The position numbers were made by a program, and so were the translations under genes. The notes below the pieces were generated by a model, which was not told where the DNA came from, searched no databases, and worked only from the letters and a program-made list of their open reading frames with translations. Below are positions 1-45,354 of a stretch of 45,354 nucleotides of DNA, piece after piece (the first letter of the stretch is position 1; each line of letters opens with the position of its first letter). The stretch is taken from NCBI GenBank assembly GCA_038877255.1, contig JAVYWZ010000004.1, positions 1-45,354 on the forward strand, in the 5' to 3' direction. Source of the stretch: Candidatus Micrarchaeaceae archaeon. Its GTDB lineage: Archaea > Micrarchaeota > Micrarchaeia > Micrarchaeales > CABMGC01.

Positions 1-162
1 TAAGGACTTGTGTAAAATAAAGTGGCATGCCCAATGCAGAGAAGAACAACAGGATACGCAATAAAGGCGAGGCAACAATGCAAAGAAGTATTGCCGCTTA
101 AGTGCAAACTCCAAAGTTGCTGATGCAACAGAAGTCCAGCTCGCAATGGCGTGGTAGTTCAC
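1..162 (+). mobile_element. Non-autonomous tnpB-derived mini-element, copy A (cut by window start)
   Basis: 1-127 matches 9272-9398 with one mismatch. ATG at 27 opens MPNAEKNNRIRNKGEATMQR, matching the tnpB remnant start at 42015. Ends in GAAG...GGTAGTTCAC, an IS200/IS605-type right-end/omegaRNA terminus. Confidence 0.7.
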
Positions 163-281
163 CAAGAATATGGTGAAGAATAATAAATGCTTATCGCACT
201 CTAAACACCCAACAAACGAAACACTTTCATTTAGTATCTTTGCCTTTCAAAAAGTAACATTTATTAATGTTTTTGCTGTTA

Positions 282-400
282 GGCTAATTGTCGATTGTAA
301 GAAGCCGGAGGCTCGGGAGGCGTGCTCGCTCTTGTTAGGCTCCAGCAGGAGATTAAGCCAAATTCCCGACCCGCTACTACGGCAAGGAGCCATCATGCTT
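282..400 (+). ncRNA. tracrRNA: Putative tracrRNA (boundaries approximate)
   Basis: 285-301 TAATTGTCGATTGTAAG is the exact reverse complement of repeat nt 1-17. It is followed by GC-rich stem-loops (AGCC...GGCT enclosing GGGAGGCG/CGCTCTT) and preceded by TATA-like TTTATTAA at ~260-267. Confidence 0.85.
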
Positions 401-424
401 ATTTGTTGAGACAAGGGTGCCTGT

Positions 425-3415
425 TTGGCTGAAGATGTGAACATCCAAAAAATTCCAGAACAACTAACGGAGCGTATAAAGGAGTTCAATTCTGCATTCA
501 AATTAGGCATAGACCTAGGCACCAAAACCGGCGGTGTGGCGCTTGTAAAAGATAATAATGTGCTTTTTGCTAAAACTTTCTTAGACTTCCACAACGAGAC
601 ATTGAAAGAAAGGAGAGAGCGCAGGCGCAACAGGCGTAGCAGATTAGCTAAGAAGAAGAGAATTGCAAGGCTAAGGTCTTGGGTATTGAGGCAGAAAGTA
701 GCTGGCAAACAGCTGCCTGATCCTTACGACCTTAAAATAAAGAATATGGTTCTAAGCAAGTTGCTCAAAGAGAAAGGCATTAGTGGGGAAGATAAAAAGA
801 ATGTAAGTAACTGGAGCGAAGTTGTTATAAAAGGATACGATACGTCTCCAGAAGCTTTCGTTAAAGCACTAACCTTGATATTCAAGAAAAGGGGCCAATT
901 GTACGAAGAAATGGCAGACCATATAAAAGATATGACAGACGAGCAGCTAAAGAGTTATATAGAATCTCTTAAGGTAATCACTAACGAAGCTAAAGACGCG
1001 CTGATTGAGGAAATAAATTTGAGGCAAAGCATTGCTGAAAATGGCAGACTTATAAGAACGTACAGCACGTTACAAGAAAAAATAAAAGAAATAGCGGATG
1101 AGTCAGAGCACAGCAAATCTAAAGCCAAGGACAGAAAACAGCGTGAAGCTGAGATAAAACAGCTTGTTGAGGCGTTCTGCAAAGCAAATAATATAGATGA
1201 CAAAACATGCCAAAAATGGATTTCTGATTTAGCAGGGCTTTTGAATAAACCTGTCAGAAAAGCAAGGTTTCTGAACCGCATAGTAATAAGATGCAATATT
1301 TGCGACAAAATTACGCCAAAGAAGTCACGAAAGGATATTAGACCTCTTCTATATGGCCTTGCAGTAATAAACTTTATAAAAGCGGGCAGGCTTGAACCTA
1401 ATGAAGACCTTAAAAAAGAGTTTAATACATTATACGATGAAGCCGGATATATAAGGCAGAAGATAATTAACAACGAAAAAATGAGTGATGAGGAGAAAAA
1501 GGATAAGAGAGCTATATTAAACCGTCTCAAAAAGTACATAAATAAGGATCTGCGCGAATATGAAAAGAAACGAGCGACCGATAAGCAAAAGGAAATGTTA
1601 GATCAAATTAAATCGCTACTTTTTGATAAGCTAACAGGCAGGTCTAAATATTGCAAGAAGCATTTAGAAGAACAGGCAAACGGCATTGATATAGAGAAAG
1701 GCTATCACGGCCAGTTGCATAAAAGGTATGGCCGGAATTTCGCGCAACAGAACCACGACAAGCGTGTTATAAACCTTATCGAGCAATTGTTTTTTAATGA
1801 AAACGAGACTCTTGCTAATGAGATCAAGAATAATGACATAAGATACATTACCATAGAAGCACCAAAGCCTAATACAAAAAGAACAAAGAAAGGAGAAGTA
1901 ACAAAGAAGGATACGAGAACAATTAAGGAGAAGCTTTTTGAAGAGCAAGTAGGTGAGCAAGGAACCATTTGCATATACACTGGGCAATCGCTTTCCAAAG
2001 ATGAGATTGAAAAGTATGAGAAAGACCACATATTCCCCGAGTCAAGAGGCGGTCCATCCATACGCGATAATCTTGTTCTAACAACTAAGGAAATAAACGT
2101 AGAAAAAGGCGACAGAACCCCTTGGGAATGGCTTCACGAAGATTCCTCGAAATGGGAAGCGTTCAAAAGCAGAGTTGAGATGCTTTATAAAAAAGGCAGG
2201 ATAACAGAAAGGAAAAAAGAGTTGCTTCTAAACAAAAGCAACGAATTTCCTGGCGATAACCCTACTGAACTTGCTAGAGTAAGTGCGCGCATAAACAGTT
2301 TTATTTTGGAAATTAATAAAATGCTCAAAAAGCACGGATTACCAGAAGCACAAACTTTGTTTGAGCGGGGTAAGCCTATTGTGCAAGTTGTAAGAGGTGA
2401 GGAAACACAAAAGCTTCGCAGGCAATGGCACGCGGAAAACGAAGGCTTTATTCCGCTAAAAGATAGAGCTTACTCATTTAACCATGCAGAAGATGCGGCT
2501 ATCGCTGCAAGCATGCCACCAAACTTTTGGAGATTGCAGATTTATAGATATAAATGGTCTTTTCCAGATGGCAAAGAACGCCCTGACTTTGCTTTGCCAG
2601 ACATTGCACCTCACTGGAGCGCGTTTGTAGAATCTAGAAAAGAGCCCATAATATGCGTACTTGGCAAGACAAAGTATTCATGGAAGAGAAGCATAATAAA
2701 TGAAACTATCTACAAACCTTTTAACGAAAGATCGTATTATAAAAGCATAAATAAGAGAGACCTAAAAAGTGCCAGCAAAGCTATAAAGGATGAAGTGCCG
2801 CTTAAAGAGCTCAATGAGCATAAAATGAGTGAAAAATACAACTATTACCACATAACATACAATAACAAGCGTTACTTAATTAAGGCTCCAAAGGGCGGTT
2901 CGAGTATATTGGTAAAGCCGCATGACGGTCCGCAAAAGCTTTTGGAAATATCACCAAAATATGAATTTGTACTTTTGGGCGAATCAGACGGCAAAATCAA
3001 AAAGATATACAAGCCAATATGGCCCATACTTAAGATGTATGAAAGCGGGGTAATAAAAGACATCAAGGACAACGAACTCAAGAAAAACGTAGAACTGTAT
3101 TACGAATTCTTTAAAGACAAGAAAAATGTTTTGTCAAGTTATAAAAAATTATATTTGCACGATATTGTATATCTTGATACTAAAAAGCATAAAGGCTATT
3201 TCATTACTACCAAATTTTCTTCTAAGCAAGGAGTAAAGGCACTTCCAGAGTCAAAGGTAAAAATAATGTATGCCTATAATGGGGGTCAAAGCGAAGGAGA
3301 AGATGTAAAAGGCGAAAAGAAGGAAAGCAACGAAATAACTTTAGGTAATGAGGATTTGGCTTATATAATAAAGCATGGTGTTGTTTACAGATCTGGGTTG
3401 CGTTTACGGATCTAG
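425..3415 (+). CDS. cas9: Compact archaeal Cas9 (ARMAN-1-like, type II-C2/II-D), 996 aa
   Basis: RuvC-I GIDLGTKTGG, Arg-rich bridge helix RRERRRNRRSRLAKKKR, Zn motifs CNIC and CKKH, RuvC-II ITIEAP, HNH EKDHIFP...N, RuvC-III NHAEDAA. Adjacent to tracr and array. TTG start after SD-like AGGGTG. Confidence 0.97.
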   Translation: MAEDVNIQKIPEQLTERIKEFNSAFKLGIDLGTKTGGVALVKDNNVLFAKTFLDFHNETLKERRERRRNRRSRLAKKKRIARLRSWVLRQKVAGKQLPDPYDLKIKNMVLSKLLKEKGISGEDKKNVSNWSEVVIKGYDTSPEAFVKALTLIFKKRGQLYEEMADHIKDMTDEQLKSYIESLKVITNEAKDALIEEINLRQSIAENGRLIRTYSTLQEKIKEIADESEHSKSKAKDRKQREAEIKQLVEAFCKANNIDDKTCQKWISDLAGLLNKPVRKARFLNRIVIRCNICDKITPKKSRKDIRPLLYGLAVINFIKAGRLEPNEDLKKEFNTLYDEAGYIRQKIINNEKMSDEEKKDKRAILNRLKKYINKDLREYEKKRATDKQKEMLDQIKSLLFDKLTGRSKYCKKHLEEQANGIDIEKGYHGQLHKRYGRNFAQQNHDKRVINLIEQLFFNENETLANEIKNNDIRYITIEAPKPNTKRTKKGEVTKKDTRTIKEKLFEEQVGEQGTICIYTGQSLSKDEIEKYEKDHIFPESRGGPSIRDNLVLTTKEINVEKGDRTPWEWLHEDSSKWEAFKSRVEMLYKKGRITERKKELLLNKSNEFPGDNPTELARVSARINSFILEINKMLKKHGLPEAQTLFERGKPIVQVVRGEETQKLRRQWHAENEGFIPLKDRAYSFNHAEDAAIAASMPPNFWRLQIYRYKWSFPDGKERPDFALPDIAPHWSAFVESRKEPIICVLGKTKYSWKRSIINETIYKPFNERSYYKSINKRDLKSASKAIKDEVPLKELNEHKMSEKYNYYHITYNNKRYLIKAPKGGSSILVKPHDGPQKLLEISPKYEFVLLGESDGKIKKIYKPIWPILKMYESGVIKDIKDNELKKNVELYYEFFKDKKNVLSSYKKLYLHDIVYLDTKKHKGYFITTKFSSKQGVKALPESKVKIMYAYNGGQSEGEDVKGEKKESNEITLGNEDLAYIIKHGVVYRSGLRLRI

Positions 3416-3621
3416 TAAAATATAAATTTTAATATTAGTTTGGGCAATAAGCCGTATGCCTTTGTTTTCTCAAAACTTAATTTTTATCCGTCGTATGTGC
3501 GTCATTAAATCTAATTAGCAGAATCTCTCGAGAGCACTTAAGGACGCTGACTTCTCAAATGTCTGCTTGCTTCACCATAAGGCTAATCTTCGTAGGATTC
3601 GCTTTTACGGCCTTCACCCGG

Positions 3622-3642
3622 AGATATATATAAATATCTTCT
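3622..3642 (+). promoter_or_regulatory. Probable CRISPR leader-proximal TATA element
   Basis: AGATATATATAAATAT immediately upstream of the first repeat. Confidence 0.45.
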
Positions 3643-4185
3643 CTTACAATCGACAATTAAATATTTTGTTTGTGTAATACATAAATCCGCTGAAATTGGC
3701 GTTTTATTCTGTATCTTACAATCGACAATTAAATATTTTGTTTGTGTAATATAAAACAATAATTGACGATTTTAGATGTTTTAATCCTTACAATCGACAA
3801 TTAAATATTTTGTTTGTGTAATTTGCCTTTAATCTTGTGTATTAAAGTATATGTTTGTTATCTTACAATCGACAATTAAATATTTTGTTTGTGTAATACA
3901 ACAGAAAAATATTAAGAAACCCATCAATTTTTGACTTACAATCGACAATTAAATATTTTGTTTGTGTAATTCTGAAATATATGAACTATGGATTAACGGG
4001 TGCTATGCTTACAATCGACAATTAAATATTTTGTTTGTGTAATAATAAAAATATTTAAAAAGCCACGCATGGGGTAAGCGCTTACAATCGACAATTAAAT
4101 ATTTTGTTTGTGTAATTTCGGCAGCAGGATATATAATGGAGGTGCAAGACTTACAATCGACAATTAAATATTTTGTTTGTGTAAT
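3643..4185 (+). CRISPR. CRISPR array: 8 identical 36-bp repeats CTTACAATCGACAATTAAATATTTTGTTTGTGTAAT, 7 spacers (36,36,39,37,37,37,33 bp)
   Basis: Repeats start at 3643, 3715, 3787, 3862, 3935, 4008, 4081 and 4150, with TTACA...TGTAA inverted ends. The + orientation is inferred from the + strand anti-repeat pairing with the repeat 5' half. Confidence 0.98.
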
Positions 4186-4194
4186 TTCTATGTA

Positions 4195-4785
4195 TTAAAA
4201 CACATCGTCGCAGAAATTCCTGAATTCGCAGAAGATGCATTTTGCTGTTGATTCCGTAGGCTTAGGTCTTGTACTGCGTAAAATATCTTTTCGCAGATTA
4301 GCTGCAATTTCTATCACTTTTTCTTTATCTTTATCTGTTATGATAATCTTCTCTAATCTTGTAGCGGTATCTGAATATGCATACACAAAGTAACCTGCTA
4401 CTGATTTCACCTTTAAGGAGTCTTCAATAAGCATGGCGTATGCTGTCAGTTGGGTCTTATATTTACTTGGGTCTGCACTATACTTAATTTCTATTGGATA
4501 CGCCTCTCTATCACCAATCAGGGCATAGTCTAGTCTCCCCTGAAGCATTAGGTTATGGCTTCTGAGTTTTAGATTTCTTGCCAAACGGTAGCCATTAGCA
4601 ATCTTATCGCGGAAAATCATTTGCATATTTTCTATAGTTAATGACTCTTCAAAACTCTTTCCAACAAGCATTCCATAAGTTTCGTATCCCGCTCTCGCTA
4701 TTGTGTTGTTGTAGAAAGGTATTCTTGCGCAATAGGCATACTGTTTGATATCGTTTACATTTATCCAGAGTTCGGTATATCTCAT
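4195..4785 (-). CDS. cas4: CRISPR-associated Cas4 exonuclease
   Basis: N-terminal YAYCAR, RecB-like GRLD...PIEIK and QLTAYA, C-terminal CxxC-x5-C (KCIFCEFRNFC). Confidence 0.95.
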   Translation of the reverse strand: MRYTELWINVNDIKQYAYCARIPFYNNTIARAGYETYGMLVGKSFEESLTIENMQMIFRDKIANGYRLARNLKLRSHNLMLQGRLDYALIGDREAYPIEIKYSADPSKYKTQLTAYAMLIEDSLKVKSVAGYFVYAYSDTATRLEKIIITDKDKEKVIEIAANLRKDILRSTRPKPTESTAKCIFCEFRNFCDDVF

Positions 4786-5090
4786 ACTAATTTACTTCTT
4801 GAATACTTGTGGAAACTGTGTAGTTTCTCGCCCATCTTTTCTATAAGTTCAAAGTCGTTTATTTCTCCAATGGCTATTTTTTGGACGAGCACGCTTATTG
4901 GACCGTCGTTCTTTGCAATTTGCTTTAATGCTGTTTTCAGATCCTTTAGTGCCGGCGCCGTCAGCGAACCTGTAAACACGCTATACTGTATGCGCGCAAG
5001 GTCGAAGTTTAGGCATGTATTGATTATCTTCTGCCGCGTATTGTCATTAGTGCAATCATACGAAACTATTACGCCGAACCTGTATGCCAT
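4782..5090 (-). CDS. cas2: CRISPR-associated Cas2 (ATG at 5090; ORF track starts at 5099)
   Basis: IVSYD and RIQYSVF motifs; lies between cas1 and cas4. Confidence 0.95.
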   Translation of the reverse strand: MAYRFGVIVSYDCTNDNTRQKIINTCLNFDLARIQYSVFTGSLTAPALKDLKTALKQIAKNDGPISVLVQKIAIGEINDFELIEKMGEKLHSFHKYSRSKLV

Positions 5091-5092
5091 AA

Positions 5093-6154
5093 TTACCACT
5101 TGAACAAGTACTTTTCATAGTTTCCATTACCCTTGAGCATATTGGCAACCGAGTAGATATTGCTTTGGATTATAGAGCGCATAGTAAGCCTCTTTCCAGA
5201 GTAATATTCTTTCTTTTCAAGCTCTGCTATTATGCCTCTAGACAATAATTTCTTAGAATCGTCGCTTAGCATCCCATCATCTAAGGTTATCTTCTGCCGC
5301 CTATTGATTATTGATAATACCACTTTATCCACAATCCGCGGTTTAAAAGGCTCACTAAGGTCGAGAACTAGAGATGGTTTGCCTGGCCTGTCGGTATGCA
5401 AGAAGCCTGCAAACGGCTCTAACCCAGCATTCAATATGCTCATCCAAGTCAAGGAATAAAGAATTGCATATCCATAATTTATGGAAATATTGACTATGTC
5501 TTCGCTTTCATGGTCGCGTGCTTCAAAGCCGCAGCCAGGCCTCAATACGCTTGCGAAAGCTTTCCAGTATACACGTGCCGCAGTAGCCTCTATGTTAAGC
5601 AGCTGCAGTCTTGCCTGCGCCAGGCTGTGTCCTTCAACATTATTTAGCAAGGGCAGCGTGTGTTGTATGCTGTGAACATATCTCATGATATGTATTGTTC
5701 TTCCAGCTTTTTTGTTCTTTATTGAGTACTTTATTAGTGCCGCTTGGTTGCTTATTTTAGATTCTAGCGCTTTCTTCACAAGGTTTAAGCCAATCTCCTT
5801 GTCTAGAGCAGCAAATTGCGCACGCTTAACTTCTGCGAACGCAGCCAACTGCGGCGATGAAATCATAACATTCGGATAGCTATTGCTCCATATACATATC
5901 TTTATTCCGCGTTTGCATGCCTCTTTTATCAAAGACGTCGATATCGATGCTCCTCTTGATGTTATTATTATTTCGTCCAAATCCGACATTGCATATTGCG
6001 CTATTACTTCCTTTTTCTTCTTTATGATAAGTCTCTCAGACTTTTTGCCTATGAAGTATCCGAAGCCCGATATGATTAGGGTACGTTGGTCTACAACATT
6101 GAACAACTCTCTTAGATTATGCGTCTTTGTGGCTGAAACGCTCACTAGAGTCAC
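5093..6154 (-). CDS. cas1: CRISPR-associated Cas1 integrase (in-frame GTG at 6145 is an alternative start)
   Basis: EATAARVYW, NISINYGYAILY, GFLH and SLVLDLSEPFKP motifs. Confidence 0.97.
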   Translation of the reverse strand: MTLVSVSATKTHNLRELFNVVDQRTLIISGFGYFIGKKSERLIIKKKKEVIAQYAMSDLDEIIITSRGASISTSLIKEACKRGIKICIWSNSYPNVMISSPQLAAFAEVKRAQFAALDKEIGLNLVKKALESKISNQAALIKYSIKNKKAGRTIHIMRYVHSIQHTLPLLNNVEGHSLAQARLQLLNIEATAARVYWKAFASVLRPGCGFEARDHESEDIVNISINYGYAILYSLTWMSILNAGLEPFAGFLHTDRPGKPSLVLDLSEPFKPRIVDKVVLSIINRRQKITLDDGMLSDDSKKLLSRGIIAELEKKEYYSGKRLTMRSIIQSNIYSVANMLKGNGNYEKYLFKW

Positions 6155-6670
6155 CTATTTTCAGAAGACAATTAGCCATATAAAAGTATAGATAGGTGAC
6201 TTTATATTTGGCGCGCATTTCTTTTGTTTCGTTTGTGCTATGTAAGATTGCGTGTGCGTACATTTTGCGCCAATGAACTTGTTGCTTGTTAGTTTTGCCA
6301 CATAGCCTATGCATTTTTGTCTTAGGATAAATGGAGCAAATTACTCTCAGATTGCTGCCTTTAAAAACGATTATTTGGCGGTTCAAAAGCCCAGAGAAAC
6401 ACTAAAATAAGCAAGTGTTTCGTGCCCCTTTTTGCCGTGTTTCTATAGTGTCATACATATAAGCAAAACTTCAACGTATTATCTTATTACATTCGCATAT
6501 GCGGAATGCATAAAAGCTTTTGTATAATATGTTTTTTGTGGAAGGTTGACTATACCAGATGGCCTGGTGTCATTTTGGTTTTGGTTGCCTTCCACATCTT
6601 GTTTTTGCTTGCTTATGAGCTCTAATAGTTAAAGATATAAATAGCCGCATAAAAGTAGATATTGATTCCA

Positions 6671-8179
6671 ATGGCCGATAGCCAGCCAAAGAAAGCAGAC
6701 ACAAGAAATCCTCAGGCAAAAGAAGCATATACCAAGGCAGGCCAGCTGTTCGAAGAGAACAGGTTCGAAGAAGCGATAGACCTTTACAGCCAGGCAATAA
6801 AGCTTGATCCGGTATATTCAAGCGCATATTTCAACAGGGCTCTTTCTTATGCGCTTATAAACCGCTACGACAACGCAAGGCTTGATGCTGAAAAGGTAAT
6901 GGAGCTCGAGCCTGACAGCTTCGACGCCCCTTATGTTCTTGGTTTGGTTAACGAATACGAAGGCAACTTTGAAGACGCCAAAAGCTGGTATGAAAAGGCG
7001 CTCAAGATAAATCCTGATTATCAGCCTGCAAAGACAAGGCTTGAGCAGCTCGCAGGCAGGCTAGGCGTAGAACCTAAGCAGCAACGTGCAAAAGGTGCGC
7101 CTGCTTCTGTCTCAATTTCTTCAAAAGCGGTAAGCGAAGAAGAAGAAAACAAAACTGTGACTGAGGAAGGCCAGATAAAGCGCATACGCTGGTACAAGTC
7201 TAATCTGTCTTTCAAAGACATCATAGGCTTGGAGAAACAGAAAGAGATGATTTATGAAAACATAATACTTGCAATACGCAAGCCAGAGCTGCTTAGAGCA
7301 TACGGCAAGAAGCTTGGATTGGGAGTGCTTTTTTACGGGCCGCCAGGAAACGGCAAGACATACATTGTTAATGCAATAGCAGGAGAGACACAATCCAATG
7401 TCATAGTAGTGCGCATACACGAAATCGTGGACATGTATGCTGGCAATACGGAGAAAAACTTGCACGCGGTATTCGAGCAAGCCAGAGCTCACACGCCGTG
7501 CATACTCTTTTTCGATGAGATAGACGCATTGGGCATGAAGCGAGAAGGCAGCGGCGATCAGATGAGCTATATGCGAATGGCAGTGAATGCGTTCCTAACC
7601 GAAATGGACGGCGTGGAGAAAAACCCAGAAGGCATATTTGTAATAGGTGCAACAAACCAGCCCTGGGACATGGATCCAGCACTGAAGAGGAGCGGCAGGT
7701 TTGGCGAGCGTATTTATTTCCCGCCTCCAAACTACAAAGCGAGGAAAGGGGCTTTCAAGTACAACACGCGCAACATGCCCCTTGGTAGAATCAGCTTTGG
7801 CAGGTTAGCACGCGCCACTATGGGCTATTCGCAGGCAGACATAAGTGATATCTGCGATAAAGCAGCACTAATACCTGCTGTAGAGGAAGACAAAACAGGC
7901 GTGAGGAGAAAAATACAAATGAAAGATTTTTTGAAGATGATAAAATTGCATAGCAGCACGCTTGATGAATGGTATGGCATGATGCGAAAGGAGATAATAA
8001 GTAAGACAGAAACACAGATAGTAGAGGGCAAAAAAACAGAGATAGTGAAAGAGGGAAAGCTAACGCCTGAGGAGAAAGTCCAGTACAAGCTTTTGGTGAA
8101 AGATGTCAAGAAAAATTCAGGCTCATGGCACAAATTCATAGTGAAGTTTTCCAGATTTGTAGCCTTGCACCTATTCTAA
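6671..8179 (+). CDS. TPR-domain AAA+ ATPase (CDC48/Vps4-type AAA module)
   Basis: Three N-terminal TPRs; Walker A GPPGNGKT, Walker B FFDEID, second region of homology ATNQPWDMDPALKRSGRF. Confidence 0.9.
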   Translation: MADSQPKKADTRNPQAKEAYTKAGQLFEENRFEEAIDLYSQAIKLDPVYSSAYFNRALSYALINRYDNARLDAEKVMELEPDSFDAPYVLGLVNEYEGNFEDAKSWYEKALKINPDYQPAKTRLEQLAGRLGVEPKQQRAKGAPASVSISSKAVSEEEENKTVTEEGQIKRIRWYKSNLSFKDIIGLEKQKEMIYENIILAIRKPELLRAYGKKLGLGVLFYGPPGNGKTYIVNAIAGETQSNVIVVRIHEIVDMYAGNTEKNLHAVFEQARAHTPCILFFDEIDALGMKREGSGDQMSYMRMAVNAFLTEMDGVEKNPEGIFVIGATNQPWDMDPALKRSGRFGERIYFPPPNYKARKGAFKYNTRNMPLGRISFGRLARATMGYSQADISDICDKAALIPAVEEDKTGVRRKIQMKDFLKMIKLHSSTLDEWYGMMRKEIISKTETQIVEGKKTEIVKEGKLTPEEKVQYKLLVKDVKKNSGSWHKFIVKFSRFVALHLF

Positions 8180-8188
8180 TTTTTAAAG

Positions 8189-8260
8189 GGCCTTGGCCGG
8201 GGGTCGGACCCGGGCCTGAGGATCCACAGTCCTCCATGCAGCCGTTACACCACCAAGGCC
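8189..8260 (-). tRNA. tRNA-His(GTG) with genome-encoded G-1
   Basis: Cloverleaf with acceptor GCCTTGG/CCAAGGC and anticodon arm GAGGA-CTGTGGA-TCCTC; atypical T-loop TCCGACC. Confidence 0.92.
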
Positions 8261-8404
8261 ATCGCAAGCAGCACTTTTTATAATATTGCTCGTAAAAGAT
8301 TTATAAAAGTGAGCGGGAAAACATATCATTCAGATAGGGGATGAGAGCGAACCGCAGAAATGCATATAAATTTTGAGACGCATAAAACTATAACCATGAT
8401 CGTC

Positions 8405-8782
8405 ATGAAAACTGCATACAAATATAGGGCATATCCTTCAATGGAACAAAAGGCAAAATTAGATAGTCAAATGTTCCTCGCAAAAAATCTCTACAATCTT
8501 CTTCTTGAAAAATCGAAAGCGTATTACAAAGAAACAGGGAAGACGCTCACCAAATGCGGAAACGCGCAGGAAATGCCCCTGAACAAAAGAACATTCATAT
8601 GCGAGAAATGTGGAAATAAGGAAGACAGGGACATAAATGCATCAATGAATATACTCAAACGAGGCATACTCGCAAGAGCTACCGAAGGACATTCGGGAAG
8701 TCAAGCCTGTGGAGACGATGTAAAACCTTCCGTAAGGGAGGCAATTGCCGGTGAAGCAGGAACTATACGGGTGGCATCATGA
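8405..8782 (+). pseudogene. tnpB: IS200/IS605 TnpB with large in-frame internal deletion
   Basis: N-terminal HTH (KTAYKYRAYPS...LYNLLL) joined at ~8551/8552 directly to the C-terminal Zn ribbon and RuvC-III (KCG...FICEKCG...DRDINASMNI). RuvC-I and RuvC-II are missing. Confidence 0.9.
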
Positions 8783-8836
8783 CGATCAATCAAGCCACCC
8801 TGGAAGCCCACGAATTCATTCGTGGGAGGATGTCAC
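8670..8836 (+). ncRNA. TnpB omegaRNA/right-end (reRNA) scaffold
   Basis: Stems GCCTGT...AGCAGG and GGGTGGC...GCCACCC, then terminal hairpin GAAGCCCACGAAT-TC-ATTCGTGGGAGGATGTCAC, overlapping the tnpB 3' end. Confidence 0.75.
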
Positions 8837-8845
8837 TAAACGAAT

Positions 8846-8969
8846 GGCGGGGTAGCTCAGCCTGGTTAGAGCGCTAGACTCATATGCTCAGCATAATGAA
8901 TGATGAGCTTTCTTTGCGATGATTAGCTGGGATATCTAGAGGCCGAGGGTTCGAATCACTCCCCCGCCA
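8846..8969 (+). tRNA. tRNA-Met(CAT), elongator-type, with 49-nt intron at 37/38 (8885-8933)
   Basis: Acceptor GGCGGGG/CCCCGCC and anticodon stem CTAGA/TCTAG. BHB with central helix CUCA/UGGG and 3-nt bulges. Ile2 identity is not fully excluded. Confidence 0.9.
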
Positions 8970-9089
8970 AACGCTTACGCGCTTAGCCAATAGGTGCAAT
9001 GCGTAAAACATGCAATTTCTGCTTCGCTGCAAAGCCTAAAGTCCTGTTAGGGCTTTCAAATTTTGATTGAAGCACTAAATTTGCTAAAT

Positions 9090-9433
9090 ATCGCCTCGCC
9101 GTCAATAAGACAAAACATATATCTGCAATAAGGTATTCAACCCAACACCACAAAACCGCAAAAGGTTAGGTATAAATAAATCAAAAGCCGTTAACCCGGC
9201 GAGCGGGAAGCCTGACTTGGCGAGTGCATGAAGCGAGCAAAGGCTTATAGAAATAACCTGCGAGAAATACATAAGGACTTGTGTAAAATAAAGTGGCATG
9301 CCCAATGCAGAGAAGAACAACAGGATACGCAATAAAGGCGAGGCAACAATGCAAAGAAGTATTGCCGCTTAAGCGCAAACTCCAAAGTTGCTGATGCAGC
9401 GGAAGCCAATTCCGCAATGGCTGTGTAGTTCAC
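9090..9433 (+). mobile_element. Non-autonomous tnpB-derived mini-element, copy B (left boundary uncertain)
   Basis: Near-identical to 1-162; 9197-9306 is similar to 33513-33626; ATCGCCTCGC at 9090 is shared with the left end of copy D; ends GGAAGCC...GTAGTTCAC. Confidence 0.7.
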
Positions 9434-9446
9434 TGAATATGGTATT

Positions 9447-9752
9447 ATGCAAAGCTTTACAAGATTAATGCACATAGAGCGCGTGAAGCGCATACTTGAT
9501 GCCATAGCCTATGGTTCTCTGTTCCTTGACATAGCAGTGGCAGCAATAAATTTTATTGCTTTGAGGCAGAACAGTTCAAGGCTTAGCGCTGTGCAGTTCT
9601 GGCTTTCAGTCGGTCTGAGCATAGAAGTAATAGTAACCATATTCCTGTTTCTGGTGCTTCTGCTACTGTATCATTACAACAAACTGGAGTGGCTCATGCT
9701 CATAGGCAAGCGCGTCCGTAAATACAAGCAGCATCGCCGCTTTCAAAAGTAA
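9447..9752 (+). CDS. Small membrane protein, unknown function
   Basis: Two hydrophobic segments and a basic C-terminus; upstream of the DUF373 gene. Confidence 0.7.
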   Translation: MQSFTRLMHIERVKRILDAIAYGSLFLDIAVAAINFIALRQNSSRLSAVQFWLSVGLSIEVIVTIFLFLVLLLLYHYNKLEWLMLIGKRVRKYKQHRRFQK

Positions 9753-9791
9753 TGTGAAATAGCTATAAATGTTGGCTTCTTTAATACTTAT

Positions 9792-11036
9792 ATGCAGAGC
9801 CTGAAAAATGTAGAGAAAAGCGAAAGGCTACTTATTCTTGTTGTAGATATAGACAACGATCTCTACGTAAAGACGAAGATAAACGGGCCGCTTGTTGGGC
9901 GTGTGCAGGTGCTCAACGGCGCTACACAGCTTGCGCTAGCTGATCCTGAAGACACTGACGCAAACACTATGTTCAAAGCAGTTAAGACATACAACGAGCT
10001 TAAGGAAGAAGGCTATTCTGTTAGCATAGCAACGATAACTGGCGCAGAAAACATGGGCTATGCTGCGGATAGAGAGCTTGCAAGGCAATTGGAGCAGGTA
10101 ATAGAGCAGGTAAGGCCTGATGCATGCATTTTTGTAAGTGATGGCGCGAGCGACGAGCGCGCATTGCCAATCGTAGAATCAAGGCTCAAGGTAAACAGCG
10201 TAATTACTGTTACAGTGAAGCAGAGCGAAAACCTTGAAAACACATATGTTACTTTGCTGAAGAAGCTTCAAGAACCTCATTACGCAAGAATCGTTTTCGG
10301 AATACCTGCATTAATACTTTTGCTGTTCGCGCTTAGCTACGCACTTAACCTCGGTTGGCAATTGCCAGTGGCAATAATAGGCGCATACCTGCTCATAAAG
10401 GGCTTCGGGTTTGAAGAGTCAATACTGGAGTCATTCAGAGGTTTTGGCTTCAGCATAGACCGCATGGGCTTCGTCTTCTACCTTAGTTCTTTAGTATTTT
10501 TGTTTGCAAGTCTTTTCATCTCAGCCGGCAGTTATGTTTACGAGATAAGTGCTGGGGCAAGCGGTGCGCTCGCATTTGCATACGCATTTGAGGGCTTTCT
10601 GCTTCTTCTGCCACTTGTGCTTTTGCTTTACCTTGTAGGCAGAGTAATAGATATGCGTAGCAGAAAGTACCTGTTCAGAAATTACAAATATGGCGTTTAC
10701 GCGGGATCGAGCATAATAATATGGGTAATTCTCTATGCTTTCGATGCTTGGATAATAGGCCAGATATATTTCGGCCAGTTTATAGTCTTTACAGTGCTTG
10801 CGATAGCAATAGGCATAGGCATAAACGACTCTGTTATGTGGCTCAAAAAGAAGGCGCTTGCCAAAAGAAACATACGCAGCAAAGCGGTAATAAACGAGCT
10901 TGGCACGCTAATAGGCAAAGTATCTAATATAGATTCAAAGCATGGCAGTATAACCGTAGAGACGCCGTTCGGCAATCCCATACACTATAGTGTTGACCGT
11001 ATAGTAGAAATATCAGACAGAGTAGTCATAAGCTAA
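9792..11036 (+). CDS. DUF373 family membrane protein with C-terminal PRC-barrel-like domain
   Basis: LVVDIDND...DPEDTDAN...SDGASDE...VKQSENLENTY signature and multiple TM helices. Confidence 0.85.
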   Translation: MQSLKNVEKSERLLILVVDIDNDLYVKTKINGPLVGRVQVLNGATQLALADPEDTDANTMFKAVKTYNELKEEGYSVSIATITGAENMGYAADRELARQLEQVIEQVRPDACIFVSDGASDERALPIVESRLKVNSVITVTVKQSENLENTYVTLLKKLQEPHYARIVFGIPALILLLFALSYALNLGWQLPVAIIGAYLLIKGFGFEESILESFRGFGFSIDRMGFVFYLSSLVFLFASLFISAGSYVYEISAGASGALAFAYAFEGFLLLLPLVLLLYLVGRVIDMRSRKYLFRNYKYGVYAGSSIIIWVILYAFDAWIIGQIYFGQFIVFTVLAIAIGIGINDSVMWLKKKALAKRNIRSKAVINELGTLIGKVSNIDSKHGSITVETPFGNPIHYSVDRIVEISDRVVIS

Positions 11037-11668
11037 TCTTCAAATTCATCGTTTAGCACATGGTGTACAAGCGCTGCCTTTTTCTTTCCTATTTTTTTCA
11101 CGTGCATGAGCTCTTCAGTGCTTGCGTTGGCAATAGCTCTTATGGTCTTGAAATTCTTTATTAGCGATCTTGCAAGCTTGCTGCCTATTCCAGGTATGGC
11201 GCTGAGAAGCAGGATCTGCCATTCAGAAATAGTATACGCGCGCTTCAGCCCTACAACTCTCGGCTCGCGTTCTTTATTTTCTTGTTCTTGCTCTGCTATT
11301 CTCGCTATTGTCTCAGCAGTTTCATCAGAGCCTGATGATCTTATCACCATTATGCCATAATCAACATAGGCACTAACTATTGCTCCAAGCAGTACTTTTC
11401 TGCTCAGCAAAAATTCAGAACCGTCTCCTTCTATTATCAAAATGGGCCTTGCAAAGCTCGCGCTGAGCCTCTCAAGTTGATCGAACAGCCTTGAGTTTAT
11501 TATTGAACTTGCAAAGTCATGCATTGTTTTGCGCTCTATGCAGATTCTATCAGAAACTATATAATCGCCTATTGGCAACTGGGTAAAACTCATCTCAAGC
11601 CCCAGGTCAGAGAGCTTTTCCAATAAGTCAAGATTGCGCTCCCTATTGTCTACAAGCACCTTCGCCAT
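11033..11668 (-). CDS. xpf: Short XPF/ERCC4 structure-specific nuclease with HhH2
   Basis: VDNRE, GDY, IERKT...DF..S, RLFDQ motifs and IPGIG HhH. Confidence 0.9.
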   Translation of the reverse strand: MAKVLVDNRERNLDLLEKLSDLGLEMSFTQLPIGDYIVSDRICIERKTMHDFASSIINSRLFDQLERLSASFARPILIIEGDGSEFLLSRKVLLGAIVSAYVDYGIMVIRSSGSDETAETIARIAEQEQENKEREPRVVGLKRAYTISEWQILLLSAIPGIGSKLARSLIKNFKTIRAIANASTEELMHVKKIGKKKAALVHHVLNDEFED

Positions 11669-11697
11669 ATGCTATTTATAAGTAAAGCAGAAATAAT

Positions 11698-12462
11698 ATG
11701 CTTATGGCAATGCGAAGGAGCAGGAAGAAAGAGCCAAGCAAAGAGAAATACATATTAAAGGAAAAGCTAAAGATAGAAGAGGGCGTTTTTGATACAAGGA
11801 CCTTGCAAAGGATAGGCAAGCTTTTTGGAACAGGAATAATCTCGCGGTTCGATTTCAAGATAGCAACGGGAAAGGAATCTGACATCTTCCTGGTCGAGCC
11901 CGGTCCCAAAGTAAGCGCAGATATTCTTGTGTTGAAAATATTTAGAATAGAGACAACTAGCTTCAGGGACAGGCTTGACTATATATTAGGTGATACTAGG
12001 TTCGGCAGCGTAAAGGGGAACATGCATGCCATAGTAGATGTTTGGTGCAAGAAGGAGTTTGGCAACCTCAAGCTGGCGCAGTCAACTCATGTAAATGCGC
12101 CAGAGCCCTATGCCTTTTCAGGCAACGTGTTAGCGATGGAATTCATAGGCTCTGACGGCATGCCAGCGCCGCAATTGAAAAATATAGAGCTAAAAGAGCC
12201 TGAAAAGATGCTCGACGAAATAATCGAGCAGGCAAGGAGGCTGTATGCTGCGGGGCTTGTTCATGCAGACTTGAGCGAGTACAACATACTTGTAAAGAAT
12301 AATGCGCCTTATCTTATAGACTTCGGCCAGGCTGTCGTGAAAGAGCATCCAAGCGCGCAAGTGTTCCTAGAGCGCGATGTGGGAAATGTGCTGACATTTT
12401 TCAAAAAAAAGTATGGCTTAGCATATGACTTAGAAAATGCGCTTGCCATAATCACGCAATAG
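11698..12462 (+). CDS. rio1: RIO1-family Ser/Thr kinase
   Basis: ATGKES, LVHADLSEYNIL and IDFGQAV motifs. Confidence 0.93.
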   Translation: MLMAMRRSRKKEPSKEKYILKEKLKIEEGVFDTRTLQRIGKLFGTGIISRFDFKIATGKESDIFLVEPGPKVSADILVLKIFRIETTSFRDRLDYILGDTRFGSVKGNMHAIVDVWCKKEFGNLKLAQSTHVNAPEPYAFSGNVLAMEFIGSDGMPAPQLKNIELKEPEKMLDEIIEQARRLYAAGLVHADLSEYNILVKNNAPYLIDFGQAVVKEHPSAQVFLERDVGNVLTFFKKKYGLAYDLENALAIITQ

Positions 12463-12811
12463 CAGCGTTCTACGTAGTGGCTACTTGTCAAAATATAGCA
12501 CCAGAACCTCTGCCATTTTATTTTTACTGGCCGCTATATTCGTGTTATTACCTTGCCCCCACTGAAAAGTGCTGTTGATTATTATGGCACAGAACTTGCC
12601 TGATATTAATGCTCAAAAGCAACTAATCTAAGATATGTATAGGGAGTTGACATTTGAAATTATGGGATATCCCTACGAGGTAGTTTTCATAATAATAGAA
12701 GAAACTGCCGATACTTACCTCGGCACAAAACGATTCGTCAACTCCTATTGTTTCTTCGAACAGCACGCGGCATCCCAATACCTAACATATCATATGTTGC
12801 TACGCCCATTC

Positions 12812-12840
12812 AAAAGCCGGGCAGGCGGGGTCTGCCGGGC
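12812..12840 (-). terminator. GC hairpin plus T-tract downstream of the 114-aa gene
   Basis: Minus strand GCCCGGCAGAC-CCC-GCCTGCCCGGC-TTTT. Confidence 0.45.
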
Positions 12841-12877
12841 ACAAGAGAAACACGTCCAAACAAGCATAAATAACGTA

Positions 12878-13222
12878 TTAACTTCCCTTCGGCTCTTTTC
12901 TCATCAGGTCTTTAAGTGCTCTCCGCATCTCTACAAATTCTTTAATTTCCTTTTTAAGTCCCAAATCTCTAAATGCAATAAGTGTAAATATGCCCAACAA
13001 AGTACCACCAAAAGCTAAAACATCAGCACTGATTAGAGGTGTGCCTAATTTTGTGGTCACGTTCAAAAGTACCCCAGTGGTCCCGCCCACTAGGCCGCTC
13101 TCACCAAGGTAAGAAATTATATCATCCCAGTCCCCTCTTATTTGACTTTTAAGATATTCAATCTTCTTTGTTTTTTCATCCATATATTCAATCTTCCTTG
13201 TTTTTTCATCCATATTGTTCAC
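12878..13222 (-). CDS. Hypothetical small membrane protein with 10-aa tandem repeat
   Basis: MDEKTRKIEY-MDEKTKKIEY (30-bp duplication 13154-13213) and a hydrophobic core; SD-like GAGGTG at the start. Confidence 0.65.
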   Translation of the reverse strand: MNNMDEKTRKIEYMDEKTKKIEYLKSQIRGDWDDIISYLGESGLVGGTTGVLLNVTTKLGTPLISADVLAFGGTLLGIFTLIAFRDLGLKKEIKEFVEMRRALKDLMRKEPKGS

Positions 13223-13440
13223 CTCAATTTGAATATATTATATTTTTGCTGATATTTAAATACGCCTAAAAACTGAAATTTGTTTAAAGATATTTGTGAT
13301 TTTGTAAATTGACTAAGTGCGTCAATTTTATATAAGGTCAACCTTTTCACTCGGGTGTGCATAGGGAAATTGCGGCGGTAGTGCAATTAGAAACCTCAAA
13401 AGGCGAATGTGCGTTGCGATATAAAATTCAACATCCTTTA

Positions 13441-13494
13441 ATATATGTATTTATTGATGAGAGTGGAAATCTAGGAAGGTTTGACAACAGATAA
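13441..13494 (+). pseudogene. N-terminal remnant of a DUF3800-like protein
   Basis: IYVFIDESGNLG followed shortly by a stop codon. Confidence 0.5.
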
Positions 13495-13805
13495 AGTAAT
13501 GTTAGTATTCATAGACACTCTCTGTTATTATTATGTAACAAGATTTTTTGTACTTATAGTTCATTTGATCACTGGTTCTGTCTATATATGCGGTCGATTA
13601 ATAACGTCAAATAAAAATAGACACTTTGAATTGCCTGTTTTATCAGATATCTCCGTCTACGTTCTCGTTCTTGCAGCCGTAATACCCAATCAGTCATGCA
13701 TTCTCCGCAGGAGTCATCCGTATGGTCCTGTAACTCAGATCGCCACGACTTAAATGTGCCAGAAAAAGGTAAAATTTGTGGCTTATATATGCCCTTTTAC
13801 AGGTA

Positions 13806-13880
13806 TGGGCTCGCGGAGATTTGAACTCCGGACCTCCCGATTATCAGTCGGGCGCTCCAACCAAGCTAAGCTACGGGCCC
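13806..13880 (-). tRNA. tRNA-Ile(GAT)
   Basis: Anticodon arm CCCGA-CTGATAA-TCGGG and T arm CGGAG-TTCAAAT-CTCCG; C5:A68 acceptor mismatch. Confidence 0.95.
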
Positions 13881-13900
13881 TACTTACCTTTTGAATAGCA

Positions 13901-14866
13901 TTAATTTATTTCTTGCTTTATAATGCGTGAAAAAGATTTGAGATCATTTTCAAAAAGCGTTCTTATTTTATTAAATCTCAGTGCTGCGGCCGGATGAAAA
14001 GTGATAAGGAAAGTAACGGCGTCTTTTTTTATTTGAGAACCATGATATCTATTCACATTGCCTGTGCCAAGGAGCGCCTTGATTGCCACATTGCCAAGAA
14101 GCAAGATAAATTGCGGCTTTATTATTTCGATTTTTCTTTTCAGGAAAGGCAAGCACATGCCTATTTCAATTGGCGTAGGCTCGCGATTCTTCGGAGGATA
14201 AAATCCAACTACGCTTGTCACGTAAGCGCTTTCTCTTCTTATTCCCGACTTTTTAAGCATAGCAGTGAGCAGTTGGCCGCTCCTTCCGACAAATGGCCTA
14301 AGCTGCGCGTCTTCCTCCACTCCTGGGGCTTGACCTACTATCATCAGGCTTGCATTTAGTGGGCCTTCGCCAGGTACAAGCCTTTTACTCAGTTGCCAAT
14401 TGTTTGTTTTATAGGGCAGTTCGGCATATTCATGATCTAATTCAAGCATGGATTCGAAACGCTCGATATATGCCATTACCTTCGGCATTGCTTCTTTGAT
14501 ATCTTTGTATTCGCTGGTTTTTATTGCGTCTTCATAACTTAGCCAGGAATAGCCTATATGCTCGTATGAAATTTTTACTTTTTTAGTGTTTGACTTGGCT
14601 ATGAAAAACTTTACCGTTTTCATTACCTTTGCTTTTCCTTTATAGAAAAAGTATTTTGTAGTTATTGCAAAATAGGGCACAAACAAAGGGGCAAGACCCG
14701 TTTCCTCCTTTACTTCGCGTTTTGCAGCATCCAATGCGGTTTCCCCTTTCTCTATGTGGCCTTTTGGTATGTCATGGTCTTTTTCCCTTTTCAGAATCAA
14801 GAATAAGGGCTTGCCGTTTTCAAGCACGTATACGAAAGCGCCAGCAGAATACTCAAATCTAAGCAT
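13901..14866 (-). CDS. NUDIX hydrolase fused to a family-4-like uracil-DNA glycosylase
   Basis: Nudix box PKGHIEKGETALDAAKREVKEETGL; UDG motifs VPGEG, GQAPG..ED...RPFVGRSG and TFHPAAAL. Start overlaps the upstream stop (TGATG). Confidence 0.9.
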   Translation of the reverse strand: MLRFEYSAGAFVYVLENGKPLFLILKREKDHDIPKGHIEKGETALDAAKREVKEETGLAPLFVPYFAITTKYFFYKGKAKVMKTVKFFIAKSNTKKVKISYEHIGYSWLSYEDAIKTSEYKDIKEAMPKVMAYIERFESMLELDHEYAELPYKTNNWQLSKRLVPGEGPLNASLMIVGQAPGVEEDAQLRPFVGRSGQLLTAMLKKSGIRRESAYVTSVVGFYPPKNREPTPIEIGMCLPFLKRKIEIIKPQFILLLGNVAIKALLGTGNVNRYHGSQIKKDAVTFLITFHPAAALRFNKIRTLFENDLKSFSRIIKQEIN

Positions 14867-16380
14867 CAGGTCATCTTTGTAGCAATACAATATGCGCTTA
14901 TTCCTTTAGACATTTCTGTTTTATTGTATAATGTAGGGTTAAACAGATTGTACGCATAAGTATATACTTTATCATATGCATTGCACGTTTGTGTTTTAAC
15001 TAGATAGCTTGGTACTACTACATAGGCATTTGCGATTTCTGAAGTGTCGTTGTTGCTTACAAACGCTACGCGCGTGTAATAAATAAAGAATTCCGTGCCG
15101 TTTGATATTATGTCGAATAACTCGGAACTTGTGCCATTTTTGTCAAAGAAATATGTCTTTGCTTTGAGTGTATTGTTCTTCAATATGCCTGCTGTTGTGC
15201 CAAGGCCGGGTTCTGTAAGATATAGCAGCAACGGGTCAGACGCATTTATTGTACTGTTCCATGCAAGAAAGCTTATGCCGTCTACTGTTCTCGCATAGAT
15301 GTTTTTGAAGCCTTTTGCAAGCAGCGCAGTGCTTATGCTTTTTGTTATGCCCATATTATTTGGATTGAACCGGGTTTCGTTCGCAAGCGCAGTCGCCTGA
15401 ATTTCAAATGCGGTAGAATAATTCAGTGTAAGCAGCGTATACATTATTGCAAATACTAACACCATTACTAACGCCATTGCGTAAACACGAGCATTGTGTG
15501 ACGCTTTTTTCCTTGGCTTCCTAGAGTTTGATGAAATTTTAACCACACTGAGTCCGAACTTTCCCGCAATAAGGAGCATTACTATTATAGTTATGTAAAA
15601 GAGTATGCTTCCTATAAATTCATGTATGAGTGCCAGTTCTTGGTTGGGTCCATATGCGAGCCAGAAGTACGTTATGGAAAACATTCTGAGAAAATTGAGA
15701 AGCAGCAGCAATGCTACTCCTGAAGTAAGCCAAATGATCTTTCTCGAGATTTTGCCATTGTAAAAGTATGCTAGCGGCAGCAGGAAGAACATAACAGCGA
15801 CAAACACGCCAGTGCTTATGCACGTTTGCCCTATGCCTATCAGCGAATTGGCAGTGCCTATCGAGATTGGCGCTATGTAACGAATACCGTGCACAATTGG
15901 CTTTAACAAACTGAATATCAGTAACGTGTTGGCATTTGCAAGTGAAGGGTCAAGTCTCAATATTGGCCAAATTACTGCAGGAGAAGCAAAAATGGAATAA
16001 AGCAGCATGTACTTGAATTTGCCTATGTTCCTAGTTCCAAATATCGCAATTGCGAATGATGCAATTGCTAGTGGAAAAATTAAAAAGTAAACACTGAAGC
16101 TTATGAACTCAAACGAAAGCCAAAAACGAAGGGATAAAAGTGCAATTATAAATAGCACGAATAGGGAAACAGCGATCAGCACGCTTTTTTTGTCGGTTTT
16201 TGGAACCATACGCTCCTTGTACATTAGCAAGGCAAATATCGGAAGCATAAGGAGCGGAACCACAACATATGTGCTTGGATTTGTATCAAGTATTTCAAGC
16301 GGTGTAGCAAGGTATGCGCTCACAGTTATTATAAAGACTGCAAGAGCAAAAACCACTACGCCTTTAGCAGCATCGTCCAT
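14866..16380 (-). CDS. Exosortase/archaeosortase-family membrane protein with C-terminal extracellular domain
   Basis: Multi-TM, with Cys (GQTCIS), Arg (NFLRM) and His (LIHEF) triad in the expected order. Confidence 0.75.
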   Translation of the reverse strand: MDDAAKGVVVFALAVFIITVSAYLATPLEILDTNPSTYVVVPLLMLPIFALLMYKERMVPKTDKKSVLIAVSLFVLFIIALLSLRFWLSFEFISFSVYFLIFPLAIASFAIAIFGTRNIGKFKYMLLYSIFASPAVIWPILRLDPSLANANTLLIFSLLKPIVHGIRYIAPISIGTANSLIGIGQTCISTGVFVAVMFFLLPLAYFYNGKISRKIIWLTSGVALLLLLNFLRMFSITYFWLAYGPNQELALIHEFIGSILFYITIIVMLLIAGKFGLSVVKISSNSRKPRKKASHNARVYAMALVMVLVFAIMYTLLTLNYSTAFEIQATALANETRFNPNNMGITKSISTALLAKGFKNIYARTVDGISFLAWNSTINASDPLLLYLTEPGLGTTAGILKNNTLKAKTYFFDKNGTSSELFDIISNGTEFFIYYTRVAFVSNNDTSEIANAYVVVPSYLVKTQTCNAYDKVYTYAYNLFNPTLYNKTEMSKGISAYCIATKMT

Positions 16381-16517
16381 GTAATGCCTTATTGTCCTCG
16401 GCCGATATAAGCTTCATCACTATTTCAGCAGTTACTCTATTCTTCATAGGACGTTTATACATGGAATCTAGCATATATAAAGATAACATGCACACTATTC
16501 TATTTGTGAGTGAGCCT

Positions 16518-16964
16518 ATGCGTGCGTATTCGATTAAGTATAAGTATCTGCCGCATACTGCAGAGAAAGCGTTCGTTGCGTATGGCTCCACATTTAGTGA
16601 AGCGTTAGAGAATGCCGCTGAGGCGATGCTCGGAATAATGCTCAACATAAGAAAAATAGGAAGTCAGAAGGCGAAGGATTCTATAACTATTATAAAACAG
16701 AGAGCGGGCACAAAAGAAGACCTCGTATGGTACACTCTGCAGAGAATACTTGAGAAAGTAGACGAAAGAGGCCTAAACGCATACGCATTCAAGGTCAAAA
16801 AGCATGCATACAAAAAAGGCAGAGAAGAGATAGAAGGAATGCTTTTTTGCAAACAGCTAAATGAAGATTACTCGCTGCTCGAGATAAAGGCGGTAACGCC
16901 ATACGATCTTGCTGTAAAGAAAAGCGCCAAAGGCTGGCTCATACGAGTCGTAGTTGATGTATAG
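16518..16964 (+). CDS. Archease (RtcB cofactor)
   Basis: YKYLPHTAE, EIKAVTPY and C-terminal VVVDV. Confidence 0.9.
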   Translation: MRAYSIKYKYLPHTAEKAFVAYGSTFSEALENAAEAMLGIMLNIRKIGSQKAKDSITIIKQRAGTKEDLVWYTLQRILEKVDERGLNAYAFKVKKHAYKKGREEIEGMLFCKQLNEDYSLLEIKAVTPYDLAVKKSAKGWLIRVVVDV

Positions 16965-17060
16965 ATTTTGCAGCACGCTGCAGCACTAAGCAGATAAGCA
17001 GCATATGAAAGCATGCGGCAGCGTGCAAAGCATTCGCGATTGCAGATGTTATGCAAAAGA

Positions 17061-17465
17061 TCAGTAACCCATTGCTATGCGCCTGCCTCTTTTAATTTTC
17101 ATGCGCCTTGCTGCTCCTGCGGAAAGTTCTAGCACATAGCTGGCTTTGCCTTCAGGATAGTATATTTTGCAGTTGAAGATGTTGCAGGGCTTTGCCCTTT
17201 CAACAATGTCTATAACCTTTCCAGAGCCATCAAGCCACAAAATATCTATTGAAAATTTCATGCCAAACATCCAAATTCCTGATTCTGCATAGCTGTTTAT
17301 GGGAAAGAGCATGCCTTCGCAAACTCCGAGCGAGTCCCAGTTCATGAGCCCGTACATCTTCTTAACAAAACTGTCTGCGATAAAAACCTTTATGCGCGTC
17401 TTTCCTATTCGCACGTATTTTGTTGCGTAGCGCCGAGGACCAAAAAGCCTTGAAAAGAAGCCCAT
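17061..17465 (-). CDS. DUF192 family protein
   Basis: ADSF..KMYGLM, GMLF, IWMFGMKFSIDILWLD and YVLELSAG motifs. Confidence 0.9.
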   Translation of the reverse strand: MGFFSRLFGPRRYATKYVRIGKTRIKVFIADSFVKKMYGLMNWDSLGVCEGMLFPINSYAESGIWMFGMKFSIDILWLDGSGKVIDIVERAKPCNIFNCKIYYPEGKASYVLELSAGAARRMKIKRGRRIAMGY

Positions 17466-17481
17466 AATATCTGTTGTTTTG

Positions 17482-19107
17482 CTACTGCTTTACTACTGCA
17501 AGGCTCTGCTCTCTAAGGAACTGCTGCAGATAGTGTTTGCTGCCTGTGCCTTTGCCTGTTGACCCACTGCCTTTCCAGCCTACGAATGTGTGCGCACCTA
17601 CTATTGCGCCAGTTGTGGCGCCTTCTCTTCTATTGACGTAGACTACGCCTGCCTGTATGTTATTCAAAAATTCTTTTATCTCTGATTTCTTTGTGCTGTA
17701 TAAGCCTGCGGTAAGGCCGTACTCCGTATCATTTGCCTTTTGAATTGCTTCATCAAATTTATTGAACGTATCAATCGCAAGTACAGGTACAAAGAGTTCG
17801 TCATGCATTATCCTGCTATTATGGCTTATCTCAACTATTGCAGGCTCTACATACGCGCCTTTAAGCCCTGTGTCTACAGTGCTGCCGCCGTAGAGCAACC
17901 GACCTTCTGTTTTTGCCTCTTCTACTGCATGCTTGTACTTTTCAAGTGCGCTCTTGCTTATCAACGGACCGAGATAAACCTCTTTCTTTAGCGGATCGCC
18001 GATCTTGAAGGTTCTTGTTTTTTCAATGAGCTTTGAAATAAATTCCTCTTTTATTGATTCGTGAACATATACCCTGGAGCACGCGCTGCACTTCTGTCCG
18101 TCAAAGCCGAAGGCTGCGCTTGCGATGCCAGATACAGCATCGTCTATATTCGCATACTTTGAAACTATTGCGGGATTCTTGCCTCCCATCTCGACTACAA
18201 AGACCTTCTGAAGGCCAATGTCTATGGCCTTTTTCATCATGCTCATGCCCGTTGCTCTAGAGCCTGTAAATACAATGCCGCTTACTTTGTTGCTTATCAC
18301 GAGTTCATCTCCAACTTCAGAGCCTGGGCCTGTTATATAGTTGAATACACCATCTGGCACGCCTGCTTCTTTGAATACTTCGTAAATCTTAAGGCCCGTA
18401 AGCATTGACATGTTGTCAGTGCTAGACGGCTTGAACACAACAGTGTTGCCTGTTATCAAAGCGCCTGTACTCATGCCAACTGAGATTGAAATTGGGAAGT
18501 TGAATGGTGCAAGTACGCCGAAAACTCCATAGGGCTTCATTGCTATCGTTATCTTCTCCATGGGCCCAGGCGCACCCTGAAATCCGGCCGAGATCTTTAC
18601 ACTGCTTGCCTCTAGCGAGGTTTTGCGCAAATAGCCTTTGTTTTTTACATATTCCTTAGAGTAATAGTTCAGAAAGTCTATAGCTTCGTCTACTTCGCCA
18701 ACGGATTCATATCTGCTCTTGCCATTTTCTATGCTCAAAATTGCGGCTATCTCAAACTTTCTCTTCCTAAATATGCTTGCAGCATTTGCAAAGATTTTGG
18801 CGCGCTCTTTATAATTTAGCGCAGACCACTGTCTAAATGCCTCAAGCGCCACATCTATGGCTTGCAGGGCATGCTCTCTTTTGCCTTTTTGGAAAACGCC
18901 TATTAGCGCGCCGTCTATTGGAGAGTTTTCAAGAATGGTTTCGTCTGAAAGCGCTTCTTTTCCTCCTATATACATGGGCCATGTCTTGCCAAGCGAATTC
19001 TTTTCCACGTTGTTTACTGCTTCGTCGAACAACCTGTCAAATTCCGATTCTTTTCCGCTTTCAACAAAATGCCTGTATGTGAACTCGTTCTGAAAGTGCT
19101 CTGCCAT
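17482..19107 (-). CDS. Aldehyde dehydrogenase, 1-pyrroline-5-carboxylate dehydrogenase-like
   Basis: PFNFP, FTGS, EMGGKNP, GQKCSACSR, ELFVP and YGLTAG motifs. Confidence 0.9.
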   Translation of the reverse strand: MAEHFQNEFTYRHFVESGKESEFDRLFDEAVNNVEKNSLGKTWPMYIGGKEALSDETILENSPIDGALIGVFQKGKREHALQAIDVALEAFRQWSALNYKERAKIFANAASIFRKRKFEIAAILSIENGKSRYESVGEVDEAIDFLNYYSKEYVKNKGYLRKTSLEASSVKISAGFQGAPGPMEKITIAMKPYGVFGVLAPFNFPISISVGMSTGALITGNTVVFKPSSTDNMSMLTGLKIYEVFKEAGVPDGVFNYITGPGSEVGDELVISNKVSGIVFTGSRATGMSMMKKAIDIGLQKVFVVEMGGKNPAIVSKYANIDDAVSGIASAAFGFDGQKCSACSRVYVHESIKEEFISKLIEKTRTFKIGDPLKKEVYLGPLISKSALEKYKHAVEEAKTEGRLLYGGSTVDTGLKGAYVEPAIVEISHNSRIMHDELFVPVLAIDTFNKFDEAIQKANDTEYGLTAGLYSTKKSEIKEFLNNIQAGVVYVNRREGATTGAIVGAHTFVGWKGSGSTGKGTGSKHYLQQFLREQSLAVVKQ

Positions 19108-19245
19108 AACATCTCCCTAGTATGCCTTTGCAATAAAAAATATAAGAAATAGGCGCTTGGGTACCTTTGAAAGTGGTATAAAGTGCGCATCTTGCTTAGC
19201 CAACTTATTTATTTCTTTTAGTTGCTAATTATTTACGTGGCGACC

Positions 19246-19977
19246 ATGCAGTTCATCGAGAAAGAGATAGTTTTGCAAGATACCTCGAGTCTCGAGCGGT
19301 TTGTCAAAGAAGTCACTTGGAAAGATGTGCTTTTTGACCTTGTAAGGAAGAATGAGATAGACCCGTGGGACATCGATATAAGCAAGCTTGTAGATAACTA
19401 TTTGGCTGCGATCCGTACAATAAAGCTGCTCGACCTTAAGGTTCCTGCAAATATAATGCTTGCTGCCGCAATTCTCGTCAGGCTTAAAAGTGATATGCTC
19501 AACATGGAAGAGGAGCAGGAGCAGGAAGCTATTGAGCCAGAGCAGTTGCCGCAACTATGTGCAGATGTATTGCTGCCCCGTGCTAGACTGCCGCCAAAGC
19601 GCAGGATAACACTCGCAGAGCTGATCGATGCACTCGATGAAGCCATAAAAATGAAAGATCGCCGTGAGCAGCATTTTGCAGAGTCGATGCATGCTATGCC
19701 CTTCGCACTCTCTTTCTTTGATGTCGAGACCGAGGCCGAGGCCATCTATAAGACGCTAAAGCAGCATGCAGATTCAGAGGGGCTCATGACCTTCCCCCAA
19801 CTTTGTGTCGTTATTCCTGATAAAAATCCTTTGCTTGAAATTTTCATACCCCTGCTATTCCTTGCACAGTCAGGCAGGATAGATGTATTTCAAGAAAGAT
19901 TCTTTGGCGAGCTGTTCATAAAAATACAAAAAGGAAAGATATCATGGCAGAAGCGGGAGAGAAATACGAAAACCTAG
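19246..19977 (+). CDS. scpA: Segregation/condensation protein A (kleisin)
   Basis: IDPWDIDI...AAILVRLKS and C-terminal FIPLLFL...QERFFGEL. Confidence 0.9.
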   Translation: MQFIEKEIVLQDTSSLERFVKEVTWKDVLFDLVRKNEIDPWDIDISKLVDNYLAAIRTIKLLDLKVPANIMLAAAILVRLKSDMLNMEEEQEQEAIEPEQLPQLCADVLLPRARLPPKRRITLAELIDALDEAIKMKDRREQHFAESMHAMPFALSFFDVETEAEAIYKTLKQHADSEGLMTFPQLCVVIPDKNPLLEIFIPLLFLAQSGRIDVFQERFFGELFIKIQKGKISWQKRERNTKT

Positions 19978-20432
19978 TCGAAGCAGCGTTATTCATGTCA
20001 TCTAGAGCATTAAGCATCAATGAGATAGCAAAGATAGCAGGCATAGGGTCGCTTGGCCAAGTAGACAGCTACATAAAGCGGCTTATTGAAGAATACAAGA
20101 ATAGAAATACTGCTTTGGAGATAGAGGAAATAGGCGGCAAATACTTGCTTACTATAAAACAAGAGTATGCAAGCAAGGTCAGCAGCTTGGCAAGCGGCCC
20201 TGAGATAAGCAAAGGTGCTTTGCGTCTGCTCGCATACGTTAGCAAGAACAATGGCATATTGCAAAGCGAGCTTGTCAAGGCATTTGGCGAATCAACATAT
20301 GCACATGTGAAGGAGCTTGTTGAGAAGGAGTTCGTTTCTTCAAAGAAGCAGGGCAGAAGCAAGAAACTGTTTGTTACAGAAAAATTCAATGAATATTTCG
20401 CTTCCGGCGAGCAGCCTGCGACCCAAAGTTAG
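19944..20432 (+). CDS. scpB: Segregation/condensation protein B
   Basis: VEAALF, AYVS...QSEL, HVKEL and TEKFNEYF; overlaps scpA. Confidence 0.92.
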   Translation: MAEAGEKYENLVEAALFMSSRALSINEIAKIAGIGSLGQVDSYIKRLIEEYKNRNTALEIEEIGGKYLLTIKQEYASKVSSLASGPEISKGALRLLAYVSKNNGILQSELVKAFGESTYAHVKELVEKEFVSSKKQGRSKKLFVTEKFNEYFASGEQPATQS

Positions 20433-20971
20433 TAAGTTGGGTGCTCTTCGCTTATGCCTTCGACATAGTTCAAATAAAGCGCAGCAACATACAAGTATGT
20501 AGAAAGCCGGTTAAGGTAGCTTTTTATTCCTGCATCGATTGCCTGGGTTTTTGCAAGCCTGAGTACGCGCCTCTCTGCCTTTCTTGCAATAGTTCTTGCG
20601 ACGTGCATATGCAAGGCTCCTTCGCATCCACCTGGCACTGTGAATTCTTTAGGCTCTGGCAGTGCCTTTGACAATTCTTCTATTTCTTGCTCTAACCATT
20701 TTGTGTGCTCTTTGTCAAATTCTTTCACCGTAGTGTTTTCTCTGCCGTTATAAGCGATCCTGGCGCCTACAGAAAAAATATTGTTCTGTATTTGCCTAAG
20801 CACGCTCCTTATATGCTCATTTTGTGTGTAATAAGAGGCAAGGCCTATGTAACTATTCAGTTCATCAAGTGCCCCTTCTGCCTCAAATATGTCATCGGAT
20901 TTGTCTATGCCTGCCTTGCCCACTACCCCTGATGTGCCATTGTCTCCAAGGCCTGTATAGTAAAAAGACAT
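20429..20971 (-). CDS. PduO-type ATP:cob(I)alamin adenosyltransferase
   Basis: YTGLGDNGTS, GALDELNSYIG, HVARTIARKAERR and YLNRLS motifs. Confidence 0.93.
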   Translation of the reverse strand: MSFYYTGLGDNGTSGVVGKAGIDKSDDIFEAEGALDELNSYIGLASYYTQNEHIRSVLRQIQNNIFSVGARIAYNGRENTTVKEFDKEHTKWLEQEIEELSKALPEPKEFTVPGGCEGALHMHVARTIARKAERRVLRLAKTQAIDAGIKSYLNRLSTYLYVAALYLNYVEGISEEHPTY

Positions 20972-21055
20972 GCTTACATATACATAGCTGCACTTATAAA
21001 TTTAATTTTTTGCAAGATATACTATATTATTATTCTATTATTTTTAGAGTAATAA

Positions 21056-21127
21056 GGGCCTGTGGTCCAGCGGTTAAGACGCCACTTTCACAGAGTGGAG
21101 ATCGGAGTTCAACTCTCCGCAGGCCCA
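21056..21127 (+). tRNA. tRNA-Val(CAC)
   Basis: Acceptor GGGCCTG/CAGGCCC and anticodon arm CCACT-TTCACAG-AGTGG. Confidence 0.93.
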
Positions 21128-21430
21128 TCCTGAACTGCTGTTCCTATTCAGTATAGTTTGATGCTTTCAAAGCCAGCTAAAAAGCCTCAGTACCTGCTAA
21201 TTGCGACAAATACGCGATATGGCTAGCCTGCCTTATACTTATGTCGCTGTGACAGTAAAAGATTATTGCAAAAAATAGGTTTTGAAAGCGGGCTTAGTCT
21301 AAGCGGCAGTAAGTGCAACAAAAACGCGCAATAAGAAGTGGCGTTGCTGTTTTTCCTGTAGTTCTATATTGCATATGCTCAATGCTTATATCACTGAACA
21401 ACGCAAAGCAATGCCTCTTTGTTGATCTTG

Positions 21431-22396
21431 CTAAGGCTTATTAACCATGTTTTTTATTGCCTGTTCCGTATCGCGAATAAGACCTTGCTTGATTTTGAAT
21501 ATTTCTGATACGATATTTAAGTTAATCAAAGGTATTGATCTTTTCGGCCTTAGTAGTTTTTTAATATCATTTTCCCTCCTTCTTGCAGTTACATAGTCTG
21601 CCTTTTCTTTTGTCATGTTAGCCATGTTAACTATGTTTACCACGTTTCCCCTGTTTGCTATGTTTTGGCGTTTCTCTTCTTGCTCTTGAAATTTTAACAG
21701 CATGTTTTGTGCTTCAACTTCTATCGTATCCTTCAAATCTAATTCCGGGTTATGGTAAAAGCTAAAAAACGCGCTCCTGGGTAGCAGCTCAGCAAGTTTG
21801 AAAAGCGCGGTGTTTATGGGAGCGTGGTTGATGCCTGCTGATTTGTTTGACGCTTGATATATAATTTGCAGTTCGCTTTGATCCTGCGGTTCGCTTTGAT
21901 CCAGGCTAAAGCTTTTGCCAAAGAGCAGAATATATGCCTGTACTATCAGCCTATCTGCGTTTTTATAAATAAAAATTTCTTCTTCTACCTTTTCTTCTAC
22001 CTTTACTTGTAGCTCTTCTAAATGCGTTTTTAATTCTTTGAGGTTGTTATTGCTCGATAATCCAAACTTGACCTCCCTTATTCCTTGTATCGTTTCTAGG
22101 TATTCTTTTAGCGTTTTGTCGTATTCTTTTGCAAGTTCGTATTCTGTTTTCAATTCATCTGCAATTTCTAGAAGCTTCTGCCTACACTTCAAGTCAATCT
22201 TACTGATATCAGCAGCGACCTTCGGTTTATTACTGATATCAGTAGCGCCCTTCAGTTTATCCACTAAAAGCGCCAGTATGACATTCTGCATAATTTTTTC
22301 TCCTAATTTGGCGCCTAAGAGCAAATCTTCGAAGTCGTTGCCTGTATTTGGCTTTGTTGCCATTTTAGTTATCGTTTCCTCACCTAATTCCGACAA
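21431..22396 (-). CDS. Orphan coiled-coil-rich protein, possibly 5'-truncated
   Basis: 321-aa ORF with short internal repeats. The frame stays open ~25 codons further upstream with no ATG, to a stop beside an IS right-end scar. Confidence 0.6.
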   Translation of the reverse strand: MSELGEETITKMATKPNTGNDFEDLLLGAKLGEKIMQNVILALLVDKLKGATDISNKPKVAADISKIDLKCRQKLLEIADELKTEYELAKEYDKTLKEYLETIQGIREVKFGLSSNNNLKELKTHLEELQVKVEEKVEEEIFIYKNADRLIVQAYILLFGKSFSLDQSEPQDQSELQIIYQASNKSAGINHAPINTALFKLAELLPRSAFFSFYHNPELDLKDTIEVEAQNMLLKFQEQEEKRQNIANRGNVVNIVNMANMTKEKADYVTARRRENDIKKLLRPKRSIPLINLNIVSEIFKIKQGLIRDTEQAIKNMVNKP

Positions 22397-22482
22397 GAAA
22401 GCCCAGTGGTCTTGTAAAAAGTCATTTGCTTCCAGATGTGGTTGTTGAACCGACTGTTGCTGTGCGGCATTCTACAGTTATG

Positions 22483-22516
22483 GAAAGCCCACGCCTTTTA
22501 TGCGTTGGCAGTTTAC
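22483..22516 (+). mobile_element. Isolated IS200/IS605 right-end hairpin scar
   Basis: GAAAGCCCACGCCTTTTATGCGTTGGCAGTTTAC resembles 8803-8836. Confidence 0.6.
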
Positions 22517-22571
22517 CTGCGCTAACAGCATTATCTCATTGTCAAAGGCCATATTTATATTTTGGCATTTA

Positions 22572-24011
22572 CTAGCCTTTCACTACTAGCACAGGCACAT
22601 TTCTAGCTACGAGCTTTGAAAGGCCTGCCTTTTCAACTACAGCCACTACCTCGTCCACGTCTTTGTATGCCCATTCCGCTTCTTCACTTATCAGGCTTTT
22701 GCTCTTGACCCTGAGCTCTATGCCCTTTTCCCTTAGCGACCTGAGGGTTTTGTTCTCAGGTATTTCTCTTACCGCCTGGTGCCTTGACATAACTCTTCCA
22801 GAGCCATGGCACGTAGTTCCAAAGCTTTCCTTCATCGAGCCTGGCATTCCGCAGAGTATATAGCTTGCAGTTCCCATGCTTCCTGGGATTAGCACCGGCT
22901 GTCCAACGCTCCTATACTCTTTGGGTATTTCCTGCATGCCTTTCGGAAAAGCCCTTGTCGCGCCTTTTCTGTGCACATACACCTTGATCTTTTTGCCTTC
23001 AACCTCATGCTCCTCTAGTTTGGCTATATTGTGCGCAACGTCGTAAAGAACATGCATGCCAAGCGCATCGGCGCTCTTTTCAAATACCTGCTCGAAGCTC
23101 TTTCTTATCGCATGCGTTATTATCTCACGGTTTGCAAAAGCGTAATTTGCTGCTGCTTTCATAGCAGCCAGATAATCTTCGGCCTCTTTGTCTTTTACAT
23201 ATGCATAGCTTAGCTCCCTGTCTGCAAGCATTATGTTGTGCCGTGCCCTGTACTCATTAAGCCTCATCAGATAGTCGCTTGCTATCTGGTGGCCAAAGCC
23301 TCTTGAGCCGCAATGCACCATGATTGTCATCTGGCCTTCTTCCAAGCCGTACGCCCTCGCTGCTTCAATGTCAAAAACCTTTTCAACGCGTTGTATTTCT
23401 AGGAAGTGGTTTCCAGCGCCAAGCGTGCCAAGCTCATGCAGCCCTCTGGACTTAGCTTGACTACTTACCTTGTCAAAATCCGCACCGCGCATTGCCCCGT
23501 TTTCCTCTATAAAGCCTATGTCTTCTTCAATTCCGAAGCCCTTCGAAACAGCGTAGCTTGCGCCTTCTTCTGCTATGCGCTCCAAGTCTTGCATTGAAAA
23601 GCCAAGATTTGACTTGCTGCCTACGCCGCTTGGTATATTCTTGAAAAGTAGGTCTGCGAGCTGCTTTATTTTCGGCCTTATTTCCTGCTCTGTAATATTT
23701 GTCTTTATTGCTTTAATTCCGCAATTTATGTCGAAACCGATGGCTCCAGGCGATATTATGCCCTCATTAGCATCGAATGCGGCTACGCCACCTACTGGGA
23801 AGCCATAGCCTTCGTGGCCGTCTGGCATTACTAGCACGTTGCCGACTAAGCCAGGCAATGTAGCCGCATTTATTGCTTGCTGGAGAGTTCTGTCTTTTTT
23901 AATATAGCCAATGAGCGTGTCATCTGCATAAACAACCACGTTTGTCTTCATTCCTATTTCCTGATTCTTTTTTATGACGAATTTATTGTTTCCTTGCTTC
24001 TCTATTTCCAT
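22572..24011 (-). CDS. rtcB: tRNA-splicing ligase RtcB
   Basis: MPDGHEGYGFPVGG, GFDINCG, GNHFLE, HCGSRG, HRKGAT and HGSGR motifs. Confidence 0.97.
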   Translation of the reverse strand: MEIEKQGNNKFVIKKNQEIGMKTNVVVYADDTLIGYIKKDRTLQQAINAATLPGLVGNVLVMPDGHEGYGFPVGGVAAFDANEGIISPGAIGFDINCGIKAIKTNITEQEIRPKIKQLADLLFKNIPSGVGSKSNLGFSMQDLERIAEEGASYAVSKGFGIEEDIGFIEENGAMRGADFDKVSSQAKSRGLHELGTLGAGNHFLEIQRVEKVFDIEAARAYGLEEGQMTIMVHCGSRGFGHQIASDYLMRLNEYRARHNIMLADRELSYAYVKDKEAEDYLAAMKAAANYAFANREIITHAIRKSFEQVFEKSADALGMHVLYDVAHNIAKLEEHEVEGKKIKVYVHRKGATRAFPKGMQEIPKEYRSVGQPVLIPGSMGTASYILCGMPGSMKESFGTTCHGSGRVMSRHQAVREIPENKTLRSLREKGIELRVKSKSLISEEAEWAYKDVDEVVAVVEKAGLSKLVARNVPVLVVKG

Positions 24012-24142
24012 TTTGTGCGCCCTTTATGAAGAAATACAACTAAAATAAGAGCAAAGAATAAATATAAGCTTGCATTAAGGAATATCGAGAAAAAGTGGTG
24101 GTAAGAAAATAATATAAAGCCGCAAGCGGCAATTTAAAGAGT

Positions 24143-24239
24143 GCAGGGATGGCGGAGCTTGGTCAAACGCGACAGACTCAAGATCTGTTGGCTTAAGGCC
24201 TGCGGGAGTTCAATGCTTGAACAAATCTCCCTCCCTGCA
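24143..24239 (+). tRNA. tRNA-Leu(CAA) with 11-nt non-canonical intron at 58/59 (24214-24224)
   Basis: Acceptor GCAGGGA/TCCCTGC, arm ACAGA-CTCAAGA-TCTGT and long variable arm. Removing TGCTTGAACAA restores T-loop TTCAAAT. Confidence 0.92.
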
Positions 24240-24296
24240 TAACTTAATAGCTTGCGTCGTATATTCTGTGCTTAATTGTTGGGAAAGGTCGATAAA

Positions 24297-25064
24297 ATGG
24301 CTAAAAGAATCATCAAAAAGAAGTCAACTAGCGCAAGACGCACAATTCGTTCAGAAAAAAAGGCTGGCGCAAAGCCATCAGTGGCAAAGCGCAGGTCAAA
24401 GTCAGCCGTAGGAAATTCAATAATAAATAAGATGAAAAGGGCAAAGCTCAAGGACAAAGTGCTCCTTGACATGCCGCACTATCCTCAAACCGAGGATTTC
24501 ACCAGTGCAGCTGCCTGTGCGATGATGGTGTTAAAGTCGCTGAATAAAAACTTCAGGATGAGGCGCGAGAACGAATATAGCATATGGCAAGAAGCAGTCA
24601 GTGGCAGCGTCTGGTACGGTTCAAAGTATGGCCTTGCATACGCGCTTGCAAAGCGAGGCGCAGATGTTGCGATAGTAAGCAATACGCAAGACGAGGGCTA
24701 CGAAAGGCGCATGGCTGTCTATGAGAACGTAAACCTTGATGCACTCGATGCTTCTTTCAACGAAATAAAGCAGAAATCGCAGAACATGGGCATAGAAGAG
24801 GAATACGTGCCAACGGTAAATGTTCTTTCGATAAAGAAGGCGCTCTCTTCTAATCACATTCCCATAGTGCTTATAGATGTAAAAACCATTGACTCTTATT
24901 TAGATTCAATGCCGCACTGGGTAGTTGTGAAAGGCTATGACAAGGACAACTTTTACATAAGCGATCCTTACTCTGATAGCACGATAACGCTTGATTTTCA
25001 ATCATTCAAGAACGCGCTAGGCTTCGAGAATAACTTTCACATGATCCTTGTGAGAAATAAATGA
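24297..25064 (+). CDS. Peptidase C39-like (DUF3335-like) protein with basic N-terminal tail
   Basis: PHYPQTEDFTSAAAC, GLAYALAKRG, PIVLI, PHWVVVKGYD and ISDP motifs. Confidence 0.75.
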   Translation: MAKRIIKKKSTSARRTIRSEKKAGAKPSVAKRRSKSAVGNSIINKMKRAKLKDKVLLDMPHYPQTEDFTSAAACAMMVLKSLNKNFRMRRENEYSIWQEAVSGSVWYGSKYGLAYALAKRGADVAIVSNTQDEGYERRMAVYENVNLDALDASFNEIKQKSQNMGIEEEYVPTVNVLSIKKALSSNHIPIVLIDVKTIDSYLDSMPHWVVVKGYDKDNFYISDPYSDSTITLDFQSFKNALGFENNFHMILVRNK

Positions 25065-25105
25065 TGCTGCTTTTTTTGTAGCGCACTAATTTTCAAGCTT
25101 GCAAG

Positions 25106-25879
25106 CTAACTTCCAGTGTCCCAGACGTCAGCGGAAACGTTCTCCGGTTTTACCCCTAATGAGTAAAGCGCCATCTTTACAGCCTGTACAAAAGCAGGAG
25201 GTCCGCATATATAGCACATTCTTTCAAGCACGTCAGGAACAAGTTTGTTTATCATTATATTGTCAATGTGGCCCGTAAGCCCTGCCCAATTGTCGCCTTG
25301 CTGCGGCCTTGTAACAGTTACAAATGTTTCCAGGTCTATCTGTGTCGAAAGCTCCTGTAGCTCTGCCTTCCTTATTATCTCGCTAGGATATTTTACGCTG
25401 TATATGAGCTTAACATTATTCTTTGTGCCTAGCGCCTTTATGTGCCTTAGCATTGACATGAATGGCGCTATGCCTGTGCCTCCAGCGAGATAAAGCACCT
25501 TATCTTTTTTGTATGGGTCAAACTTGAATTGGCCATATGGCCCTTTTACAATAAACTCATCTCCTATTTTTGCCTCAACAAAGTGTGATGTATGTGCTGC
25601 TGCTGTGCCTTGATGTGGCTGTTTAACTGCATAAAGCTCAAGCCTTGTAGATCCTGGATCTGAAGCCACTGAGAACGCCCTGGCAACATGCGGTTTATTG
25701 TTAGAATCTATTCCAGAAATCATCACGAACATGCCAGGCTCAAAAGGGAGAGGCTTATTATCTTCCGGATCAAACTCGAGCGTCAATACCTCTGGAGTTT
25801 CGTCAATTTTGTAAGCAAGCCTATATTTTTTCTCTATTACTGATTCAGTAGTTGTCATGCGCACACTTTCCTGCTGCAT
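25106..25879 (-). CDS. FAD-binding ferredoxin-NADP reductase-like oxidoreductase
   Basis: RAFSVAS, GPYGQF, AGGTGIAPFMSM and YICGPP motifs. Confidence 0.9.
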   Translation of the reverse strand: MQQESVRMTTTESVIEKKYRLAYKIDETPEVLTLEFDPEDNKPLPFEPGMFVMISGIDSNNKPHVARAFSVASDPGSTRLELYAVKQPHQGTAAAHTSHFVEAKIGDEFIVKGPYGQFKFDPYKKDKVLYLAGGTGIAPFMSMLRHIKALGTKNNVKLIYSVKYPSEIIRKAELQELSTQIDLETFVTVTRPQQGDNWAGLTGHIDNIMINKLVPDVLERMCYICGPPAFVQAVKMALYSLGVKPENVSADVWDTGS

Positions 25880-25910
25880 AATTATTCAAAAACAAGCGGG
25901 TTTAAGTAGG

Positions 25911-26240
25911 TTACTTTTTAAGCAGCGCTGATTCTTCAACAATTCTTTCGAGTCTGTCCACATTTTTAATTACATCCTTGAGTTTTGCGTTTATGCCGTA
26001 TCCTAGATCATAACCCCGGTCTGTTCTTATATGTGTAGGCTGTAAAACATTGTAGTTCAAAGACAGTGTCCTGAGCGTCATTATCAACGTCTTTCTTGTG
26101 AATTTCTTGCCAAGTGAGTAATAAAGTTCACGTGTCGTTCTAGGAGATTTTGACAGTAATAGCTTTAATACAGCATAATTAGGCCTGCTGAGTAGCTTTC
26201 TTAGTAACCAAATTTCATCGTTTTCTCTCTGTTTTGGCAT
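25911..26240 (-). CDS. Winged-helix DNA-binding protein
   Basis: Size and wHTH-like pattern (RELY..LG..FTRKTL..TL). Confidence 0.55.
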   Translation of the reverse strand: MPKQRENDEIWLLRKLLSRPNYAVLKLLLSKSPRTTRELYYSLGKKFTRKTLIMTLRTLSLNYNVLQPTHIRTDRGYDLGYGINAKLKDVIKNVDRLERIVEESALLKK

Positions 26241-26361
26241 GATTACTATATGTTGCTAAAATTTATAAAGGCAACATATGTATCTGCCTGCCGCATTTTG
26301 CCCCTTTGGAAGCATGCCATAGCGAAAACAATAAAAACTTTTCATTGTAATAATATACACT

Positions 26362-27897
26362 ATGTTATACTTTAATAAATATTTGAATAATTTAAGTAAA
26401 ATCAGTAGCATCGTAAAGAAGCCAAAGCAGGGGCAGGATGACGCGCGCTGCGATCTTGGCTTCTTAATTGCAGCTGCAGAAGGCAATCCTGTGGCCGAGC
26501 TAGGGGGTCTAATCCCAAGGGCTGTACTTAAAACAGGCAACGCGTACGCTTATGTAATAGGCTATGGTCTTGAGCCTATTAACAAGTACGAGCTTAAAGA
26601 AGCGGGCATTGCAAAATTGCATGTCATTAATGAACTTGCCATCGGGAGCGAAGAAATATCAATGCGGCTTTTTGAAAAAGCGAAAGATATTGCATTTAAA
26701 GCGCTGTCTGAAAAGCTCGGCGCGCAACGCGCCTCTTTTATTTCATATCTGATTGCACATGATACTGTAGGCTACGGCGCTGTAAGCATATTGCTCGAAG
26801 ACAGGTCAAAACTCGAGGAGATAGAAATAAACTCACCAACAGCGCCGATCTTAGTACATCATAGTGAATATGGTTTGTGCCATACAAATCTGTCTTTCGC
26901 AAGCGCTTCGCAGTTTAAGCGCGTTGTAAACAAGATGGCTTACGAAGCAGAGAAGGAGCTTAACGACAGTTCGCCCATAATTGACGTGCAAATAGGCAAC
27001 GCAAGGATACACGCGCAGATAAAACCATATGCGCAGAGCGGCGGAGCCGCAACAATAAGGCTTGCATCTGCAAATTCTGTAGGCATTGATTATTTGCTTA
27101 AAAGGAAGAGTGCCAGCGAAGAAGAACTCGCATATATGTGGCTTGCGGTCGATTCTAAGGTAAACGTGCTTATTTCAGGTGCTCCTGCAAGCGGCAAGAC
27201 CACATTGCTTAGTGCGCTAATGTCGCTTGTACCAAAGTACCAGCGCATTGCCACAATAGAGGAAGACATAAACGAGCTCAAGGCAGAGGTTGATTTCAAC
27301 AACGTAGTCGCGTTATACGGCTCCAGGTATGGCGGCGTGAGCGCAAGGGAGCAGGTAATAAATGCGCTTCGCATGCGCCCGGATATGCTAATTGTTGGTG
27401 AAATACGTGGCGAAGAAGCAAGAGAGATGTTTGCAGGAGCAAATCTTGGCATACCGTTTGTTACTACTATGCACAGCAATGAAGGTGGTATTGAAATACT
27501 AAAAAGGCTTTTGGTAAAGCCAATGAATGTTGATCCGATTGCGTTAAGCATGCTGGATGTTGCATTGTACATGAAACAGATTGACATTTCGAGGCGTGTG
27601 CTCTCTGGCATTTATGAGTACAAATGGCTCAGCAGGGCCGAGACTGAAAGTGGCATAGAGATAAACGAGACAAACAACGTGCAGATAGATGAGCTTACAA
27701 AATCAGGCGCTTTTGATAGAAGTATGCTCAATAACTCAAAAGTAGTTAAAGCATACGCCAAATCCAAAGACATTACTCCTAATGCCGCACTCAGGGAATT
27801 TGATAGGCGCGTCAAATTCCTAAAAAAGTTTTCAACTTACGGTTTGGAACACGGCACTGTTTCAGAGTTTGTGCGCCAGTACGAGGAGAATTTATGA
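26362..27897 (+). CDS. Type IV pilus/Tad secretion ATPase (VirB11/FlaI family)
   Basis: GAPASGKTT, TIEEDINEL, ALRMRPD..IVGEIRG and TTMH motifs; start uncertain. Confidence 0.92.
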   Translation: MLYFNKYLNNLSKISSIVKKPKQGQDDARCDLGFLIAAAEGNPVAELGGLIPRAVLKTGNAYAYVIGYGLEPINKYELKEAGIAKLHVINELAIGSEEISMRLFEKAKDIAFKALSEKLGAQRASFISYLIAHDTVGYGAVSILLEDRSKLEEIEINSPTAPILVHHSEYGLCHTNLSFASASQFKRVVNKMAYEAEKELNDSSPIIDVQIGNARIHAQIKPYAQSGGAATIRLASANSVGIDYLLKRKSASEEELAYMWLAVDSKVNVLISGAPASGKTTLLSALMSLVPKYQRIATIEEDINELKAEVDFNNVVALYGSRYGGVSAREQVINALRMRPDMLIVGEIRGEEAREMFAGANLGIPFVTTMHSNEGGIEILKRLLVKPMNVDPIALSMLDVALYMKQIDISRRVLSGIYEYKWLSRAETESGIEINETNNVQIDELTKSGAFDRSMLNNSKVVKAYAKSKDITPNAALREFDRRVKFLKKFSTYGLEHGTVSEFVRQYEENL

Positions 27898-28553
27898 ATT
27901 TCGGAATAAGCAAGAAAGAGCTTGCGATTACCTTGGCATTTTCATCAGCTATCGCCATTATTGCAGGTATTGTTTCTACGCATGCGTCAGATATGCTTTT
28001 TCTGCTGCTTCCTTCTATCGCCTTTGCCTATATAGTGCGTCTGCTTATAAGGCATGCAAGGCATGCATATGAAAGTAATATTTACAAAAGACATTTGTTC
28101 GATGTTCTCGAAAGGCTCAATTATTATGTGCAAAAAGGCTTGCCTTTGGTATCTGCAATAGACCTTGCGTTGACAGGCGAAAGCGAAACAATAACCAGGC
28201 GTATGCGCGTCGCCAAGCGCGAATTGCTTTTGGGGCTCGGCCTTGAGGATGTGCTCTATAGGCTTGATCTTGCCTATGGCAAATCTGATTTGGCTTCGTC
28301 GCTTGAAGCTCACAAGGCACATGATGAAAGGCATGCTGCAGAACTTGAAGGCAGCATGCAAACCTACGCCACCCTGAACATGTTTGTTTCAACAATAGCG
28401 CCCTCTTTTATAGTCTTTGCGTTCATCGGCTCAACCGTTATAGCAGGTTCATTAAACGGTCTGTTTGCAATGTCGCTTGCTCTGCTTTTCCTCGTTCCGC
28501 TGGCATACGCCTTTGCCAACGTTTTGATGTATAGGCGCATGTATGCCCAATAA
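27894..28553 (+). CDS. TadB/TadC-like pilus membrane platform protein
   Basis: T2SSF-like pattern, TM helices, coupled to the ATPase gene. Confidence 0.65.
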   Translation: MNFGISKKELAITLAFSSAIAIIAGIVSTHASDMLFLLLPSIAFAYIVRLLIRHARHAYESNIYKRHLFDVLERLNYYVQKGLPLVSAIDLALTGESETITRRMRVAKRELLLGLGLEDVLYRLDLAYGKSDLASSLEAHKAHDERHAAELEGSMQTYATLNMFVSTIAPSFIVFAFIGSTVIAGSLNGLFAMSLALLFLVPLAYAFANVLMYRRMYAQ

Positions 28554-29160
28554 TATAAAAGACGAGGATGTGCTCACGTATGCGCGTGCAATAGCGAGAA
28601 GCAACAAGCGCTTACCACTTGCGCTTGCAATACAAGAATGCGTGCAAGGTCGAAGTGACGCGCTCTCAGAAGAGCTAATGAGGTTTGTAAAAAGCCATTT
28701 GCTTGGTGCAGACGATGTATCATTCAATGGAATTAGCGGAAGCGCTGAAGAATTTGCTAGCTTGCTATGGTCAAGCATGCACTCGTTTGTCAGCATAGAA
28801 AATAAGCTTGGCATTTTCATAGAGGATTTGGAAAGAGAAGTGAGCACTAAGAACAAACTGCATGCAAAGACTGCTGGAATGAGCATGCTTACGCTAGCAG
28901 GAATAGCATTCTTCTTTCCGCTCTTTAGCGGCATAGGCCTTGCGATACTCAGGAGCTCAGGCGGGCTTGTTGTTTCAAGTAATTATTCCGAATTTGCCGT
29001 AGTGTCAATGGTTTATGTTGTTTTGATGCTTTACCTTGTTTCTGTTTTCTCGCATCCAGAGGAGAATGGCAAGGGCTTGGCTTTTTACATAATGCCATAT
29101 GCAATGCTTGCCTTTACCATGTTTTGGGTTGCTTATTCGTTTGTAGGTTTCGCTATATGA
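28543..29160 (+). CDS. Second TadC-like membrane platform protein
   Basis: Soluble domain followed by three TM helices; operon context. Confidence 0.6.
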   Translation: MPNNIKDEDVLTYARAIARSNKRLPLALAIQECVQGRSDALSEELMRFVKSHLLGADDVSFNGISGSAEEFASLLWSSMHSFVSIENKLGIFIEDLEREVSTKNKLHAKTAGMSMLTLAGIAFFFPLFSGIGLAILRSSGGLVVSSNYSEFAVVSMVYVVLMLYLVSVFSHPEENGKGLAFYIMPYAMLAFTMFWVAYSFVGFAI

Positions 29161-29169
29161 GGTGAAAAC

Positions 29170-29421
29170 ATGAACATAACAATACCAGGCAGTACAGAAG
29201 CAGCTGCGTTCCTTGCGATTGCAAGGAGCAAGAAGGCGCAAAGCTCGCTAGAATACATAATGATGATAGCGGCGGCGAGCATAGTGATAGTATTAGCAGT
29301 GGCAATGGTGGTAAAGCTGAAAAGCGCAGTAGTAACAACAGTGAATGTGAATGGCACTAACGAAAGCATTGCCCAAGCGATTTCAAAAGAGCTCGGCTCG
29401 CTTACTTCTGGAGCGGTCTAA
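29170..29421 (+). CDS. Class III signal peptide pilin (probable major pilin)
   Basis: KKAQ/SSLEY motif followed by a hydrophobic helix; strong SD GAGGTGA. Confidence 0.85.
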   Translation: MNITIPGSTEAAAFLAIARSKKAQSSLEYIMMIAAASIVIVLAVAMVVKLKSAVVTTVNVNGTNESIAQAISKELGSLTSGAV

Positions 29422-29789
29422 TGAGGGCGCAGCTGTCTCTTGAGTTCCTAATATATGTTGGTCTCGCCGGCGTTTCGCTTGCTATTGTAGGCGCGGCGAT
29501 TCCAGCATTATTAGGCAAGGCAAATGCCTATGCAAGCAGCTATGCAGCCGCTTCTTTCGTCAATGCGGTGAACACGGCTCTGATAAGTGGCAACGCAACT
29601 GTATCTGCTTACTTGCCTATGGGGCTTTGCAACTCAAGTGCAAAGGGCGATGTTCTTGAAACGCAGTGGGGCACATTTTATTTTTTAGCGCCACTGCTTG
29701 TTGGCGATGCGCTCTGTCCTTCGGGCATGCAGGCAACTTTTGCCATAGAAACAGACAACGGCACAATAGTGCTAAGGCGTATTTCATGA
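29421..29789 (+). CDS. Class III signal peptide minor pilin
   Basis: MRAQLSLEF followed by a hydrophobic helix. Confidence 0.85.
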   Translation: MRAQLSLEFLIYVGLAGVSLAIVGAAIPALLGKANAYASSYAAASFVNAVNTALISGNATVSAYLPMGLCNSSAKGDVLETQWGTFYFLAPLLVGDALCPSGMQATFAIETDNGTIVLRRIS

Positions 29790-29959
29790 ATGCACAGCTA
29801 TCATTGGAGATGTTGATAGGCATGCTGCTTGCAATGTTCTTGCTCGCTGTTTTTTTGGGGCTTGCATCTGGAATAAGAGCAAATGCAATGTCACATGTAC
29901 GCGCAATAGCAACTTTACTTGTACATAACCCGGGTGTTTTGCATGCTAACGGGCATTGA
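29786..29959 (+). CDS. Short class III signal peptide pilin-like protein (57 aa)
   Basis: MNAQLSLEM followed by a hydrophobic helix; ATGA overlap with the upstream gene. Confidence 0.75.
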   Translation: MNAQLSLEMLIGMLLAMFLLAVFLGLASGIRANAMSHVRAIATLLVHNPGVLHANGH

Positions 29960-30296
29960 TTATTTAATTGCAATTCCGCTTGTTGCAATCGCAATGGCAA
30001 TGCTTTTCCTTCCTGCAAATTCTTCAATAAATTATATCTCTGCTACTGGTGCATATGAAGTACGAGAGCTTGCTCTGTTTAATTACTCGCAGAGCCTTAC
30101 AAGAGCGATAGAGAATCTTAGCATTGCTCAGGCTGTTGCGGTAGCCGATTCAAAAAGCAGCGCCGGTATCTCTGCCATTATTGCGCAGTACGGCAATACA
30201 AGCATGTGCAATACGCAGGATTTTTGCAGAGTGGTTCCAATCCATGGCATTTTGCATGTTTTGGTGGTGTATTATGAGAATACAAACAAGCCTTGA
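29943..30296 (+). CDS. Pilin-like protein
   Basis: MLTGIDYLIA followed by a hydrophobic helix; operon context. Confidence 0.6.
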   Translation: MLTGIDYLIAIPLVAIAMAMLFLPANSSINYISATGAYEVRELALFNYSQSLTRAIENLSIAQAVAVADSKSSAGISAIIAQYGNTSMCNTQDFCRVVPIHGILHVLVVYYENTNKP

Positions 30297-31542
30297 ATTC
30301 ATGATTTTGCTTGGCGTAGTGGCTTCTGTGGCGCTTTTTGCTATAGGCACATATGCTAGAACAATATTGCCTCAGTATAAGCAGTTTGGCACTGTTGCTT
30401 ATGCAAACGCGAGCAACAACACCTTGGTGCTGAGCGCTCCTCAGCAGAAACCAGGGCTTGCTGTGCAATTTCCATATTACACAGAAATTTACAAGACAGC
30501 ATATGTGGGCGCTGTGTTTTACAACTGTTCAAATGGCACTGTGAAGCTAAGTGCAAGTTCAACTTCACTGTTCTTTCCAGTTAATGGCACAGAAGTCAGC
30601 TTGAAAGGTCTAGGAACAGCATCGCTTCCTTTTGTTCCTATGCGTACTGGTGCCAACAGCGCAAAATTATCATATTTGATAGCATGCAGAGGCACCACAT
30701 ACAACGGCACAGAAAATTTAAGCACGTACACCAATGGCGTAGGCAATGTTAGTGGTTATTCGCCTTATTTTGCTGAAATAACAGGAAGAAAAGAACTGAT
30801 TAATTATTCACTGTCTGGTAAAAGCCCGATTATTTATACGACAGAAAGCACAAAGTGCACAAAAACAGATTGGAATTACAATCCTTTGCCGATACAGTAC
30901 CAATGCGGCACAACAAGCGCATGGGAGTACCGTGTATTTTCAATTTACTGCTATTACAATGTTGGCGGCACAACAACAACTACAACATGCATATATCCGC
31001 ATGATACCCAGTACAATACAAGCGGAATCGGCAATATTACTTACTCATATAATTTTATTCTCAAAATTTCTACGCCTATTGGCGTTATAGAATCAAACAT
31101 TAGCAGTGCGCGTGCGGAGAGCGCGTTGAAACTTGGCAACAAAACAGTAGGCTATGCAAATGTAGTGAGCGTGGCTTACCTCGGCCAACAGCTTTCAGGA
31201 GGCTTTCTCATCAACGGCTCAAAAATATCGCTTGCAAACGAGAGCGCATATGCAGAGTATGTGCAAGCAGAGGAAAATCTTTATTCTGTGCTTAACTATT
31301 ACAACAAAACTCTCAGCTACTCACAGCAGATAGACCAGGCAATATATGAGTACAACACCTCATCAGAGAATCTCATTAACAGCAAACAGCAGAACAATGG
31401 ATGTTTGTCCAATGAAAATATGGTAAGTTGTACGCCAGAGCAGCCATTCTCATATGTTATAAACGCGCATATTTTGAATGTTGCTGGCATTAGCAATGAA
31501 ACCTTGCAGTATTCTGGGTCAATTATCAATATAACAGACTGA
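30274..31542 (+). CDS. Large class III signal peptide protein (adhesin-like minor pilin)
   Basis: MRIQTSLEF; Cys- and N-x-S/T-rich extracellular domain. Confidence 0.8.
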   Translation: MRIQTSLEFMILLGVVASVALFAIGTYARTILPQYKQFGTVAYANASNNTLVLSAPQQKPGLAVQFPYYTEIYKTAYVGAVFYNCSNGTVKLSASSTSLFFPVNGTEVSLKGLGTASLPFVPMRTGANSAKLSYLIACRGTTYNGTENLSTYTNGVGNVSGYSPYFAEITGRKELINYSLSGKSPIIYTTESTKCTKTDWNYNPLPIQYQCGTTSAWEYRVFSIYCYYNVGGTTTTTTCIYPHDTQYNTSGIGNITYSYNFILKISTPIGVIESNISSARAESALKLGNKTVGYANVVSVAYLGQQLSGGFLINGSKISLANESAYAEYVQAEENLYSVLNYYNKTLSYSQQIDQAIYEYNTSSENLINSKQQNNGCLSNENMVSCTPEQPFSYVINAHILNVAGISNETLQYSGSIINITD

Positions 31543-31561
31543 TGCAACAATTAGTGTTTGA

Positions 31562-31942
31562 ATGCGCGGTCAGCTAGCAACATTTGAAGCGATTCTTGCA
31601 ATATCTGTATCTATTTATTCGCTTTCTTACATGGTTTATGCTGTGCACAGCTACAACGAGCTTGCCTCATCGAGTATATTCAGTTTGCATGCCGGAGCAG
31701 AAGCTTACGATCTTGCATCTGCAATCGAGTCAAATGCATCTGCAAAGTCGTGCATAGAAAGCTCAAACGCCACGTGTATAAAAGACATGATTTTGCAATA
31801 TGAGCGTGTTTATGGCGTTGGCATTAGCATATACTTAAATGGCGAGTACATAGGAAATGAAAACTTGGGGAAAAATGGCAACGCATACTGTTTCAACTTC
31901 TATAACAAAACGTTGTGTATGCTTGTAACGCGGGCGTCTTGA
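31562..31942 (+). CDS. Class III signal peptide minor pilin
   Basis: MRGQLATFE followed by a hydrophobic helix. Confidence 0.8.
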   Translation: MRGQLATFEAILAISVSIYSLSYMVYAVHSYNELASSSIFSLHAGAEAYDLASAIESNASAKSCIESSNATCIKDMILQYERVYGVGISIYLNGEYIGNENLGKNGNAYCFNFYNKTLCMLVTRAS

Positions 31943-32232
31943 TGTCGTTCTACGGCTTGCTGATTGTTGGTGTAATCGTAGCCTTTGGCATATGCTTAGA
32001 ATCTGTTATGTCAATGTTGGGTATTGCTAATTCCATTGGCATTCAGTATGCTACAGTTTCAGAGAAGACTGCGCTTAGCATGTACTCTAATTATCTTTCT
32101 CTCGGCTACAACGGCTCCTACGCCATTTCCGGTCTCTTAAACATAAGCAACATGCGTATAACGTGCATACAACATATTTGCATAATTTCAGACAAATATG
32201 GCATAGTGAGCGAAGCGCTAAATACGGATTAG
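31942..32232 (+). CDS. Pilus-cluster membrane-anchored protein
   Basis: N-terminal hydrophobic helix; TGATG coupling to the upstream gene. Confidence 0.6.
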   Translation: MSFYGLLIVGVIVAFGICLESVMSMLGIANSIGIQYATVSEKTALSMYSNYLSLGYNGSYAISGLLNISNMRITCIQHICIISDKYGIVSEALNTD

Positions 32233-32280
32233 TGAGTGGAAACTAAAACATTATTATGCCTTTCGTGTCGTAATATGCGT

Positions 32281-32739
32281 ATGGCACGTAATTGCGTATT
32301 CTGCAGGATAATCGAGAAGAAAGAAAAAGCATATATAGTTTACGAAGATAAAAACGTACTTGCAGTGCTTGACAAAAACCCATTTACCGAAGGTCACACC
32401 GTAATCATGACCAAAAAACATTATGAAAGTTTGTTTGATGTTGACAAAAAAGATCTTTTGCACGTTATTCTATTAGCAAAAAAGCTTGCTTTATTGTATA
32501 AAAAGGAATTCAAATGCGATGGGGCAAATATAATTCACGCATCTGGCGCAATAGCCGGCCAGAGCGTAAATCATTTTCATGTGCATTTGGTTCCGCGTTA
32601 CAAAGCAGACAATCTTGGCAATCTCTGGTACAGGGCAAGGAACAAATGCATAAACAATTATTTGGTCTATGGTAGGCTTGTGACTTCTAAGTATTACAAA
32701 TTGCTAGGCGAGAGCAACATGGCAAAAGCTAACCTATGA
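32281..32739 (+). CDS. HIT family hydrolase
   Basis: CVFC and GQSVNHFHVHLVPR motifs. Confidence 0.93.
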   Translation: MARNCVFCRIIEKKEKAYIVYEDKNVLAVLDKNPFTEGHTVIMTKKHYESLFDVDKKDLLHVILLAKKLALLYKKEFKCDGANIIHASGAIAGQSVNHFHVHLVPRYKADNLGNLWYRARNKCINNYLVYGRLVTSKYYKLLGESNMAKANL

Positions 32740-32827
32740 ATCAGACCGCCTAGCTATCTTCATCGCTTGCGCTCAGCGATCACCAGTATCATCACACTTT
32801 ATTAATTGCCTAATAACATTATTAATC

Positions 32828-33460
32828 ATGCATCTATCAGAGAAATATTCTCTTTTCATTTTTGACTGGGACAATACGCTAGTTTCTACACGTTTTCTTA
32901 TCAATGCGATAAGATATTCAAAAAGAAGGTATTGGAATGTTGCACGCGCTAGCAAGCGCGCAATAGCCATTAAGCCGTTAGATATAAGCAACGTACAACT
33001 TAAAAGCCTTGAAGAAGAAAATAAGCTTCTCTCTGCAGTGTACGACGCATACTTAAGAATTCAAGCGCCGCGCCTTAAGCCATATGCCATTGATGTTCTC
33101 AAAACGCTAAAATCAAAAAAGATAAAGATAGCAGTATTCAGTGATGGCAGAAGCGGAAGGCTTATGAAGGAAATACATTCTTTAGGGCTCTCTAAGTATC
33201 TTGATTTTGCTTCTGGCGCAAATTCATTTGGCAGGTATAAACCGGATCCAGCTGGTTTGCTTTACATAATGCGCTTTTTCAAAATAAGCGATAAGCGAAG
33301 CATTTATGTGTGCGATATGAACATTGACATAATTACAGCGAGGCTTGCAGGCATAGACAGTTGCGCTATAAGCGATGGGCTTAGCTCGTTGGAATCATTA
33401 AAGAAGGAAAGGCCAACTTATTTGATGGATAATTTGTCTAAGCTTCTAAAGTCTCTTTGA
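32828..33460 (+). CDS. HAD-superfamily hydrolase (phosphoglycolate phosphatase-like)
   Basis: FDWDNTL, KPDP and D..ID motifs. Confidence 0.88.
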   Translation: MHLSEKYSLFIFDWDNTLVSTRFLINAIRYSKRRYWNVARASKRAIAIKPLDISNVQLKSLEEENKLLSAVYDAYLRIQAPRLKPYAIDVLKTLKSKKIKIAVFSDGRSGRLMKEIHSLGLSKYLDFASGANSFGRYKPDPAGLLYIMRFFKISDKRSIYVCDMNIDIITARLAGIDSCAISDGLSSLESLKKERPTYLMDNLSKLLKSL

Positions 33461-33512
33461 ATACCAGATTTTCAATCTCAAAACAACGCGGAGTACGCAG
33501 AAAGATTAGCCT

Positions 33513-33626
33513 CGGCGAGCGGGAAGCCCTGACTTGACAAGAGCATGAAGCGAGCAAATGCGCATAAAAATAACCTGCGATAAATATACGAGGAATTGCA
33601 TAAAATAAGGCGATACTATGCCCAAT
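33513..33626 (+). mobile_element. Partial (left-portion) copy C of the tnpB-derived mini-element
   Basis: CGGCGAGCGGGAAGCC...GCATGAAGCGAGCAAA...AAATAACCTGCGA...ATGCCCAAT, colinear with 9197-9306. Confidence 0.7.
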
Positions 33627-33705
33627 CCATAGGGTGTTGACTTTTATATCATAACATGCGATTAGCCTTTTTATGGTCTCTTATTATATCACTTCCACAA
33701 TTTCC

Positions 33706-33845
33706 TCATGCATATCGCATCCAATATGCGATAAGGCATGCGAACACATGCGTAGCGACATTCTTTATGCCTACAAATCTATTATTTGCAAGACCAAACA
33801 TTTCTTTTAGTCTTGAAAGAGGCGTTCTACAGCCAACCTCTTCCT
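33706..33845 (-). pseudogene. C-terminal remnant of a DDE transposase (IS4/IS5-like), frameshifted
   Basis: RKRLAVERLF /frameshift/ SRLKEMFGLANNRFVGIKNVATHVFACLIAY contains the R-x3-E-x6-K signature. Confidence 0.65.
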
Positions 33846-33896
33846 AGTTGGTAAAGTAACATGCAGCCATTGTGGAAATGGCTACTCTCAGGTTAG

Positions 33897-33968
33897 TCAC
33901 GTCGTCGTGTAGCCTGAATACCAATTGCTTACAAACATTACGTTGCTTGGCATGCCATTGTTGTCGTT
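33897..33968 (-). pseudogene. 3'-end remnant of a LamG-like surface protein gene
   Basis: NDNNGMPSNVMFVSNWYSGYTTT*, paralogous to 35375-35470. Confidence 0.55.
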
Positions 33969-34048
33969 GCAGCCGAAAGATGCAGAGCAGAGCATTGTGT
34001 GTTATTCATGACATATATTTTTATATTTTTGTGTCATATAAAACACAT

Positions 34049-35353
34049 ATGAGAGAAGAGGAAATTTTAAATGTTTTAGCAGACTGGAACTTTTGGGGCA
34101 AAGGCATAGATACGGGTATTGAAAGAAGGGCGTATGTGAACGATGTGCTAAGGCTCCTCAAGAGCAGCAACATAGTCGCTGAGCTCGGCGTAAGAAGATG
34201 CGGCAAGTCATACATCGCAAGGCAGACCATAAAGGAGCTTGTTGCATCCGGTTTAGACAAAAGAAATACGCTTATAATAAACCTAAATGATGAAAGGTTT
34301 GAAAAAGGCGAACAGCTGCTTAACGAAATATACGCTGCATATAGAAAGCACGTGGCTTCTGGTAAAAAAACCGTGATAGTCATTGACGAACCGCAAGAAA
34401 TCAATGGCTGGGAGAGATTTGTCAGGGGCGTGAGCGAAAGGGGCGAGGCAAAATTTATAGTTACGGGCTCTTCTTCTGCGCTGTTAAGCTCGGAATTCTC
34501 AACCCTGCTTAGTGGAAGGCATATACCTATGGAAATAATGCCGCTGAGCTTCAGGGAATTTCTTTACTTCAATGGCATAGCAGCCAATACCAAGCTTGAA
34601 ATTGCAAAAAACCTTTTGAGCATCGAGAAGCTTCTTGACGAATACATACTCTATGGAGGTTTTCCAGACGTTGTTCGTGCTGAAAGCAAGCTAGAGCTTC
34701 TGGGCAGCTACTTCGACACTATATTAATCAAGGACGTTGCCTCAAGGTACAAAATCAGGGCATTGGACAAGCTCAAAGCGCTTGCCAAGTTCTATGTGAC
34801 AAACATAAGCAACAGCATAACATACAACAGCATAGCGAAGTTCACAAAGATACCTGTAAAGACCGTTGAGAGGCTTTCTACCAATATAGAAAGTTCGTAT
34901 GTGCTTTTCTTTGTAAAGCGCTTTTCGCAATCGGCAAAGGAGCGCGAGAACAGCCCCAGAAAGGTTTACTGCATAGACAATGGCATGGCCGTCGCAGAGG
35001 GTTTCAACGTAGCGCAGAGGAAAGGGGCGTTGGTTGAAAATCTGGTCGCATTGGAGTTAAGGCGCAGGGGCAAAGAATTCTATTACTGGAAAGACTCGGC
35101 CACAGGCAAGGAGGTAGATTTTGTAACGATGGAAAAGAAAGGCATTATGCTGGTGCAGGTAGCAGACACTATAGAAAACCCGAAAACACTGGAGCGGGAA
35201 GTGGGCTCTCTCGAAGCTGCTACCAGAAAAATAAAAGGAGCAAAGAGCGCAGTCATAATACTGCGAAACATGCCAAACGAAAGCATAAGAAAAGAGATAA
35301 GCAGCAAGGGCATTGAAGCCAAAGGGCTTCTAAGCTTTCTCATGGAGCAGTGA
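34049..35353 (+). CDS. AAA_14/DUF4143 ATP-binding protein
   Basis: GVRRCGKS, IDEPQ, VTGSSS, LSGR, YGGFP, KVYCIDNG and EVDF motifs. Confidence 0.9.
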   Translation: MREEEILNVLADWNFWGKGIDTGIERRAYVNDVLRLLKSSNIVAELGVRRCGKSYIARQTIKELVASGLDKRNTLIINLNDERFEKGEQLLNEIYAAYRKHVASGKKTVIVIDEPQEINGWERFVRGVSERGEAKFIVTGSSSALLSSEFSTLLSGRHIPMEIMPLSFREFLYFNGIAANTKLEIAKNLLSIEKLLDEYILYGGFPDVVRAESKLELLGSYFDTILIKDVASRYKIRALDKLKALAKFYVTNISNSITYNSIAKFTKIPVKTVERLSTNIESSYVLFFVKRFSQSAKERENSPRKVYCIDNGMAVAEGFNVAQRKGALVENLVALELRRRGKEFYYWKDSATGKEVDFVTMEKKGIMLVQVADTIENPKTLEREVGSLEAATRKIKGAKSAVIILRNMPNESIRKEISSKGIEAKGLLSFLMEQ

Positions 35354-35374
35354 AAAATCAAAAACCTTTAAAGT

Positions 35375-35470
35375 TTACGTCGGCGTGTAGCCGCTGTACC
35401 AGTTGCCCACAAACATGACGCTGCTCTGCACGCCGTTGTTGCTATTGCCTGAGTAGTCGTTTGCATTGCC
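35375..35470 (-). pseudogene. 3'-end remnant of a LamG-like surface protein gene
   Basis: GNANDYSGNSNNGVQSSVMFVGNWYSGYTPT*; GNAND.SGN.NNG is typical of LamG/concanavalin-like domains. No upstream coding body. Confidence 0.6.
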
Positions 35471-35527
35471 ACATTCAGGCCCTGAATTTGCAGGTTAATT
35501 ATTATAATTTTCCTTGATAAAGCTATT

Positions 35528-36418
35528 ATGCGAGGCGCAGTAGTGGCGTTGCCAAACGATCCGGAACTTGCAAGTTCTTTAGGCAAGAAAGGCACAGCCA
35601 ATGGAATACTGTTCTTTAACAGAAAGATAAACGGCATTGCTCTGACGGCGCTTGCAGCAGTCCAAACAGAAGGAAAGTATTACACTTATGCCCAGATTGT
35701 AATGCTAGCAAACGTAGTTGTGCTCAGTTCCAAGAACGTAGATGCGTTTTTCGGCGAAATGCTTGTTGCAAGCTCGCTGCTGCACAAGAAGGTCTTAATA
35801 ACAGCAGATTCAGAAGTGGGCAAGCTGCTCAAAAGCGCTGGCGTAGATTACAAAATAGTAGCTAAAGAATCGCTGCAGGAAGCGCTGCTCGATTACGTTC
35901 CGCGGCAGAGCGCTGGCTTCGCAGAAGTTAACTTAGACAGGGCATTTCCTGTTGCTGGCATTGGCGACGTTGCGCTTGGCGTAGTTACACGCGGCAGCAT
36001 AAAGAAACACGATGTTCTTTTTCACAGTTCTGGCGCGCAGGTTACTATACGCTCAATACAAATACAGGATGAAGACGTTGATTTGGCTGAAGAAGGCACC
36101 CGCGTTGGCGTTTCCCTTAAAGGCATCAAGTATGACGAAATAGAGAAGGGCGACGTGCTTGCAAGTACTTTGGTAAAGTCGACAAGTAGCTTCAAGGCCG
36201 AGCTAAGTTTATCAAAGTTTGTCCAAGGCGTCAAGGCCGAGGGCCGCTGGCAATTTGTCAAAAACTTTTCAGTTTCGAATGCAACAGTAGAAAAGTCAGG
36301 GGATGTGTTCGAAGTAGGTTTGGACAAAGCAGTGCCACTGAAAGATGGCGATTCTTTTCTGCTATTAAGAAGCGAAATTCCAAGGATTGCCGCTTCAGGC
36401 ACTGTTATTCTTAGATAG
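35528..36418 (+). CDS. SelB-like / EF-Tu domain II protein with degenerate GTPase domain
   Basis: LGKKGT, LDRAFPVAGIGDVALG, IRSIQ and GTRVGVSLKG motifs. Confidence 0.8.
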   Translation: MRGAVVALPNDPELASSLGKKGTANGILFFNRKINGIALTALAAVQTEGKYYTYAQIVMLANVVVLSSKNVDAFFGEMLVASSLLHKKVLITADSEVGKLLKSAGVDYKIVAKESLQEALLDYVPRQSAGFAEVNLDRAFPVAGIGDVALGVVTRGSIKKHDVLFHSSGAQVTIRSIQIQDEDVDLAEEGTRVGVSLKGIKYDEIEKGDVLASTLVKSTSSFKAELSLSKFVQGVKAEGRWQFVKNFSVSNATVEKSGDVFEVGLDKAVPLKDGDSFLLLRSEIPRIAASGTVILR

Positions 36419-36500
36419 CGACTATGTGCATGCGCACGCATATGCATATGCAGGAGCACACAATGCAAAGGCATATTTATCTTTTTGTATACGTTGTAGT

Positions 36501-37166
36501 ATGGACTTCGGATTTGTTAAGTGGATAGATCATGCCGGATTCTTAATAGAAGCAAAAAGCGGTAAAATAGCAATAGACCCATTCAGAGTTAGAGCGCCAG
36601 ATAAGATAGGCAAGGTCGATTTAATTTTTGTAACGCATCCGCATTTTGACCACATGAGTGAAAAGGACATTGGAGCACTTTCCGGTAAAAGCACCAAGAT
36701 AATTGCGCCAAAAGGCGCGCTTGGCACGCTTAAAGTTAAAGGTATGGACGCGCTTGTAGTTGAGCCGAACAAGCAGTATTCAATAAGCGGCATAGGCTTC
36801 GAAACAGTGCCTGCTTATAATACAAACCCAGACAGGCTAAGCTACCACCCTAAGTCAAACGGCTGGGTAGGCTACATAATAAACATCGATGGATACAGAA
36901 TATACCATGCCGGAGACACAGACTTCGTTGAAGAAATGAAAAACATCAAGGCAGATCTCGCACTCATTCCTATCGGCGGCACATATACAATGACCGTAGA
37001 AGAGGCAATAGCAGCTTCAAAAGAAATAGACGCCAAATACTTCGCCCCTATGCATTACAAATCCCTGCTTGGCAAGGCATATGCCGCTGCAGAAGACAAA
37101 TTTGAAAAAGGGGTCAAAAACAGCACTATATTTGAGCAGATACAGGAGCCATATTACTCTTTCTGA
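36501..37166 (+). CDS. Metallo-beta-lactamase-fold hydrolase
   Basis: THPHFDH, YHAGDT, PIGGTYTM and PMHY motifs. Confidence 0.92.
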   Translation: MDFGFVKWIDHAGFLIEAKSGKIAIDPFRVRAPDKIGKVDLIFVTHPHFDHMSEKDIGALSGKSTKIIAPKGALGTLKVKGMDALVVEPNKQYSISGIGFETVPAYNTNPDRLSYHPKSNGWVGYIINIDGYRIYHAGDTDFVEEMKNIKADLALIPIGGTYTMTVEEAIAASKEIDAKYFAPMHYKSLLGKAYAAAEDKFEKGVKNSTIFEQIQEPYYSF

Positions 37167-37951
37167 TTCGTCTCTCTGCTTATCTGCCTTGCAATCTCTA
37201 GCAGCTCTTCTGGATTCAGCTTAAATGCGCGCTCATTTTGCATAGTGCCTGCTATGCTCTCTGCCATCTCCTTCGCTTTTTCTTTGCCAATGCCCATGTT
37301 TTTTGCAGCCTCCTCTATCGCATTTCTTAACGTTTTCTTCTTGTGCTGCATAATCAAAGTTATCAGGCGCGCATCCTTTTCGCTCAGTTTTGACTTTGGT
37401 TTCATATATATAACAATCGAGTCGACCTTCGGCACAGGTCTAAAGTTGCCTTTAGGCACGCCTGTGATTTTTGTCATGTTGAATGAAAGCTGTGACGTTA
37501 CGCTTAGTCTAGAGTATTTTCGCGTGCCAGGCTTGGCAAGCATGTGTTCTACAAACTCCTTCTGAAGGCAAAGCACAGCCTGTAAGTTGTTGCTGGATAA
37601 AAATTCAACAACCTTGCTTGATAGTTTGTATGGTATGTTTGCTATCATGATGTCTATGCTGTTGAGCTCAAGCTCGTCCGAAGTTGCCTTAAAAAAATCT
37701 TTATTTATGAGTTTAAGGTTGTCCGCGTCAATGCTGTGCTTCAGATTATTGTAAAGTAAGGGATCTATCTCAACAGCAACTACTCTGTTTGCCACTTTGC
37801 AAAGCTCTTTAGTAAGTACGCCAATTCCTGGGCCGAGCTCAAGCACATTCTTTTCCATCGCATGTGCTGCTTCTATCTCTGCTATGTGCTTGTTTATCAA
37901 AAAATTCTGGCCCAACGCTTTCTTTTGTATGCGATAAAACACAGAAATCAT
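37154..37951 (-). CDS. ksgA: 16S rRNA adenine dimethyltransferase KsgA/Dim1
   Basis: LGQNFL, ELGPGIG, ANIPY and FRPVPKVDS motifs. Confidence 0.95.
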   Translation of the reverse strand: MISVFYRIQKKALGQNFLINKHIAEIEAAHAMEKNVLELGPGIGVLTKELCKVANRVVAVEIDPLLYNNLKHSIDADNLKLINKDFFKATSDELELNSIDIMIANIPYKLSSKVVEFLSSNNLQAVLCLQKEFVEHMLAKPGTRKYSRLSVTSQLSFNMTKITGVPKGNFRPVPKVDSIVIYMKPKSKLSEKDARLITLIMQHKKKTLRNAIEEAAKNMGIGKEKAKEMAESIAGTMQNERAFKLNPEELLEIARQISRETNQKE

Positions 37952-38024
37952 TTTCTTTTAATAGGAACAGATATTTATTTTGTTTGTTGTATATTTGTTT
38001 GTGCTAAGCACAAGTAGTGTATTC

Positions 38025-39059
38025 ATGCGTTCGCAATCTTCAATTGAGTTTCTTACGACATACGGATTCATGTTCATTATAATAGGTGTAGTGATCTCGG
38101 TTCTCGTATTCATAACGGTTTCTCCACTAGTCTATTCGCCTTCGCAATGCAGTGCGTATGCAGGGCCCTATTGCTCTTCTGCGCAACTTTATTCCAATGC
38201 CACTGGTCATTTTTCATTGATTACGCTTGCACTTACCAATTCAGAGAGCGTGCCTATTAACGTAAGCAATGTAACTATGACAATAAGCGGGCTCAGTGCT
38301 ACTGGCGCGTGCACGCCATTGATAGCACTGCCCGGCCAGGGAATCGTCTGTGTTGCTGAGTTTTCTTCGTACTCGCCGCCTTTGGCATCGTATGTGCAGG
38401 GCTTCTATAGGCTTAGCGCAAAAACCTGCAACAGCGGAATAAGTGGCATATTTAACGGCACGTGCGTTTATCAGAGTGCCAATTTCTCAGGCGCCTTTGA
38501 GGCTTCTGCTGAGCCTTCTCTTACAATTCCTGTATCAGTATTGGCTCTGCAAGGATCGAGAAACCAACAGCGGGCTCCTTTTACAAGTCTGCCGTATCTG
38601 CCTGCAAACTGCTCTGTGGTGCAAAGCACGTATTTACCGCTTAATCTTAGCAAAAAGGTTCTAGAGTATGCTTTCGGCACACCAAGCTACCAGGGCGATA
38701 TTTATTTTGGCGAGAAAGTTGTGCCGTTCCCTTTTGCAGTTAATTCACTTAACAATAACAATGTAGACTGCAGCACGCCAGGCAGATTCAATTCTACTTA
38801 TTCAATTTTTGCTACTACGCTTTTCCTTCCTACTGCTGAAATTCTGAATTTCTCTTACCAAGTTGACGATGATTTGGCATTGTATTATAAAGCGTCAACA
38901 ACTTCTTCATGGTCTTCGATTTCAGAAGGCATAGGCTCAGGTTCAGGCATAGCAGTTCGTGTCGGTCCAGGCCTATACAACGTCGAGGTTTTATGGGTCA
39001 ACATATGTGCTCCAGGAGTGCAGGTTGTTAAGATTTCAAACTTCACTTCAAGCGTCTAG
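38025..39059 (+). CDS. Class III signal peptide surface protein
   Basis: MRSQSSIEFLTTYG followed by a hydrophobic helix; Cys-rich extracellular domain. Confidence 0.8.
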   Translation: MRSQSSIEFLTTYGFMFIIIGVVISVLVFITVSPLVYSPSQCSAYAGPYCSSAQLYSNATGHFSLITLALTNSESVPINVSNVTMTISGLSATGACTPLIALPGQGIVCVAEFSSYSPPLASYVQGFYRLSAKTCNSGISGIFNGTCVYQSANFSGAFEASAEPSLTIPVSVLALQGSRNQQRAPFTSLPYLPANCSVVQSTYLPLNLSKKVLEYAFGTPSYQGDIYFGEKVVPFPFAVNSLNNNNVDCSTPGRFNSTYSIFATTLFLPTAEILNFSYQVDDDLALYYKASTTSSWSSISEGIGSGSGIAVRVGPGLYNVEVLWVNICAPGVQVVKISNFTSSV

Positions 39060-40097
39060 CGTCAATGCGAGCTGCTTGCTTATTGCAGCTATATTTCCAA
39101 GGCTCTTAAGTTGCATACCAGCATCATCATCAGCGTTGAAAATTCTAATCTTTACGTGCTGCTTGTACGCCGTATCGAGGATCTCTTTTATTTCCTGTTT
39201 GTTTATCACAGAGTCGTTGACCAACACAATACCTGTAGCGTATGTGTTTAGCGCATCTAGCACCTTGCCTGGGCCTGTATATGCGGCACCAAGGCTCAGG
39301 CCCCTAAGCAGCATATCTAAGTACTTGAACTCTTGCTTTATTTTTTCGTTCTCAAGAAGTTTACTCACTTCATCGCTTTGAAGCGCCTCCCTTATTCCAG
39401 ATCTTTCAGCGTCGCTGGCGCTTGTCCATATGAGCTTCTTGCCTATTTCGATTCTGTTTGCGCTGATATATTGTTTAAGGTCGTCTTTCGTGAAGCCCGG
39501 CCCTGCAACAATTACAGTATTGACATTCATGTCATTTATCTTTTTAGCAAGCGTGGCGAAAAACCTGCTCTTTTCCAACTCGTACTCTTTTTGCTTCATC
39601 TTCTTGCTGAGCTTGCTGTATATCTCCGTGGCAATTTCTATGCCATACCCTTTTACATAAGCAACTGTAGCTTTCTCTTCATCAAGCACTACAACGCCAA
39701 GCTTCGACTTCTTGGATTCCTTTACCGCTTCGTTCAGAATTTCCTTGATGTACGCGGGCCACTCCTTCCTTGTTATGCTGATGCGCTCGCCCTGCGCTAT
39801 GTTTAACGTGTGGTAGCTGCCAATTGCTATGTACTGCTCTGGCCTGCCGCTTAAAATTTTTCCAGTAATTCTCAATCTGAGCGAGTTCTTGTCTATTTCT
39901 ATCTTCTCAGCGCTTATTTTAGCACGCACCTCTTTCTGTTCGCCTTCGCTGCCCTCATTCGGCCTGAAACGCCTGTAGGTTTTTGCCTCAATCTCGTCGC
40001 CTTCGCCTATAATTCTTGCAAGAAGATAAAGGTCGTCGAATGTATCAGGCACGACGCTGAGTGTGTTTGTCGTTTCGTTGAAGCCAAGAATGCGCAT
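39048..40097 (-). CDS. pelA: Pelota (Dom34) ribosome rescue factor
   Basis: PDTFDDLYLL, LRITGKI, GSYHTL and AGPGFTK motifs. Confidence 0.95.
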   Translation of the reverse strand: MRILGFNETTNTLSVVPDTFDDLYLLARIIGEGDEIEAKTYRRFRPNEGSEGEQKEVRAKISAEKIEIDKNSLRLRITGKILSGRPEQYIAIGSYHTLNIAQGERISITRKEWPAYIKEILNEAVKESKKSKLGVVVLDEEKATVAYVKGYGIEIATEIYSKLSKKMKQKEYELEKSRFFATLAKKINDMNVNTVIVAGPGFTKDDLKQYISANRIEIGKKLIWTSASDAERSGIREALQSDEVSKLLENEKIKQEFKYLDMLLRGLSLGAAYTGPGKVLDALNTYATGIVLVNDSVINKQEIKEILDTAYKQHVKIRIFNADDDAGMQLKSLGNIAAISKQLALTLDA

Positions 40098-40197
40098 AAA
40101 GGCACGAGAACATTAATGCGCAGAAGCTTTATTTATCTGTTTATTCGCCTGCCTGTGCAAGCTAAGAAATAAAAACAGCAAAGAATGAATCTTCTAC

Positions 40198-40842
40198 ATG
40201 AGCCTTTTGCTGCTTTCACTTGCCGGCTTATTCAGTCTTACCTATTCATCAATACTCTCTCTTATTGCCAAATACGGCTATTATGCGCTCTTCGGACTAC
40301 TGGTGCTCGAAGCTGCTTCGCTGCCTGTGCCGAGCGAAGTAATATTGCCTGTGGCAGGCTATTTTATCTTCACAGGCGTGCTTAATCCTTTGTTGGCAAT
40401 TGCGGTTATTTTGTTTGGTGGTCTGTTAGGAATGGCTATAAACTATTACATAGCGTACTTCATAGGCAAGGACCTTGTTTACAAGCACCTTGCTCTGTTC
40501 CACATAAAGAAGGAATCGCTTGACGCCTTCGATTCATGGTTCAACAAAAACGGCTCCTTTGCTGTATTCGTAACCCGCATGATGCCTTTGGTGCGCGGCC
40601 TCATAAACTTTCCAGCAGGCTTTGCCTTGATGTCACAAAAGAAGTTTTACGCATACTCTATGTTAGGCACTGCCATATGGGACATATTCCTTATCACTTT
40701 CGGCTACTATCTGAGCAAGTACGCGCTCAGCATGCAGCACGCGTATGGCATGTTCGCAGTTCTAGGCATAGCTATAGGCTTGCTTGCTTTGCTGCTGTTC
40801 ATGATTTACAGATACGCGATGAAAAGGATAAAGAAAAAATAG
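40198..40842 (+). CDS. DedA family membrane protein
   Basis: LEAASLPVPSEVILP and RMMPLVRGLINFPAG motifs. Confidence 0.92.
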   Translation: MSLLLLSLAGLFSLTYSSILSLIAKYGYYALFGLLVLEAASLPVPSEVILPVAGYFIFTGVLNPLLAIAVILFGGLLGMAINYYIAYFIGKDLVYKHLALFHIKKESLDAFDSWFNKNGSFAVFVTRMMPLVRGLINFPAGFALMSQKKFYAYSMLGTAIWDIFLITFGYYLSKYALSMQHAYGMFAVLGIAIGLLALLLFMIYRYAMKRIKKK

Positions 40843-41163
40843 TTACTTCGCCGAAGAAGGCCCCAGCGTATAGTGCCTCACGACTTTTATTACCTGCTCT
40901 ATTGCTTTCTTTATCTCAGCATTGGTCTTCGCACCTGTGCAAATTATCTTTCCGTTCTTGAAGAGAAGCAGTGCCACCTTGGGCGTATGTATTTTGTAAA
41001 TTGCTCCAGGGAACTGCTCTGGCTCATAATCTACATCAGAAGAAGCCTTAGCTATTGCATAAAGATCAAGCTCAACCCCAAGGTCGGCGCTTGCTACAAT
41101 GTTTTCCACTTTGAAGTTAGGTTTCAAAACAGGCAATTTTCCTTCTTTTGCTTTTGCCATCAT
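40843..41163 (-). CDS. tbp: TATA-binding protein homologue containing only one TBP repeat (106 aa)
   Basis: ENIVAS, YEPEQFPG and LLFKNGKIICTGAK occur once, followed by a stop; SD-like AGGTG upstream. Confidence 0.9.
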   Translation of the reverse strand: MMAKAKEGKLPVLKPNFKVENIVASADLGVELDLYAIAKASSDVDYEPEQFPGAIYKIHTPKVALLLFKNGKIICTGAKTNAEIKKAIEQVIKVVRHYTLGPSSAK

Positions 41164-41235
41164 ACCACACCTTTTTAAATGGAACCGCAATTTATATATT
41201 TACTTCTTTATAAATTTTACGCCATAGTGATTCTT

Positions 41236-41523
41236 ATGGAGCGATCGCAAGGTTTATTTTCAGGCAGGAGCAGGCACCTTTCAAGGCACCATATGCCTTC
41301 TAAGCTAGGGATAAGCGAGATAGTAAAACAGTTCAACATAGGAGATAAAGTGGCAATAGTGCCAAAAAGCAATTTCAGGGACATACCGCATCCAAGGTAT
41401 AGGGGCAAGATAGGCACCGTAATAGGCAAGCGCGGCAGCGCATATGAGGTTGAGATTAATGTTTCTAAAACAACCAGACGCATGCTCGTCGTGCCTCAGA
41501 GGCATCTTGAAAAGGTAAGCTGA
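41236..41523 (+). CDS. rpl21e: 50S ribosomal protein L21e
   Basis: RSQG...F.IGDKV...PHPRYRGKIG.V.GKRG.AY...P.RHL pattern. Confidence 0.95.
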   Translation: MERSQGLFSGRSRHLSRHHMPSKLGISEIVKQFNIGDKVAIVPKSNFRDIPHPRYRGKIGTVIGKRGSAYEVEINVSKTTRRMLVVPQRHLEKVS

Positions 41524-41677
41524 ACGCTCAGTTTGGAGTAGGATATAGTAAACTACCCCTCCTAACAGTAGAGATAAAATGAAACAGTTAGTTTTCTTTA
41601 ACAATAAAATTCATCAACCGTCAACTTGACAGAACCAAAATGACAATATATATGATGTTTAGATTAGTTTACTGCGG

Positions 41678-42078
41678 GTGAACTGCCCCGCTCTTACAGA
41701 CTGGGCTTCCGCCACGCCCGCAACCTTGTGGCTTCTCGCTTCAATGGAAATGCTTGCTTTCACATGCGGAATACTTTTTATGTATTCGAGTATGCTACTT
41801 GCAGAGGTGTAATCCTCTTCGAGCGTCTCCAGAGACCTATGTGGTTTGTAAACCACTTTCCTTCAAGAAAGAGCCTTTGAAGCGCATCAGATCTTTGTTT
41901 TGATATTTGCTTTTATCAAATTTTATTTCATATACTTTTGCAGTTTTGCCTTTCCGCTTTGCCCTTGTTGCCTTGCCTTTTTCTCTTATCTTCTGTTCTT
42001 TTCTGCATTGGGCATATGCCAATCTATTTTACGCAATTCCTCTACACGCTTGCGCATGTGGTCTCCTTGCGAGGCGAT
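41678..42078 (-). mobile_element. tnpB: Copy D: degenerate tnpB element with frameshifted N-terminus fused to C-terminal tail and right end
   Basis: ATG at 42015: MPNAEKN.../IREKGKATRAKRKGKTAKVYEIKFDKSK.../FLEGKWFTN, then tail ...SIEARSHKVAGVAEAQSVRAGQFT and right end GAAGCCCAGTCTGTAAGAGCGGGGCAGTTCAC. Confidence 0.7.
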
Positions 42079-42118
42079 GTGATTAAAGCTGTTTGAAGAG
42101 TACAAAAGCAACAATACG

Positions 42119-42191
42119 TAGTCCCGGCCGGATTCGAACCGACGTAGCAGGCTCCAAAGGCCTGCGTCCTTGGCCACTAGACGACGGGACT
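42119..42191 (-). tRNA. tRNA-Gln(TTG)
   Basis: A1-U72 acceptor AGTCCCG/CGGGACT and anticodon arm CAGGC-CTTTGGA-GCCTG. Confidence 0.95.
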
Positions 42192-42244
42192 TCTTTTTTT
42201 ATTTCGCTGTTTACGTTTATATTTTTATTCATGCCAATATAACT

Positions 42245-42967
42245 ATGACAGAAAAAATTTACCTTTATGATGCATATGCCAAAGAAGTGGATTCGCGCAT
42301 AGAAAGGATTATTGGCAATTCACTTGTTATTGACAAAACAATATTTTATCCTGGCGGAGGAGGCCAGCCTTTTGACACTGGCACCATGCTAATAAATGGC
42401 AATAACTATGACGTGCTTGAGACGAAAAAAGATGCCGGCAACATAGTGCATATTCTAAGTGGTGCGCCAGATGCAGAAGCAGGTGCAATGGTGCACTGCA
42501 AAATAGATTGGCAGAAACGCTATGCATATATGCGCCATCACACTGCGCTGCACATAATCGGCGGCGTAATAGCGAGCAAATACAACGCGCAGGTAATAGC
42601 TACTGGCGGTCAAATATTCTACGACAGGGCGCGCATGGACTTTGATATGCCTGAACTGAACCGCGAGCTGCTTGAAAAAATAATCTACGATGCGAATGCA
42701 ATTGTAAAAGAAGGCCACAAAGTATATGCAAGAGAGTTGCCTAGAGAAGAGGCAGCGAAGATACCTAATCTTGCAAGGACTGAGCCGGGCAGAAAGCTTG
42801 TTGAGAGCCTTGATTTTGTTCGTGTTGTGGAAATAGAAGGTTTAGACGTGCAGGCAGATGGTGGCACGCATGTAGCGAACACCAAGGAAGTAGGGGCAAT
42901 TTCGCTTGCTAAGTTTGAGAATAAGGGAAGCCACAGTAAGCGCATTGAAATAACGCTCAAAAATTAA
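42245..42967 (+). CDS. alaX: Alanyl-tRNA editing protein AlaX (AlaXp-M)
   Basis: TIFYPGGGGQPFD, RHHTALH and ADGGTHV motifs. Confidence 0.93.
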   Translation: MTEKIYLYDAYAKEVDSRIERIIGNSLVIDKTIFYPGGGGQPFDTGTMLINGNNYDVLETKKDAGNIVHILSGAPDAEAGAMVHCKIDWQKRYAYMRHHTALHIIGGVIASKYNAQVIATGGQIFYDRARMDFDMPELNRELLEKIIYDANAIVKEGHKVYARELPREEAAKIPNLARTEPGRKLVESLDFVRVVEIEGLDVQADGGTHVANTKEVGAISLAKFENKGSHSKRIEITLKN

Positions 42968-42982
42968 AGCGATTTAAACCGA

Positions 42983-43387
42983 TTAAAGTTGCTTTGTTCC
43001 TATATCTATCGGTTTGTGTTCGAAATCAAGAACTGCTTTCTTTACTGCTCTGAGCGAGAGTGTTGCACAGTGCAGCCTTGCAGGCCCAGGGTCTATGCTT
43101 ATGAGCTTGAAGAGCTCGTCCTTGCCAAACGCTTCTATCTCTTCTAGAGTCCTGCCTTTTATGTAATCAATCAGCATGTTTGCAACGCCCATCGAAATTA
43201 TACAGCCATCCCCTTCAAACCTTGCGTCTTTGATTTTGCCATTCTCTATTTGCAAATAAACTGTTATTGTATCGCCGCACGATATGTTTTCCTCGCGCAT
43301 GCTTGCGTTTGTGTTTGCGAGTTTGCCTTTCGAATCCGGATGCTCATAATTGCTTATTAGCTCTTCAGCGTAAATATCCAATGACAT
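42983..43387 (-). CDS. IscU/SufU-type Fe-S scaffold protein
   Basis: NISCGD, FEGDGCIIS and RLHCATL motifs. Confidence 0.92.
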   Translation of the reverse strand: MSLDIYAEELISNYEHPDSKGKLANTNASMREENISCGDTITVYLQIENGKIKDARFEGDGCIISMGVANMLIDYIKGRTLEEIEAFGKDELFKLISIDPGPARLHCATLSLRAVKKAVLDFEHKPIDIGTKQL

Positions 43388-43391
43388 TATC

Positions 43392-43943
43392 TCATCTAAA
43401 CCAATTTTTTAGAAAAGGAAAGACTTTCAACCCGAGCTTTGCAAGCCTGTCCTTCTCTATGTATATTGCATATGAAATTATTATACTTATCGTGACGCCT
43501 GCCAGTACGTCTGTGAGGTAGTGCAAACCGAGGTAAACCCTGCCAAAGAGCACAAGAACAAGCCATACTATATATGCTATGCGCACGTATTTGTACTTGT
43601 TTATGAATAATGTAAGTCCTGTTAGCACGCTTGCATGGTTTGACGGAAACGAAAAGCTGCTTTCGCATGTTATATGGTTTATCCACGAAAGCTCGCTCAC
43701 ATTGCACGGCCTCGGTTCCCTTACGATCAGCTTTATCGCGTCGCTTACTATATAAAGTGTTATGCCCGCTATGACTAGCGCAAAGACATTCTTGTCGCGC
43801 CTCAGCAGAACATATATTACAAGCAGCGGAATTACTACCAAAAAACTGGGTCCAAGCGCCTGCATTATGTGGTTTAGCTGCACATTTGACATCGCCTTTG
43901 CCGCCTTGAATGCCAAGTCATTTAGCTGCGTTATTGCCTGCAA
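43392..43943 (-). CDS. PAP2-family phosphatase
   Basis: K...REPRP, SFPSNH and GRVYLGLHY..DV motifs. Confidence 0.92.
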   Translation of the reverse strand: MQAITQLNDLAFKAAKAMSNVQLNHIMQALGPSFLVVIPLLVIYVLLRRDKNVFALVIAGITLYIVSDAIKLIVREPRPCNVSELSWINHITCESSFSFPSNHASVLTGLTLFINKYKYVRIAYIVWLVLVLFGRVYLGLHYLTDVLAGVTISIIISYAIYIEKDRLAKLGLKVFPFLKNWFR

Positions 43944-44095
43944 TAAATCGCCAAGCTTTTAAACTATTATTACTCCTGCGTTTATATTTTTGTGTTTCAG
44001 GCAACGCGCGCTTACAAAAACAAAGAAGCATATTGGCTTCTGAACTCGGTATGAGTGGCTATAATATGTGCATATATCGATTTTCCAGCGTCACA

Positions 44096-44967
44096 GCAAA
44101 AGCTTTATAACCACAAAGGTTTTAGGAGTATGCAGGTGAAATGTATGGGAGGCGCTGTTGGCGGCTAAATTATATTAGCACAATAATCTATTTCTAGTAA
44201 TTAGTTTGCCTATTTTTCTGTTGCTCTTCTTTCTGCGATAGTTCTTCTATCACTGGGAATTGTAGTGTTACTTCTTTGCTTATCCTCCTGTAGCCGATAC
44301 TGCCTAAGAGAACTCTTGACACAATACTTGTGCTTACTGTAGCGCCTTTTACAAACTCGTTCAGCATGTCCTCTATTTCCTTGATGTTCTCAGAATATGA
44401 AGGCACGACAAACAATAGGCCATAAGGAGCGCCTATGTCGCCAACTAGCGCATATGTGCTCGCAGGTGTGTTTGGCAGCAACCAGCTGCTAGTTCATATG
44501 CACTTGAAACTCCACGCAATACGTTGAACTTAAAATGTTTGCTTCTACGGCTCTGGTCACATATACTGTTATTCCTGTGGCGTTGCAAAAGCTTTATAAA
44601 CACAAAGGTTTTAGGGGTATGCAGGTGAAATGTATGGGAGGCTGTGTTGGCACGTAAATTATGTTAGCATTTGGCGTTGCTTGCTAGTAATTAATTTGCC
44701 TGTTTTTCTGTTGCTCTTCTTTCTGCGAAAGTTCTTCTATCACTGGGAATTGTGGTGTTACTTCTTTGCTTATCCTCCTGTAGCCAATACTGCCTAAAAG
44801 AACCCTAGACACAATACTTGTGCTTATAGTTGAGCCTTTTACAAACTCGTTTAGCATGTCCTCTATTTCCTTGATGTTCTCAGAATATGAAGGCACAACA
44901 AACAATGCGCCGTAAGGAGCGCCTATGTCGCCAACTAGCGCATATGTGCTCGCAGGCGTGTTTGGCA
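44096..44967. repeat. ~490-bp-period tandem duplication (44096-44477 and 44585-44967)
   Basis: Colinear, highly similar copies covering the gene 3' end and its downstream intergenic DNA. Confidence 0.9.
44194..44481 (-). pseudogene. Duplicated 3' fragment of the neighbouring Lrp-like gene
   Basis: LPNTPASTYALVGDIGAPYG...QKNRQTNY is nearly identical to the C-terminus of 44684-45319. Confidence 0.75.
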
Positions 44968-45354
44968 AGTTTATCATTTGCTGTAGGAACCTTTTCCTGT
45001 TTTCGTTGAAAAAGCCAATTTCGGTCTGCTCGCATACAGCAAGCACATCATACTTTTTAGGCAGTGTTTGCATAGTTATAGTGGCACGCAAGATAATGCC
45101 TCTCTCTATAAGTTTGTGATATATGTATTGGGATGCGCCGCGCTCGAAGCCTAGGAGCCTGTCCATCTCCACAAACTCCAGCCTGCTGTTCTCGTTAAGA
45201 AGTCTAAGGACTTGGAATTCTCTCTCGGTTATTGCGCCTCGCGGCTTTCTTGGCGTTTCCTTTGTTCTGTGCCATACTTTTGCCTTTAAGTCTTCAAAGA
45301 ATGCGTCTCTTAGAAGCACGTAACCATAAGCATAAGTAATGTATGTAACTACCC
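44684..45354 (-). CDS. Lrp/AsnC-like winged-helix protein, 5'-incomplete
   Basis: ITEREFQVLRLLNENSR...YHKLIERGII wHTH; the frame is open to the window edge. Confidence 0.7.
   Translation of the reverse strand, partial: VVTYITYAYGYVLLRDAFFEDLKAKVWHRTKETPRKPRGAITEREFQVLRLLNENSRLEFVEMDRLLGFERGASQYIYHKLIERGIILRATITMQTLPKKYDVLAVCEQTEIGFFNENRKRFLQQMINLPNTPASTYALVGDIGAPYGALFVVPSYSENIKEIEDMLNEFVKGSTISTSIVSRVLLGSIGYRRISKEVTPQFPVIEELSQKEEQQKNRQINY

Follow-up and report, generated by a model that had tools for sequence, protein, structure and literature searches.

Probable non-autonomous derivatives of a tnpB-only IS200/IS605 element near the Cas9 genes of a Micrarchaeota-like symbiont

Four short repeats (copies A to D) in the window, a stretch of 45,354 nucleotides that constitutes an entire contig, are very probably internally deleted, non-autonomous copies of a tnpB-only element of the IS200/IS605 family (IS1341-type), PATE- or MITE-like in character, with copies A and B being immobile relics that have no functional link to Cas9. 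PATE/MITE-like derivatives of IS200/IS605 elements are already a known kind of element; the published account drawn on here, in part, derives the Haloquadratum PATEs from IS605-type elements through loss of the core (Dyall-Smith et al., 2011; PMC3119063). The relevant features are as follows.

1..162, + strand: copy A, a type I mini-element, its left side cut by the contig start
8299..8839, + strand: a second, different tnpB-derived mini-element of ~540 bp, ending ...GGATGTCAC, 6 nt before tRNA-Met
9190..9194, + strand: GTTAA in the transposon-adjacent motif position of copy B (family consensus TTTAA)
9195..9433, + strand: copy B, a complete type I mini-element of 239 nt
33510..33629, + strand: copy C, a left-end-only fragment (full-length positions 117-238) ending just past the remnant ATG
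41678..42082, - strand: copy D, a 405-nt derivative (full-length 201-399 plus 1400-1551)

The element family and its parent

Copy A (1-162) and positions 9272-9433 of copy B are direct repeats with 93% identity over 162 nt and, as the first-pass annotation had stated, both encode MPNAEKNNRIRNKGEATMQRSIAA* and share the right end GGTAGTTCAC. In copy A the remnant ATG is at 27, the deletion junction at ~82-85, the stop codon at 99-101 and the right end, ...GGTAGTTCAC, at 162. As the window is the whole contig, this copy is truncated at contig base 1 and its left half is unassembled; it lacks a left end only because of the assembly break. Copy B has a left end, a TATA-like CTTATAG, the remnant ATG (9298-9300), the junction (~9353-9356), the stop codon (9370-9372) and the right end at 9433, which lies 13 nt upstream of the ATG of ORF 9447-9752. 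It had originally been drawn from ~9090; the repeat is real, but the element itself spans 9195-9433, after GTTAA at 9190-9194, and positions 9090-9190 are other repeat debris outside it, 9107-9184 being 83% identical to C8:1682-1605 on another contig. The right flanks of A and B both contain GAATATGGT, with a 2-nt offset, an observation that counts against the preferred explanation.

The family numbers ~23 loci in the genome (our own tally from match tables) and by BLAST and nhmmer is present on 17 of the 30 contigs, with conserved ends and unrelated flanks. The proposal that these are tnpB-derived non-autonomous elements is borne out by a full-length parent at C7:40017-41451, an element of 1.43 kb whose 446-aa TnpB carries OrfB_IS605 and TNB domains (beginning MSNAEKN, where MPNAEKN had been noted), and by a shared deletion junction. 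Nine mini-elements have this junction at full-length ~287|1469, as do three more in the congener G002, and on this sequence comparison the family-wide junction shows that the mini form itself spread as a mini. A single deletion between two short AAAGC stretches would have taken out ~1.18 kb of tnpB, leaving the left end, the tnpB promoter with ~25 initial codons, and a terminal 83 nt in which the right-end hairpin lies, and the resulting ~240-nt element would then have been copied across the genome. The placement of A and B around the Cas9 genes probably reflects the large number of insertions that permissive intergenic DNA has taken up, frequently close to tRNA genes. TATA-like boxes are conserved among the mini-elements; the remnant peptide is not, the frame in the nine copies giving 10 to 53 aa with differing C-termini.

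Other deletion forms arose independently: copy D, C19/C25, C26 and ends-only forms of ~100 nt, the last a minority found at two loci, on C17 and C2. The deletion in copy D is independent of the type I junction, as its different breakpoint had suggested, and its left end, at 42082, is of a second type common to five other loci of the genome. It is preceded by TTTAA (42087-42083), lies 36 nt from a tRNA-Gln, has a reading frame that stops after 9 codons, and retains 152 nt of the 3' region. The description of copy C as a left-part fragment was upheld, with the limits given above.

Among the 41 genomes searched, the family occurs in this genome (G000) and G002 only, and copy B is missing from the orthologous site in G001, G004 and G005. 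A Thermoplasmatales MAG contig carries a copy of the same family comprising left end, tnpA and tnpB, with identities of 91% across 58 nt of the left end and 86% across 369 nt of the tnpB region; its tnpA and tnpB both contain in-frame stops. The parallels with the Haloquadratum walsbyi PATEs, so far as the part of that description drawn on here extends, are close: both are gene-less and multi-copy, lack terminal inverted repeats and target duplication, derive from tnpB elements by internal deletion at short repeats, exist side by side as several deletion forms of one parent, and show strain-specific insertions though intact tnpA is scarce or missing. Unlike those PATEs, the present elements reside in a 0.7-Mb Micrarchaeota-like symbiont, and their commonest form carries the tnpB promoter and ~25 codons rather than the ends only, the ends-only forms being the minority noted above.

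Insertion sites, ends and the transposase

The left border was fixed by comparing the C7 and C14 copies (...CATTTAA|CTC...), and TTTAA precedes 13 of the 18 precisely bordered left ends, the remainder following GTTAA, ATTAA or TGTAA. The same TTTAA motif is used by SisTnpB1 of Sulfolobus islandicus, according to the available portion of the preprint (bioRxiv 10.1101/2023.03.06.531077). At the right border, flank divergence begins directly after GTTCAC. No target duplication is visible in the flank alignments, and a repeat search of the window found no inverted repeat at the ends. Full-length and Thermoplasmatales copies have a left-end hairpin of 8-9 bp that was not recovered in B. Single-sequence fold energies are unremarkable (z +0.3 to -2.5; right-end folds z -1.5 to -2.5), and the right-end helices are 77-92% paired, without covariation.

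By the established mechanism of the family, a Y1 TnpA acting in trans would excise one DNA strand via the sub-terminal hairpins, and the excised strand would be re-inserted directly after TTTAA, a process involving neither terminal inverted repeats nor target duplication. TnpA (PF01797) has no matches in this genome (92% complete) or in any of five congeners, and no serine recombinase (PF00239) was found in the genome at that completeness; TnpA is present in 20 of 41 related genomes. Because of these absences the agent of past spread is inferred rather than seen, and because there is no TnpA in the assembly or the five congeners and the left-end hairpin of B is degraded, A and B are most likely immobile relics now.

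The 3' region and the guide RNA question

In 20 full-length-type copies a conserved, hairpin-rich 3' region of ~185 nt stops at the right-end border. The guide region of a putative omegaRNA would begin at that border, and the structured region overlaps the ORF end, both as in ISDra2 and SisTnpB1 in the published excerpts drawn on here; unlike in those systems, the clade has Gln for the canonical RuvC-II Glu and matches no Rfam family. Searches against curated RNA families (Rfam) with the gathering threshold for the window and E <= 1 for L007 and L008 returned only tRNAs, a null result for which the reason may simply be that a family for the present clade is uncurated. The C7 parent protein aligns to ISDra2 TnpB (E 1.6e-8). 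In an alignment of 80 sequences the RuvC aspartates D211 and D373 are conserved in 80/80 and 78/80, the RuvC-II Gln is invariant (80/80), and the residue two positions after it is acidic in 79/80 (Glu in 51, Asp in 28, the parent having Asp). Rearranged RuvC sites of this kind are covered, in the part of the survey drawn on, by Altae-Tran et al. (2023; PMC10691335).

This resident TnpB is central to the alternative that A and B function as orphan guide-RNA cassettes, the 3' 83 nt of a promoter-driven RNA loading the C7 TnpB in trans; the guide would be the DNA to the right of the element, and TnpB would re-cut the emptied site so that the mini-element is retained. Such a role, which we regard as improbable, is consistent with the retention of the TATA-like box and the guide-adjacent end, and with a TnpB in which the aspartates of RuvC-I and RuvC-III are present and the second residue past the invariant Gln is acidic. 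It also has precedent: in the portion of Meers et al. (2023; PMC10055086) drawn on, PATE-like elements of Geobacillus stearothermophilus carry omegaRNAs, PATEs often encode omegaRNAs used in trans, and the idea that such elements supply guides to TnpB in trans is already published. In two type II mini-elements, C6:39338-39559 and C9:26190-25931, the 3' scaffold is almost complete and shows compensatory changes. By sequence these two match the Geobacillus elements as described there, and left and right ends are likewise common with tnpB elements, but, in contrast to those elements, less than half of the conserved 3' region survives in A and B, in a genome without a cognate TnpA.

Against guide activity for A and B in particular stands the loss of ~100 nt, only the last 83 nt being kept. 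Hairpins 1, 3 and 4 are gone, as is the 5' strand of a candidate pseudoknot, a GGGCU stretch whose predicted partner, AGUUC, lies next to the guide; the ISDra2 functional scaffold, by contrast, is given as 116 nt with the pseudoknot needed (PMC10097598, in the part drawn on). When the type II mini-elements are added, double changes occur in 13 cells against 5.8 +/- 1.8 in shuffles (0/500 reach 13), a measure inflated by related rows, and hairpin 1 has 4 covarying pairs (type II mini-elements included). In the part that A and B retain, covariation is no better than in shuffles. The GTTGC/GCARC hairpin exists in A, B and D as first reported, but its supposedly pairing-compatible variation amounts to only 67% of cells paired across 31 copies, with no excess over shuffles; a family-wide helix, TTGCGGA/TCCGCAA, does better at 77%, and by inspection is weakened to 5/7 pairs in A. 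A functional guide RNA from A or B is thus doubtful on sequence grounds: with only the guide-proximal part of the presumed omegaRNA left, they would be unlikely to guide the single resident TnpB. The earlier orphan-cassette proposal is doubtful for A and B, and the C6 and C9 mini-elements fit it far better.

The second mini-element family bears on a broader reading. The ~540-bp element carries an intact 140-aa ORF (8360-8782) with HTH_OrfB_IS605 and TNB zinc-ribbon domains; RuvC-I and RuvC-II are absent, and the protein combines the N-terminal HTH part with the zinc ribbon and C-terminal tail, a remnant under purifying selection. This family has at least four near-full copies, and the element is missing from the orthologous site in G001, G004 and G005. 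The TnpA-less symbiont genome might then harbour a trans-acting TnpB network together with a functional 140-aa 'mini-TnpB', a joint reading to which we give little credence. The one resident TnpB, its RuvC-II site rearranged, would draw guides from scattered gene-less cassettes, of which the C6 and C9 mini-elements, with whole scaffolds and compensatory changes, would be candidates, and the 'mini-TnpB', kept by purifying selection, would be a regulator or RNA-binding partner rather than a dead remnant.

The Cas9 island and its neighbours

The genes around copies A and B are listed below; the island is context, outside the element, and was delimited by Pfam matches, repeats and border evidence.

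225..6486: Cas9 island
285-301: tracrRNA anti-repeat
425-3415, + strand: cas9 (Pfam; 996 aa)
3643-4185: CRISPR array, 8 repeats of 36 nt
4195-4785, - strand: cas4 (Pfam)
4782-5099, - strand: cas2 (Pfam)
5093-6154, - strand: cas1 (Pfam)
6662-8179, + strand: AAA+/TPR ATPase, a core gene between the island and B
8188-8259, - strand: tRNA-His(GTG), the sole tRNA-His in an assembly with 37 tRNAs called
8845..8970, + strand: intron-bearing tRNA-Met(CAT)

Burstein et al. 2017 reportedly described an archaeal Cas9 of Micrarchaeota (ARMAN-1). In gene content the present island can be likened to that system, with a small Cas9 (996 aa), cas1, cas2, cas4 and an array in a Micrarchaeota-like genome; the mini-elements are no part of such a system, which serves as context only. 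That archaeal Cas9 work is cited in the portion of PMC8784108 drawn on here. Since Cas9 was found in none of 40 relatives (0/40), the island is an acquisition.

Its borders do not coincide with the repeats. In run X1 a diverged deep copy of the island begins at 225 and depth drops after ~6480, and a match to the end of contig C22 starts at 6487. The right end of A is ~60 nt from the left border, but B starts at 9195, 2.7 kb past the island and beyond conserved genes that include the only tRNA-His. The AAA gene, tRNA-His, tRNA-Met and DUF373 have the same order in G001, G004 and G005, which lack both Cas9 and B, so the comparison with strains lacking Cas9 does not place a border at B. Insertions have entered the spacer after tRNA-Met both here and in G002, where the event was independent and the orientation is reversed. 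A and B thus lie on either side of the Cas9 locus without bounding it; the two copies probably have no functional link to the island, and the repeats are not its edge markers.

A role as portable promoters, with the tnpB promoter reading through the right end into a neighbouring gene (from B into ORF 9447-9752, from A towards the tracrRNA and cas9), is very unlikely: the TATA-like boxes are conserved, 13 nt lie between the end of B and the ATG of ORF 9447, and A ends ~120 nt before the anti-repeat at 285-301, but the same ORF context is expressed without B in congeners, and copies lie in both orientations and varied contexts. Recombination between A and B to mobilise or delete the CRISPR-Cas9 island, which had been suggested from their direct orientation and is compatible with their 93% identity over 162 nt, the acquisition of the island and the closeness of A to its left edge, is largely refuted and has hardly any probability left, given the right border at ~6480-6487, away from B, the gene order kept in congeners lacking Cas9 and B, the loss of the sole tRNA-His that an A x B deletion would entail, and the absence of an A-B joint from the Logan contigs of public runs (which, as contigs, cannot reveal rare forms).

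Reading A to D as deletion derivatives of a tnpB element has practical consequences. The repeats explain assembly breaks, 8 contig ends lying within the type I/A-D family or the 540-bp family, and they are best masked as transposon debris rather than treated as small genes or parts of the CRISPR locus. The borders of the Cas9 island are now placed at ~225 and 6486. A public hot-spring run contains a diverged copy of the island whose depth is ~ten-fold higher, and the island would therefore move between populations by a route other than the repeats. Finally, the family is a natural deletion series of one element, retaining 83, 152, ~150-190 or ~195 nt of the 3' region, and could help to define the smallest scaffold that a guide needs in a clade whose RuvC-II site is rearranged.

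Mini-element copies and their full-length parent

Contig C4, from an assembly of 713 kb (30 contigs, 92% complete), makes up the window from end to end; the tnpB-derived elements on it are listed below.

tnpB-derived elements on the window
1-162: copy A
9195-9433: copy B
33510-33629: copy C, a left-end fragment
41678-42082 (minus): copy D, a 405-nt form whose deletion differs from that of A and B
8299-8839: a second tnpB-derived mini-element, ~540 bp, with an ORF at 8360-8782 (+)

The first-pass annotation described A and B as repeated copies with the same reading frame and the same end, and this is confirmed: A (1-162) and B (9272-9433) are direct repeats of 93% identity, both contain the 24-codon frame that it quoted and their shared terminus is GGTAGTTCAC. 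It had placed B at ~9090-9433; the copy is genuine, but the element starts at 9195, and 9090-9190 is other repeat debris. Copy A begins at contig base 1 and its left part is absent because the assembly breaks there. The same kind of cut is seen in two further copies, since contig C10 starts within one and an N run lies inside one on C9. The right flanks of A (163-174) and B (9434-9445) have GAATATGGT in common, with a 2-nt offset, and are otherwise unrelated. Elsewhere on the window, two tandem ~490-nt copies occupy 44071-44967 (93% identity over 287 nt, 84% over 110 nt) and overlap an ORF at 44684-45352 (minus).

The annotation had also proposed a search of the genome for a full-length parent tnpB. 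BLAST against the genome identified one full-length element, C7:40017-41451, which encodes a 446-aa protein starting MSNAEKN and carrying OrfB_IS605 and TNB domains. Every match was mapped onto this element, giving ~23 loci by our own tally from the match tables.

Family members in the genome, by form
Full-length parent: 1 locus
Type I minis, ~235-247 nt, all joining full-length position ~287 to ~1469: 9 loci (C1, C4-A, C4-B, two on C5, C9, C10, C15, C16)
Type II minis, lacking the tnpB start, with ~150-190 nt of the 3' region directly behind the left end and promoter: 2 loci (C6:39338-39559; C9:26190-25931, minus)
Ends-only forms, ~100 nt: 2 loci (C17, C2)
Other internal deletions: 4 loci (D, C19, C25, C26)
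3' fragments: 2 loci
Left-end fragments: 3 loci

The type I deletion, as read off the alignments, joins two AAAGC stretches, and its junction is also found in three minis of the congener G002. A junction common to so many copies implies that the deletion occurred once and that the mini then spread as such. The remnant frame of the nine type I minis gives products of 10-53 aa in differing frames; a functional 24-aa peptide was rejected on account of this variation in frame and length. A type II mini is also present in G002 (L026), and in type II minis a TATA-like box and the left end are fused directly to the 3' scaffold.

A left end of another type (ATCxCCTCGCAAGGAGACC...), which has a hairpin of its own, lies at window 42032-42082 (minus) and at C27:2122-2177, C7:21244-21298, C19:1763-1714, C1:85251-85300 and C11:17132-17195. 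It is found ahead of the genome's other full-length TnpB, a 433-aa protein encoded on contig C27, and is also the left end of D, so that D appears chimeric, with parts from two element families.

The C7 TnpB aligns to ISDra2 TnpB. Within its clade the RuvC-I Asp is present in 80/80 relatives and the RuvC-III Asp in 78/80, and the canonical RuvC-II Glu position (residue 298 of the C7 protein) is Gln in all 80 (the C7 protein and 79 relatives). Two residues past that Gln, 51 of the 80 have Glu and 28, the C7 parent among them, have Asp. Rearranged RuvC-II sites of this sort have already been described (PMC10691335).

The ORF of the second mini-element is intact and encodes 140 aa. Its product has an HTH_OrfB_IS605 domain and a TNB zinc ribbon but no RuvC-I/II, and the tail of the protein aligns with the C-terminus of the C7 TnpB. 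This second family has at least four near-full copies and ~20 fragments in the genome, where no full-length parent of it was found. Pairwise dN/dS among four of the copies is 0.18-0.46, and independent in-frame deletion forms of 139 aa and 125 aa, with other breakpoints, occur in other metagenomes. Structure prediction for the 140-aa protein, from 4 sequences, gave a mean pLDDT of 50.1 and is unusable.

Copies A and B in relation to the Cas9 island

Type II CRISPR-Cas locus in the first 6.2 kb of the window
285-301: tracrRNA anti-repeat
425-3415: Cas9, 996 aa
CRISPR array of eight 36-nt repeats
cas4, cas2 and cas1

It had been suggested that A and B bracket this island and could mobilise or delete it by recombination. 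The hot-spring run X1 contains contigs of 93-95% identity to the window, which span 225-6181 at a depth of 39-57; depth drops past ~6480, and contigs identical to the window span 6755-8260 at a depth of 3-5. Homology to this island copy thus extends from ~225 to near 6480, at a depth ~ten-fold above that of DNA identical to the neighbouring AAA gene, which means that a further population, of higher abundance, carries the island too. The AAA gene has its promoter region at window 6487-6598, and contig C22 closes with a 97% identical repeat of it (9484-9595); this repeat may represent either the ancestral junction or a variant lacking the island. C22-like DNA precedes the AAA gene of G002, the only congener whose DNA upstream of that gene matches C22 by tblastx; for the corresponding DNA of G001 and G003, no counterpart was found in the present genome (tblastx, 1e-8). 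The order AAA gene, tRNA-His, tRNA-Met, DUF373 is kept in G001, G004 and G005, with neither B nor the 540-bp element present there. From the X1 coverage, the C22 match and this congener synteny, the island is placed at about 225-6486.

Copy B consequently lies 2.7 kb outside the island, while A ends ~60 nt from its left border, and A x B recombination would remove the only tRNA-His in the assembly. No A-B joint was found in Logan contigs of runs X1-X3, although such contigs cannot exclude rare forms. Cas9 was found in 0/40 relatives. The bracketing idea is not supported. The eight stretches that follow the repeats (7 spacers and 40 nt past the last repeat) gave only 12-17-nt chance matches to the genome and the TnpB loci.

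The 3' region as a candidate guide RNA

The last ~185 nt of the element are conserved and hairpin-rich in 20 full-length-type copies.

Structures in the 3' region
Hairpin GCCUAGG/CCUAGGC
Hairpin AGAGG/CCUCU
Hairpin GAAUAC/GUAUUC
Two-tier terminal hairpin
Predicted long-range pairing of GGGCU with AGUUC, the latter 3-7 nt before the border

The predicted GGGCU/AGUUC pairing resembles the pseudoknot described for the 116-nt ISDra2 scaffold (PMC10097598). Once type II minis are added, compensatory changes appear in two hairpins (e.g., GCCUGCG/CGCAGGU). Double changes then number 13 cells versus 5.8 +/- 1.8 in shuffles, with 0/500 shuffles reaching 13, and hairpin 1 has four covarying pairs, both figures being of a kind that related rows inflate. 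An omegaRNA, the guide RNA of TnpB, is probably encoded by the full-length element. PATEs (palindrome-associated transposable elements) are described as often encoding omegaRNAs that act in trans (Meers et al., PMC10055086). The type II minis on C6 and C9 look like true guide cassettes, and are better candidates than A or B for a promoter joined to a guide RNA.

For A and B themselves, the proposal that they are orphan guide-RNA cassettes is doubtful, because they retain only the last 83 of the ~185 nt, corresponding to the terminal hairpin, and covariation does not exceed that of shuffles. Across 31 copies, pairing in the terminal part reaches 83% and falls to 26-44% when the structure is slid, yet it is no better than in shuffles, and the terminal 85 nt showed no covariation above shuffles under any of three structures. 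The GTTGC hairpin of the first-pass annotation is paired in 67% of cells across the 31 copies and shows no excess over shuffles. We conclude from these comparisons that A and B hold only a fragment of the presumed omegaRNA of the full-length element.

When the 16 nt past each of 17 right ends were scanned, each guide had 1-21 matches at <=3 mismatches, its own site counted; inspection covered the first four for each guide, with no motif filter, so that the scan carries little weight. Rfam returned tRNAs only, for the window at the gathering threshold and for loci L007 (the C7 tnpB) and L008 at E <= 1. One of these, a 97-nt tRNA at window 24143-24239 (+; 44.8 bits), is presumably intron-bearing; ARAGORN with the intron search on reported no tRNA there. 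Intron-bearing tRNAs occur in the genome and are one pointer to a Micrarchaeota-like DPANN archaeon.

Borders, transposase and classification

Comparison of C7 with the C14 flank (98% identity) sets the left border between CATTTAA and CTC. TTTAA stands before 13 of the 18 left ends whose border is precise, and GTTAA, ATTAA or TGTAA before the remaining five; flank divergence begins directly past GTTCAC. The motif given for the Sulfolobus SisTnpB1 element is also TTTAA (bioRxiv 10.1101/2023.03.06.531077). Folding did not recover the left-end hairpin of B.

Relatives of the TnpB, at 44-91% identity, are found in MAGs of Micrarchaeota, 'Nitrososphaeria' and Thermoplasmatales. One Thermoplasmatales MAG contig has the arrangement left end-tnpA-tnpB and belongs to the same family (left end 91% over 58 nt, tnpB region 86% over 369 nt), with in-frame stops in both tnpA and tnpB. 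Given this same-family copy with tnpA, the family is assigned to IS200/IS605, of the Y1 transposase type. Neither a Y1 TnpA nor a serine recombinase was found in the genome (92% complete), and TnpA was found in 0/6 genomes of the genus, this one included, versus 20/41 related genomes. Supply of TnpA to the symbiont by its host was considered and dropped, since TnpA is this common in related Micrarchaeota-like genomes; loss or non-assembly in the genus is the simpler reading.

The PATEs of Haloquadratum are described as gene-less IS605-type derivatives that arose by core deletion and spread without an intact tnpA (PMC3119063), features that they share with the present minis. The family to which A-D belong is thus an ordinary, partly decayed PATE/MITE-like family, of a kind already known.

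Follow-up and report, generated by a model that had tools for sequence, protein, structure and literature searches.

Does the locus at the start of this contig encode a whole Cas9 system of an archaeon, and how close does it stand to the systems already described? The window, by which we mean the entire stretch of 45,354 nucleotides analysed here, had been read in an earlier note as opening with a complete ARMAN-1-like archaeal Cas9 locus, and the tracrRNA, the array and the Cas4-containing adaptation operon that it named were all found. The analysis establishes directly that all the parts are present, intact and homologous to known ones, and that the RNA covaries. In our judgement this micrarchaeal locus is very probably an intact, complete CRISPR–Cas9 defence system of subtype II-D, carried on the chromosome of a DPANN archaeon.

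The Cas9 protein and its place in the family

The cas9 gene (of the Cas9d, or former Cas9c2, type) occupies positions 425–3415 of the + strand and encodes 996 residues from a TTG start codon, which lines up with an ATG in orthologous loci. Its identification draws on the NCBIfam Cas9d model, Pfam, homologues and an AlphaFold model. The score for the Cas9d model (NF049971) is 707.1 bits (cut-off 375), with residues 26–978 covering profile positions 2–983 of 986, and the Pfam matches are HNH_4 and RRXRR. The RuvC/HNH motifs, Arg-rich helix and CxxC/CxxH motifs that had been noticed earlier lie in this reading frame and consist of conserved residues. The catalytic residues D30, E478, H535, N558, H687 and D690 are invariant across 17 clade members and invariant or at least 90% conserved among 39 family members; R63, R64, R67, R68, R70, R71, R73 and R79 of the Arg-rich helix, and the zinc-type residues C290, C293, C410 and H413, are invariant across these 17 clade and 39 family members. 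The AlphaFold model (pLDDT 77.5), in which a REC lobe is present, aligns with Cas9 structures across residues 23–991, and its matches to SaCas9 (7el1_A, Z 16.6, 508 aligned residues), NbaCas9 (9k32_A, Z 15.4, 609 residues) and NsCas9d (9lgi_A, Z 15.2, 586 residues) are to be read as ties.

The closest of 44 Cas9 homologues are archaeal, namely a Micrarchaeaceae protein with 84% identity and ARMAN-1 Cas9 (BK997_03320), the former II-C2 type example, from the same clade and with 56% identity across 98% of the length. Compared at the protein level, ARMAN-1 Cas9 has 949 residues where the window protein has 996, and the two lie on separate branches. The first tests of the original ARMAN-1 and ARMAN-4 Cas9 proteins reportedly gave no cleavage. 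Cas9c2-MG33-3/-33 also shares 56% identity with the window Cas9; this system, from Candidatus Micrarchaeota, is represented here by the loci L021 and L020 and the proteins P0007, P0008 and P0004. In a quick IQ-TREE tree of 39 family proteins, which was built without a II-A, II-B or II-C outgroup and covers position inside the family, the window protein and P0002 (support 100) are sister (98) to a group of ARMAN-1 and the MG33-3/-33-type proteins, and a branch with support 100 separates 14 archaeal-type proteins from the rest. The protein had been proposed as a distinct ortholog, and both its identity to ARMAN-1 and its separate, well supported sister branch agree with this.

The tracrRNA, leader and array

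Upstream of the tracrRNA, positions 248–267 of the + strand contain a putative archaeal promoter, with a purine-rich, BRE-like AAAAAG and a TATA-like TTTATTAA at 260–267. A TATA-like element stands upstream of the anti-repeat, in the same alignment columns, in all six of the orthologous loci compared, and the elements resemble the AAAAGA-ATATATAA boxes located, in the same genome, 30–23 nt ahead of the 5′ ends of mature tRNAs. These similarities suggest that the segment functions as a promoter.

The anti-repeat follows at 285–301 (+ strand) and, as had been claimed, is a perfect 17-nt complement of repeat nucleotides 1–17, the match extending to 18 nt for the three of the eight repeats that are preceded by T. 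With up to two mismatches allowed, the window contains nine occurrences of the 17-mer (one at 285 and eight in the array), compared with a mean of 0.04 over 100 shuffles. Repeat and anti-repeat have covaried in two further loci, L004 (14 nt) and L005 (15 nt), giving three repeat types or lineages in all.

The tracrRNA is placed at 285–408 of the + strand and comprises the anti-repeat, nested helices and a 3′ pseudoknot. Its ends probably lie at 285 and at about 408, near a T-rich run at 398–406. A covariance model derived from six loci matches the window at 286–408 with 102 bits, and matches loci outside its seed in L007 (69.5 bits), L006 (68.1), L029 (35) and L009 (26) and, more weakly, in L038 (19.3) and L039 (18.3); each of these six matches lies directly 5′ of cas9 on the same strand. 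Over 12 alignment rows 90.9% of cells are paired, as against 36–44% when the partners are slid, and 19 of 30 pairs have changed on both sides, values that were reached in none of 500 shuffles; the alignment used for these counts was fitted to the nested structure of the model and is biased towards it, and six of its 11 real rows are model seeds. The pseudoknot helix stood outside the covariance model. It joins GGCUCC in the inner hairpin loop (338–343) to GGAGCC (386–391), both on the + strand. Counting those rows that have letters, 98.2% of the helix is paired, and two of its six pairs have changes on both sides. Every helix of the tracrRNA, and the pseudoknot, is kept in the window. The same design is seen in the NsCas9d sgRNA, in which the 3′ end pairs with the P3 loop to form a pseudoknot and P1 consists of 17 Watson–Crick pairs (PMC12339737).

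The array extends over 3643–4185 of the + strand and contains eight identical repeats of 36 nt, the number previously counted, starting at 3643, 3715, 3787, 3862, 3935, 4008, 4081 and 4150 and separated by seven spacers of 33–39 nt. The repeat is identical at 36 of 36 positions to those of L020 and L021. Because the arrays of L020 and L021 have their degenerate repeats at the distal end, the leader was assigned to the cas9 side, at 3416–3642 (+ strand). It carries two TTCTCAA motifs and a TATA-like run at ∼3624–3636, just 5′ of repeat 1; the leaders of L020, L021 and L004 also have TTCTCAA motifs and a TATA-like box, 10–25 nt before the first repeat. Elsewhere in the same genome, a second copy of the repeat stands alone on a different chromosomal contig.

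Adaptation genes, subtype and host

The convergent cas1–cas2–cas4 genes that had been described earlier are confirmed by Pfam and TIGR matches over 6154–4195 of the − strand. They comprise cas1 (5093–6154, 353 residues; Pfam Cas_Cas1, E 2.4e-59; TIGR00287, 209.8 bits), cas2 (4782–5099, 105 residues; Pfam CRISPR_Cas2, E 2.7e-14; TIGR01573, 35 bits against a cut-off of 24.5) and cas4 (4195–4785, 196 residues; TIGR00372, 96.6 bits against a cut-off of 65; Pfam Cas_Cas4), and make up a single operon that converges on the array and in which stop and start codons overlap. The Cas4 translation has a single N-terminal Cys and a C-terminal CxxCxxxxxC. The window Cas1 is 69% identical to that of L021, 49% to that of L004 and 37–41% to those of bacterial loci of the family. 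The order of elements, with the tracrRNA, cas9 and the array followed by cas4, cas2 and cas1 in reverse orientation, is common to the window, L021 and L004.

A rival reading of the locus is a transposon-borne nuclease of OMEGA/IscB type, which an archaeal genome survey reports to lie behind many automatic ‘II-D’ calls (PMC12988326). Such a nuclease would account for the Pfam RRXRR match, for a weak N-terminal match to the IscB model (NF040563) and for the TnpB-like remnant that lies 2 kb past cas1. However, the IscB score is 42.6 bits against a cut-off of 175, whereas the Cas9d score far exceeds its own; the protein is 996 residues long with a REC lobe, and the array, the anti-repeat tracrRNA and cas1–cas2–cas4 are all there. 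The array, anti-repeat and adaptation genes already refute this explanation, and we regard it as hardly credible.

The window system belongs instead to subtype II-D, which includes the former II-C2. The effector is a Cas9d-type protein scoring above the curated family threshold; it groups with the ARMAN-type proteins in the within-family tree of 39 members, and it has the RuvC/HNH catalytic residues, the Arg-rich bridge helix and the Zn-ribbon motifs. The genes cas1, cas2 and cas4 make up the adaptation module, and the computational analysis finds, beside the array, an anti-repeat tracrRNA with an omega-RNA-like, pseudoknotted scaffold. The type II-C systems of Neisseria and Campylobacter also have a compact Cas9, of ∼1000 residues, and crRNA production in them is possible without RNase III; they have no cas4, a different tracrRNA fold and a Cas9 of the TIGR01865 type. 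Type II-C (II-C1) was rejected for the window, where cas4 is present and TIGR01865 matches with 113 bits over residues 458–951 only, much less than the score for Cas9d. The kinship with ARMAN-1 named in the earlier note stands, whilst its family naming needs amending, as II-C2 is now filed under II-D: this subtype has absorbed the former ARMAN variant II-C2, is described as common in DPANN and has the cas1–cas2–cas4 module as a stated trait (PMC12669027).

The host is a Micrarchaeote, a very small symbiotic archaeon, with a genome of 713 kb, 92% complete. Judged by its RtcB, which is 79–80% identical to proteins named Candidatus Micrarchaeia, the contig is archaeal, and it also carries archease, aRF1, RIO1, ERCC4 and KsgA among its archaeal housekeeping genes. 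It is very improbable that the contig, or its first 6 kb, is bacterial or mobile DNA that was mis-binned or mis-joined. The position of the locus at the extreme contig start would fit with this, as would its GC content of 0.31–0.42, below the 0.43–0.465 of the following 6 kb, the occurrence of Cas9d family members in bacteria too, and the label Conexivisphaerales carried by P0003, a partial Cas9 homologue 80% identical to the window protein. Yet, in addition to the housekeeping genes, the nearest Cas9 relatives, the type of repeat and the order of the genes match other Micrarchaeota/DPANN loci and not bacterial ones, and the solitary repeat copy lies on a further chromosomal contig of this genome.

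The C-terminal region, the PAM and tested relatives

Divergence in Cas9 is greatest in the C-terminal third. As the earlier note had suggested, this part departs from ARMAN-1 Cas9: in 50-residue windows the identity is 36–60% from 751 to 975, compared with 82–86% around RuvC-III. At family position 838, where 36 of 39 members have R, the window Cas9 has K, and at position 841, where 31 of 39 have Q, it has E. ARMAN-1 and P0002 have K at 838 as well, so R838K is a lineage trait rather than fresh damage; at 841 ARMAN-1 still has Q. None of the seven spacers yielded a protospacer in any of the searches made, and the PAM therefore could not be deduced from spacer targets. By analogy with all three tested clade members it is most likely 3′ nGG, although the PAM region may have diverged enough to allow a shifted PAM.

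An alternative reading is that the locus is a remnant that has fallen silent or is decaying, its genes looking whole while spacer acquisition and DNA cutting have been lost. The two substitutions of family-conserved residues and the small number of spacers, none with a match in anything searched, would agree with such a history, as would the patchy distribution of the system: Cas9d scores above the cut-off in only four of the 401 genomes sampled in the phylum, one of them the window's own, and in none of five congeners examined (four of which are also within the 401-genome sample). Against this, all four cas reading frames are open and have stop and start codons that overlap, the Cas9 catalytic residues are intact, all eight repeats are identical, the tracrRNA retains all its helices and the pseudoknot, and one of the two substitutions is shared with ARMAN-1 and P0002. 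We therefore consider a remnant unlikely.

As an intact II-D system, with transcript ends, processing route, PAM and activity as we infer them, the locus would work as follows. Cas1–Cas2 would insert new spacers at the leader-proximal repeat beside cas9, with Cas4 trimming and selecting the prespacers. A promoter at the leader end would drive + strand transcription of the array, and the ∼120-nt tracrRNA would be a primary transcript starting at, or a few bases from, the anti-repeat. The first 17 nt of each repeat would pair with the tracrRNA over 17 bp, the tracrRNA tail would fold into nested helices closed by the pseudoknot, as an omega-RNA-like Cas9d scaffold, and Cas9 would bind the crRNA:tracrRNA duplex. 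RNase III had no match in the host genome, in a search whose control was positive in nine of 14 genomes; as a result, the crRNA ends would most likely arise from trimming, by host exonucleases, of the parts that Cas9 leaves unprotected. RNA-guided, PAM-dependent double-strand DNA cleavage is predicted for the window Cas9, with PAM-flanked matching DNA cut by the HNH and RuvC sites of the complex.

The micrarchaeal II-D locus is a new relative of enzymes already described and tested: real, tidy and unsurprising. The novelty suggested in the earlier note holds as far as a distinct ortholog is concerned, and is otherwise lowered because the clade already has a member with listed in vitro activity, Cas9c2-MG33-3, for which a 3′ nGG PAM and a cut site of 3 are given (Aliaga Goltsman et al. 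2022, PMC9755519). P0007 is the MG33-33 sequence over the 400 residues given in the supplement (PMC9755519). The near-identical sister locus of MG33-3, L021, has the exact repeat of the window, and the MG33-3/MG33-33 loci share its convergent tracr–cas9–array–cas4/cas2/cas1 gene order and its Zn and catalytic motifs. The listed MG33-3 sgRNA scaffold opens with an anti-repeat of 17 nt identical to that of the window, and the two have a tracrRNA core in common; the sgRNA parts picked out beforehand (repeat nucleotides 1–17 and 285 to ∼400) were correctly named. L021 and the window differ in sequence (identities of 56% for Cas9, 54% for Cas4, 69% for Cas1 and 76% for Cas2), and the C-terminal third of Cas9 is 34–48% identical in 50-residue windows, the MG33-3 type having R838 and Q841 in place of K838 and E841. 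The MG33-3-type tracrRNA has an extra hairpin that the window tracrRNA lacks, and one helix has been rewritten by compensatory changes.

The best sequence matches in the PDB are to the small Cas9d proteins NsCas9d (9lgi), NbaCas9 (9k32) and Cas9d-MG34-1 (8zq9/9auf), with E values of 1e-13 for the protein and 5e-31 to 2e-36 for the family profile. These have ∼740–760 residues, compared with 996 in the window. Sequence similarity ends after HNH, leaving WED and PI unaligned by sequence, so the PAM contacts of NsCas9d (K662, N664 and K728) cannot be mapped onto the window Cas9. The Arg-rich helix, the CxxC...CxxH Zn ribbon and the HNH domain are as in the window protein, and the guide RNA is of the same design, with a P1 of ∼17 bp and a 3′ pseudoknot.

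The Cas9 locus and its relatives

Judged from its sequence, the CRISPR-Cas9 region of the window is genuine and complete, a Micrarchaeote locus of subtype II-D that appears functional. The earlier note had described a complete Cas9 locus, and each element it described (the cas9 ORF, the repeats, the anti-repeat and cas1-cas2-cas4) was verified at its coordinates. The cas9 ORF (425–3415, + strand) encodes 996 aa from a TTG start, which aligns with the ATG of orthologous genes. The NCBIfam Cas9d model matches residues 26–978 of this protein with 707 bits (cut-off 375), the generic Cas9 model gives 113 bits over residues 458–951 only, and the IscB model 42.6 bits against a cut-off of 175; the Pfam domains are HNH_4 and RRXRR. 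Across 17 aligned clade members D30, E478, H535, N558, H687 and D690 are invariant, as are the arginine run R63–R79 and C290/C293/C410/H413, and among 39 family members these catalytic, arginine and zinc-type residues are either invariant or at least 90% conserved.

An AlphaFold model of the protein (mean pLDDT 77.5, pTM 0.66) matched Cas9 structures over residues 23–991, including SaCas9 (7el1_A; Z 16.6, rmsd 13.7, 508 residues aligned) and the small Cas9d enzymes NbaCas9 (9k32_A; Z 15.4, 609 aligned) and NsCas9d (9lgi_A; Z 15.2, 586 aligned). Because II-C and II-D structures were tied at Z 14–17 in this whole-model search, structure alone cannot pick the subtype. Among solved structures, the small Cas9d enzymes come closest in sequence, with E 1e-13 for the protein as query and E 5e-31 to 2e-36 for the family profile; none of the matching chains belongs to the ∼1000-aa ARMAN/MG33 branch.

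The adaptation genes cas1 (5093–6154), cas2 (4782–5099) and cas4 (4195–4785), all on the − strand, form an operon, convergent with the array, in which the stop and start codons of neighbouring genes overlap. The resulting order, tracr-cas9-array followed by cas4-cas2-cas1 reversed, is common to the window and two other archaeal loci (L021, of the MG33-3/-33 type, and L004); bacterial loci of the family have cas9-cas1-cas2-cas4 on one strand, then the array. Divergent from cas1, and adjoining its upstream region, is a gene for a 505-aa TPR–AAA ATPase fusion protein (6662–8179, + strand), with no evidence of membership in the system.

A search with the window Cas9 returned 44 homologs, the closest of which (P0002, 994 aa) is 84% identical and comes from a Micrarchaeaceae assembly. 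The second, a partial protein labelled Conexivisphaerales, is 80% identical, and a group at 56–57% includes ARMAN-1 BK997_03320 (949 aa) and P0007 (968 aa). P0007 equals Cas9c2-MG33-33 across the 400 residues shown in the supplement of PMC9755519, and MG33-3 differs from it by a few residues. In a quick IQ-TREE of 39 family proteins, arbitrarily rooted and confined to this family of Cas9, the window protein and P0002 (support 100) are sister to the ARMAN-1/MG33-3 group (support 98), all within a 14-member archaeal-type branch (support 100) from which about 25 bacterial members stand apart at ∼30% identity. The suggestion that this is a distinct ortholog was thus borne out: it has its own sister branch, is 56% identical to the nearest characterised enzyme, and represents a new sub-lineage within the ARMAN/MG33 clade.

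The same note's identification was correct, but it overrated the novelty, since the kind, classification and activity of such systems are already in print and will not surprise a specialist. The 2025 classification (PMC12669027) unites the former II-C2 small archaeal Cas9s with the smallest Cas9d as subtype II-D, with cas1-cas2-cas4 in common, an encoded tracrRNA and a frequent occurrence in DPANN. The MG33 family (900–1050 aa) groups with the two ARMAN references in Aliaga Goltsman et al. 2022 (PMC9755519), and a 2026 preprint on MG102-like Cas9d makes no mention of archaea. A 2026 survey (PMC12988326) cautions that, in archaea, a large number of automatic II-D assignments are of IscB type, a concern that the array and the adaptation genes remove for this locus. 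The locus is a further complete archaeal type II-D example with adaptation genes, in a 92%-complete Micrarchaeote genome.

It also offers a natural experiment. The 36-nt repeat is that of both MG33-3/-33-type loci (L020 and L021), with no base changed, and the anti-repeat is common to the window and the MG33-3 scaffold, while between the window and L021 Cas9 is 56%, Cas4 54%, Cas1 69% and Cas2 76% identical. The largest differences from the MG33-3/-33-type Cas9 lie in the REC and PAM-side parts. With the same repeat and diverged Cas9s, the pair is suited to asking which protein changes set PAM choice and guide compatibility in a clade that has been little studied.

The tracrRNA, the array and its leader

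Positions 285–301 are the perfect reverse complement of repeat nt 1–17, extending to 18 nt for the three of eight repeats that are preceded by a T. Allowing up to two mismatches, the window holds nine copies of this 17-mer, one at 285 and the other eight within the array, against a mean of 0.04 in 100 shuffles. The region upstream of cas9 can be aligned in six loci, where anti-repeat and repeat change together: one anti-repeat is common to the window, L020, L021 and L025, and L004 and L005 have different repeats, which their own anti-repeats match over 14 and 15 nt, respectively. A covariance model built from these six loci found non-seed matches in ARMAN-5 (69.5 bits), in a Nanoarchaeota contig (68.1 bits) and in the bacterial loci L029, L009, L038 and L039 (35, 26, 19.3 and 18.3 bits, respectively), each immediately preceding cas9 and in its orientation.

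The fold we evaluated comprises the nested structure and a hand-added pseudoknot (window 338–343 with 386–391). The alignment was made to fit the model's nested part. Of its 12 rows, one is a spurious array match holding gaps only and 11 are real; six of the latter are seeds (three of them near-copies of each other). In this alignment 90.9% of 320 cells were paired, compared with 36–44% when partners were slid by one to three columns. Changes on both sides were seen in 19 of 30 pairs, and none of 500 shuffles reached the observed values. The pseudoknot, which is not part of the covariance model, was 98.2% paired. A single-sequence fold of 285–424 was rejected as support, its stability being no better than that of shuffles (z 0.53); hence the support for the structure is comparative.

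The MG33-3 sgRNA scaffold, active according to PMC9755519, starts with the same 17-nt anti-repeat and has a core in common with the window tracrRNA, which differs from the MG33-3 type in having one hairpin fewer and one helix rewritten through compensatory changes. The NsCas9d sgRNA is described in PMC12339737 with a P1 of 17 Watson-Crick pairs, followed by J1, J2, P2 and P3, and a pseudoknot of the 3′ end with the P3 loop. The 'active sgRNA' listed for MG33-3 in supplementary file 5 of PMC9755519 has N(20) fused directly to the anti-repeat, without a repeat segment or loop, unlike the MG33-31 and MG33-34 entries, and the 128 nt given for it are the scaffold alone. Either the entry is a table error, or it hints that guide and tracrRNA can be joined directly, in the manner of omega RNA.

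A TATA-like box (260–267) lies ∼18 nt upstream of the anti-repeat and is found in all six loci. The tRNA genes of the genome have AAAAGA-ATATATAA boxes 30–23 nt upstream of the mature 5′ end, and applying this spacing to the 260–267 box probably places the tracrRNA start at ∼285–295, at or just inside the anti-repeat. Such a start would explain why the complementarity ends at 17 nt.

The array contains eight identical repeats on the + strand, starting at 3643, 3715, 3787, 3862, 3935, 4008, 4081 and 4150, with seven spacers of 33–39 nt. In L020 and L021 it is the end of the array distal to cas9 that holds degenerate repeats, from which we infer that the 227-bp stretch 3416–3642 is the leader and that transcription of the array follows the + strand. 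The way the anti-repeat pairs, with the part of the repeat after each spacer, agrees with this. The leaders have in common two TTCTCAA motifs and a TATA-like box 10–25 nt upstream of repeat 1. TTCTCAA, present twice in the window leader (3464–3487 and 3540–3563) and kept in all five aligned leaders, including those of L020, L021, L004 and L005, could serve spacer integration, either as an anchoring element of the leader or as a promoter element.

One further copy of the repeat, matching at 35 of 36 positions, was seen on contig C20 of the same genome (3802–3837, − strand), a chromosomal contig with ribosomal protein genes. It lies in an intergenic gap of 274 bp, flanked by genes for a FEN1-type nuclease and an amino-acid kinase, with a TATA-like box ∼45 nt upstream on the same strand. 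Its flanks have no other match of at least 16 nt in the genome, the intergenic stretch gave no alignment with the congener G002, and no target was found in its own genome. This orphan repeat could be a relic, or else act as a regulatory unit resembling a crRNA. A stretch of 20–25 nt in the same intergenic region (3878–3902) has copies at 92–95% identity on contigs C3, C19, C8 and C6, and may be a shared regulatory motif.

Possible repeat-borne transcription

Repeat nt 14–21 form a TATA-like box, TTAAATAT, directly followed by an oligo-T run, TTTTGTTTG. It is conceivable, if improbable, that crRNAs in this archaeon are transcribed as single units and not excised from a long precursor. Each transcript would start a few bases inside a spacer and end within the repeat that follows, just past its 17 nt of pairing with the tracrRNA. 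The tracrRNA would likewise be a primary transcript, starting at the anti-repeat. This would be an archaeal counterpart of Neisseria type II-C, where promoters are carried in the repeats. The A/T-rich, TATA-like and T-rich repeat centre is kept in three archaeal repeat types and is missing from the GC-rich bacterial repeats of the family, the TATA spacing of the tracrRNA agrees, and a search for RNase III in the host genome gave no match, the control search being positive in nine of 14 reference genomes. However, a clear BRE is absent, the genome is AT-rich, and the leader appears to have a promoter of its own before repeat 1. Thus the repeat centre and the lack of RNase III allow repeat-borne promoters and stops but do not show them. 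A promoter consensus from genome-wide ORF upstream regions was too diffuse for scoring the repeat. We also considered whether the crRNA:tracrRNA duplex might offer the tRNA splicing endonuclease a bulge-helix-bulge site, and discarded the idea, as all 17 bp are perfectly matched.

If unit transcription were true, it would answer how crRNAs mature in DPANN type II-D, and would help to explain why all 36 repeat bases are unchanged beside Cas proteins only 54–76% identical. Pre-crRNA processing in II-D is left open in PMC12669027, as these archaea lack RNase III, and a host without this enzyme is a good place for asking how such systems make crRNA.

PAM, targets and host

Identity of the window Cas9 to ARMAN-1 and the MG33-3 type is 70–86% around RuvC and HNH, but falls to 26–48% in parts of REC and to 34–60% over residues 751–975, which bears out the diverged C-terminus that the note had suggested. 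MG33-3 (968 aa, Micrarchaeota) is active with a 3′ nGG PAM and cut site 3, and MG33-31 and MG33-34 are likewise active with a 3′ nGG PAM (PMC9755519). The tested clade members are only ∼30% identical to each other across the archaeal–bacterial split, yet all three use nGG, which makes nGG the default expectation for the window enzyme by analogy. Two changes count against simple carry-over: R838, present in 36 of 39 family members, is K in the window protein, P0002 and ARMAN-1, and Q841, present in 31 of 39, is E in the window protein and P0002. The PAM contacts reported for NsCas9d (K662, N664, G647 and K728) cannot be mapped onto the window Cas9, because the C-terminal parts are unalignable by sequence; no alignment with these parts of solved Cas9d chains was obtained from the family profile or from a 58-aa piece around W753/K754, and the whole-model structure searches yielded no map of corresponding residues.

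The seven spacers gave self matches only in their own genome and nothing under E 0.1 in phage and plasmid collections. Against 248 genomes of the order, the array gave only short AT-rich matches (best E 2e-6), with at most 25 of 37 bases in an ungapped re-check. In IMG/VR, exact 3′-end 22-mers of four of the seven spacers (7, 5, 6 and 1) and the whole repeat had 0 matches each. With no protospacer found in these searches, no PAM could be derived.

The host genome (713 kb, 30 contigs, 92% complete) is archaeal in its gene content on this contig, which carries RtcB, archease, aRF1, RIO1, ERCC4 and KsgA, the RtcB being 79–80% identical to proteins named Candidatus Micrarchaeia. A protein search of 60 relatives found no close Cas9 homolog and two weak matches, and of 401 genomes sampled across the phylum only four, counting the host of the window, had a Cas9d score above the cut-off. 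The system is patchy in the phylum.

Two other genomes of the same family deserve mention. In G026, contig C47 carries a 994-aa open frame (658–3642, − strand) running past the end of the locus and of the canonical Cas9 type (TIGR01865 661 bits, Cas9d only 165 bits); either the family has a second type II kind, or this is a foreign contig in a 73%-complete, 150-contig assembly. In G118, contig C41 carries a Cas9d gene (∼1501–4494) with the top family score seen, 1018.6 bits, and the 5.9 kb examined, searched with filters off and E up to 10, contained no array and no match to the tracrRNA model.

Elsewhere on the window contig, a 140-aa ORF (8360–8782, + strand) encodes a helix-turn-helix of IS605 OrfB and a TNB domain resembling that of Cas12f1. 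This truncated remnant of a TnpB-like protein is located between tRNA-His (8188–8259) and a long tRNA match (8846–8969). The latter (124 nt) and a second Rfam tRNA match at 24143–24239 (97 nt), both on the + strand and unreported by ARAGORN, are probably archaeal tRNAs with introns; RtcB, the splicing ligase (22572–24011), and archease (16392–16964) are encoded on the same contig.

Follow-up and report, generated by a model that had tools for sequence, protein, structure and literature searches.

The TATA-binding protein (TBP) occurs universally in archaea and eukaryotes as a two-lobe protein. In the stretch of DNA analysed here (the window, 45,354 nucleotides, which is contig C4 of genome G000) the only TBP gene that could be recognised encodes one lobe. 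This raises the question of whether such a gene can provide the general TBP of its host and, if so, how a single lobe could do the work of two. An earlier note, made from the letters of the window, had offered three readings: a symmetric homodimeric TBP, a heterodimer partner or dominant-negative regulator, or a recent truncation. The features needed for the argument are the following.

40843-41163, minus strand: coding sequence of the one-repeat TBP (open reading frame and translation; Pfam PF00352; dN/dS 0.02-0.04 against genus orthologues)
40873-41118, minus strand: the single TBP repeat with Phe51, Phe68 and the stirrup motif YEPEQFPG (genome-wide HMM match, alignment of 47 sequences, solved TBPs, fold match)
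40198-40842, plus strand: DedA/VTT-domain membrane protein (Pfam PF09335), convergent neighbour of the TBP gene
41236-41523, plus strand: rpl21e, ribosomal protein L21e (Pfam PF01157), head-to-head with the TBP gene and marking the conserved tbp slot
41164-41235, strand not applicable: divergent spacer of 72 bp between tbp and rpl21e, with A/T-rich TATA-like stretches at 41172-41179, 41190-41202 and 41207-41219
41168-41171, minus strand: Shine-Dalgarno-like motif GGTG, 4 nt upstream of the first ATG of the TBP gene

The TBP gene comprises 106 codons plus a stop and begins ATG ATG GCA. Relatives begin with MAK, so translation may really start from the second ATG (41160). Motifs of the kind preceding the gene are common in the genome: GGTG showed a peak at position -9 from 651 crudely called gene starts (74 there) and AAGGTG was 3.9-fold enriched upstream of gene starts, although in both cases the rule used for picking starts favoured such motifs. 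TATA-like hexamers peaked genome-wide at -30 to -26 from gene starts, and the 72-bp spacer is presumed to be the promoter region of both tbp and rpl21e. The Pfam TBP profile PF00352 matched the protein once, at residues 16-97, with 103.6 bits and an E-value of 5e-30 (cut-off 22.9). Positions 1-84 of the 85 in the profile were covered, so the single repeat is complete. The stop codon of the gene (40843-40845) directly abuts that of the DedA/VTT gene (40840-42). Because of this junction, and because rpl21e follows after 72 bp on the other side, there is no space for a second repeat next to the gene, and no trace of one was detected there in any frame. The earlier note had described a 106-aa reading frame with a Shine-Dalgarno sequence, one complete and well-conserved repeat, a clean stop against the convergent dedA stop and no second half on either side; all of this was borne out.

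Beyond rpl21e, the approximately 600 bp up to a tRNA-Gln gene (41524-42117) gave no Rfam match at gathering score and held only small open reading frames (61 and 65 aa, minus strand) lacking Pfam matches. The next gene encodes an AlaX-like editing protein (tRNA_SAD), and its longest frame is overlapped at the 5' end by the tRNA-Gln gene itself (anticodon TTG, 42118-42191, minus strand). Because of this overlap the true start of the AlaX-like gene is probably the ATG at 42245.

Could the missing lobe, or an ordinary TBP, be encoded elsewhere? The earlier note had proposed to look for a full-length tbp in the rest of the genome. G000 amounts to 713,429 bp in 30 contigs and is 92.4% complete. A six-frame HMM search of all of it with PF00352 at E<=1 gave a single match, the window gene. 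Eight lobe queries were used for tblastn, among them the window protein, canonical N and C lobes, three B-type paralogues (see below) and L025 (a long-branch one-repeat unit whose placement is uncertain), and the window locus was the one accepted match. A weak tblastn match recurred on contig C30; it lies inside an open reading frame resembling pyruvate phosphate dikinase (PPDK) and was dismissed as chance. PF11858 (DUF3378), which is found beside PF00352 on some two-repeat TBPs in precomputed annotation, had no match in G000. No full-length tbp was thus found by the six-frame search or by tblastn. Four of the five other genomes of the genus likewise contained exactly one PF00352 match and the fifth, which is 83% complete, none. 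Exactly one match was also obtained in two members of the family assembled as single contigs (G022 and G127) and in one of three contigs (G008). The suggestion of a heterodimer partner or dominant-negative regulator found no support in these searches, as neither a partner nor a full-length TBP turned up in G000 or in the single-contig genomes G022 and G127. The partner factors are present: contig C9 encodes a normal TFB, whose 362 aa include a zinc ribbon and two cyclin repeats, and TFE is encoded in G000 as well.

The position of the gene is informative. In the window's family (f1), rpl21e stands head-to-head with the TBP gene at 22 of 24 loci of the type represented by the window gene (type A, see below), the other two being cut by contig ends. 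The same arrangement was seen at 13 of 14 A-type loci of the sister family f3. Of 19 one-repeat loci that belong to eleven other families, 16 showed it, and so did all five canonical two-repeat TBP loci that were examined (families f16, f20 and f32). Since the canonical tbp genes and the one-repeat gene lie beside rpl21e alike, the one-repeat gene occupies the slot of an ordinary tbp, and the window gene is the positional orthologue of tbp. At 20 A-type loci of family f1 the fetched flank contained a dedA homologue, presence being scored irrespective of position and orientation.

The earlier note had also proposed a search for single-repeat orthologues in the Micrarchaeota, and these proved to be widespread in the genus, the family and the class. 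The assignment to Micrarchaeota agrees with the source names of identical or clustered proteins ('Candidatus Micrarchaeia archaeon'), by which the window belongs to the class Micrarchaeia. TBP matches were obtained in 40 of 41 genomes of the order, and all but that of G023 are single repeats in short open frames. In a sample of the class, 239 of 251 genomes had a TBP match, and about 100-105 of the 251 (read off the table) had exactly one. Among the 150 matches listed, those from genomes with exactly one match lay in open frames of 92-182 aa in every case; a further 231 matches occurred in the class, and the statement on frame length applies to the matches listed. Ordinary two-repeat genes, with adjacent matches in frames of 189-261 aa, were seen in families f5, f10 and f14, and two-repeat genes also occur in f16, f20 and f32 (five genomes checked in these three).

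The sequence itself is under tight constraint. Compared with genus orthologues, dN was 0.05-0.08 and dS was saturated, giving a dN/dS of 0.02-0.04, and the gene is under strong purifying selection. An alignment of 47 one-repeat proteins contained 22 invariant columns, including F51, F68 and the stretch Y46-I55. By alignment, these correspond to the same residues in both lobes of the solved archaeal TBPs 2Z8U, 1MP9 and 1PCZ. We take F51 and F68 to be the phenylalanines that are inserted into DNA, and the acidic stirrup motif to be the contact site for TFB/TFIIB.

These data bear on the third reading, in which the gene is a product of recent truncation, a pseudogene remnant or an assembly artefact. 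Its one point of support lies in the reads. Among public sequencing runs, one DNA run (X1) and no RNA run was listed as holding the stretch. Run X1 yielded short Logan contigs with a depth of 3-6, which showed no differences to the window but left 40764-40910 and 41095-41131 uncovered, so that the 3' end of the TBP gene is not included. Against this, a gene of the same length recurs in many independent assemblies in the same rpl21e context and with a dedA homologue in the fetched flank, the dN/dS ratio is that of a constrained gene and no remnant of a second repeat exists in any frame. A truncation or artefact is extremely improbable, and this part of the earlier note did not survive.

A different possibility is that the gene is genuine but the lone lobe has an accessory or regulatory role, as in the case of halobacterial TbpA, while promoters are recognised otherwise, for instance by TFB alone or by a host-derived factor in what is likely to be a symbiont. 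It is in favour of such a role that all published lone-repeat TBPs, as far as they are covered by the accessible parts of PMC3597702, are accessory or of unknown function. However, full-length TBPs accompany the lone repeats in the published cases, whereas the searches of G000 gave none. Moreover, the window gene sits in the tbp slot beside rpl21e, retains the phenylalanine pair and the stirrup motif and is among the most constrained sequences measured here. We regard an accessory lone lobe as very unlikely. Real and conserved, the gene very probably provides the organism with its working TBP.

If one chain has to play the parts of both lobes, its sequence should favour neither. In solved archaeal TBPs, each of the two lobes has an identity of about 40% to the window protein, and the two lobes of 2Z8U scored nearly equally against it (74.6 and 75.5 bits). 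Identity to the lobes of two-repeat TBPs of Micrarchaeia was higher, at 50-63%. Profiles for the N lobe and the C lobe were built from 15 canonical two-repeat proteins, and the window protein reached 124.7 bits on the former and 125.4 bits on the latter. Canonical lobes differed by 12-33 bits between the two profiles, although those rows were also the training rows. Judged by its sequence, the protein appears lobe-neutral, which is what a chain playing both roles would be expected to look like.

Structure prediction is consistent with such a double role. The AF2 model of the monomer (pLDDT 81) shows the fold of a TBP lobe, with a five-stranded sheet and two helices. All 44 fold matches in the PDB at E<=0.001 were TBPs, with query-normalised TM-scores of 0.67-0.74. 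Residues 1-20 were poorly ordered in the monomer (pLDDT 59-63). Modelling of the dimer had been recommended in the earlier note, and the homodimer passed: two copies of the protein gave an ipSAE of 0.71 (0.70-0.72 over three runs), whereas the best of three controls scored 0.00. The mark applied to this score was reached by 20 of 30 proteins solved as one-chain pairs and by one of 23 solved as single chains. The homodimer runs had at least 79% of contacts in common, with a partner pLDDT of at least 85. In the modelled interface, residues 15-26 run antiparallel to themselves (22 facing 22) and are joined by residues 81-101, which include the C-terminal helix. This interface corresponds to the way in which the lobes of TBP structures are held together at the dyad by strands S1 and S1'. 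The homodimer score measures likeness and not binding and, because TBP saddles have already been solved, it may reflect the memory of the model for these.

The window protein is not the only kind of one-repeat TBP in its order. A lobe tree was calculated from 131 repeat units and 89 columns (quick IQ-TREE, SH-aLRT support only, unrooted, with many forks unresolved). In this tree the one-repeat proteins of the order grouped together with a support of 98. Within them a faster-evolving type, B, was distinguished with a support of 96; it comprised 27 rows from families f1 and f3 (L026, L028, L030, L032-L035, L037, L039, L041-L044, L046-L049, L051, L052, L054-L057, L060, L061, L064 and L065). The window protein belongs to the A-type group. 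A and B were present as separate genes in 12 of 25 genomes of f1 and in 15 of 15 genomes of f3 (14 of 14 without the unpublished G038). B-type proteins keep both phenylalanines, but none of the 27 B-type loci lies beside rpl21e, and in single-contig genomes the A and B genes are up to hundreds of kb apart. No B-type match was obtained in G000 (at its completeness of 92.4%) or in the four genus relatives that have a TBP match. The genomes with A only, including those of the window's genus, form one subclade of the A tree (SH-aLRT 94 and 85), a pattern compatible with B having been lost once. The pattern of sequences would thus fit a duplication in the order that gave rise to a dispersed paralogue B, followed by one loss that left the window's genus without it. 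An A/B heterodimer may have been the ancestral working form in this order, and A alone may not be sufficient.

Two further two-repeat proteins deserve mention. P0098, from a 2.4-Mb contig, is a two-repeat TBP whose lobes are sisters on a long branch next to the B-type proteins, although its placement is unsure. In G104, which possesses both A and B, a two-repeat TBP of canonical though diverged type was also seen (L143, G104:C77:1153-3695). This gene lies on a contig of 3.7 kb and is probably bin contamination from another archaeon; it was left out of the counts.

It might be argued from paralogue B that the window protein is one subunit of a TBP encoded by two genes, with a partner of type B or of more diverged sequence that either falls within the 8% of the genome missing from the assembly or has diverged beyond detection. 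The frequency of B in f1 and its constant presence in f3 speak for this, as does the incompleteness of G000. On the other hand, the B genes of relatives score E-values of 1e-21 to 1e-26 with the same HMM and would be seen. In addition, B is lacking in G000, in its four genus relatives with a match and in the single-contig genomes G022 and G127; the confinement of A-only genomes to one A-type subclade is what one loss of B would give; and a lone one-repeat gene is the usual state in the other families of the class. A partner that escaped detection is in our opinion unlikely.

How did the one-lobe state arise? The best reading is that the ancestor had two lobes and that one of them was secondarily lost. 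Primitive retention of a form from before the TBP duplication we rate as highly improbable at most, because in other Micrarchaeia the canonical N lobes and C lobes cluster with their counterparts from other archaea. The data gave no answer as to which lobe was kept: the solved TBPs disagree (the N lobe matches better for 1MP9 and the C lobe for 1PCZ, with 2Z8U a tie), the N and C profile scores are equal and the three monophyletic groups of the unrooted tree do not decide.

The change seems to have been reversed more than once. Several relatives possess two-repeat genes in which the sequence of one lobe is almost that of the other, and these lobes group with the one-repeat proteins. In P0002 and P0071 the repeats are 91% identical and the N and C lobes are sisters in the lobe tree. 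In G074 of family f7 (L142, G074:C30, plus strand 1204-1767) the repeats are 84% identical (74 of 88 residues), rpl21e adjoins the gene and the other sampled members of the family have one-repeat genes. On sequence grounds the two-repeat TBP of G074 looks like an independent re-duplication, and P0002 and P0071 look alike in this respect. Within the window's own family, G023 contains a two-repeat open frame (L014, G023:C39:9527-11423, minus strand 1486-1897) that is dedA-linked and cut by the contig end. Over about 100 nt its upstream partial repeat does not differ from the downstream repeat, and there is no start codon between them. This may be a very recent tandem duplication and fusion, or an assembly effect at the repeat. 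For comparison, the identity between repeats ranged from 46% to 91% (median 60%) in 124 two-repeat rows close to the query, a query-biased set with a few duplicate loci. Natural re-duplications, as read from these sequences, show that a TBP with two identical lobes should be viable.

On this basis we consider that the window gene probably encodes a symmetric homodimeric general TBP whose polarity is set by the contact of TFB with the BRE. Two identical chains of 106 aa would pair through the first beta-strand and the C-terminal helix, as in the model, and would rebuild the ten-stranded saddle that is normally made by two tandem repeats. The dimer would be exactly symmetric. With two phenylalanine pairs it would bind and bend an A/T-rich promoter element, and it would offer two identical acidic stirrups, on one of which TFB could dock. 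The BRE adjoins the TATA box, and its contact with TFB would then set the direction of transcription. Archaeal pre-initiation complexes are oriented by TFB-BRE contacts, as described in the available text of PMC4041446. Of the three readings in the earlier note, the homodimeric TBP is thus the one that computation favours, by virtue of the single TBP-domain gene, its positional orthology with tbp, the lobe-neutral sequence and the homodimer model.

A saddle without intrinsic direction invites the question of whether promoters are oriented. Genes were called crudely in G000 (658 open reading frames of at least 90 aa), and TATA-like words were counted upstream along with their reverse complements. 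TTTATA and TATAAA were nearly balanced, with 60 and 62 sequences holding the word between -60 and -9, and 45 and 47 occurrences between -50 and -16. Two control genomes with two-repeat TBPs, G161 and G087 (400 kb each), were equally unbiased (36/34 and 19/19), and the counts do not separate one-repeat from two-repeat cases. An EM motif found upstream (A-rich, then GC, then W-rich) was of low information and had no shuffle control; the asymmetry of GC-W6 (133 versus 142) did not hold. As a separate observation, the palindrome TTTAAA was favoured upstream in G161 and G087 (89-90 occurrences in about 350-400 genes each). In the 651 genes of G000, TATAAA and TTTATA (45-47) were commoner than TTTAAA (31), a comparison between genomes whose differing GC content was not controlled for.

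Taking the class as a whole, we lean towards the view that in much of the Micrarchaeia the sole general TBP is an obligate one-lobe homodimer, with direction coming wholly from TFB-BRE contacts, and that the lineage has shifted repeatedly among one-lobe genes, two dispersed one-lobe genes and re-duplicated two-lobe genes. If this is true, the moves between these forms would re-enact in nature the duplication-fusion step from which TBP is postulated to have arisen. To our knowledge, the descent of TBP from a homodimeric one-lobe ancestor has stood as an inference with no living example. A one-lobe gene that is the sole copy and lies in the tbp slot would make the ancestral-homodimer hypothesis directly testable with a natural protein, in respect of dimerisation, DNA bending, the docking of TFB on either stirrup and the way in which polarity is set. 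One-lobe, split and re-fused forms together would constitute a natural series for studying the evolution of asymmetry. There are also practical consequences. Some one-lobe genes are annotated as 'hypothetical protein' by pipelines, and completeness or marker schemes that expect a TBP of about 180 aa may mis-score them.

A literature search, with subscription journals outside its coverage, retrieved no publication in which the sole TBP of a member of the Micrarchaeota or DPANN has one repeat. In the accessible parts of two DPANN genome papers TBP is simply listed as present (PMC8407392; PMC8204110), and archaeal forms of TBP with a single lobe are mentioned without detail in the available text of Ravarani et al. 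(2020, PMC7221094). Closest to the window protein among the described cases is halobacterial TbpA, which according to the accessible sections of Brindefalk et al. (2013, PMC3597702) is monopartite, clusters with true TBP lobes, occurs beside full-length TBPs and is non-essential. As far as these sections go, TbpA resembles the window protein in having a single repeat and a sequence close to canonical lobes. It differs in that it coexists with a full-length TBP, whereas the window gene is the only TBP-domain gene found and lies in the tbp slot. The same sections, with Table 3, report monopartite TBP-domain proteins of about 91-97 aa from Thermococcales, e.g. a 96-aa protein of P. furiosus, that are diverged, form a cluster of their own and exist beside a normal TBP (PMC3597702). 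From what is given there, these too are stand-alone proteins with one TBP domain, but they are far from TBP in sequence, unlike the window protein with its identity of 50-63% to the lobes of two-repeat TBPs of Micrarchaeia and of about 40% to solved archaeal TBPs.

A named organism, Ca. Micrarchaeum acidiphilum ARMAN-2, is found in the sister family f3. Its protein EET90338.1 (104 aa, annotated as 'TATA-box binding family protein') corresponds in f3 to the window protein. The A-type gene of this family is the orthologue of the window gene in the same rpl21e slot, but the ARMAN-2 family keeps the dispersed one-repeat paralogue B whereas the window's genus has A only. With the canonical archaeal TBPs (2Z8U of M. 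jannaschii, 1MP9 of S. acidocaldarius, and 1PCZ, 1AIS and 1D3U of P. woesei) the window protein shares the repeat family and the fold and, by alignment, the phenylalanine pair and the stirrup motif, and the two-repeat tbp of related Micrarchaeia lies in the same slot beside rpl21e. What sets it apart is the absence of two tandem repeats in one polypeptide, by which a canonical TBP is defined. The canonical protein carries two repeats per chain and is pseudo-symmetric; the window protein carries one, bears the signature of neither the N nor the C lobe and would require an exactly symmetric saddle of two chains.
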